In this document: positions 1 to 6,183 of the stretch, one piece after another
How the letters are laid out: every line of letters starts with the position of its first letter
How positions within the stretch are numbered: the first letter of the stretch is position 1
IMG/VR virus record: IMGVR_UViG_2548876865_000003
Coordinates: 1-6,183 of that record
Origin: a virus
Lineage: Duplodnaviria; Heunggongvirae; Uroviricota; Caudoviricetes
Direction: 5' to 3' (one strand)
DNA length: 6,183 bases
The notes under the pieces: generated by a model
Databases searched by the model: none
The model's input: the letters and a program-made list of their open reading frames with translations, nothing else
Told to the model about the DNA's origin: nothing
Position numbers and translations under genes: made by a program

Positions 1-18
1 GGATTCCGGGAGGAGTGA
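1..18 (+). CDS. 3' end of an upstream gene, probably tail assembly chaperone T (G-T product); only 5 codons plus stop are in the window
   Basis: Frame 1 reads gga ttc cgg gag gag tga, with the stop at 16-18 just before the H start at 22. Position immediately upstream of the tape-measure gene matches lambda T. Too short to confirm by sequence. Confidence 0.3.
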   Translation, partial: GFREE

Positions 19-21
19 GAT

Positions 22-2595
22 ATGTCCCAGCCGGTTGGTGATCTTGTTATTGACCTGAGTCTGGATGCGGTCCGTTTCGATGAGCAGATGAGCCGGGTAA
101 GGCGTCATTTTTCCGGACTGGATACTGACGCCAGAAAAACCGCCACTGTCGTTGAGCAGGGGCTGAGCCGCCAGGCGCTGGCTGCACAAAAAGCCGGGAT
201 TTCCGTCGGGCAGTATAAAGCGGCCATGCGAACCCTGCCCGCACAGTTTACGGATATCGCCACGCAGCTTGCCGGTGGTCAGAATCCCTGGCTCATCCTG
301 CTGCAACAGGGCGGTCAGGTGAAGGACGCCTTCGGCGGGATGATCCCCATGTTCAGGGGGCTTGCCGGAGCGATCACCCTGCCGATGGTCGGGGTCACCT
401 CGCTGGCGGTGGCGACAGGTGCGCTGGCGTATGCCTGGTACCAGGGGGATTCCACGCTTTCAGCGTTTAATAAAACCCTGGTTCTTTCCGGTAATCAGTC
501 CGGACTGACTGCCGATCGCATGCTGACGCTCTCCAGAGCCGGACAGGCCGCGGGGCTGACGTTTAACCAGGCGAGTGAGTCACTGGCAGCCCTGGTGAAT
601 GCCGGTGTGCGTGGTGGTGAACAGTTTGATGCCATCAACCAGAGTGTCGCGCGTTTTGCGTCTGCATCCGGTGTGGAGGTGGACAAGGTTGCTGAGGCTT
701 TCGGAAAACTGACCACCGACCCGACGTCGGGACTGATGGCGATGGCGCGCCAGTTCCGTAACGTGACGGCAGAGCAGATTGCGTATGTTGCGCAGCTGCA
801 GCGTTCCGGTGATGAGGCCGGGGCCTTACAGGCGGCGAACGATATCGCCACAAAAGGCTTTGATGAGCAGACCCGTCGCCTGAAAGAAAACATGGGGACG
901 CTGGAGACCTGGGCGGATAAAACAGGGAAGGCATTCAAATCGATGTGGGATGCCATTCTGGATATCGGTCGTCCGGAATCTTCTGCGGATATGCTCGCCA
1001 GTGCGCAGAAGGCATTTGATGAGGCGGATAAAAAATGGCAGTGGTACCAGGGCCGGAGCCAGCGCCGCGGTAAAACCGCCTCTTTCCGGGCCAACCTTCA
1101 GGGCGCATGGGATGACCGGGAAAATGCCCGTCTGGGTCTGGCAGCGGCAACGCTGCAGTCGGATATGGAAAAAGCCGGTGAACTGGCGGCAAGGGACAGG
1201 GCTGAGCGTGAGGCGTCACAGCTGAAGTATACCGGAGAGGCGCAGAAGGCGTATGAACGCCTGCAGACGCCACTGGAGAAATATACCGCCCGGCAGGAAG
1301 AACTGAACAAGGCACTGAAAGACGGGAAAATCCTGCAGGCGGATTACAACACGCTGATGGCGTCGGCAAAAAAGGATTATGAGTCGACGCAGAAAAAGCC
1401 GTCCGGTGTGAAGGTGTCAGCCGGTGAGCGCCAGGAAGACCGGGCACATGCAGCCATGCTGGCGCTTGAAACCGAGCTCAGGACGCTGGAAAAGCATGCC
1501 GGTGCGAATGAAAAAATCAGCCAGCAGCGCCGTGATTTATGGAAAGCGGAAAATCAGTATGCAGTCCTGAAAGAGGCCGCCACGAAACGGCAGTTATCTG
1601 AGCAGGAAAAATCCCTGCTGGCCCATGAGAAAGAAACGCTGGAGTACAGACGCCAGCTGGCTGAGCTGGGCGACAAGGTTGAACACCAGAAACGGCTGAA
1701 TGAACTGGCACAGCAGGCGGCGCGTTTTGAACAGCAGCAGAGCGCGAAGCAGGCAGCAATCAGCGCAAAAGCCCGCGGTCTCACCGACCGTCAGGCGCAG
1801 CGGGAGTCGGAAGAGCAGCGCCTTCGTGACGTGTATGGTGATAATCCGGATGCGCTGGCGAAGGCCACATCGGCACTGAAGAACACCTGGTCTGCTGAGG
1901 ACCAGCTGAGCGGTAACTGGATGGCGGGGCTGAAATCGGGCTGGAATGCGTGGGCGGAAAGTGCGACGGACAGTTTTTCGCAGGTTAAAAGCGCGGCCAC
2001 GCAGACCTTTGACGGTATCGCACAGAATATGGCGGCGATGCTGACCGGCAGTGAGCAGGACTGGCGCGGTTTTACCCGTTCCGTGCTCTCCATGCTGACA
2101 GAGATTTTTCTGAAACAGGCGATGGTGGGGATTGTCGGGAGTATCGGCAGCGCCATTGGCGGTGCTTTCGGTGGTGGTGCGTCTGCCTCCACGGGGACGG
2201 CCATTCAGGCTGCGGCGGCGAACTTCCATTTCGCGACCGGAGGATTTACGGGAACCGGCGGCAAATATGAGCCAGCGGGGATTGTCCACCGCGGGGAGTT
2301 TGTCTTCACGAAGGAGGCAACCAGCCGGATTGGTGTCGGCAACCTGTACCGCCTGATGCGGGGGTATGCGGAAGGTGGTTATGTGGGAGGTGAAGGGAGT
2401 CCGGCGCAGATGCGTCGCGCTGAGGGTATCCGGTTTGAGCAGAACAACAACGTGGTGATTCAGAACGACGGTATCAACGGCCAGGCGGGGCCGCAGCTGA
2501 TGAAGGCGGTGTATGACATGGCCCGCAAGGGGGCGCAGGATGAGATTCAGGCGCAGATGCGTGACGGTGGTGTATTTTCCGGAGGCAGGCGATGA
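22..2595 (+). CDS. H: Tail tape measure protein (lambda gpH-like), 857 aa
   Basis: Supplied ORF 22..2595. Strong Shine-Dalgarno GGGAGGAG at 9-16, about 5-7 nt before the ATG. Product is long, Ala/Gln/Glu/Arg-rich and helical in character, with a C-terminal Gly-rich hydrophobic segment (MVGIVGSIGSAIGGAFGGGASASTG...). Size (857 aa versus about 853 aa in lambda, from memory) and position before M-L-K-I-J fit gpH. N-terminus MSQPVGDLVIDLSLDAVRFDEQ is recognised as gpH-like from memory. Confidence 0.95.
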   Translation: MSQPVGDLVIDLSLDAVRFDEQMSRVRRHFSGLDTDARKTATVVEQGLSRQALAAQKAGISVGQYKAAMRTLPAQFTDIATQLAGGQNPWLILLQQGGQVKDAFGGMIPMFRGLAGAITLPMVGVTSLAVATGALAYAWYQGDSTLSAFNKTLVLSGNQSGLTADRMLTLSRAGQAAGLTFNQASESLAALVNAGVRGGEQFDAINQSVARFASASGVEVDKVAEAFGKLTTDPTSGLMAMARQFRNVTAEQIAYVAQLQRSGDEAGALQAANDIATKGFDEQTRRLKENMGTLETWADKTGKAFKSMWDAILDIGRPESSADMLASAQKAFDEADKKWQWYQGRSQRRGKTASFRANLQGAWDDRENARLGLAAATLQSDMEKAGELAARDRAEREASQLKYTGEAQKAYERLQTPLEKYTARQEELNKALKDGKILQADYNTLMASAKKDYESTQKKPSGVKVSAGERQEDRAHAAMLALETELRTLEKHAGANEKISQQRRDLWKAENQYAVLKEAATKRQLSEQEKSLLAHEKETLEYRRQLAELGDKVEHQKRLNELAQQAARFEQQQSAKQAAISAKARGLTDRQAQRESEEQRLRDVYGDNPDALAKATSALKNTWSAEDQLSGNWMAGLKSGWNAWAESATDSFSQVKSAATQTFDGIAQNMAAMLTGSEQDWRGFTRSVLSMLTEIFLKQAMVGIVGSIGSAIGGAFGGGASASTGTAIQAAAANFHFATGGFTGTGGKYEPAGIVHRGEFVFTKEATSRIGVGNLYRLMRGYAEGGYVGGEGSPAQMRRAEGIRFEQNNNVVIQNDGINGQAGPQLMKAVYDMARKGAQDEIQAQMRDGGVFSGGRR

Positions 2596-2921
2596 AAACA
2601 TTTCGCTGGAAAGTGAAGCCGGATATGGAGGTGAACTCGCAGCCGTCGGTGCGTGAAGTGCGCTTTGGTGACGGGTATTTGCAGCGGACGGCGGCGGGGC
2701 TGAATGCAGACCTGAAAACCTACAGGGTGACGCTTTCCGTGACCCGGGAGGAGGCCCGGCATCTGGAGGCGTTCCTGGCAGAGCACGGGGGCTGGAAGGC
2801 ATTTCTGTGGACACCGCCTTATGCATACCGGCAGATAAAGGTGACCTGTGCCGGATGGTCCGCGCGGGTCGGGATGTTGCGCGTTGAGTTCAGCGCGGAG
2901 TTTAAGCAGGTGGTGAACTGA
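2592..2921 (+). CDS. M: Minor tail protein M (lambda gpM-like), 109 aa
   Basis: Supplied ORF 2592..2921. ATG overlaps the H stop in an ATGA arrangement (2592-2595), indicating translational coupling. GGAGG lies about 8 nt upstream. Length of 109 aa equals lambda gpM, and the gene sits between H and L. Confidence 0.9.
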   Translation: MKTFRWKVKPDMEVNSQPSVREVRFGDGYLQRTAAGLNADLKTYRVTLSVTREEARHLEAFLAEHGGWKAFLWTPPYAYRQIKVTCAGWSARVGMLRVEFSAEFKQVVN

Positions 2922-3619
2922 TGCAGGATATTCACGAAGAAAGCCTGAAGGAGTCGGTGAAATCAGAGCAGTCACCGCGGGTGGTGCTCTGGGAAATCGA
3001 CCTGACGGTGCAGGGCGGTGAGCGGTATTTTTTCTGTAATGAGCTCAATGAAAAAGGGGAGCCGGTGACCTGGCAGGGGCGGAAGTATGAGGCGTACCCG
3101 ATTGAGGGCAGCGGCTTTGAGATGAACGGGAAGGGCAGCAGTGCCCGCCCGTCGCTGACGGTGTCGAATCTGTTCGGCCTGGTCACCGGGATGGCGGAGG
3201 ATTTGCAGAGCCTGGTGGGTGCCACGGTGGTCCGCCGCCGGGTGTATGCCCGTTTTCTGGATGCGGTGAATTTTGTGGCAGGCAATCCGGAGGCGGACCC
3301 GGAGCAGGAGCTGACGGACCGCTGGGTGGTGGAGCAGATGTCAGCGCTCACAGCCATGACGGCTTCGTTTGTGCTGGCGACACCGACGGAGACGGACGGG
3401 GCGCTGTTTCCCGGTCGCATCATGCTGGCGAACACCTGTATGTGGGATTACCGGGGAGAGGAGTGCGGTTTCACCGGCGGGGCAGTGGCGGATGAGTTCG
3501 ACAACCCCACCACGGATATCCGGAAGGACAGATGCAGTAAATGCATGCGCGGGTGTGAGCTGCGCGGCATGGTGGCTAATTTCGGCGGTTTCCTTTCCAT
3601 CAGTAAACTTTCGCAGTAA
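2921..3619 (+). CDS. L: Tail tip protein L (lambda gpL-like), 232 aa, with a Cys-rich C-terminal region
   Basis: Supplied ORF 2921..3619. Start overlaps the M stop as TGATG. AGGTGG at 2908-2913 lies 7 nt upstream. Length of 232 aa equals lambda gpL. The C-terminal part contains a cysteine cluster (TCMWDYRGEECGF ... DRCSKCMRGC) consistent with the reported Fe-S-binding gpL family. Confidence 0.93.
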   Translation: MQDIHEESLKESVKSEQSPRVVLWEIDLTVQGGERYFFCNELNEKGEPVTWQGRKYEAYPIEGSGFEMNGKGSSARPSLTVSNLFGLVTGMAEDLQSLVGATVVRRRVYARFLDAVNFVAGNPEADPEQELTDRWVVEQMSALTAMTASFVLATPTETDGALFPGRIMLANTCMWDYRGEECGFTGGAVADEFDNPTTDIRKDRCSKCMRGCELRGMVANFGGFLSISKLSQ

Positions 3620-3629
3620 ATCCCGGTTT

Positions 3630-4373
3630 ATGACACAGACTGAATCAGCGATTCTGGCGCATGCCCGGCGGTGTGCGTCAGCGGAGTCGTGCGGCTTCGT
3701 GATAAGCACCCCGGAGGGCGAACGGTACCAGCCCTGTGTGAATGTCTCCGCAGAGCCGGAGGCGTATTTTCGTATTGCACCGGAAGACTGGCTGCAGGCA
3801 CAGATGCAGGGGGAGATTGTGGCGCTGGTCCACAGTCATCCCGGTGGTCTGCCCTGGCTGAGCGAGGCGGACCGGCGGCTGCAGATAAAGAGTGCCCTGC
3901 CCTGGTGGCTGGTCTGCCGGGGAGACATTCACCGGTTCCGCTGTGTGCCACACCTGACGGGACGGCGCTTTGAGCACGGGGTGACGGACTGTTACACGCT
4001 GTTCCGGGATGCTTATCATCTGGCGGGGATAACGCTGCCGGATTTTCACCGCGAGGATGACTGGTGGCGCAACGGCCAGAACCTGTACCTGGACAATATG
4101 GAGGAAACGGGCTTTTACCGGGTGTCCCTGTCCCGTGCACAGGCGGGCGATATCCTGCTGTGCTGTTTTGGCGCATCGGTGCCGAATCATGCCGCCATTT
4201 ACTGCGGCAACGGTGAACTGCTTCACCATATACCGGAACAACTGAGTAAACGGGAGAGGTATTCTGAAAAATGGCAACGACGAACGCATTCTGTCTGGCG
4301 TCACCGCCACTGGTCCGCATCTGCCTTCACGGGGATTTACAACGATTTGGCCGCCGCCTCAGCCTGTATGTGA
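3630..4373 (+). CDS. K: Tail tip assembly protein K (lambda gpK-like), 247 aa, with an N-terminal JAB/MPN (JAMM) domain and a C-terminal NlpC/P60-like domain
   Basis: First ATG (3630) after the L stop (3617-3619), in the frame of supplied ORF 3369..4373. The upstream part of that ORF overlaps L in another frame and is rejected. JAMM motif H-S-H-x7-S-x2-D is encoded at 3831-3872 (HSHPGGLPWLSEAD), with a candidate upstream Glu in AESCGFV. NlpC/P60-like Cys at 3990-3992 (VTDCYTLF) and His at 4188-4190 (PNHAAIY). No clear SD precedes 3630, so the start is somewhat uncertain. Confidence 0.85.
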   Translation: MTQTESAILAHARRCASAESCGFVISTPEGERYQPCVNVSAEPEAYFRIAPEDWLQAQMQGEIVALVHSHPGGLPWLSEADRRLQIKSALPWWLVCRGDIHRFRCVPHLTGRRFEHGVTDCYTLFRDAYHLAGITLPDFHREDDWWRNGQNLYLDNMEETGFYRVSLSRAQAGDILLCCFGASVPNHAAIYCGNGELLHHIPEQLSKRERYSEKWQRRTHSVWRHRHWSASAFTGIYNDLAAASACM

Positions 4374-4951
4374 ACACGGCGGCGGAAGCCATCCGCGCCC
4401 TGTCACTGCAGGTGCCTGGGTTTCGCCGTCAGATGAACGAAGGCTGGTACCAGATACGTATTGCCGGTGAGGATACCGCGCCGGAGGCGGTGTATGCCCG
4501 TCTTCACGAATCGCTGCATGAGGGCGCGGTTATCCACATTGTGCCGCGACTGGCCGGTGCCGGAAAGGGCGGACTGCAGATTGTGCTGGGGGCAGCAGCC
4601 ATTGTGGGCTCTTTCTTCACTGCCGGGGCATCGATGGCGTTATGGGGTTCAGCCCTGGCTGCCGGTGGTTTTTCTGCCACCACGATGCTGTTCTCGCTGG
4701 GTGCCAGCATGATACTGGGTGGCGTGGCCCAGATGCTGGCCCCGAAGGCAAAGACGCCGGAGTACAAAAGCACGGATAACGGCAGACAGAACACGTATTT
4801 TTCCTCACTGGACAACATGATTGCCCAGGGCAACCCGATGCCGGTGCCTTACGGTGAAATGCTGGTTGGTTCACGACGGATATCCCAGGACATCAGCACC
4901 CGTGATGAAGGCGGAGACGGGAAGGTGGTGGTTATCGGGCGGCAGGGGTAA
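4271..4951 (+). CDS. I: Tail tip assembly protein I (lambda gpI-like), 226 aa, with an N-terminal ubiquitin-like (beta-grasp) region and a hydrophobic Gly/Ala-rich C-terminal half
   Basis: Supplied ORF 4271..4951. ATG lies inside the 3' end of K in a different frame, giving a 103-nt overlap, the same size I recall for lambda K/I. The I frame is closed by TGA at 4265-4267 immediately upstream. GGGAGAGG at 4251-4258 is a possible SD at long spacing. Product contains RLAGAGKGG followed by predicted hydrophobic helices. Confidence 0.85.
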   Translation: MATTNAFCLASPPLVRICLHGDLQRFGRRLSLYVNTAAEAIRALSLQVPGFRRQMNEGWYQIRIAGEDTAPEAVYARLHESLHEGAVIHIVPRLAGAGKGGLQIVLGAAAIVGSFFTAGASMALWGSALAAGGFSATTMLFSLGASMILGGVAQMLAPKAKTPEYKSTDNGRQNTYFSSLDNMIAQGNPMPVPYGEMLVGSRRISQDISTRDEGGDGKVVVIGRQG

Positions 4952-4956
4952 AGCAT

Positions 4957-4989
4957 AAAAAAATCCCGCAGAGTTGCGGAGCTGCGGGA
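4957..4989 (-). terminator. Intrinsic-terminator-like hairpin oriented for the minus strand
   Basis: Perfect 8-bp GC-rich inverted repeat TCCCGCAG (4964-4971) / CTGCGGGA (4982-4989) with a 10-nt loop. On the minus strand the stem is followed by seven U (complement of A7 at 4957-4963). On the + strand no U-tract follows (AATAAACG), so it is oriented to stop leftward transcription. Confidence 0.5.
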
Positions 4990-4997
4990 AATAAACG

Positions 4998-5117
4998 ATG
5001 AAGATTAACGTTATGGAGTTATTTTTCAGGCATCAAGAAAGTAACGCTGCGCAATTATCAGCGCCACAGGTAATTTGTGAAAATGTGAGGAAATTCAGAA
5101 ATTTTATTCCGTCATGA
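4998..5117 (+). CDS. Hypothetical small ORF (39 aa) within the I-J insertion; coding status uncertain
   Basis: ATG 4998 to TGA 5115-5117, translating to MKINVMELFFRHQESNAAQLSAPQVICENVRKFRNFIPS. Weak SD-like GGGAA at 4986-4990, which is partly buried in the upstream hairpin stem. The stop lies 2 nt before the + strand terminator hairpin. Below the length cutoff of the supplied ORF track. No recognisable family. Confidence 0.2.
   Translation: MKINVMELFFRHQESNAAQLSAPQVICENVRKFRNFIPS
5054..5081 (-). promoter_or_regulatory. Candidate sigma70-type promoter on the minus strand (TTCACA, 16-nt spacer, GATAAT)
   Basis: Minus-strand reading: -35 TTCACA (complement of 5076-5081), 16-nt spacer, -10 GATAAT (complement of 5054-5059). 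It would start leftward transcription near 5047, running into the minus-oriented terminator at 4989-4957. Found by eye only. Confidence 0.25.
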
Positions 5118-5118
5118 C

Positions 5119-5150
5119 ACAGGCACCTCCGGGGTGCCTGTTGTTTTTGT
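5119..5150 (+). terminator. Rho-independent terminator-like hairpin on the + strand, about 40 nt upstream of the J start
   Basis: 9-bp stem ACAGGCACC (5119-5127) / GGTGCCTGT (5133-5141) with a 5-nt loop TCCGG, followed directly by the T-rich tract TGTTTTTGT (5142-5150). On the minus strand no U-tract follows, so it is + oriented. Confidence 0.6.
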
Positions 5151-5191
5151 GCATAACCAGATTCAGACATCAGGCAGGACAGGGGGACAGA

Positions 5192-6183
5192 GTGGGTAAA
5201 GGCGGCGGCAAGGCGCACACGCCGGTTGAGGCGAGAGATAACCTGAAATCCACGCAGATGATGAGCGTGATTGATGCGATCGGCGAAGGACCCATTGAAG
5301 GTCCGGTTAACGGCCTGCAGAGTATTCTGGTGAACAAAACCCCGCTGACGGACACGGACGGTAACCCCGTGATACACGGTGTGACCGCCGTCTGGCGTGC
5401 CGGGGAGCAGGAGCAGACGCCACCGGAAGGCTTTGAGTCGTCCGGGGCGGAAACTGCGCTGGGCGTGGAGGTGACGAAGGCAAAGCCGGTGACGCGCACC
5501 ATCACGTCAGCGAACATTGACCGTCTGCGGGTGACCTTCGGGGTACAGTCACTGGTGGAGACCACCTCACAGGGTGACCGTAATCCGGCTTCTGTCCGCC
5601 TGCTGATTCAGCTTGAGCGTAACGGACACTGGGTGACGGAGAAGGATATCACCATTAACGGCAAGACCACCTCGCAGTTTCTGGCGTCGGTGATTCTGGA
5701 TAATCTGCCTCCCCGCCCCTTTAACATCCGGATGGTCAGGGAGACGGCGGACAGCACCACGGACCAGCTGCAGAATAAGACGCTGTGGTCGTCATACACC
5801 GAAATCATCGATGTGAAACAGTGCTACCCGAACACGGCCATTGTGGGGCTGCAGGTGGATGCGGAGCAGTTCGGTGGTCAGCAGATGACGGTGAACTACC
5901 ATATCCGCGGTCGCATCATTCAGGTGCCGTCAAACTACGACCCGGAAAAACGCACGTACAGCGGTATCTGGGACGGGAGTCTGAAACCGGCATACAGCAA
6001 TAACCCGGCCTGGTGCCTGTGGGACATGCTGACGCACCCGCGCTACGGGATGGGAAAACGCCTGGGGGCAGCGGATGTGGACAAGTGGGCACTGTATGCC
6101 ATCGGGCAGTACTGCGACCAGAGTGTTCCGGATGGTTTCGGGGGAACAGAGCCGCGGATGACCTTTAATGCGTACCTGTCACA
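5192..6183 (+). CDS. J: Host specificity protein / central tail fibre J (lambda gpJ-like), N-terminal ~330 codons, truncated by the window end
   Basis: Open frame from GTG 5192 to the window end with no stop, which is why it is absent from the supplied track. Translation VGKGGGKAHTPVEARDNLKSTQMMSVIDAIGEGPIEGPV ... NKTLWSSYTEIIDVKQCYPNTA ... WCLWDMLTHPRYGMGKRLGAADVDKWALY ... DQSVPDGFGGTEPR matches the lambda gpJ N-terminal region as I recall it. Purine-rich AGGGGGA at 5181-5187 serves as SD. An in-frame ATG at 5114 is an alternative start. Confidence 0.9.
   Translation, partial: MGKGGGKAHTPVEARDNLKSTQMMSVIDAIGEGPIEGPVNGLQSILVNKTPLTDTDGNPVIHGVTAVWRAGEQEQTPPEGFESSGAETALGVEVTKAKPVTRTITSANIDRLRVTFGVQSLVETTSQGDRNPASVRLLIQLERNGHWVTEKDITINGKTTSQFLASVILDNLPPRPFNIRMVRETADSTTDQLQNKTLWSSYTEIIDVKQCYPNTAIVGLQVDAEQFGGQQMTVNYHIRGRIIQVPSNYDPEKRTYSGIWDGSLKPAYSNNPAWCLWDMLTHPRYGMGKRLGAADVDKWALYAIGQYCDQSVPDGFGGTEPRMTFNAYLS

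Follow-up and report, generated by a model that had tools for sequence, protein, structure and literature searches.

Gene K of a lambda-like prophage very probably starts at ATG 3630 and encodes a complete JAB domain, half of which is missing from the lambda reference annotation

The DNA analysed here, a stretch of 6,183 nucleotides referred to throughout as the window, carries the tail tip module of a lambda-like prophage, with genes in the order H-M-L-K-I-J. Genes H (22-2595), M (2592-2921) and L (2921-3619) precede K (3630-4373, forward strand), whose end is overlapped by gene I (4271-4951, forward strand); H, M, L, K and I were each identified by Pfam. Closest to the window among the records are Stx-converting phages and prophages of E. 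coli, at 92-96% identity. The order of the genes is the same in lambda and in the Stx phages, where K also lies between L and the I/J pair.

Gene K is opened by an ATG at 3630-3632, ten nucleotides past the stop codon of L. The open reading frame is 744 nucleotides long and holds 247 codons, followed by a TGA at 4371-4373. Its translation begins MTQTESAILAHARRCASAESCGFV..., and MTQTESAILAHAR... is a stretch of this 247-residue form. The product is assigned as a tail tip assembly protein in which a JAB/JAMM metalloprotease domain comes first and an NlpC/P60 (C40) peptidase domain follows. This assignment draws on the reading frame itself, on Pfam, on PHROG (phrog_30, minor tail protein, E = 4e-158), and on an identity of 86.9% over 245 amino acids to the K product of those lambda records that contain a particular G, to which we return below.

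The TAA that ends L (3617-3619) and the spacer that separates it from K together occupy 3617-3629 on the forward strand, as read from the sequence and from its alignment with lambda. The spacer is ten nucleotides long in the window and in Stx phages, against five in lambda-type phages. The difference is a five-nucleotide indel (an insertion of GGTTT or GTTTT; GGTTT here), seen when 3620-3629 of the window are set against 1129-1133 of the corresponding locus of NC_001416 (L001). No Shine-Dalgarno-like sequence can be recognised before ATG 3630 in this spacer, in either its ten-nucleotide or its five-nucleotide version. This suggests that the translation of K is coupled to that of L.

That K starts at 3630 had been proposed from the letters of the DNA alone, and the proposal is upheld by wider comparison. 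All 190 related loci have ATG at this position, and no gap breaks the frame between residue 1 and the remainder of the protein. As the relatives in that search are all at least 91% identical, it supplies depth, not breadth. Breadth comes from a search of representative sequences, where distant relatives (34-50% identity, 220-270 amino acids) align their own residues ~5-15 to residues ~4-10 of the query. Nineteen homologues from Escherichia, Salmonella, Citrobacter and Edwardsiella (67-95% identity) all begin within four residues of Met1, and I8, L9, A12, E19, S20, C21, G22 and V24 are invariant in them; clusters of homologues are mostly of 245-247 amino acids. Further, the indel that lies directly 5' of the ATG has a length not divisible by three, and conservation of the frame therefore begins at the ATG.

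Three IMG/VR contigs (L032, L088 and L124) carry K genes whose tblastn matches are split over two frames, at residues 98, 190 and 210. These splits have the look of true frameshifts, or of errors in assembly, in prophages undergoing decay.

The N-terminal part of K is a Prok-JAB domain (Pfam PF14464), covering residues 3-105 (3636-3944, forward strand). The 247-residue form scores 56.4 bits (E = 3.4e-15, well outside what chance would give) against a curated cut-off of 25 bits, and spans positions 3-113 of the 114 in the profile, which places it within the family. The 199-residue form, which is how K is annotated in lambda, scores 27.2 bits over positions 63-113 only, and loses Glu19. Comparing the two forms in this way was the check proposed by the earlier sequence-only reading, and it came out as that reading expected: the complete JAB domain is not contained in the short form.

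The JAMM motif, defined as EXnHS/THX7SXXD (PMC300881), is matched exactly in K, as E19 ... H68-S69-H70-PGGLPWL-S78-EA-D81, so that K qualifies as a carrier of the motif. The general-base glutamate is Glu19, encoded at 3684-3686 (forward strand) within AESCG and recognised from its invariance and from alignments. The predicted zinc-binding part, H68-S-H70-x7-S78-x2-D81, is HSHPGGLPWLSEAD at 3831-3872 (forward strand), as read from the sequence and its conservation. Among the 19 homologues, E19, S20, C21, G22, H68, S69, H70, S78 and D81 never vary. The exact match and this invariance confirm the earlier suggestion that the glutamate of AESCG and HSHPGGLPWLSEAD together make a full JAMM site.

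Comparison with proteins of solved structure points the same way. In HMMER alignments, Glu19 falls on the glutamate of NEACG in 2KKS and on that of EVCGF in Pyrococcus furiosus JAMM1, and the HSH...S..D block aligns as well. Searched as a single sequence against solved structures, K matched only one JAB structure, weakly (2KKS), and NlpC/P60 structures below threshold; P. furiosus JAMM1 was reached by profile search. The NCBIfam model for desampylases of the JAMM type (NF041370) matches the long form only, with a score of 30.9 against a family cut-off of 130; K is therefore not a member of that equivalog. An AF2 model of moderate confidence (pLDDT 76, its input a shallow alignment of 19 sequences with identities of 67% or more) lies mostly at 70-93 in the JAB region, and places a helix (3-15) and two strands (21-27 and 30-36) inside the domain. 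The best Foldseek match of the model is P. furiosus JAMM1 (5LD9/5LDA; 106 columns, rmsd 2.8, target-normalised TM 0.64). As modelled, K would belong among proteins of the MPN fold.

The helix and both strands fall within the first 48 codons (3630-3773, forward strand), the ones omitted by a lambda-style annotation of 199 residues and assigned to the domain by Pfam, PHROG and the AF2 model. This 48-residue piece, taken alone, matches positions 3-52 of the Prok-JAB profile (E = 9e-5), and matches PHROG families at E = 1e-29 to 1e-20. Across the 190 loci, its variable sites number 18, 12 and 33 at the first, second and third codon positions, compared with 69, 44 and 134 in the remainder of the gene. 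Variation across the upstream 48 codons is thus of the coding type, as it is elsewhere in K. Glu19 is, of course, one of these 48 residues, which bears out the claim that a 199-residue start leaves the protein without its catalytic glutamate. These 48 residues belong integrally to the JAB fold and supply that glutamate; a functional JAMM site needs Glu19, and hence needs the 247-residue protein.

The C-terminal part of K is an NlpC/P60 domain (Pfam PF00877), residues 111-224 (3960-4301, forward strand). It scores 53 bits against a cut-off of 23 and spans all 105 positions of the profile (1-105), and so belongs to the family. Candidate catalytic residues are Cys121 (TGT, 3990-3992), His187 and His199, all of them invariant in the 19 homologues; judged from its sequence, this half of K would be a cysteine peptidase acting through these three residues.

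Gene I, the likely substrate gene of K, was identified by the Pfam profile Lambda_tail_I. In its product, a ubiquitin-like domain occupies residues 16-97 at the N-terminal end and finishes close to Gly100-Gly101 (encoded at 4568-4573); a structural plug domain follows. The di-glycine is G100-G101 in both the lambda and the window gpI. The gene overlaps the end of K by 103 nucleotides in another frame, so that 4271-4373 codes twice, for the C-terminal 34 residues of K and for the N-terminal 34 residues of I. The K part of this overlap holds the invariant W223, R224, H225, W228 and SAFTGI, and the I part holds the first strand of the ubiquitin-like domain. The start of I presents a problem that mirrors that of K. 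The long form (226 amino acids) covers positions 4-83 of the 83 in the Lambda_tail_I profile, against 26-83 only for a short form that would start at a GTG at 4370, at the stop codon of K. The short form is annotated in NZ_CP027323 (RefSeq), PV340536 and KT232076, and was the choice of the gene caller in L010, one of the related loci. Many records thus truncate the very ubiquitin-like domain whose removal is predicted to be the task of K.

The site at which lambda K is annotated to start corresponds, by alignment, to the ATT of Ile49 (3774-3776, forward strand), within FRIAPEDW. Here, the sequence-only reading was right that the lambda annotation gives 199 residues beginning at a methionine equivalent to this isoleucine: K is annotated in NC_001416 at 14276-14875, with 199 amino acids beginning MSPEDW. 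One might therefore suppose that K starts internally, at codon 49 or at GTG 3699, GTG 3738 or ATG 3804, making a protein that is essentially NlpC/P60 only, its JAB-like half being untranslated or a relic. Such a supposition can appeal to the 199-residue K of the lambda reference and of several other records, to the large clusters of 199-residue proteins present in the protein collection, and to a GGAGG at 3758-3762, 11 nucleotides upstream of codon 49. The GGAGG, however, simply falls within the codons for Glu-Pro-Glu-Ala, and gene callers pick the codon-49 start because it stands there. In L010, which belongs to a 199-residue cluster, the gene caller took the codon-49 ATG despite an intact in-frame ATG upstream, so that the short call was the caller's choice. 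Codon 49 itself is ATT in the window; across the 190 loci it is ATG in 110, ATC in 43 and ATT in 37. With isoleucine encoded in 80 of 190 loci (42%), the "start" of lambda is not a conserved feature. Codons 1-48, moreover, show the coding-type variation and the invariant catalytic residues already described. An internal start is, in our judgement, highly improbable.

An improbable variant of this idea would have phages such as lambda make two products, the full-length protein and a short NlpC/P60-only form from the Met49 ATG that the GGAGG precedes. Nested in-frame starts are common in phage late genes, and Met49 with GGAGG upstream occurs in 110 of the 190 loci. The window, however, has ATT at codon 49 and could not make the short form there, and the feature is not conserved. 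Further, the position occupied by Met or Ile is a conserved hydrophobic position of the JAB family (2KKS and P. furiosus JAMM1 have F-x-M-D-P), which explains Met49 with no need for initiation. The remaining alternative, to which we give almost no credence, places the start further upstream, at TTG 3369, ATG 3492 or GTG 3555, to give a longer protein overlapping L. The frame is indeed open back to 3357, and a mechanical search for open reading frames returns 3369-4373 (334 amino acids). But what is read there is the 3' end of L, in a frame other than its own, Pfam coverage of the JAB domain begins at residue 3, and all homologues, including distant ones, begin a few residues from Met1. The five-nucleotide indel relative to lambda just 5' of the ATG breaks any common frame, and so rules out an upstream extension shared with lambda.

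The reading in which K starts at ATG 3630 must then account for the 199 residues of lambda K. NC_001416, like J02459, the lambda reference sequence of 1982, lacks a G after position 14266 (position 1267/1268 of L001 being 14266/14267 of lambda); it reads GAGGC-TATTTCC where other sequences read GAGGCGTATTTCC. As a result, the homologous ATG (14133) and the ~45 codons that follow it lie in a frame different from that of the annotated K. The earlier statement that the frame is lambda-like back to the ATG is thus right for the DNA, and fails for the frame of NC_001416, where one G is missing. With the N-terminal ~45 codons separated by the omission of one base, the 199-residue call in lambda was forced. 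Likewise, the earlier account of lambda K was right that the short form lacks the glutamate, but the cause there is a one-base omission, and not simply a badly chosen start.

Five sequences of lambda or derived from lambda, deposited independently, have the G, and the sequences that contain it include LC730321, PV340536, KT232076, lambda imm21, DE3 and HK630. LC730321 is a lambda of 48,503 base pairs, one more than the classic 48,502. A 23-mer containing the G matches at least 120 viral contigs; the corresponding 23-mer lacking it has no match among the 2.9 million viral contigs of IMG/VR. In 4359 matching complete E. coli records, no exact match to a query lacking the G was found, the best being 99.7% over 312 nucleotides. 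Besides J02459 and its RefSeq copy NC_001416, the G is absent from OR474059 (marked UNVERIFIED) and OR974322. These two may not be independent of the reference, to which OR974322 is 100% identical over a query of 311 nucleotides; tblastn matches split at residue 45 in NC_001416 and OR974322 only. With the G, lambda K has 247 amino acids, and is so annotated in PV340536. The 199-residue start is also annotated in records that contain the G (DE3, HK630 and lambda imm21). It is therefore likely that the lambda reference omits a G, that NP_040598 thereby loses its catalytic glutamate and half of its JAB domain, that the short start spread by annotation transfer to records containing the G, and that true gpK has 247 residues.

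As an alternative source of the discrepancy, lambda K might have used a programmed -1 frameshift. We reject this: the site has no slippery heptamer, and the extra G is simply there in every independently deposited sequence of lambda or of a lambda derivative.

No record of a missing G or of a sequencing error in lambda K was found in the literature searched. Preprints on lambda resequencing and on CRISPRi, both based on NC_001416, do not mention K, and a re-analysis of lambda ribosome profiling makes no statement about it.

What K does has been the subject of published work. Iyer, Burroughs and Aravind described K as a JAB plus NlpC/P60 protein in 2006 (PMC1779556), and the same paper noted that the N-terminal ubiquitin-like domain of gpI ends in a conserved glycine and predicted its processing by K (PMC1779556). 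A conference summary (PMC12908700) reports that lambda gpK processes gpI. Lambda K is needed for tail assembly and is absent from the virion (PMC10721106; PMC12617516), gpK not having been found in virions (PMC10721106). In cryo-EM structures, gpI is resolved only from about residue 101 (PMC11101478) or only from residue 135 (PMC10721106).

A sequence of events may be proposed. Translation very probably begins at ATG 3630, and would be coupled to that of L. By homology with lambda gpK, the JAB domain, through Glu19, His68, His70, Ser78 and Asp81, would then remove the ubiquitin-like domain from the neighbouring gpI, presumably once gpI is docked at the tail tip as it grows. K would thus serve as an assembly factor not retained in the virion. 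For catalytic activity, substrate and mode of initiation, we infer or draw on the work of others. Overall, we hold it very likely that K of this lambda-like prophage starts at ATG 3630, that its product is a 247-residue protein with two peptidase domains and a complete JAB domain including the first 48 residues, and that the 199-residue call in lambda comes from the missing G; by its homology to lambda gpK, K would also cleave gpI.

Much of this is not new. The start at 3630 is already standard, as a 744-nucleotide gene in VT1-Sakai and, since then, in relatives, in Stx phages and in RefSeq prophages of E. coli. The combination of JAB and NlpC/P60 and its function are likewise already published or publicly reported. 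For the window itself, the standard annotation is merely confirmed. The sole addition is the explanation of lambda's short K by one base absent from the reference record, for which no documentation was found in the literature searched.

This addition has practical consequences. Anyone who relies on the lambda reference record for gpK obtains a protein without the active-site glutamate of its JAB domain. Structure prediction, cloning, the design of knock-downs and proteomics databases are all affected, and the short gpK could hide the deubiquitinase-like activity by which tail tip assembly is now reported to be ordered. The trap would be removed by correcting the reference entry, or by an awareness of the opposite truncation in gene I.

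The closest known system is, of course, lambda gpK (TAPK), which has the same position in L-K-I-J, the same Prok-JAB and NLPC_P60 domains at the 86.9% identity over 245 residues given above, and the same 103-nucleotide overlap with gene I. It differs in having Met49 where the window has Ile49, and an L-K spacer of five nucleotides where the window has ten. The reference protein NP_040598 (199 amino acids) lacks the first 48 residues only because the G is missing in J02459. Counterparts of gpK in F-type pyocins (PA0639, PyoF8), likened here by description, are homologous assembly factors absent from the mature particle, and the gpI-like plug protein of their neighbour gene is seen from its C-terminal part only; the F-type pyocin is, however, a tailocin and not a phage.

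Further afield, the eukaryotic deubiquitinases Rpn11, CSN5 and AMSH share with K the MPN fold and the JAMM zinc site, and occupy Foldseek ranks 4-50. They are, however, much larger, carry insertions, work in large complexes, and have 11-23% identity to K. The best structural and profile match is to the archaeal JAMM1 desampylases (PfJAMM1, 5LD9/5LDA; the Haloferax family, NF041370), which have a minimal JAB fold of stand-alone size (~105-130 residues) and, as in K, E...HxH-x7-S-x2-D. They detach a ubiquitin-like protein by cutting at the glycines of its C-terminus. Identity to K is ~25%, and K joins its JAB domain to NlpC/P60. The substrates would differ as well: archaeal JAMM1 acts on an isopeptide conjugate, whereas the predicted substrate of K is a linear fusion, the ubiquitin-like and plug domains of gpI.

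Follow-up and report, generated by a model that had tools for sequence, protein, structure and literature searches.

A PasB/EcOnc22-24-type small RNA gene is the probable content of the AT-rich I-J spacer in the tail operon of a lambdoid phage sequence

The spacer between the tail genes I and J in the DNA analyzed in the present study is best explained as one copy of a prophage small RNA (sRNA) gene of the PasB/EcOnc22-24 type, and we hold this explanation with high confidence. The cargo of the spacer is an sRNA gene that lies on the minus strand and is thus oriented against the tail genes; the small open reading frame (ORF) on the plus strand is not the cargo. The window, i.e., the whole stretch of 6,183 nucleotides, is from a tailed phage (Caudoviricetes; IMG/VR record IMGVR_UViG_2548876865_000003), and its relevant features are as follows.

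4271..4951, plus strand: tail assembly gene I (from the ORF list; Pfam PF06805 Lambda_tail_I, E=2e-16; aligns with lambda I)
4957..4989, minus strand: predicted intrinsic terminator of the sRNA (stem UCCCGCAG/CUGCGGGA, 10-nt loop, U7 tail)
~5047..4957, minus strand: predicted sRNA gene of the PasB/EcOnc22 family, ~91 nt (from a covariance model, homology and position)
4998..5020, minus strand: candidate seed region with conserved islands, predicted to be single-stranded
4998..5117, plus strand: 39-codon ORF, which we do not regard as a gene (from the ORF list and a conservation test)
5054..5081, minus strand: predicted sigma-70 promoter of the sRNA (-35 TTCACA at 5081..5076, 16 bp, -10 GATAAT at 5059..5054)
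5084..5099, no strand assigned: dyad TGTGA-N6-TCAGA (TCTGA-N6-TCACA on the sRNA strand), which resembles a CRP site
5119..5150, plus strand: terminator-like hairpin (10-bp stem, loop of 3, then TTGTTTTTG)
5163..5176, plus strand: degenerate 7-nt repeat pair TCAGACA TCAGGCA, which precedes the ribosome-binding site of J
5192..6183, plus strand: 5' part of the tail tip/host specificity gene J (GTG start; leaves the window)

The spacer covers 4952-5191 (240 bp), between the I stop codon (TAA at 4949-4951) and the J start at 5192, as a sequence-only reading of this DNA had placed it. The J start region matched Pfam PF24801 FNIII-A_GpJ (E=2e-41) and aligned to the N terminus of lambda J. The I-J gap of lambda, which the same reading had put at approximately 60 bp, is 60 bp long (15445-15504), and the spacer in the window is approximately 180 bp longer. 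Its manual count of approximately 36% G+C for 4991-5120 agreed with the computed value of 36.2%, which compares with 59.0% for the whole window, 60.2% for I, and 59.3% for the J part. The minimum over 130 bp in the window is 35.4% G+C, from 4988 on; with the spacer excluded, the lowest value elsewhere is 47.7%. In the alignment with lambda, the sRNA gene and its promoter account for the extra DNA, and the sRNA has no counterpart in lambda, in which a search with the sRNA covariance model also gave no match. Judged from these alignments, the AT-rich stretch is a genuine insertion relative to phage lambda. In both E2348/69 PP6 and VT1-Sakai, the I-J spacer aligns end to end with that of the window.

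This organization bears out the earlier proposal of a moron-like, foreign and self-contained unit. The unit is absent between lambda I and J, its neighbors are adjacent in a related phage, its base composition is deviant, and a promoter and a terminator of its own are predicted. Morons (Juhala et al. 2000, cited in PMC4104026) are likewise extra DNA with their own promoter and terminator, deviant composition, and expression from the prophage, features that are shared by the window or its homologues. However, the window unit differs from them in that its cargo is a non-coding RNA that points against the late operon.

The sRNA gene was recognized with covariance model R1, which was built from 11 family members and relatives with the window left out. 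It matched the window over its full length (model positions 1-96) with 81 bits and E=3e-14. The predicted 3' end lies inside the U7 tract, and the 5' end, which was placed from the -10 element, is uncertain by approximately 15 nt. The terminator stem at 4964-4971/4982-4989 is followed by U7 at 4963..4957 on the minus strand. This terminator directly adjoins the stop codon of I, and the U-rich CGUUUAUUU comes before it, as in a typical Hfq-binding 3' module. It ranks third among the terminator-like sites of the window; the terminator scan found three such sites in 4700-5500, against 0.7 expected. The minimum free energy fold of the sRNA (-20 kcal/mol, z=-3.0) contains this stem with 8 bp. Across 24 variants, the stem is invariant, with a 7-bp consensus core of CCCGCAG/CUGCGGG. 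Covariation was sought in the alignment of these variants, and none was found in support of a structure, since the stem of the terminator does not vary and no other part has a consistent fold. In the same alignment, two islands in the candidate seed region are conserved while their flanks diverge, namely UUAAUCUUCAU (complement of 4998-5008) and AACUCC (complement of 5015-5020). The body of the sRNA diverges to approximately 62-76% identity, with promoter, dyad, and terminator conserved. Zhu, Shabalina & Storz 2026 (bioRxiv 10.64898/2026.05.13.724894) locate the seed of PasB immediately ahead of its terminator. Rfam was also searched in E-value mode up to E 1 with the whole window and a relative with four modules, and no family matched. 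Matches far below the threshold were of the chance type, either snoRNA-like or GcvB-like.

The sequence-only reading considered the content of the spacer to be unrecognized. This view needs correction: although absent from Rfam and from RefSeq annotation, the family is present in the literature as PasB and EcOnc22-24. Based on its I-J location, opposite strand, sequence similarity, and terminator, the predicted sRNA of the window is a member of this family, which has already been detected in pathogenic Escherichia coli. It is 93.5% identical over the predicted RNA to the EcOnc22 copy of VT1-Sakai and 72.7% identical to PasB of E2348/69. According to Tree et al. 2014 (Mol Cell, PMC4104026), EcOnc22 of EHEC O157:H7 Sakai was found by Hfq-CRAC, measured approximately 85 nt in Northern blots, and was destabilized in an hfq deletion. 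We found that the Hfq-CRAC peaks EcOnc22, EcOnc23, and EcOnc24 lie in the I-J spacers of Sakai prophages Sp15, Sp14, and Sp11, respectively, on the strand opposite to the tail genes. The published coordinates refer to NC_002695.1 and fall approximately 128 nt off the sRNA in NC_002695.2; they were reconciled via the Northern probe sequence, the target of which falls within the predicted sRNA of each of these prophages. PasB of EPEC was detected by RIL-seq with 37 interactions and a length of 83 nt from read coverage, with which the Northern blot was consistent (Pearl Mizrahi et al. 2021, Sci Adv, PMC8550237). Its stability depends on Hfq, with log2 fold changes of -6.8 and -2.4 in the hfq deletion, and its partners include the pasA-E2348C_0689 intergenic RNA (19 chimeras). 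PasB is located at 1466261-1466343 on the minus strand of NC_011601.1, between E2348C_1436 (I) and E2348C_1437 (J), and Table S6 of PMC8550237 maps it to the strand opposite to I and J. A regulatory RNA had been named among the possible cargoes, and the homologues are indeed expressed, in cultures of EHEC and EPEC without induction, as small RNAs that depend on Hfq.

The likeness extends to details. EcOnc22-24 have locus, strand, promoter, dyad, terminator, and plus-strand hairpin in common with the window. EcOnc22 and the window allele show six differences; relative to EcOnc22, the window allele has a U-to-C change in the 5' U-run, UUUAUUU for UUCUCU directly upstream of the terminator, and a terminator loop shorter by 1 nt. 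PasB shares the position, strand, 240-bp spacer, terminator stem, conserved islands, and promoter architecture, but differs in the middle of the RNA and has a 6-nt insertion. The measured lengths of PasB and EcOnc22 (approximately 83-85 nt) compare with approximately 91 nt predicted for the window sRNA, and the annotated 5' end of PasB in E2348/69 is 14 nt downstream of the equivalent predicted start. The accessible parts of PMC8550237 and of Zhu et al. 2026 contain no link between PasB and EcOnc22-24. These are two names, from the EPEC and EHEC literature, respectively, for one family. For specialists in prophage sRNAs, the present find holds no surprise; it is correct, not new.

The promoter-like element noted earlier is on the minus strand, with 10/12 matches to the sigma-70 consensus, and was the top sigma-70-like site of the 6.2-kb window in the promoter scan. 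Transcription is predicted to start at G5047 or A5048. In most of the 48 unique promoter variants, the spacing of the -10 element (nATAAT) does not change, and most variants have a weak -35 element. The center of the dyad is approximately 44.5 bp upstream of the predicted start. It is the sole match in the window to TGTGA-N6-TCACA at one mismatch or fewer, with 0.21 expected per 6.2 kb. The exact dyad was present at a fixed distance in 161/161 modules, and in 68 of the 75 modules of a sample selected via J only; no intact module departs from it. It agrees with the CRP consensus at 9/10 core bases. PasB is more abundant in overnight LB than in DMEM, and Spf shows the opposite pattern in these data. 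CRP represses Spf, and glucose is a component of DMEM. We speculate that the dyad is a candidate site for control of the sRNA promoter by cAMP-CRP, which appears the most likely control, although as a weaker inference than the assignment of the sRNA. The center at approximately -44.5 is not at the canonical -41.5 or -61.5, and the difference between LB and DMEM may equally be explained by the growth phase, oxygen, or RpoS. In the portions of PMC8550237 and Zhu et al. 2026 that were available, the PasB promoter is not described and tandem copies are not reported; in the accessible parts of the papers on PasB and EcOnc22-24, we found no mention of a CRP-like dyad upstream of the promoter or of tandem arrays of the sRNA.

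In this explanation, the predicted sRNA would be transcribed leftwards, against the direction of the tail operon, from a sigma-70 promoter that belongs to it, and would end at its own terminator. By analogy with the homologues, it may be made in the lysogen independently of late transcription, bind and depend for its stability on Hfq, and pair in trans with mRNAs of the host and of the accessory genome. The conservation pattern suggests that pairing may occur via the unstructured UUAAUCUUCAU, the anti-Shine-Dalgarno-like AACUCC, or both. The promoter would be controlled, most likely by cAMP-CRP, through the dyad TCTGA-N6-TCACA ahead of the weak -35 element, and this last step is the weaker inference.

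The small ORF noted by the sequence-only reading is present (4998-5117, plus strand, 39 aa) and offers two further explanations. In a type I toxin-antitoxin system, the ORF would be the toxin and the antisense RNA would cover its start codon together with its ribosome-binding site; both the upstream GGGA and the ATG at 4998 do fall within the antisense RNA. In a protein-coding moron, the ORF would encode a small protein, either a late one or one for lysogenic conversion, and the unit would end at the plus-strand terminator. The window shares an intact ORF of 39 aa with closely related copies of the VT1-Sakai type, the stop codon of the ORF is 2 nt ahead of the plus-strand hairpin, and some phage records annotate a hypothetical protein there. 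However, a conserved toxin ORF under the antisense RNA was not found. In a comparison of 117 related loci, several groups have ACG or AAG at the position of the start codon, and stop codons follow after 10 to 54 codons in differing frames; in E2348/69, where PasB was defined, the ORF has only 22 codons. The peptide is not hydrophobic and had no match in Pfam or PHROG, the scan returned no plus-strand promoter, and the nucleotide conservation consists of whole invariant blocks with no codon-position pattern. Since the ORF is kept only within a group of nearly identical variants, its persistence needs no selection. We therefore ruled out the 39-aa ORF as a gene or toxin because it is not conserved and matches no family. 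The same evidence bears on the moron protein, and we consider a toxin-antitoxin system very improbable and give a protein-coding moron scarcely any credence.

It is also conceivable, but in our view unlikely, that the sRNA acts mainly in cis on the late transcript, which would be compatible with action in trans. During lytic growth, a duplex with the late mRNA may lead to its cleavage, to uncoupling, or to adjustment of the level of J. In the other direction, the late transcript, which is abundant, may mop up the sRNA and turn off its trans effects. Place and orientation are constant, with the sRNA antisense directly upstream of J in 76/76 J-anchored matches, and tandem arrays remain at the I-J junction. 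The sequence also gives a perfect 91-nt complement in the late mRNA between I and J. However, the duplex would end approximately 145 nt before the J start, clear of the coding regions of I and J and of the J ribosome-binding site, and lambda tails are assembled without the element. Moreover, the homologues are bound to Hfq and have many trans partners in uninduced cultures, and in some relatives, sodC replaces the promoter and the tail module is apparently otherwise unchanged. Finally, the spacer may be inert junk or a recombination scar between tail-gene modules, with hairpins arising by chance. The mosaic nature of the junction, at which J-proximal segments, sRNA bodies, and sodC vary, is in line with such a scar. 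Nevertheless, promoter, dyad, and terminator are invariant amid diverging neighboring bases, and transcripts of homologous spacers have been detected twice, independently. Since transcript data exist for the homologues, this explanation is already refuted and its probability is close to negligible. A PasB/EcOnc22-24-type sRNA gene is the explanation that we retain.

Of the 5,426 complete E. coli genomes searched, at least 723 carry this variant of the spacer, at up to nine places per genome. No copy identical to the window was found among the 5,426 genomes; the best one shows 92.9% identity over the window and 91.7% over the spacer. When loci were chosen by the J N terminus, 76/80 had exactly one sRNA copy, antisense and just upstream of J. 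The window has a single module, and tandem arrays of 1-4 modules occur in relatives, always at the I-J junction. Each cassette is approximately 150-160 bp and consists of the CRP-like dyad, a weak -35 element, the -10 element, a body of approximately 90-100 nt, and the terminator. The bodies vary among cassettes, with UUAAUCUUCAU, UUAAGGUGACUAUUCG, or GUUAGUCAACAUCG present. In some relatives, the sodC gene displaces the sRNA promoter at the same junction, and no sign of another change in the tail module was noted in them. The junction is a mosaic of varied J-proximal segments, varied sRNA bodies, and sodC. We tentatively speculate that in this phage lineage it is a dedicated, expandable landing pad, the cassettes of which duplicate, swap their pairing region, and share cAMP-CRP control; we regard this as possible rather than probable. 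If so, a prophage would deliver a set of differing regulators that all answer to the cAMP-CRP state of the host. The operator-like dyad, the seed-swapped tandem cassettes, and the replacement of the promoter by sodC may provide handles on the regulatory wiring between prophage and host. A recurrent 240-bp gap in lambdoid tail operons that appears empty is an sRNA gene with neither a RefSeq annotation nor an Rfam family. A search with a 25-mer of the conserved block in one genome per species gave a sole match, a 460-bp 'Parendozoicomonas' contig, which is probably contamination.

Other prophage sRNAs were compared. AgvB/AsxR and HnrS are also short Hfq-associated RNAs of lambdoid prophages with intrinsic terminators, and a genome often has several copies of them since more than one of its prophages carries them. 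However, the well-known sRNA-bearing moron site of AgvB and AsxR is downstream of PR', whereas the window unit is at the I-J junction; these RNAs were ruled out by that locus and by the absence of a match to Rfam RF02702 or RF02703 in the window. HnrS (EcOnc10-12; 66 nt) came into question since, like the I-J spacer, it occurs up to nine times in a genome, and was ruled out because EcOnc10 and EcOnc12 are located between the Rz endopeptidase and DNase/terminase genes (Sp12 and Sp9). The lambdoid-prophage sRNA svsR was ruled out because it is located at the 3' end of cI.

The two oppositely oriented terminator-like hairpins that the sequence-only reading had claimed are present, at 4964-4989 on the minus strand and at 5119-5141 on the plus strand, but they do not enclose a single unit: the left-hand hairpin is the terminator of the sRNA and the right-hand one is an element of the J-proximal junction. 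The right-hand hairpin is the strongest terminator-like site of the window, with a fold of -23.2 kcal/mol. It is single in each spacer, even in those with 2-4 sRNA modules, and the 60-bp I-J gap of lambda has an analogous hairpin and no sRNA. Because of its single occurrence and the lambda analogue, we assign the hairpin by sequence to the J-proximal junction and not to the sRNA module. By analogy with lambda biology, it may halt polymerase that is unmodified and let Q-modified polymerase pass. A divergent second sRNA that ends at this hairpin was rejected, as the scan found no plus-strand promoter. In Table S2 of Tree et al., as far as EcOnc33 and for the accessible part of EcOnc34-43, a sense-strand Hfq peak is absent. 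Plus-strand promoter candidates picked by eye were weak only and would give RNAs of 40-60 nt. At the position of the degenerate repeat pair, relatives have 1-4 copies of CAGACAT.

The spacer between tail genes I and J carries, on the minus strand, an element of a known kind: a new allele of a described small RNA (sRNA) family. On its plus strand, the window encodes tail genes of the lambda type (H, M, L, K, I, and J); these names were taken from the aligned VT1-Sakai annotation, with a Pfam check for I and J only. ORF boundaries confirmed that 240 bp separate the I stop from the J start (4952-5191). In lambda, I stops at 15444 and J starts at 15505, leaving a gap of 60 bp (15445-15504), in agreement with the approximately 60 bp given in the sequence-only reading of this DNA. 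Its estimate of approximately 36% G+C at 4991-5120 was also accurate (36.2% vs 59-60% in I, J, and the whole window). The lowest 130-bp G+C value of the window begins at 4988, and no value outside the spacer was under 47.7%. The hairpins, small ORF, and promoter-like site listed in that reading were all present among the following features.

4271-4951, plus strand: gene I, stop codon TAA at 4949-4951
5192, plus strand: GTG start of gene J (Pfam)
4998-5117, plus strand: small ORF of 39 codons, overlapping the sRNA seed and promoter
5119-5141, plus strand: terminator-like hairpin, then TTGTTTTTG (terminator scan)
5099..5084, minus strand: dyad TCTGA-N6-TCACA (sequence)
Between the dyad and the -10 box, minus strand: 24-bp stretch including the -35 box TTCACA (sequence)
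5081..5054, minus strand: sigma-70-like promoter TTCACA-16-GATAAT (promoter scan)
5059..5054, minus strand: -10 box GATAAT (promoter scan)
G5047 or A5048, minus strand: predicted start, 5' end GCGUUAC...
RNA body, minus strand: islands AACUCC and UUAAUCUUCAU, both conserved and predicted to be unpaired (alignment, fold prediction)
Between the islands and the terminator, minus strand: U-rich stretch
4964-4971/4982-4989, minus strand: terminator stem UCCCGCAG/CUGCGGGA (terminator scan, fold)
4963..4957, minus strand: U7 tract, ending 5 nt from the I stop codon

The minus-strand promoter was the top sigma-70-like site of the 6.2-kb window, and the minus-strand terminator ranked third among its terminator-like sites. 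The predicted layout (unstructured seed, U-rich stretch, hairpin, and U tail) is typical of Hfq-dependent trans-acting sRNAs; Zhu et al. placed the seed of one such sRNA, PasB, directly upstream of the terminator. Only the terminator folded in common among 24 distinct variants. Since its sequence is invariant, covariation was uninformative either way.

The sequence-only reading regarded the content of the spacer as unrecognised; however, it has been published under two names. The regulatory RNA that the same reading entertained was borne out by homology to the PasB and EcOnc22-24 sRNA loci. PasB is an 83-nt Hfq-dependent sRNA of EPEC E2348/69, encoded on the minus strand at NC_011601.1 1466343..1466261 in the E2348C_1436/E2348C_1437 interval (Pearl Mizrahi et al., PMC8550237, Table S6). 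In the RefSeq record, these are PP6 prophage genes for a tail assembly protein and for gpJ; the gap between them is likewise 240 bp and aligned with the window spacer end to end. EcOnc22, 23, and 24 are plus-strand Hfq-CRAC peaks in Sakai Sp15, Sp14, and Sp11; on Northern blots they gave a band of approximately 85 nt, which lost stability in the absence of hfq (Tree et al., PMC4104026, Table S2). Their published coordinates (NC_002695.1) are approximately 128 nt off the sRNA in NC_002695.2 (Sakai spacers L124, L125, and L126) and, taken literally, lead to the wrong part of the spacer. EcOnc22-24 were therefore placed using the Northern probe, the 23-nt core of which was complementary to the Sakai plus strand within the predicted sRNA in 3/3 prophages. 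These positions are I-J spacers, and the tail genes there are on the minus strand. Because PasB and EcOnc22-24 both map to I-J spacers opposite the tail genes, we concluded that the two names denote one kind of gene at a shared junction. This equivalence appears to be unreported in the accessible text of the EHEC and EPEC papers on either name. The 5' end of the window sRNA is a prediction; the annotated 5' end of PasB (from read coverage) is 14 nt downstream of the predicted start, and the EcOnc22 CRAC peak starts 6 nt past it once the 128-nt offset is applied.

A covariance model of the family (R1), built from an alignment of 11 relatives' copies that included the EcOnc22 copy and PasB and left out the window, matched the window end to end at 5047..4957 on the minus strand (81 bits, E=3e-14). 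Its second-best match in the window scored 9.9 bits, and lambda gave no match. The window RNA shared 93.5% identity with the EcOnc22 copy and 72.7% with PasB. Matches to the spacer were found in 147 phage records, almost all of them from Stx-converting phages or further lambdoid coliphages; VT1-Sakai was the best match (87.9% identity). Among 5,426 complete E. coli genomes, at least 723 also had matches to the spacer. There were 1-9 such places in each genome, invariably flanked by J and a tail assembly gene and devoid of annotated features. Rfam holds no family for the spacer; the element is missing from databases, although the family is already published. The top complete E. coli match reached 92.9% over the window and 91.7% over the spacer, and the window therefore represents either a close relative of E. 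coli or a lambdoid prophage or phage lineage outside these 5,426 genomes. A search of one genome per species with a conserved 25-mer gave a sole match, a 460-bp contig of the marine bacterium Parendozoicomonas haliclonae (NZ_FWPT01000051.1, L123), most likely derived from contaminating E. coli or phage DNA in that assembly.

The 39-codon ORF was rejected as a gene. Of 117 related loci, several groups have ACG or AAG in place of the start codon, and stops come after 10 to 54 codons in varying frames (22 codons in the E2348/69 copy). Its product had no match in Pfam or PHROGs, and the seemingly conserved MKIN start is the mere complement of the sRNA seed. The lack of ORF conservation and of a family match also ruled out a type I toxin-antitoxin system.

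Modules (one dyad, -10 box, RNA body, and terminator) were collected via the 25-mer in the conserved block (117 loci) and, to avoid bias, via the J N-terminus alone (80 loci). Exactly one R1 match was found in 76/80 J-anchored loci, always antisense and directly upstream of J. The exact dyad was present in 68/75 J-anchored modules, ending 35-37 nt ahead of the first R1 position; in the remaining seven, the promoter has given way to the insertion of a Cu/Zn superoxide dismutase gene in the opposite orientation. In the 25-mer set, the dyad occurred at identical spacing in 161/161 modules, most modules kept the -10 box, and the -35 box was mostly poor (TTCCGG, TTCTGC). The dyad matches 9/10 core bases of the CRP consensus TGTGA-N6-TCACA, with a perfect promoter-proximal half, and is the sole such match in the window (0.21 expected); its centre lies at approximately -44.5 from the predicted start, vs -41.5. 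CRP acts as a repressor of Spf, and glucose is a component of DMEM. In the published EPEC data, PasB was more common in overnight LB than in DMEM and Spf showed the opposite; the two cultures also differed in growth phase and oxygen. The dyad and the media effect are compatible with cAMP-CRP activation; we regard CRP control as conceivable, if somewhat doubtful. The operator-like dyad appears to be unreported in the accessible PasB and EcOnc22-24 literature.

The proposal of an autonomous foreign unit within the late operon was supported; however, its strand, cargo, and boundaries needed correction. Judged from sequence, the element qualifies as a member of the PasB/EcOnc22-24 family and as a moron, here with an RNA as cargo and directed against the operon. 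Both opposed terminator-like hairpins exist, but the right-hand one is separate from the sRNA unit, a J-proximal element and not its boundary. This plus-strand hairpin ranked first among the terminator-like sites of the window. Where relatives carry two, three, or four sRNA modules, the hairpin is present in a single copy, past the last module and adjoining J. The 60-bp lambda gap, without the sRNA, holds a positional analogue, a GC-rich hairpin with U's after it (AAACCGCC-UGCG-GGCGGUUU; L129:746-805 = 15445-15504), which folded at -21 kcal/mol (z=-2.8) and was unflagged by a simple terminator scan. By analogy with general lambda biology, the right-hand hairpin would halt unmodified polymerase, and Q-modified polymerase would read through. 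In 5/80 J-anchored loci, the R1 match was approximately 100 bp farther from J than in the others. One of them (L132:1300-1500) has the usual PasB-type module, then a different J-proximal segment of approximately 200 bp with another strong plus-strand hairpin (AAAACCCCGGTATC...GATACCGGGGTTT) and the J start ATGGGAAAAGG; sequence was read for this locus alone, and L138, L140, L144, and L166 were assigned to its type by equal R1 score and offset. The segment represents further mosaicism at the junction. Ahead of the J ribosome-binding site and past the plus-strand hairpin, relatives carry one to four copies of a 7-nt unit, CAGACAT; the window has two imperfect copies (5163-5176).

The homologous RNAs are made in uninduced lysogens, bind Hfq, and depend on it for stability (PMC4104026, PMC8550237), and EPEC PasB formed chimeras with 37 partners (PMC8550237). 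Given the intact promoter, terminator, and islands and the 93.5% identity to EcOnc22, we infer that the window RNA is likewise expressed, bound and stabilised by Hfq, and paired with partners. A 2021 review gave the targets of EcOnc22-24 as unknown. A cis role on the late transcript is possible and would be compatible with trans action: this transcript bears a perfect complement of the sRNA, and induction should therefore yield a long duplex or titrate the sRNA. However, the duplex would be clear of the I and J coding regions and the J ribosome-binding site, and lambda does without the element.

In relatives, antisense modules also occur in tandem, with one per I-J spacer in 90 loci, two in 7, three in 2, and four in 8. 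Examples are L053:10100-11040 (four), L048 (three), L004 (two), and complete E. coli genomes (H74-H83). A separate dyad, -10 box, body, and terminator are present in every array module; candidate seeds vary among modules. The four-module array, approximately 900 bp and unannotated, is intact (at least 80% covered) in 67 complete E. coli genomes, and the family model gave its modules scores of 89, 82, 67, and 20 bits. The window copy is nearest to its J-proximal module (97.8% identity; STEC O91, O104:H21, and O113:H21 genomes). Tandem arrays appear to be unreported in the accessible PasB and EcOnc22-24 literature; in the available text, Zhu et al. described no tandem PasB copies and a minimum distance of 28 kb between copies. 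Their search used blastn with the E2348/69 sequence and retained hits with a query coverage above 75%, and thus probably missed divergent neighbouring modules.

In 7/80 close relatives (L139:650-1500, L148, L187, L198, L203, L204, and L207), a Sod_Cu gene (Pfam, E=4e-32) in the opposite orientation occupies the I-J junction. A GC-rich hairpin lies behind this gene, the sRNA promoter and dyad are replaced, and a promoterless sRNA remnant persists (53 bits with the family model). This replacement indicates that the junction is a recurrent insertion site.

What the first reader, a model, noticed from the sequence alone, without database searches (positions are those of the whole stretch)
4957..4989. 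Minus-oriented intrinsic terminator directly after gene I
A perfect 8-bp GC-rich stem (4964-4971 / 4982-4989) is followed on the minus strand by seven U, the hallmark of a rho-independent terminator, yet all annotated genes are on the + strand. It therefore implies leftward transcription from within the I-J insertion or from antisense J. It would also prevent such transcripts from running antisense into the tail operon. On the + strand the same hairpin would overlap the weak SD of the small ORF. Internal repeats of GCGG allow an alternative 5-bp stem (CCGCA / TGCGG).
Basis: seen in the sequence. Interest (0 to 1): 0.5.

Follow-up and report, generated by a model that had tools for sequence, protein, structure and literature searches.

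The report
Terminator of known prophage sRNA EcOnc22
The hairpin-plus-U7 just after tail gene I is a real minus-strand intrinsic terminator: it ends a ~90-nt Hfq-binding small RNA (the EcOnc22/23/24 family, found in E. coli O157 prophages in 2014) that sits backwards between tail genes I and J, so the feature is genuine but already described, and the RNA's targets are still unknown.

Summary
A perfect 8-bp stem (4964-4971/4982-4989, dG -12.5 kcal/mol) is followed on the minus strand by U7 (4963-4957), 6 nt from the stop codon of I. No such motif appeared in 1000 shuffles.

It is the 3' end of a small antisense-oriented gene inside a 240-nt I-J spacer; lambda has 60 nt there. A sigma-70-like promoter (TTCACA-16-GATAAT, 5081-5054) predicts a ~92-nt minus-strand RNA (5048->4957).

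The homologous spacers of E. coli O157 Sakai prophages Sp15, Sp14 and Sp11 are the published loci of EcOnc22, 23 and 24. Tree et al. 2014 reported an Hfq-CRAC peak on the antisense strand, a ~85-nt northern band that was destabilised in delta-hfq, and a predicted Rho-independent terminator. RNase E-CLASH reads of EcOnc22-24 contain 33 nt identical to window 5031->4999.

All 45 distinct spacer variants I collected keep a hairpin plus T6-8 at this position. The stem is invariant in 38, the loop is free to vary, and 7 carry a different hairpin.

The small + strand ORF is not conserved. Targets are unknown. Verdict: real, ordinary in mechanism, already known.

The parts
4952..5191 (.). The I-J intergenic spacer (240 nt), which carries the whole element. 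Lambda has only 60 nt here.
   Evidence: I (Pfam Lambda_tail_I) ends at 4951. J (GTG, MGKGGGK..., Pfam FNIII-A_GpJ) starts at 5192. Lambda I ends at 15444 and J starts at 15505; alignment. The spacer is found in 723 of 5426 complete E. coli genomes, median 3 copies and up to 9, whereas related tail genes are found in 4440 genomes.
4957..4963 (-). U7 tract of the terminator, the predicted 3' end of the sRNA.
   Evidence: Sequence. T6-T8 is present in all 45 variants.
4964..4989 (-). Terminator hairpin: an 8-bp stem UCCCGCAG/CUGCGGGA with a 10-nt loop.
   Evidence: dG -12.5 kcal/mol. It is the only structure in the RNAalifold consensus of 12 diverse family members. The stem is invariant in 38 of 45 variants, with at least 8 different loops. 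A different hairpin (-13.2 to -17.6 kcal/mol) plus T-run occupies the same place in the other 7.
4957..5048 (-). Predicted ~92-nt sRNA, an orthologue of EcOnc22/23/24 of E. coli O157 Sakai. The 5' end is inferred from the -10 box and has not been mapped.
   Evidence: Global alignment to the Sakai Sp15 copy shows 5 mismatches and 3 gaps over 92 nt. The published northern band is ~85 nt and Hfq-dependent. Predicted lengths are 90-103 nt, and the 5' end GCGTTAC is conserved in all 32 distinct sRNA versions except the five group D copies represented by L057.
4999..5031 (-). Unstructured body of the RNA and candidate seed. It contains an (AAN)3 run (AAAAAUAAC) and the core UUAAUCUUC.
   Evidence: It is identical to the EcOnc22/23 half of the RNase E-CLASH chimeric reads, GCCTGAAAAATAACTCCATAACGTTAATCTTCA (the EcOnc24 read carries its first 25 nt) (located). 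The Hfq-CRAC peak, lifted to the NC_002695.2 coordinates, covers the homologous stretch up to the 5' arm and loop of the hairpin. The core TTAATCTTC is kept in sequence groups A-C.
5054..5081 (-). Sigma-70-like promoter of the sRNA: -35 TTCACA (5081-5076), 16-nt spacer, -10 GATAAT (5059-5054).
   Evidence: 10 of 12 matches to consensus. The homologous position in phage 1720a-02 reads TTTGCA-16-TATAAT. In Sakai the -10 is AATAAT but the -35 is weak and the scanner reports nothing.
5084..5099 (.). CRP-like palindrome TGTGA-N6-TCAGA upstream of the sRNA promoter. It may be a regulator site, but its role is unproven.
   Evidence: One mismatch to TGTGA-N6-TCACA, with 0.21 such matches expected per window by chance. 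Both half-sites are invariant in 45 of 45 variants, while the N6 spacer has 5 versions. Its centre lies about -44.5 from the predicted start, which is not a canonical CRP position.
5119..5150 (+). Strong + strand terminator-like hairpin (10 bp, 3-nt loop, then UUGUUUUUGUG) just upstream of J. It is not part of the minus-strand RNA.
   Evidence: dG -17 kcal/mol. Conserved, with one compensatory C:G to U:A variant. Lambda's 60-nt spacer has an analogous CCGCC-TGCG-GGCGG TTTTGTCATTT.
4998..5117 (+). A 39-aa ORF antisense to the sRNA. It is probably not a gene.
   Evidence: No Pfam hit. The start codon is ACG in 4 variants, no MKIN-type start is found in 7 more, and the ORF is truncated or frameshifted in several others. 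The middle of the ORF differs almost entirely at the amino-acid level between the window and Sakai.

Best explanation
The hairpin plus U7 is the Rho-independent terminator of a small non-coding gene. The gene is inserted in reverse orientation between tail genes I and J of a lambdoid (pro)phage.

RNA polymerase starts at a sigma-70 promoter inside the spacer (-10 at 5059-5054) and transcribes leftwards for about 90 nt. It stops in the U-tract at 4963-4957, just short of the stop codon of I.

The product is an orthologue of EcOnc22/23/24, an Hfq-binding, Hfq-stabilised sRNA of E. coli O157 prophages Sp15, Sp14 and Sp11. The terminator therefore does two jobs. It defines the 3' end, which incidentally keeps antisense transcription out of the tail operon. 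Together with the U-rich stretch in front of it (UUUAUUU), it also forms the standard 3' Hfq-binding module of enterobacterial sRNAs.

What is shown: the sequence anatomy, its conservation, and its homology to loci for which expression, size and Hfq dependence are published.

What is inferred: the exact 5' and 3' ends in this window, expression in this host, and that the RNA acts in trans on host mRNAs from the lysogen, like other prophage 'moron' sRNAs. Its targets are unknown.
For: Anatomy: stem, U7 and energy; promoter.

Homology: the spacer is 81-92% identical to the I-J spacers of STEC prophages and Stx phages. The predicted RNA differs from the Sakai copy by 5 mismatches and 3 gaps.

Context in Sakai: the tail genes lie on the - strand and the EcOnc22/23/24 peaks on the + strand, inside the I-J spacers of Sp15, Sp14 and Sp11. 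The coordinate shift between the two genome versions (+135 to +137) was calibrated with the CLASH read sequence. An independent rough check with HnrS/EcOnc12 gave about +127.

[quoted passage not shown] The 2021 review lists EcOnc22 (synonyms EcOnc23 and EcOnc24) as confirmed by northern probing and Hfq-CRAC, with targets unknown (PMC7873438). CLASH reads contain the antisense-strand sequence.

Conservation: 45 of 45 variants keep a hairpin plus T6-8. The pattern is an invariant stem with a variable loop, and 7 variants have a replacement hairpin. The promoter sits at the same position in 1720a-02.
Against: No experimental data exist for this particular sequence or its host. No complete E. coli genome or phage record in the collections is more than about 93% identical to the window.

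The 5' end is only predicted. The predicted length (90-92 nt) is slightly longer than the ~85-nt gel estimate.

The -35 is weak in the Sakai copy that is known to be expressed, so the promoter assignment is not secure.

The stem never varies in 38 variants, so there is no covariation proof of the structure.

The 10-nt loop is large for an intrinsic terminator.

The terminator column of Table S2 lost its tick marks in the text copy. My reading of it rests on the count of 31.

A trans-acting role is unsupported beyond 1-2 CLASH reads, which pair the RNA with yjbJ.
Confidence: 0.85

Rival explanations
1. The RNA is a cis-antisense regulator, or one half of a type I toxin-antitoxin-like pair. It would exist to pair with the + strand transcript it overlaps. 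That could be the late tail mRNA at the I-J junction, or the start of the 39-aa ORF (4998-5117), which ends at its own + strand terminator. The hairpin would then simply be the terminator of the antisense RNA.
For: The RNA is fully complementary to + strand 4957-5048. This stretch includes the ORF's start codon (4998) and putative SD. The layout of ORF plus downstream terminator plus overlapping antisense RNA resembles hok/sok-type loci. The ORF is intact in 18 of 45 variants at 39 aa, and in 11 as a different 31-aa version.
Against: The ORF start is ACG in 4 variants, and no MKIN-type start is found in 7 more. Frameshifts or truncations occur in several others. The sequence of the middle of the ORF is not conserved. 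The peptide has no hydrophobic segment and no Pfam hit. The RNA does not reach J's ribosome-binding site (5180-5191). The late operon is silent in lysogens, where the sRNA was detected.
Confidence: 0.07
2. The element is only an insulator. The terminator stops stray antisense transcription (from antisense J or from a spurious promoter) before it collides with late tail transcription. The short RNA would be a by-product with no function.
For: The terminator sits exactly at the boundary with I. The + strand hairpin on the other side of the spacer could similarly bound rightward transcripts.
Against: A dedicated promoter lies only about 65 nt upstream of the hairpin, and the 5' end is conserved. 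A 41-nt stretch of the RNA body is identical between the window and Sakai, even though the promoter region and flanks diverge. The RNA binds Hfq, is stabilised by it, and is found in RNA-RNA chimeras. Lambda does without the element.
Confidence: 0.05
3. The hairpin matters on the + strand, as a processing or stability element of the late I-J mRNA. Its resemblance to a minus-strand terminator would then be incidental.
For: The hairpin folds equally well on the + strand (-13.3 kcal/mol). One RNase E-CLASH chimera joins the two arms of the tail-sense hairpin, so tail-sense RNA across it exists.
Against: On the + strand the A7 precedes the hairpin, and no function for that arrangement is known. 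Conservation of A7/U7 in all variants, together with the antisense Hfq peak ending at the hairpin, is explained by minus-strand termination. The two roles are not mutually exclusive.
Confidence: 0.03

Closest known systems
EcOnc22 / EcOnc23 / EcOnc24 (Tree et al. 2014, Mol Cell; listed with unknown targets in Sy & Tree 2021)
   Same: It has the same genomic slot (the I-J spacer of lambdoid STEC prophages) and the same antisense orientation. The terminator stem and U7 are the same. A 41-nt stretch of the RNA body is identical, and it includes the 33 nt recovered in CLASH reads. The predicted size matches the ~85-nt northern band.
   Different: This copy has 5 substitutions and 3 indels relative to Sakai. 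It has a better -35 (TTCACA) and a different -10 (GATAAT against AATAAT). It has a 10-nt loop instead of 11 nt. It sits in a tail module that is only about 92% identical to any record searched. No expression data exist for this copy.
HnrS (EcOnc10/11/12), prophage sRNA repressing hha (PMC13502914)
   Same: It is a multicopy, Hfq-associated sRNA of EHEC lambdoid prophages. It is transcribed antisense to the late genes and ends at an intrinsic terminator. It shares the octamer UAAUCUUC.
   Different: It is at a different locus, between Rz and the terminase genes. The rest of the sequence is unrelated. HnrS pairs with hha through CUUCUACC, and the window RNA matches only CUUC there (by inspection).
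AgvB / AsxR anti-sRNAs (Rfam RF02702, RF02703)
   Same: They are prophage 'moron' sRNAs of EHEC with variable 5' parts, a conserved 3' terminator, and Hfq binding.
   Different: They lie downstream of PR', not in the tail region. They are 51-60 nt long. No Rfam match appears in the window even at E<=10.
Phage morons (Juhala et al. 2000)
   Same: This is an extra transcription unit with its own promoter and terminator. It is inserted between two genes that lie only 60 nt apart in lambda.
   Different: It is non-coding and reversed relative to the operon that hosts it.
Type I toxin-antitoxin loci (hok/sok, ibs/sib)
   Same: A small ORF with its own terminator is overlapped at its 5' end by a ~90-nt antisense RNA.
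   Different: The ORF is not conserved, not hydrophobic, and often lacks a start codon.

Membership tests
Rho-independent (intrinsic) terminator | G+C-rich hairpin immediately followed by a run of U on the transcribed strand | tested here: met
   8 perfect pairs (6 G-C), dG -12.5 kcal/mol, then U7 with no gap. Found in 0 of 1000 shuffles.
Rho-independent (intrinsic) terminator | Lies downstream of a promoter on the same strand, at the end of a transcription unit | tested here: met
   A minus-strand TTCACA-16-GATAAT site lies 65 nt upstream of the hairpin. The homologous promoter is present in 1720a-02.
Rho-independent (intrinsic) terminator | Transcript 3' ends map in the U-tract | not testable with these tools
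   Term-seq for Sakai exists (GSE143631, cited in PMC13502914 and PMC7873438) but the data could not be read. The supplement of PMC7547250 is not held.
Rho-independent (intrinsic) terminator | Hairpin plus U-run conserved in relatives | tested here: met
   45 of 45 variants keep it. The stem is invariant while the loop varies, and 7 variants have a replacement hairpin. No covariation is available.
EcOnc22/23/24 sRNA family | Sequence homology to the Sakai loci | tested here: met
   5 mismatches and 3 gaps over 92 nt against Sp15. Sp15, Sp14 and Sp11 all belong to the most common variant.
EcOnc22/23/24 sRNA family | Located in the I-J spacer, antisense to the tail genes | tested here: met
   for Sakai; for the window.
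EcOnc22/23/24 sRNA family | Contains the RNA sequence actually recovered for EcOnc22-24 | tested here: met
   The CLASH read half GCCTGAAAAATAACTCCATAACGTTAATCTTCA equals window 5031->4999 on the minus strand.
EcOnc22/23/24 sRNA family | Expressed as a ~85-nt RNA that is bound and stabilised by Hfq | not testable with these tools
   Published for Sakai only. The host of this window is unknown.
Hfq-binding 3' module of sRNAs (Otaka 2011; Ishikawa 2012, as cited in PMC4104026) | Terminator hairpin preceded by a U-rich stretch and followed by a long poly(U) tail | tested here: met
   UUUAUUU precedes the hairpin and U7 follows it in the window. The upstream stretch is UUCUCU or UUUUCUGUU in other variants. 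This is a sequence criterion only.
Rfam families (any of 4227, including AgvB, AsxR, Esr41, STnc100) | Covariance-model score at or above the gathering threshold | tested here: not met
   Nothing was found in the spacer at E<=1 over the whole window. At E<=10 there was only noise, at most 19.7 bits against gathering scores of 39 to 99 bits.
HnrS (EcOnc10-12) | Locus between the Rz and terminase genes; seed CUUCUACCCAAUCAGUAC | tested here: not met
   Different locus and sequence.
Type I toxin-antitoxin | Conserved small, usually hydrophobic toxin ORF opposite the antisense RNA | tested here: not met
   The start codon is lost or the frame broken in many variants, and there is no hydrophobic stretch.
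Phage moron | Autonomous promoter-terminator unit inserted between genes that are adjacent in related phages | tested here: met
   The spacer is 240 nt against 60 nt in lambda. It is present in 723 genomes, against 4440 with related tail genes.

The most novel reading that the evidence does not exclude
The I-J antisense sRNA could be more than a host-directed regulator. It could also be a weapon or brake in phage-phage and phage-host conflict. Made constitutively by the prophage, it would pair with the perfectly complementary I-J junction of late tail mRNA. That mRNA could come from the phage itself, from co-resident lambdoid prophages, or from superinfecting relatives. Pairing could trigger cleavage and lower J (tail-tip) synthesis.

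The four body-sequence types (A-D), each with its own version of the complementary target, would then act as specificity groups. The invariant CRP-like site would tie this to carbon status.

Nothing here tests this idea. It is simply not excluded.
Probability: 0.08. Interest if true: 0.55.

Novelty: already known. Interest (0 to 1): 0.2.

Why it matters
It also attaches the call to a named, experimentally detected RNA.

The practical value is in annotation. The I-J spacer of many STEC prophages (723 of 5426 complete E. coli genomes, up to 9 copies each) carries a reverse-oriented sRNA gene. It is unannotated in every record examined here, apart from an occasional 'hypothetical protein', and Rfam has no model for it.

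The biology is still open, because no target of EcOnc22-24 is known. The comparative data gathered here give concrete handles for a functional study:
- a conserved core, UUAAUCUUC;
- four body types on a constant terminator;
- an invariant CRP-like site upstream of the promoter.

Tried and rejected
(1) HnrS identity. It looked attractive because HnrS is also multicopy, with up to nine copies. I rejected it because HnrS lies between Rz and the terminase genes and has a different sequence.

(2) AgvB/AsxR or Pas sRNAs. These sit at other prophage positions, and there is no Rfam hit here.

(3) EsrF and Esr055. EsrF lies between glnA and ntrB; nothing in the Esr055 paper's text places that sRNA in a phage tail region, and its locus was not determined.

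(4) hha as a shared target, through the octamer common with HnrS. RNAduplex on long inputs gave meaningless long-range pairings that were no better than shuffles. By eye, only CUUC/GAAG pairs at the hha RBS.

(5) A scan of genome contigs with the terminator pattern, to get the species range.

(6) Covariation proof of the stem. This is impossible because the stem is invariant in groups A-C and group D does not align.

(7) Supplements of the StxS and HnrS papers, for Term-seq and TSS positions. They are not held.

(8) A literature search for the RNA sequence itself found no paper.

(9) A type I toxin reading of the 39-aa ORF. I rejected it because the ORF is not conserved.

Full report
Context. 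The window is the tail-tip part of a lambdoid late operon, all on the + strand. It carries H (22-2595), M, L, K (3630-4373, JAB plus NlpC/P60 domains), I (4370-4951, Pfam Lambda_tail_I) and the start of J (from GTG 5192, Pfam FNIII-A_GpJ). The best matches in the phage and complete E. coli genome collections are only about 92-93% identical, so the exact source is not in those collections. Between I and J lies a 240-nt spacer (4952-5191). Lambda has 60 nt at this place.

Checking the observation. The sequence is as described. The + strand reads A7 (4957-4963), TCCCGCAG (4964-4971), a 10-nt loop, and CTGCGGGA (4982-4989). On the minus strand this is a perfect 8-bp stem (6 G-C pairs) followed directly by U7. 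The U-tract ends 6 nt from the stop codon of I. The hairpin has dG -12.5 kcal/mol and pair probabilities of 0.89-0.999 within the full predicted RNA. A strict terminator motif occurs at this single site in the window and in none of 1000 dinucleotide shuffles. The generic scanner also reports the site on the minus strand. On the + strand there is no T-run after the hairpin, so the signal works in one direction only.

What it belongs to. On the minus strand, 65 nt upstream of the hairpin, there is a sigma-70-like promoter: TTCACA-16-GATAAT (5081-5054, 10 of 12 matches). This predicts a ~92-nt RNA running from about 5048 to 4957. Apart from the terminator, the RNA is largely unstructured in the family consensus.

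The spacer is 81-92% identical to the I-J spacers of Stx-converting phages and STEC prophages. It occurs in 723 of 5426 complete E. coli genomes, with a median of 3 and a maximum of 9 copies. Related tail genes occur in 4440 genomes. It is therefore an accessory insertion, a non-coding moron in reverse orientation.

Link to published work. Table S2 of Tree et al. 2014 (PMC4104026) lists EcOnc22 (Sp15, 2902714-2902774, + strand). Its northern band is ~85 nt and is destabilised in delta-hfq. The homologues are EcOnc23 (Sp14) and EcOnc24 (Sp11). In NC_002695.2 the tail genes of Sp15, Sp14 and Sp11 are on the - strand, and these coordinates fall in or next to their I-J spacers.

The paper used the older genome version, so the coordinates needed lifting. 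The supplement of Waters et al. 2017 (PMC5286369) gives the actual read sequence of EcOnc22/23/24 chimeras, GCCTGAAAAATAACTCCATAACGTTAATCTTCA, with its old coordinates. Locating that string in the new sequence gives shifts of +135 to +137. An independent rough check with HnrS/EcOnc12 gave about +127. After lifting, each Hfq-CRAC peak covers GAUGCCUGAAAAAUAACUCCAUAACGUUAAUCUUCAUCGUUCUCUCCCGCAGCUCCGCUAA. That is the body of the antisense RNA running into the 5' arm and loop of this very hairpin, and it ends 10-12 nt before the T-run. The 33-nt read sequence is identical to window 5031->4999 on the minus strand.

[quoted passage not shown] Exactly 31 rows of the table (EcOnc01a-31, including 22-24 and the terminator-bearing HnrS) form the group without the 'x' mark. 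So the terminator had already been predicted. A 2021 review lists EcOnc22 (synonyms EcOnc23 and EcOnc24) as confirmed by northern probing and Hfq-CRAC, with unknown targets (PMC7873438).

Comparative anatomy. Two exact-word scans of IMG/VR, plus the fetched phage and Sakai loci, gave 105 spacers that collapse to 45 distinct sequences. Every one has a minus-strand hairpin (-12.5 to -17.6 kcal/mol) followed by T6-T8 at the I-proximal end. In 38 variants the stem UCCCGCAG/CUGCGGGA is invariant while the loop takes at least eight forms. This argues for selection on the 8-bp stem. The other 7 variants (group D, for example L057 and L081) carry a different, longer hairpin plus T-run at the same position. 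RNAalifold on 12 diverse members returns the terminator as the only consensus structure. Because the stem does not vary, there is no covariation evidence.

The predicted RNAs are 90-103 nt long. They share the 5' end GCGTTAC in all versions except the group D copies represented by L057, and fall into four body types. Groups A-C share the core UUAAUCUUC. The window belongs to group A, as does Sakai. The promoter is found at the same position in phage 1720a-02 as TTTGCA-16-TATAAT. In Sakai the -10 is AATAAT but the -35 is poor.

Mechanism. The best-supported reading is the ordinary one. This is a Rho-independent terminator that defines the 3' end of a prophage-encoded sRNA. Together with the preceding U-rich stretch and the U7 tail, it also supplies the usual Hfq-binding 3' module. 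[quoted passage not shown] That point is my inference from the sequence alone.

A trans-acting role from the lysogen is inferred by analogy with AgvB, AsxR, StxS and HnrS. The only interaction data are one or two CLASH reads pairing CCAUAACGUU with yjbJ. That decamer is not conserved in groups B-D.

Stopping antisense transcription before it enters I is a real consequence of the terminator. But the RNA body is conserved, it binds Hfq, and it has a dedicated promoter. Together these show the unit is a gene, not just an insulator.

Rivals. A type I toxin-antitoxin or cis-antisense reading is suggested by the 39-aa + strand ORF (4998-5117), which ends at a strong + strand terminator. However, the ORF has ACG for ATG in 4 variants, no detectable MKIN-type start in 7 more, and is truncated or frameshifted in several others. 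It also changes almost every residue in its middle part between the window and Sakai. It is not hydrophobic and has no Pfam hit. A + strand role for the hairpin cannot be excluded, and one tail-sense CLASH chimera spans its arms. But it would not explain the conserved U7 or the antisense Hfq peak.

Known families excluded. HnrS is at a different locus with a different sequence. AgvB, AsxR and the Pas sRNAs sit at other positions. There is no Rfam hit. EsrF is a different locus, and the Esr055 paper gives no link to a tail region.

Verdict. The feature is the terminator of an sRNA described in 2014 (EcOnc22/23/24), here as a slightly divergent copy. It is already known in kind and in family, its mechanism is ordinary, and its biological targets remain unknown. 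Interest is low to moderate. The residual value lies in annotation and in the comparative handles listed above.

Noticed in passing
window 5119-5150 (+): There is a strong + strand terminator-like hairpin (10 bp, -17 kcal/mol, then UUGUUUUUGUG) inside the late operon, just upstream of J. It is highly conserved across spacer variants, with one single-sided change and one compensatory C:G to U:A variant. Lambda's 60-nt I-J spacer carries an analogous hairpin plus T-run (CCGCC-TGCG-GGCGG TTTTGTCATTT). Q-modified polymerase presumably reads through it. Its purpose is unexplained.
   Followed up: partly
window 5084-5099: A CRP-like palindrome TGTGA-GGAAAT-TCAGA lies between the + terminator and the sRNA promoter. 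Both half-sites are invariant in all 45 variants, while the 6-nt spacer has five versions. Its centre is about -44.5 from the predicted sRNA start, which is not a canonical class I or class II position. About 0.2 such matches are expected per window by chance.
   Followed up: partly
L057, L072, L098, L081, L067 (IMG/VR), I-J spacers: A divergent 'group D' of the same spacer has a ~103-nt predicted antisense RNA. Its body is different (…CUCCUUAAGGUGACUAUUCGU…) and it has a different, longer terminator hairpin. It keeps the same upstream block and, in some copies, the same 5' end GCGTTAC. This looks like modular replacement of the RNA body and terminator.
   Followed up: partly
L054 (phage PhiR12_1) 3620-5742: Relative to the window, this phage has a ~2.1-kb insertion between tail genes L and K. 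It carries five extra ORFs, including one with an antirepressor note, and two of them are on the opposite strand. This is a second moron slot in the same tail module.
   Followed up: no
Sakai yjbJ (L234 547-756); PMC5286369 supplement: RNase E-CLASH chimeras join the EcOnc22/23 body to the yjbJ coding region (AACGUUAUGG pairs with CCAUAACGUU). There are only 1-2 reads, and the decamer is not conserved in spacer groups B-D.
   Followed up: partly
Sakai Sp11/Sp15 I-J spacers, tail-sense strand (PMC5286369 supplement file 4): One CLASH chimera (AGCGGAGCTGCGGGAGAGAACGA + GAAGATAAAAAAATCCCGCAGAGT) joins the two sides of the same hairpin on the tail-sense RNA. This shows that a tail-sense transcript across the I 3' end exists at a low level in lysogens.
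   Followed up: no
window 4998-5117 (+); L054 7109-7207; L002 1506-1658: Some phage records annotate small 'hypothetical proteins' in or next to this spacer. None annotates the antisense sRNA. These protein calls are probably artefacts of an unannotated RNA gene.
   Followed up: partly
window 3742-3765 (+): Inside gene K, the scanner reports a 9-pair terminator-like hairpin followed by ATTTTCGTAT on the + strand. I did not examine it further.
   Followed up: no
whole window: No complete E. coli genome (5426) and no phage record (50,697) matches the window at more than about 93% identity, although the gene order is that of common STEC prophages. The host may be an unsampled lineage or a related species.
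   Followed up: partly

Follow-up and report, generated by a model that had tools for sequence, protein, structure and literature searches.

What kind of genetic element occupies the space between the tail genes I and J of a lambdoid prophage, in an orientation opposite to that of the surrounding late operon? The question is raised by a stretch of 6,183 nucleotides from the IMG/VR virus record IMGVR_UViG_2548876865_000003 (referred to here, at its full length, as the window), whose open reading frames (ORFs) lay out the distal portion of a lambdoid tail operon on the plus strand, in the gene order H, M, L, K, I and J. According to the ORF list, the tape measure protein H is encoded at positions 22-2595, M at 2592-2921 and L at 2921-3619; the stop codon of the ORF that contains I ends at position 4951, and J begins with a GTG codon at position 5193 and has the N-terminus MGKGGGK, as in lambda J. 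The 241-bp gap between I and J harbors, on the minus strand, a candidate gene for a small RNA (sRNA) that an earlier, sequence-only reading had described as a prophage-encoded, probably Hfq-dependent transcript of ~90 nt. That proposal is supported by published experiments on homologues at the same locus, EcOnc22 and PasB, and the window RNA is very probably a copy of the Hfq-dependent prophage sRNA that carries the name PasB in EPEC and the names EcOnc22-24 in EHEC. It is an already known sRNA from an already described family and not a new one.

The location between I and J is kept in every homologue examined. Based on BLAST searches, 723 of the 5426 complete E. coli genomes carry the gap sequence (median of 3 copies, maximum of 9), as do 147 phage records, mostly of Stx-converting phages, and it always lies between genes annotated as I and J. 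The tail region was matched in 4440 of the same 5426 genomes, and carriers of the module are a minority (723 vs 4440) of the E. coli genomes having this tail cluster. No complete E. coli genome or deposited phage exceeded ~93% identity over the 6.2-kb window (92.9% for the top complete E. coli genome), and the best match to the sRNA gap in these two collections was 91% identical, so that the window may come from a lineage missing from both.

In lambda, the I-J spacer measures 60 bp, lacks the sRNA module and contains a plus-strand hairpin with a T run of its own that is unrelated to the one in the window. The window's terminator-like plus-strand hairpin with T run, detected by scanning at positions 5119-5150 just upstream of J (10 pairs, 6 of them G-C), is conserved among the homologues, including one variant with a compensatory change from C-G to T-A. 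Because the lambda junction is only 60 bp long and because the window has this separate conserved hairpin, the sRNA unit is regarded as a reverse-oriented insertion of ~170 bp between the I stop codon and the plus-strand hairpin, the latter being the end of the inserted module and separate from the sRNA; it would halt non-antiterminated transcription ahead of J. The unit has its own predicted promoter and terminator and is missing from the lambda I-J junction, and it is a "moron" in the usual sense of this term, which Juhala et al. in 2000 reportedly applied to an autonomous unit inserted between conserved phage genes. Between the plus-strand hairpin and the J start (~5153-5177) we also observed copies of the heptamer TGTCTGA (in the minus-strand reading), a small variable repeat in the J leader whose copy number differs among homologues (2, 3 or 4; loci L074, L013 and L097).

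The sequence-only reading had delimited the sRNA gene by a sigma70-like promoter and by a stem with a U7 tail at 4989-4957, and both elements were recovered. A consensus scan returned the -35 hexamer TTCACA (5081-5076) and, after a 16-nt spacer, the -10 hexamer GATAAT (5059-5054), a combination that scores 10 of 12 and is the top promoter match in the window. RNAfold predicted an 8-bp terminator stem in which 4989-4982 are paired with 4971-4964, followed by the seven U residues at 4963-4957, and on the minus strand a motif scan detected a hairpin resembling a terminator at 4980-4965, with ATTTTTTTAT after it. The stem has the form CCCGCAG...CUGCGGG, with ~7 U residues after it and a U-rich stretch before it. 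When counted over the whole window, neither promoter-like sites (3 observed vs 2.1 expected) nor terminator-like sites (10 observed vs 5.2 expected) are significant by themselves, and since these counts are near chance, the case rests on comparison with other sequences.

Such comparison yielded consistent results at several levels. A profile that was built from 19 homologues, with the window left out, gave a single match in the window, at 5047-4958 on the minus strand (nhmmer, E=1.1e-21). The window RNA is identical to EcOnc22 of strain Sakai at 86 of 92 positions (93.5%), to PasB of EPEC at 72 of 99 (72.7%) and to a variant from IMG/VR at 90 of 92. Its placement in the I-J gap, on the strand opposite the tail genes, is that of the EPEC locus and of the Sakai prophages Sp15, Sp14 and Sp11, and its -10 hexamer occupies the conserved site, with GCGUUA, likewise conserved, following after 6-7 nt. 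Apart from a generic, terminator-like match to anti-hemB (E=2.7, positions 4955-5001), Rfam 15 had nothing relevant at E values up to 10; because Rfam 15 lacks a matching family, membership rests on the pairwise and profile similarities together with the literature.

The EHEC members of the family were detected as orphan Hfq-CRAC peaks in E. coli O157:H7 Sakai (Table S2 of Tree et al. 2014, Mol Cell, PMC4104026). The EcOnc22 peak was assigned to prophage Sp15 at 2902714-2902774 on the plus strand, a Northern band of ~85 nt that was destabilized in a delta-hfq mutant was seen for this RNA, and EcOnc23 (Sp14) and EcOnc24 (Sp11) were recognized as its homologues (PMC4104026). All three are listed with function unknown in a later review (PMC7873438). 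The 2014 coordinates refer to an older version of the Sakai sequence, and we calibrated the shift on the sRNA HnrS (= EcOnc10), whose 66-nt sequence was located through its published 15-nt complement to mazF, CTACCCAATCAGTAC, and its terminator. The shift relative to the current record NC_002695.2 amounts to +131 to +148 in the range of 2.17-2.90 Mb (calibrated at ~1871-1936 of locus L003, in Sp12), a correction that is needed for mapping the EcOnc RNAs of that table onto NC_002695.2. One shift was used for all three peaks because their distances from the respective J starts are the same (22-24 nt by the old numbering) and because they flank the calibration point. All three peaks fall into I-J gaps of the current Sakai record, where the tail genes are on the minus strand, and after correction that of EcOnc22 is located within the Sakai counterpart (1637-1727 of locus L004) of the window RNA.

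The EPEC member, PasB of strain E2348/69, was mapped as an 83-nt RNA on the minus strand of NC_011601.1 (1466343->1466261), in prophage PP6, between E2348C_1436 and E2348C_1437 (PMC8550237). We find that these two genes are the I and J homologues and that PasB lies on the strand opposite to them; in the alignment its 3' end corresponds to window position 4957 and its 5' end to position 5032. PasB was verified by Northern analysis and is Hfq-dependent in its stability (Pearl Mizrahi et al. 2021, Sci Adv, PMC8550237), with log2 changes of -6.8 and -2.4 in a delta-hfq mutant under the two conditions tested and with a higher level under the non-activating than the activating condition. In the RIL-seq data of the same study, PasB had 37 partners, 30 of them CDS or 5'UTR regions; it was the second RNA in 99-100% of its chimeric fragments, as is characteristic of sRNAs that act by base pairing, and partners from the accessory genome accounted for only 0.5-2% of these fragments.

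Judged from position, strand and alignment, PasB and EcOnc22-24 are one locus under two names. The link is absent from Table S6 of the 2021 study (PMC8550237), where EHEC homologues are given for PasA, PasD and another RNA and none is given for PasB, as well as from the 2026 preprint by Zhu, Shabalina and Storz (bioRxiv 10.64898/2026.05.13.724894), in which the EcOnc names never occur.

With these homologues at hand, one can weigh the possibility that the promoter and terminator motifs are incidental and that the gap is no more than a spacer whose terminators keep the tail genes insulated in the lysogen. The near-chance motif counts in the window would agree with such a view, as would the plus-strand terminator in the gap that has no connection with the sRNA; against it, in two pathotypes the homologues yield a discrete RNA that has the predicted size and depends on Hfq, and classes with just 62-75% identity in the RNA body retain both the -10 position and the 5' GCGUUA. 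We reject this chance model, whose probability we consider minimal. That the arrangement of promoter and terminator goes beyond chance is shown by its homology to experimentally detected sRNAs and by the conservation of the -10 position and the terminator across diverged variants. The -10 position, the 5' end, a block of the RNA body and the terminator are shared by the classes.

In the alignment column of the -10 hexamer, AATAAT occurs 39 times, TATAAT 37 times, TATCAT 36 times and GATAAT once (in the window); its A2 and T6 are always kept, and the hexamer occupies one and the same column in four sequence classes. The -35 column varies by class (TCCGGC 39, TTCTGT 36, TTCACA 30) and is poor in the Sakai type; the TTCACA of the window also occurs in the EPEC PasB type. 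By this comparison the -35 hexamer is not a conserved requirement, and promoter strength or the requirement for a sigma factor or activator may therefore differ between copies. Upstream of the promoter, an A/T-rich block, ATGACGGAATAAAATTTCTGAA...TCACA (5084-5118, minus strand), is invariant in five homologues derived from the BLAST searches. Within this block, the most conserved one of the gap, we observed the CRP-like sequence TCTGA-N6-TCACA (5099-5084). It is the only match with one mismatch in the window, yet 39 of 200 shuffled sequences also contain a match, and it is centered at about -44, not at -41.5; a CRP site upstream of the promoter was not retained as a significant feature.

The 5' end of the RNA is predicted from the same alignment. 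The sequence GCGTTA, 6-7 nt past the -10 hexamer, is nearly invariant at the start of an alignment of 22 variants (GCGUUAC at 5047-5041 of the window RNA), which places the predicted start of transcription at position 5047 or 5048 and predicts a primary transcript of 91 nt (5047->4957, minus strand). The coverage-based 5' end of PasB aligns to position 5032, i.e., 15 nt downstream of the start predicted from the promoter, and the mature RNA may therefore be shorter or processed.

RNAfold assigns to the predicted RNA a free energy of -20 kcal/mol (z = -2.99), a stability that was reached by 1 of 200 shuffled sequences. Its 3' part, at 4995-4957, comprises the U-rich sequence GUUUAUUU, the hairpin and the U7 tail, and is predicted to be a module for Hfq binding as well as termination. 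A U-rich stretch, a terminator hairpin and a U tail are said to make up the Hfq-binding module in work reported by Ishikawa in 2012 and Otaka in 2011. The terminator stem is identical in 20 of the 22 variants, with a variable loop, and in class D a different hairpin, followed by a U tract, is found at the same position. The published Northern probe for PasB, AATCCCGCAGTGATCGCGGAGCT, matches the window's terminator hairpin except in the loop. Further upstream, the A-rich stretch AAAAAUAA (5026-5019), which contains three A-R-N triplets if the next C is counted and recurs at this position in most variants, may possibly contact the distal face of Hfq; A-R-N motifs are described as Hfq sites by Tree et al. 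2014 (PMC4104026).

The candidate seed is the mostly single-stranded block AACUCCAUAACGUUAAUCUUCAU at 5020-4998. Outside the terminator, the best-conserved columns of the RNA body are found here, with C32, C33, T35, T44, T46 and T47 invariant and their neighbors conserved at >=90%. RNAalifold, applied to 22 sequences, detected no shared structure besides the terminator, in this block or elsewhere, and covariation says little because the terminator stem is identical in 20 of the sequences. The block is likely to be the seed; this assignment derives from conservation, since no common target motif has been reported for PasB (PMC8550237; 2026 preprint), and recent shared ancestry could account for part of the conservation. 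A seed just upstream of the terminator was also proposed for PasB, likewise from conservation, by Zhu et al. 2026 (bioRxiv 10.64898/2026.05.13.724894). Within the block, CUCC and UCUUC complement Shine-Dalgarno-like sequences and could pair with them. A validated target has not been reported in the literature for any member of the PasB/EcOnc22-24 family.

The sequence-only reading had also noted that the transcript would be antisense to a 39-codon ORF on the plus strand (4998-5117 in the ORF list) and had considered a sense/antisense pair conceivable. The overlap exists; the sRNA covers the start codon and is antisense to the first 17 codons. A type I toxin-antitoxin-like pair, in which the sRNA represses translation of the small protein, would make sense of this overlap, of the strong plus-strand terminator (5119-5150) directly 3' of the ORF and of the integrity of the ORF in the Sakai-type copies. 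Besides the Sakai-type variants, only the window and three variants of class B (the PasB type) keep the ORF intact; an open frame of just 18-25 codons exists in the reference EPEC PasB locus, where the RNA itself has been studied by experiment, as well as in classes C, D and E, and in the phage 1720a-02 type an ATG-to-ACG change has removed the start codon. Because the ORF is broken in most homologues, the idea of a conserved sense/antisense pair is unsupported. Furthermore, no codon position varies in the last seven codons and the middle of the ORF is free to change, which is a non-coding pattern; the peptide lacks the hydrophobic segment typical of type I toxins; the consensus scan returned no plus-strand promoter match in the I-J gap; and Table S2 of PMC4104026 contains no Hfq peak on the tail-gene strand at this gap. 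The 39-codon ORF is probably not a gene, and the toxin-antitoxin reading, largely refuted by the broken ORF, is rejected as exceedingly improbable.

The family proved to be more diverse than the variants with a few SNPs that have been reported for PasB. Anchoring on a 22-mer that is invariant and lies upstream of the promoter, we collected at least 120 IMG/VR contigs with 65 distinct gap sequences, and these represent at least five classes of the RNA: the Sakai type, the EPEC PasB type and the types of L011, phage 1720a-02 and L041. Identity to the window in the RNA body is 62-75% for the first four of these and only 37-44% for the L041 type. The classes have in common the -10 column, the GCGUUA 5' end, a U-rich and then an A-rich stretch, the sequence AACUCC...UUAAUCUUCAU and the terminator, which in the L041 type is replaced by another hairpin with a U tract after it. 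The L041 contig (IMG/VR UViG_2606217173_000002, reverse complement ~6330-6680) also carries two sRNA-like modules in tandem within one I-J gap, of which the first, a diverged one, has another terminator and a poor -10, and the second is canonical, with TTCACA-16-TATAAT; the upstream block AAAATTTCTGAAATTCTTCACATT is duplicated. In a separate exact-pattern scan of one genome per species, the conserved 22-mer had a single match, in a 460-bp contig (NZ_FWPT01000051.1, L006) that is labelled Parendozoicomonas haliclonae and is most likely E. coli prophage DNA contaminating the assembly. Since this single match is probably a contaminant, the scan gives no taxonomic range for the family.

Taken together, these observations are best accommodated by a trans-acting, base-pairing, Hfq-dependent sRNA, and as to the identity and kind of the RNA we hold this view with considerable confidence. 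The insertion would be a self-contained unit of ~170 bp, set in reverse between I and J, with its own sigma70-type promoter and its own intrinsic terminator. Homology, synteny and the conservation of the promoter position and the terminator are what the sequence comparison shows, and expression, size, Hfq dependence and many mRNA partners are documented in the literature for the homologues; for the window copy, expression, the exact 5' end, the seed and the effect on any target are inferred. An RNA of ~76-91 nt would most likely be made and then bound and stabilized by Hfq through the 3' U-rich stretch, the hairpin and the U7 tail, and perhaps through the A-rich stretch as well. The RNA would most likely act in trans, by pairing of the block at 5020-4998 with the coding regions or 5'UTRs of host and accessory mRNAs.

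The late genes of lambdoid phages are read as one antiterminated transcript, and the sRNA gene is embedded in the late operon in antisense orientation, with ~145 nt between it and the J start. The RNA has perfect complementarity to the I-J spacer in the late tail mRNA and might act in cis, by bringing about cleavage of this mRNA or altered expression of J; conversely, convergent late transcription might shut off the sRNA, which would then be a marker of lysogeny. The constant placement between I and J speaks for such a role. The PasB partners in the RIL-seq data argue otherwise, since the predominance of CDS and 5'UTR regions and the small share of accessory-genome chimeras point to trans targets in the core genome; in addition, the complementary region is non-coding and distant from the ribosome-binding site of J, and lambda does without the module. 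Cis action and its converse are, even when considered jointly, distinctly unlikely as the primary role. A speculation that we rate slightly higher, and still as rather unlikely, is that the I-J module is a diversifying cassette with two roles. If this were true, the variable 5' third, the existence of at least five classes and the occasional tandem duplication would provide co-resident prophages with differing target ranges, and the antisense embedding in the late operon could link sRNA output to whether the phage is in its lysogenic or lytic state, or adjust J expression. For PasB and EcOnc22-24, the literature describes neither role.

The preferred interpretation, a trans-acting Hfq-dependent sRNA, implies that a reading of sequence by itself can recover a genuine prophage sRNA of this kind. 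The biological gain is small, as the family has already been described and is abundant in EHEC and EPEC. Of use to the field might be the recognition that PasB and EcOnc22-24 share a locus, that the family comprises at least five classes and that the overlapping small ORF is not conserved.

Several known prophage sRNAs can be compared with the window RNA. HnrS (EcOnc10-12) is similarly prophage-borne, Hfq-associated and multicopy in EHEC and EPEC, and is likewise a short RNA with an intrinsic terminator that is encoded among late genes. HnrS is 66 nt long and represses hha, its seed pairing to the ribosome-binding site of hha, and complements the end of mazF over 15 nt (Poudyal et al. 2026, PLoS Pathog, PMC13502914). 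It was considered as a candidate for the window RNA since it also occurs in up to nine copies per genome, and was ruled out by locus and sequence: its gene lies between the lysis genes and the terminase, and CTACCCAATCAGTAC is present in HnrS and not in the window RNA. AgvB and AsxR, two further Hfq-binding RNAs encoded by EHEC prophages, have a conserved 3' part and a 5' part that varies, but they measure 51-60 nt and are encoded at the PR' moron site downstream of Q. The window had no match to either (RF02702, RF02703) in Rfam at E values up to 10, and the window RNA is not one of these anti-sRNAs.

The closest relatives remain the two RNAs of the I-J gap. PasB has the same position and orientation, the same -35 hexamer and spacing, the upstream block, the terminator stem with U7 and the AACUCC...AUCUUCAU block; it differs by a 6-nt insertion, by another 5' third and terminator loop, with only 72.7% identity overall, and by an annotated 5' end that lies further downstream than the start predicted for the window. 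EcOnc22 shares with the window RNA the locus and strand, the terminator stem, the conserved block and the 5' GCGUUA/GCAUUA. The two RNAs differ at six positions, located in the 5' part, the spacer before the terminator and the loop, and the window has the better promoter (TTCACA-16-GATAAT, compared to a poor -35 with AATAAT in Sakai). The Northern band of ~85 nt for EcOnc22 stands beside the 91 nt predicted for the window RNA.

What the first reader, a model, noticed from the sequence alone, without database searches (positions are those of the whole stretch)
5119..5150. Strong + strand terminator inside the late tail operon, just before J
A 9-bp GC-rich stem with a 5-nt loop is followed by TGTTTTTGT, 41 nt upstream of the J start codon. 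J is essential and lies downstream, so late transcription must read through. This is consistent with Q-type antiterminated late transcription in lambdoid phages, and with the terminator belonging to the inserted unit to limit transcription into J in the lysogen. The hairpin also overlaps the alternative upstream ATG (5114) of the J frame.
Basis: partly seen in the sequence, partly recalled or inferred. Interest (0 to 1): 0.5.

Follow-up and report, generated by a model that had tools for sequence, protein, structure and literature searches.

The report
Conserved terminator hairpin just before J
A real, well-conserved transcription-terminator hairpin sits in the gap between tail genes I and J of this lambda-like prophage, next to the known small RNA PasB; it is an ordinary kind of signal that phage late transcription is expected to read through.

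Summary
A 9-10 bp GC-rich hairpin (5119-5141) followed by TGTTTTTGT (5142-5150) lies on the + strand, 41 nt before the J start (GTG 5192).

It is the best terminator-like site in the window. It also belongs to the most conserved stretch of the 241-nt I-J spacer across 28 distinct spacer variants. One stem pair switches C-G to U-A, and most of the wobble pairs seen in the variants fit only + strand RNA.

The "inserted unit" is identified. The spacer carries, on the minus strand, a homolog of the published Hfq-dependent sRNA PasB (EPEC) / EcOnc22-24 (EHEC), with its own promoter, a CRP-like site and its own terminator.

The hairpin is not part of PasB. Recombination breakpoints separate the two modules.

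Unrelated hairpin-plus-T-run elements occupy the same place in lambda itself, in an HK97-like phage and in two T1-like phages. A terminator before J is therefore a recurrent feature of this junction rather than a property of the insert.

Most likely mechanism: it stops ordinary RNA polymerase before J in the lysogen, and Q-modified polymerase reads through during lytic growth. Termination itself is untested.

This is a new member of a known kind, of low to moderate interest.

The parts
5119..5141 (+). GC-rich stem-loop of the terminator: stem ACAGGCACC / GGTGCCTGT, loop TCCGG
   Evidence: Searches give -16.4 kcal/mol. In 17 distinct variants 98.8% of stem cells are paired, with a C-G to U-A swap at one pair. 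Most wobble pairs in the variants fit only + strand RNA.
5142..5150 (+). T-run TGTTTTTGT directly after the stem. The predicted RNA 3' ends lie at about 5146-5150.
   Evidence: Mean pairwise identity is 0.89 over 28 spacer variants. On the minus strand no T-run follows the hairpin, so the element is one-directional.
5106..5118 (+). Conserved lead-in (ATTCCGTCATGAC) that travels with the hairpin module. It contains ATG 5114.
   Evidence: The module boundary at about 5105/5106 is seen in class B spacers and in the tandem-unit locus L258.
5084..5099 (.). CRP-like palindrome TGTGA-N6-TCAGA (22-mer 5081-5102). It is part of the upstream region of the PasB promoter, not of the terminator.
   Evidence: It is the only match with at most 1 mismatch in the window, against 0.21 expected by chance. 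The half-sites are invariant; variation occurs only at central and flank positions. The block is duplicated with each sRNA unit in L258. Binding is not tested.
5054..5081 (-). Sigma-70 promoter-like site for PasB: -35 TTCACA, 16-nt spacer, -10 GATAAT
   Evidence: 10 of 12 matches. The equivalent site in class B is TTTTCA-17-TATAAT.
4957..5047 (-). Homolog of the sRNA PasB (EPEC) / EcOnc22-24 (EHEC). The terminator hairpin is 4964-4989 and the U-run 4957-4963. The 5' end is predicted at about 5047 from the -10 element, or about 5032 by alignment to the published 83-nt RNA.
   Evidence: PMC8550237 Table S6; the E2348/69 locus; alignment; Sakai EcOnc22; fold.
4271..4951 (+). Tail assembly gene I (3' end at 4951)
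   Evidence: PHROG tail assembly protein, E 3.6e-79.
5192..6183 (+). 5' part of gene J (central tail fibre / host specificity), GTG start, Shine-Dalgarno sequence GGGGGA at 5182-5187

Best explanation
The element is a Rho-independent (intrinsic) terminator on the sense strand of the late tail operon. It sits at the J-proximal end of the I-J spacer.

**Mechanism.** RNA made on the + strand folds into the 9-10 bp hairpin. The weak rU-dA hybrid over TGTTTTTGT then lets unmodified RNA polymerase release at about 5146-5150, which is 41 nt before J.

**In the lysogen (inferred).** It stops whatever + strand transcription reaches it before J and the genes beyond. That transcription could be leakage through the tail genes, or divergent initiation from the AT-rich promoter region of PasB.

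**In lytic growth (inferred, from the established behaviour of lambdoid Q proteins).** Polymerase modified by Q at PR' ignores the terminator and transcribes J.

**Relation to PasB.** The hairpin is a separate module from the adjacent minus-strand PasB cassette. It is a positional analog of the hairpin-plus-T-run elements found before J in lambda, in HK97-like phages and in T1-like phages.

**Shown versus inferred.** Anatomy, conservation, strand-specific structural selection, module boundaries and the positional analogs are shown. Termination, read-through and the biological benefit are inferred.
For: **Anatomy.**

**Only one strand can terminate.** No T-run follows the hairpin on the minus strand.

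**Conservation.** Positions 5084-5150 have mean pairwise identity 0.88-0.93 over 28 distinct spacers. The PasB body scores 0.71, the PasB promoter 0.70 and the J leader 0.54. The same hairpin is joined to at least 4 unrelated J leaders and to several PasB variants.

**Structure under selection.** At one stem pair 7 of 17 variants have C-G, 7 have U-A, 1 has the U.G intermediate and 1 is mispaired. Across the stem, 98.8% of cells pair as + strand RNA against 95.9% as minus strand RNA.

**Context.**
- All 153 hairpin matches found in IMG/VR loci lie in this I-J context.
- The block occurs at 3711 places in 890 of 5426 complete E. coli genomes, always unannotated.
- Unrelated hairpins with T-runs occupy the same place in lambda-type prophages, including one with a 708-nt insert upstream of the hairpin, in mEp234, and in the T1-like phages LF82-19 and vB_KpnS_2811. 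No sequence similarity links them to the window type.
- Q is annotated in Sp15, which carries the same spacer.
Against: - No transcript 3' end, reporter assay or in vitro termination data could be consulted. The published EHEC Term-seq tables are not held.
- A G interrupts the T-run near its start, so efficiency could be partial.
- Covariation rests on a single pair among closely related, recombining sequences, and shuffling controls are only weakly informative.
- The high conservation could partly reflect recent spread or recombination between prophages.
- Not all spacer classes have a + strand terminator before J. None was found in the sodC class. Many phages with J-like genes have I and J abutting or overlapping.
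- No clear source of + strand transcription in the lysogen has been demonstrated.
Confidence: 0.62

Rival explanations
1. The hairpin is the terminator of a short + strand RNA of about 58-85 nt. This RNA would be transcribed divergently from the PasB promoter region: either TSS about 5091 from the extended -10 TGtGAAAAT at 5076-5084, or TSS about 5065 from AATTAT at 5053-5058, the mirror of the PasB -10. It would be a second sRNA gene back-to-back with PasB.
For: - The conserved 69-nt block ends in a terminator and has an A/U-rich stretch (AAAUUUUAUU) just before the hairpin, like the 3' module of many sRNAs.
- The window, E2348/69 and class B variants carry TGTGAAAAT.
- Prophage sRNAs of 51-66 nt are known in these strains (PMC4104026; PMC13502914).
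Against: - The candidate + promoter is weak: 8 of 12 matches, and the scan did not call it.
- It is not conserved in the commonest variants (Sakai type GGAAAT; L079 type CAGAAAAT without the TG), whereas the hairpin is.
- Conservation of 5081-5105 is explained by its belonging to the PasB promoter module. It is duplicated with each sRNA unit in L258 and shared with class B.
- The lists of Hfq CRAC peaks in EHEC and of RIL-seq sRNAs in EPEC contain PasB/EcOnc22-24 but no late-sense RNA from this spacer.
- The U tail has only 5 consecutive U.
Confidence: 0.15
2. The hairpin acts mainly at the RNA level in the late mRNA. It would be a barrier to 3'-5' exonucleases that stabilises the H-to-I segment after cleavage, or a protective 5' hairpin for the J segment. 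This would set the ratio of J to upstream products, with little true termination.
For: - Selection on the + strand RNA structure.
- A very stable UNCG-type loop (UCCG in most variants, UUCG in mEp234).
- Analogous hairpins occur before J in T1-like phages, which are not known to use Q-type antitermination. There a promoter-like TATAAT or TACAAT follows the hairpin.
Against: - The T-run is conserved as strongly as the stem (0.89). An exonuclease barrier alone would not need it.
- No processing data are available.
- This reading is not exclusive of termination.
Confidence: 0.13
3. The hairpin has no function of its own. It is conserved because it lies in a short homology patch that serves as a recombination joint between tail modules, or because these prophages spread recently. 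The terminator shape is incidental.
For: - The block is flanked on both sides by mosaic, unrelated sequence, the pattern expected at recombination joints.
- The sequences come from closely related E. coli prophages.
- A comparable hairpin arises by chance in about 11% of shuffled windows.
Against: - The compensatory C-G to U-A change, and wobble pairs that mostly fit only the + strand.
- Independent, unrelated hairpin-plus-T-run elements at the same junction in four other phage lineages.
Confidence: 0.07
4. The region codes for protein. J would start at ATG 5114, and the hairpin would lie inside an N-terminal extension.
For: ATG 5114 is in frame with J and no stop codon follows it in this window.
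Against: - Relatives with a one-base-longer loop are out of frame.
- There is no Shine-Dalgarno sequence before 5114, whereas GGGGGA precedes GTG 5192.
- The N-terminus MGKGG... aligns with the start of lambda J.
Confidence: 0.01

Closest known systems
Intrinsic terminators inside Q-antiterminated late operons of lambdoid phages, including the terminators of 'morons' (Juhala et al. 2000, as cited in PMC4104026) and tR' (PMC7547250)
   Same: A hairpin plus U-run on the late-sense strand, lying upstream of essential late genes. Q-modified polymerase is expected to read through it, and ordinary polymerase is expected to stop.
   Different: - It does not end any + strand gene. The neighbouring cargo (PasB) is on the other strand and has its own terminator.
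- It is not next to PR'.
- No transcript that ends here has been described.
The I-J spacer hairpin of phage lambda (NC_001416 15445-15504; GAAACCGCC-TGCG-GGCGGTTTT GTCATTTAT)
   Same: Same junction, same strand, GC-rich stem, 4-nt loop (TCCG in most lambda-type prophages, as in most window-type variants), then a T-run. Inserts sit upstream of it (L030).
   Different: - No detectable sequence similarity.
- The lambda hairpin ends about 20 nt before the J ATG, against 41 nt plus the T-run here.
- It is not annotated in the RefSeq record, and I found no study of it.
PasB (EPEC E2348/69, PMC8550237) / EcOnc22-24 (EHEC Sakai, PMC4104026)
   Same: The same I-J spacer. The window carries a PasB homolog 72 nt away from the hairpin.
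   Different: PasB is on the opposite strand and ends at its own terminator (4957-4989). The hairpin studied here lies upstream of the PasB promoter and is not part of that RNA.
StxS / lambda 6S RNA: sRNA produced by termination at tR' (PMC7547250)
   Same: A precedent that a terminator in the late-sense strand of these prophages can define a functional short RNA in the lysogen.
   Different: StxS has a strong constitutive promoter (PR') and documented Hfq binding. Neither is evident for a + strand RNA here.
Terminator-promoter pairs between the I-like and J-like genes of T1-like phages (LF82-19, vB_KpnS_2811)
   Same: A strong hairpin plus T-run in the gap just before the J-like gene.
   Different: A -10-like element follows the terminator there, so J may start a new transcription unit. 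No such promoter is seen in the window between 5151 and 5191.

Membership tests
Rho-independent (intrinsic) terminator | GC-rich stem of about 5-14 bp with a short loop | tested here: met
   9-10 pairs, 6 of them G-C, loop of 3-5 nt, -16.4 kcal/mol.
Rho-independent (intrinsic) terminator | U-rich tract immediately 3' of the stem on the transcribed strand | tested here: met
   TGTTTTTGT: 7 of 9 bases are T, with one G near the start of the tract. It is conserved at 0.89. It is absent on the minus strand.
Rho-independent (intrinsic) terminator | Structure maintained in relatives on the transcribed strand | tested here: met
   98.8% of stem cells are paired. One pair shows C-G to U-A. Seven wobble cells are valid only on the + strand against two valid only on the minus strand. 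The evidence is modest: one covarying pair among related sequences.
Rho-independent (intrinsic) terminator | RNA 3' ends or termination activity at the site | not testable with these tools
   The Term-seq data for strain Sakai exist (GSE143631, named in PMC7547250), but no tables are held.
Terminator read through by Q antitermination | Q gene and PR'/tR' upstream in the same phage; read-through only with Q | not testable with these tools
   The window holds tail genes only. Sp15, a relative with the same spacer, has an annotated antiterminator Q. Read-through itself needs an experiment.
Moron cassette (own promoter and terminator inserted between genes that are close together elsewhere) | The hairpin is part of the same inserted unit as PasB | tested here: inconclusive
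   The hairpin always co-occurs with the PasB block in class A spacers. However, the module boundary lies at about 5105/5106, and lambda, without PasB, has its own hairpin at this place.
PasB / EcOnc22-24 sRNA | The element lies within the sRNA transcript | tested here: not met
   PasB maps to 4957 to about 5047 on the minus strand. The hairpin lies 72 nt beyond the predicted PasB start, and its T-run is on the other strand.
Hfq-dependent sRNA gene on the + strand | Conserved promoter, terminator with a long U tail, and a reported Hfq-bound transcript | tested here: inconclusive
   The promoter is weak and not conserved. The U tail has 5 consecutive U. The EHEC CRAC list and the EPEC RIL-seq list report no late-sense RNA from this spacer, but those lists are not exhaustive.

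The most novel reading that the evidence does not exclude
The hairpin is the 3' end of an undescribed short + strand RNA, transcribed back-to-back with PasB from an overlapping promoter pair. The invariant CRP-like site lies over its start, so the two sRNAs would be switched in opposite directions by carbon source.

More broadly, a terminator placed just before J may be a convergently evolved control point that sets J (host-range module) expression in enterobacterial siphophages, whether or not they use Q.
Probability: 0.15. Interest if true: 0.5.

Novelty: new member of a known kind. Interest (0 to 1): 0.28.

Why it matters
**What changes if termination is confirmed.** The element would mark where non-antiterminated transcription stops inside the tail operon of the very common EHEC/EPEC lambdoid prophages. 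It occurs in 890 of 5426 complete E. coli genomes, at up to 10 copies per genome.

**Consequences.**
- It would define the right-hand border of the PasB sRNA locus.
- It matters for annotating these prophages, for designing clean PasB deletions, and for reading RNA-seq over J and the cargo genes beyond it.
- The recurrence of unrelated terminators at the same I-J junction, in lambda itself too, gives a small, directly testable question about how J expression is set.

**What does not change.** It does not alter any current concept. Terminators inside antiterminated phage operons are textbook.

Tried and rejected
- **Rfam.** A scan of 4700-5500 at E up to 1 gave only two chance-level hits (a miRNA model on the hairpin, anti-hemB on the PasB terminator). 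No curated family covers either element.
- **HnrS.** I suspected the multicopy 66-nt prophage sRNA HnrS (EcOnc10-12). It was rejected because it lies between Rz and the terminase gene and has a different sequence.
- **AgvB/AsxR.** These anti-sRNAs lie at the moron site downstream of PR', not here.
- **EcOnc15.** It maps near stx1 and Q, not to this spacer.
- **My recollection of lambda.** I recalled that I and J abut in lambda. This was wrong: there is a 60-nt spacer with a hairpin.
- **A first regex.** My first pattern for extracting spacers found nothing and was replaced by tblastn anchors.
- **Published end-mapping and small-gene data.** No Term-seq tables are held for the PNAS paper. The RIBOseq paper on strain Sakai has no entry for this spacer. 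Searches for literature on terminators within the lambda tail operon gave nothing relevant.
- **Homology with other I-J hairpins.** An nhmmer profile of the hairpin module against lambda-type, HK97-like and T1-like spacers found no similarity. They are analogs, not detectable homologs.
- **A promoter for J after the terminator.** None is convincing in 5151-5191, and that stretch is not conserved.
- **The 39-codon + strand ORF 4998-5117.** It ends just before the hairpin but is not conserved; the ATG is lost or the frame closed in most variants. The terminator therefore does not serve a conserved + strand gene.

Full report
**What is in the window.**
The 6183-nt window is the distal part of a lambda-like tail operon on the + strand.
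- The tape-measure gene H runs 22-2595, M runs 2592-2921, and L runs 2921-3619.
- K ends at 4373 and I runs 4271-4951.
- After a 240-nt non-coding spacer (4952-5191) comes the start of J at GTG 5192.
- All other gene junctions abut or overlap, so the I-J spacer is the only gap.
- The closest complete E. coli genomes are 92.9% identical over the whole window. The spacer alone is at most 90% identical to any of them.

The stem ACAGGCACC (5119-5127) pairs with GGTGCCTGT (5133-5141) around the loop TCCGG. TGTTTTTGT follows at 5142-5150, and 41 nt later J starts.
- It is the top-ranked terminator-like site in the window. The hairpin folds at -16.4 kcal/mol, and its 61-nt context gives z = -2.8 against shuffles.
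- On the minus strand the same hairpin is followed by GTCATGACGG, not a T-run. It can therefore only terminate + strand transcription.
- A hairpin of this quality appears 0.15 times per shuffled window. Sequence alone would be weak evidence; the comparative data carry the argument.

**What the 'inserted unit' is.**
The spacer contains a minus-strand promoter-like site (-35 TTCACA at 5081-5076, -10 GATAAT at 5059-5054). It also contains a minus-strand terminator (hairpin 4964-4989, then seven U).

This unit is a homolog of PasB, an 83-nt Hfq-dependent sRNA of EPEC E2348/69.
- PasB maps to NC_011601 1466343-1466261 on the minus strand, between E2348C_1436 and E2348C_1437 (PMC8550237 Table S6).
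- In that genome those two genes are the tail assembly protein I and gpJ, so PasB lies exactly in the I-J spacer.
- That spacer aligns with the window's throughout.

In EHEC Sakai the Hfq-binding peaks EcOnc22, 23 and 24 fall in the same spacers, antisense to the late operon.
- They give an RNA of about 85 nt that is destabilised without Hfq (PMC4104026 Table S2).
- The mapping requires shifting the published NC_002695.1 coordinates by about 128 nt to NC_002695.2. I calibrated this shift on HnrS/EcOnc10.
- The equivalence of EcOnc22-24 with PasB is my inference; the EPEC table lists no EHEC homolog for PasB.

[quoted passage not shown] The hairpin under study is not part of PasB. It lies 72 nt beyond the predicted PasB start, on the far side of the PasB promoter, and its T-run is on the other strand.

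**Comparative anatomy of the spacer.**
I sampled regions upstream of J without reference to the spacer itself, using the J N-terminus as the query. Among phages whose J is at least 95% identical, three spacer classes appear.
- **Class A (234-260 nt, 28 distinct sequences including the window):** PasB, a conserved block, the hairpin, then a variable J leader.
- **Class B (336-344 nt; for example E. albertii contigs):** shares PasB and the block up to window position about 5105. It then carries different DNA with a different, bidirectional-looking hairpin and a second minus-strand promoter-like site.
- **Class C (about 850 nt):** carries a minus-strand Cu/Zn superoxide dismutase gene (Pfam Sod_Cu, E 3.9e-32). 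No + strand terminator was found before J.

The I-J junction is therefore a hot spot for inserted cargo.

Within class A, mean pairwise identity by segment is as follows.

| Segment | Mean pairwise identity |
|---|---|
| 5084-5118 | 0.93 |
| Hairpin | 0.88 |
| T-run | 0.89 |
| PasB body | 0.71 |
| PasB promoter | 0.70 |
| J leader | 0.54 |

The J leader exists in at least four unrelated versions.

**Two modules, not one.**
Two observations place the boundary.
- In locus L258 two minus-strand sRNA units lie in tandem. Each is preceded by its own copy of the block GCCGGAArTGTGAAGAATTTCAGAAATTTT, and the hairpin follows only the J-proximal copy.
- The class B breakpoint falls at the same point.

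Together these place 5081-5105 with the sRNA promoter and 5106-5150 as a separate hairpin module. The promoter-side block contains a CRP-like palindrome, TGTGA-N6-TCAGA (5084-5099).
- It is the only match with at most one mismatch in the window, against 0.21 expected.
- Its half-sites are invariant, and variation is confined to the central and flanking positions.
- This fits a protein-binding site for PasB regulation. It is a side observation and is not tested.

**The hairpin is selected as + strand RNA.**
- In 17 distinct variants 98.8% of stem cells are paired.
- One pair is C-G in 7 variants, U-A in 7, the U.G intermediate in 1 and mispaired in 1. Two other pairs show U.G or G.U wobbles.
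- Read as minus-strand RNA, those wobbles become A-C mismatches. Pairing is 98.8% on the + strand against 95.9% on the minus strand.
- This evidence is modest, because it rests on one covarying pair among related and recombining sequences. It is nevertheless consistent.
- The loop varies in length by one base, which throws ATG 5114 out of frame with J in most relatives. The hairpin region is therefore not coding.
- All 153 matches to the hairpin in the fetched IMG/VR loci are in this same context.
- The block is present at 3711 unannotated places in 890 of 5426 complete E. coli genomes.

**A terminator before J is a recurrent feature.**
- Contrary to my recollection, lambda has a 60-nt I-J spacer (I ends at 15444, J starts at 15505). 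It contains GAAACCGCC-TGCG-GGCGGTTTT followed by GTCATTTAT, and nothing is annotated there.
- The same hairpin, mostly with a TCCG loop, is kept in lambda-type prophages of E. coli, Shigella and Citrobacter. One of these has a 708-nt insert that sits upstream of the hairpin.
- The HK97-like phage mEp234 has GGCCACC-TTCG-GGTGGC followed by TTTTTTAT just before J.
- The T1-like phages LF82-19 and vB_KpnS_2811 have strong hairpins with T-runs there, each followed by a -10-like element.
- A profile of the window-type module finds none of these. They are positional analogs, not detectable homologs.
- The feature is not universal. In mEp554 and in phages of Pseudomonas, Vibrio, Moraxella, Burkholderia and Dhillonvirus, I and J abut or overlap.

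**Mechanism.**
The best-supported reading is a conventional intrinsic terminator.
- Unmodified RNA polymerase moving rightward stops at about 5146-5150.
- In the lysogen this keeps leakage through the tail genes, or divergent initiation from the PasB promoter region, out of J and the genes beyond.
- After induction, polymerase modified by Q reads through. Q is annotated in Sp15, which has the same spacer.
- The read-through step follows from established knowledge of lambdoid Q proteins, not from anything computed here.
- I put 0.62 on this reading.

**Rivals.**
- **A short + strand sRNA ending at the hairpin (0.15).** The candidate promoters are weak and not conserved. Neither the EHEC CRAC list nor the EPEC RIL-seq list reports a late-sense RNA here.
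- **A purely post-transcriptional stability element of the late mRNA (0.13).** The conserved T-run argues for termination, although the two roles can coexist.
- **A conserved recombination joint without function (0.07).** The covariation and the independent analogs argue against this.
- **Coding sequence (0.01).**

**Verdict.**
Three points need changing.
- The insert is the known sRNA PasB.
- The terminator is a separate module, and its presence before J is shared with lambda and other phages. It is better described as belonging to the I-J junction than to the insert.
- The upstream ATG is an accident of this variant.

This is a new, unannotated member of a well-known kind of element. Interest is low to moderate.

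Noticed in passing
window 4957-5047, minus strand: Homolog of the sRNA PasB (EPEC) with its own promoter and terminator. The Sakai Hfq peaks EcOnc22/23/24 lie in the same I-J spacers and look like the EHEC homologs, yet the EPEC paper's table lists no EHEC homolog for PasB.
   Followed up: yes
window 5081-5102 (core 5084-5099): A CRP-like palindrome TGTGA-N6-TCAGA just upstream of the PasB -35 element. The half-sites are invariant in 28 spacer variants, variation occurs only at non-contact positions, and the block is duplicated with each sRNA unit in L258. PasB was reported to be higher in LB than in DMEM, which would fit catabolite control. The spacing to the predicted start (-44.5) is unusual.
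   Followed up: partly
window 4998-5117, + strand: A 39-codon ORF antisense to PasB that stops just before the hairpin. It has the same length in the Sakai-type spacer, but the start is lost or the frame closed in most other variants, so it is probably not a gene.
   Followed up: partly
window 3742-3765, + strand: A second terminator-like hairpin (9 pairs, then ATTTTCGTAT) inside the K coding region. It is possibly chance; its conservation was not examined.
   Followed up: no
L008 1280-1465; L009; L067; L092 (class B spacers): An alternative I-J spacer shares PasB but then carries about 190 nt of different DNA. This DNA has a bidirectional hairpin (CCCCGGTATC-TGCT-GATACCGGGG) and a further minus-strand promoter-like site, which suggests a second small minus-strand transcription unit.
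   Followed up: partly
L010 213-740 minus strand; also L027, L066, L128, L132: A Cu/Zn superoxide dismutase (sodC) gene is inserted in antisense orientation between I and J. The PasB terminator and body are retained downstream of it.
   Followed up: partly
L258 about 1700-1980: Two minus-strand sRNA-like units lie in tandem in one I-J spacer, each with its own copy of the CRP-like block. The second unit is unrelated to PasB.
   Followed up: no
J leader: window 5160-5175; L082, L261: A 7-nt unit CAGACAT is present in 1 to 3 tandem copies between the terminator and the J ribosome-binding site in different prophages.
   Followed up: no
L285 (lambda NC_001416 15445-15504); L282 413-464; L283 394-470; L289 337-423: Unannotated hairpin-plus-T-run elements lie just before J in lambda, mEp234 and two T1-like phages. 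In the T1-like phages a -10-like TATAAT or TACAAT follows the terminator.
   Followed up: partly
L008, L011-L017, L020, L026 and other genome-contig hits: Lambda or E. coli prophage J sequences appear in assemblies labelled Streptomyces, Neobacillus, Paenibacillus, Shewanella, Bradyrhizobium and others. These are short, low-coverage contigs and look like contamination.
   Followed up: no
L257, L265: A more divergent PasB-like unit has the terminator stem CCCACAG/CTGTGGG instead of CCCGCAG/CTGCGGG, a compensatory change. It is joined to an unchanged + strand hairpin.
   Followed up: no
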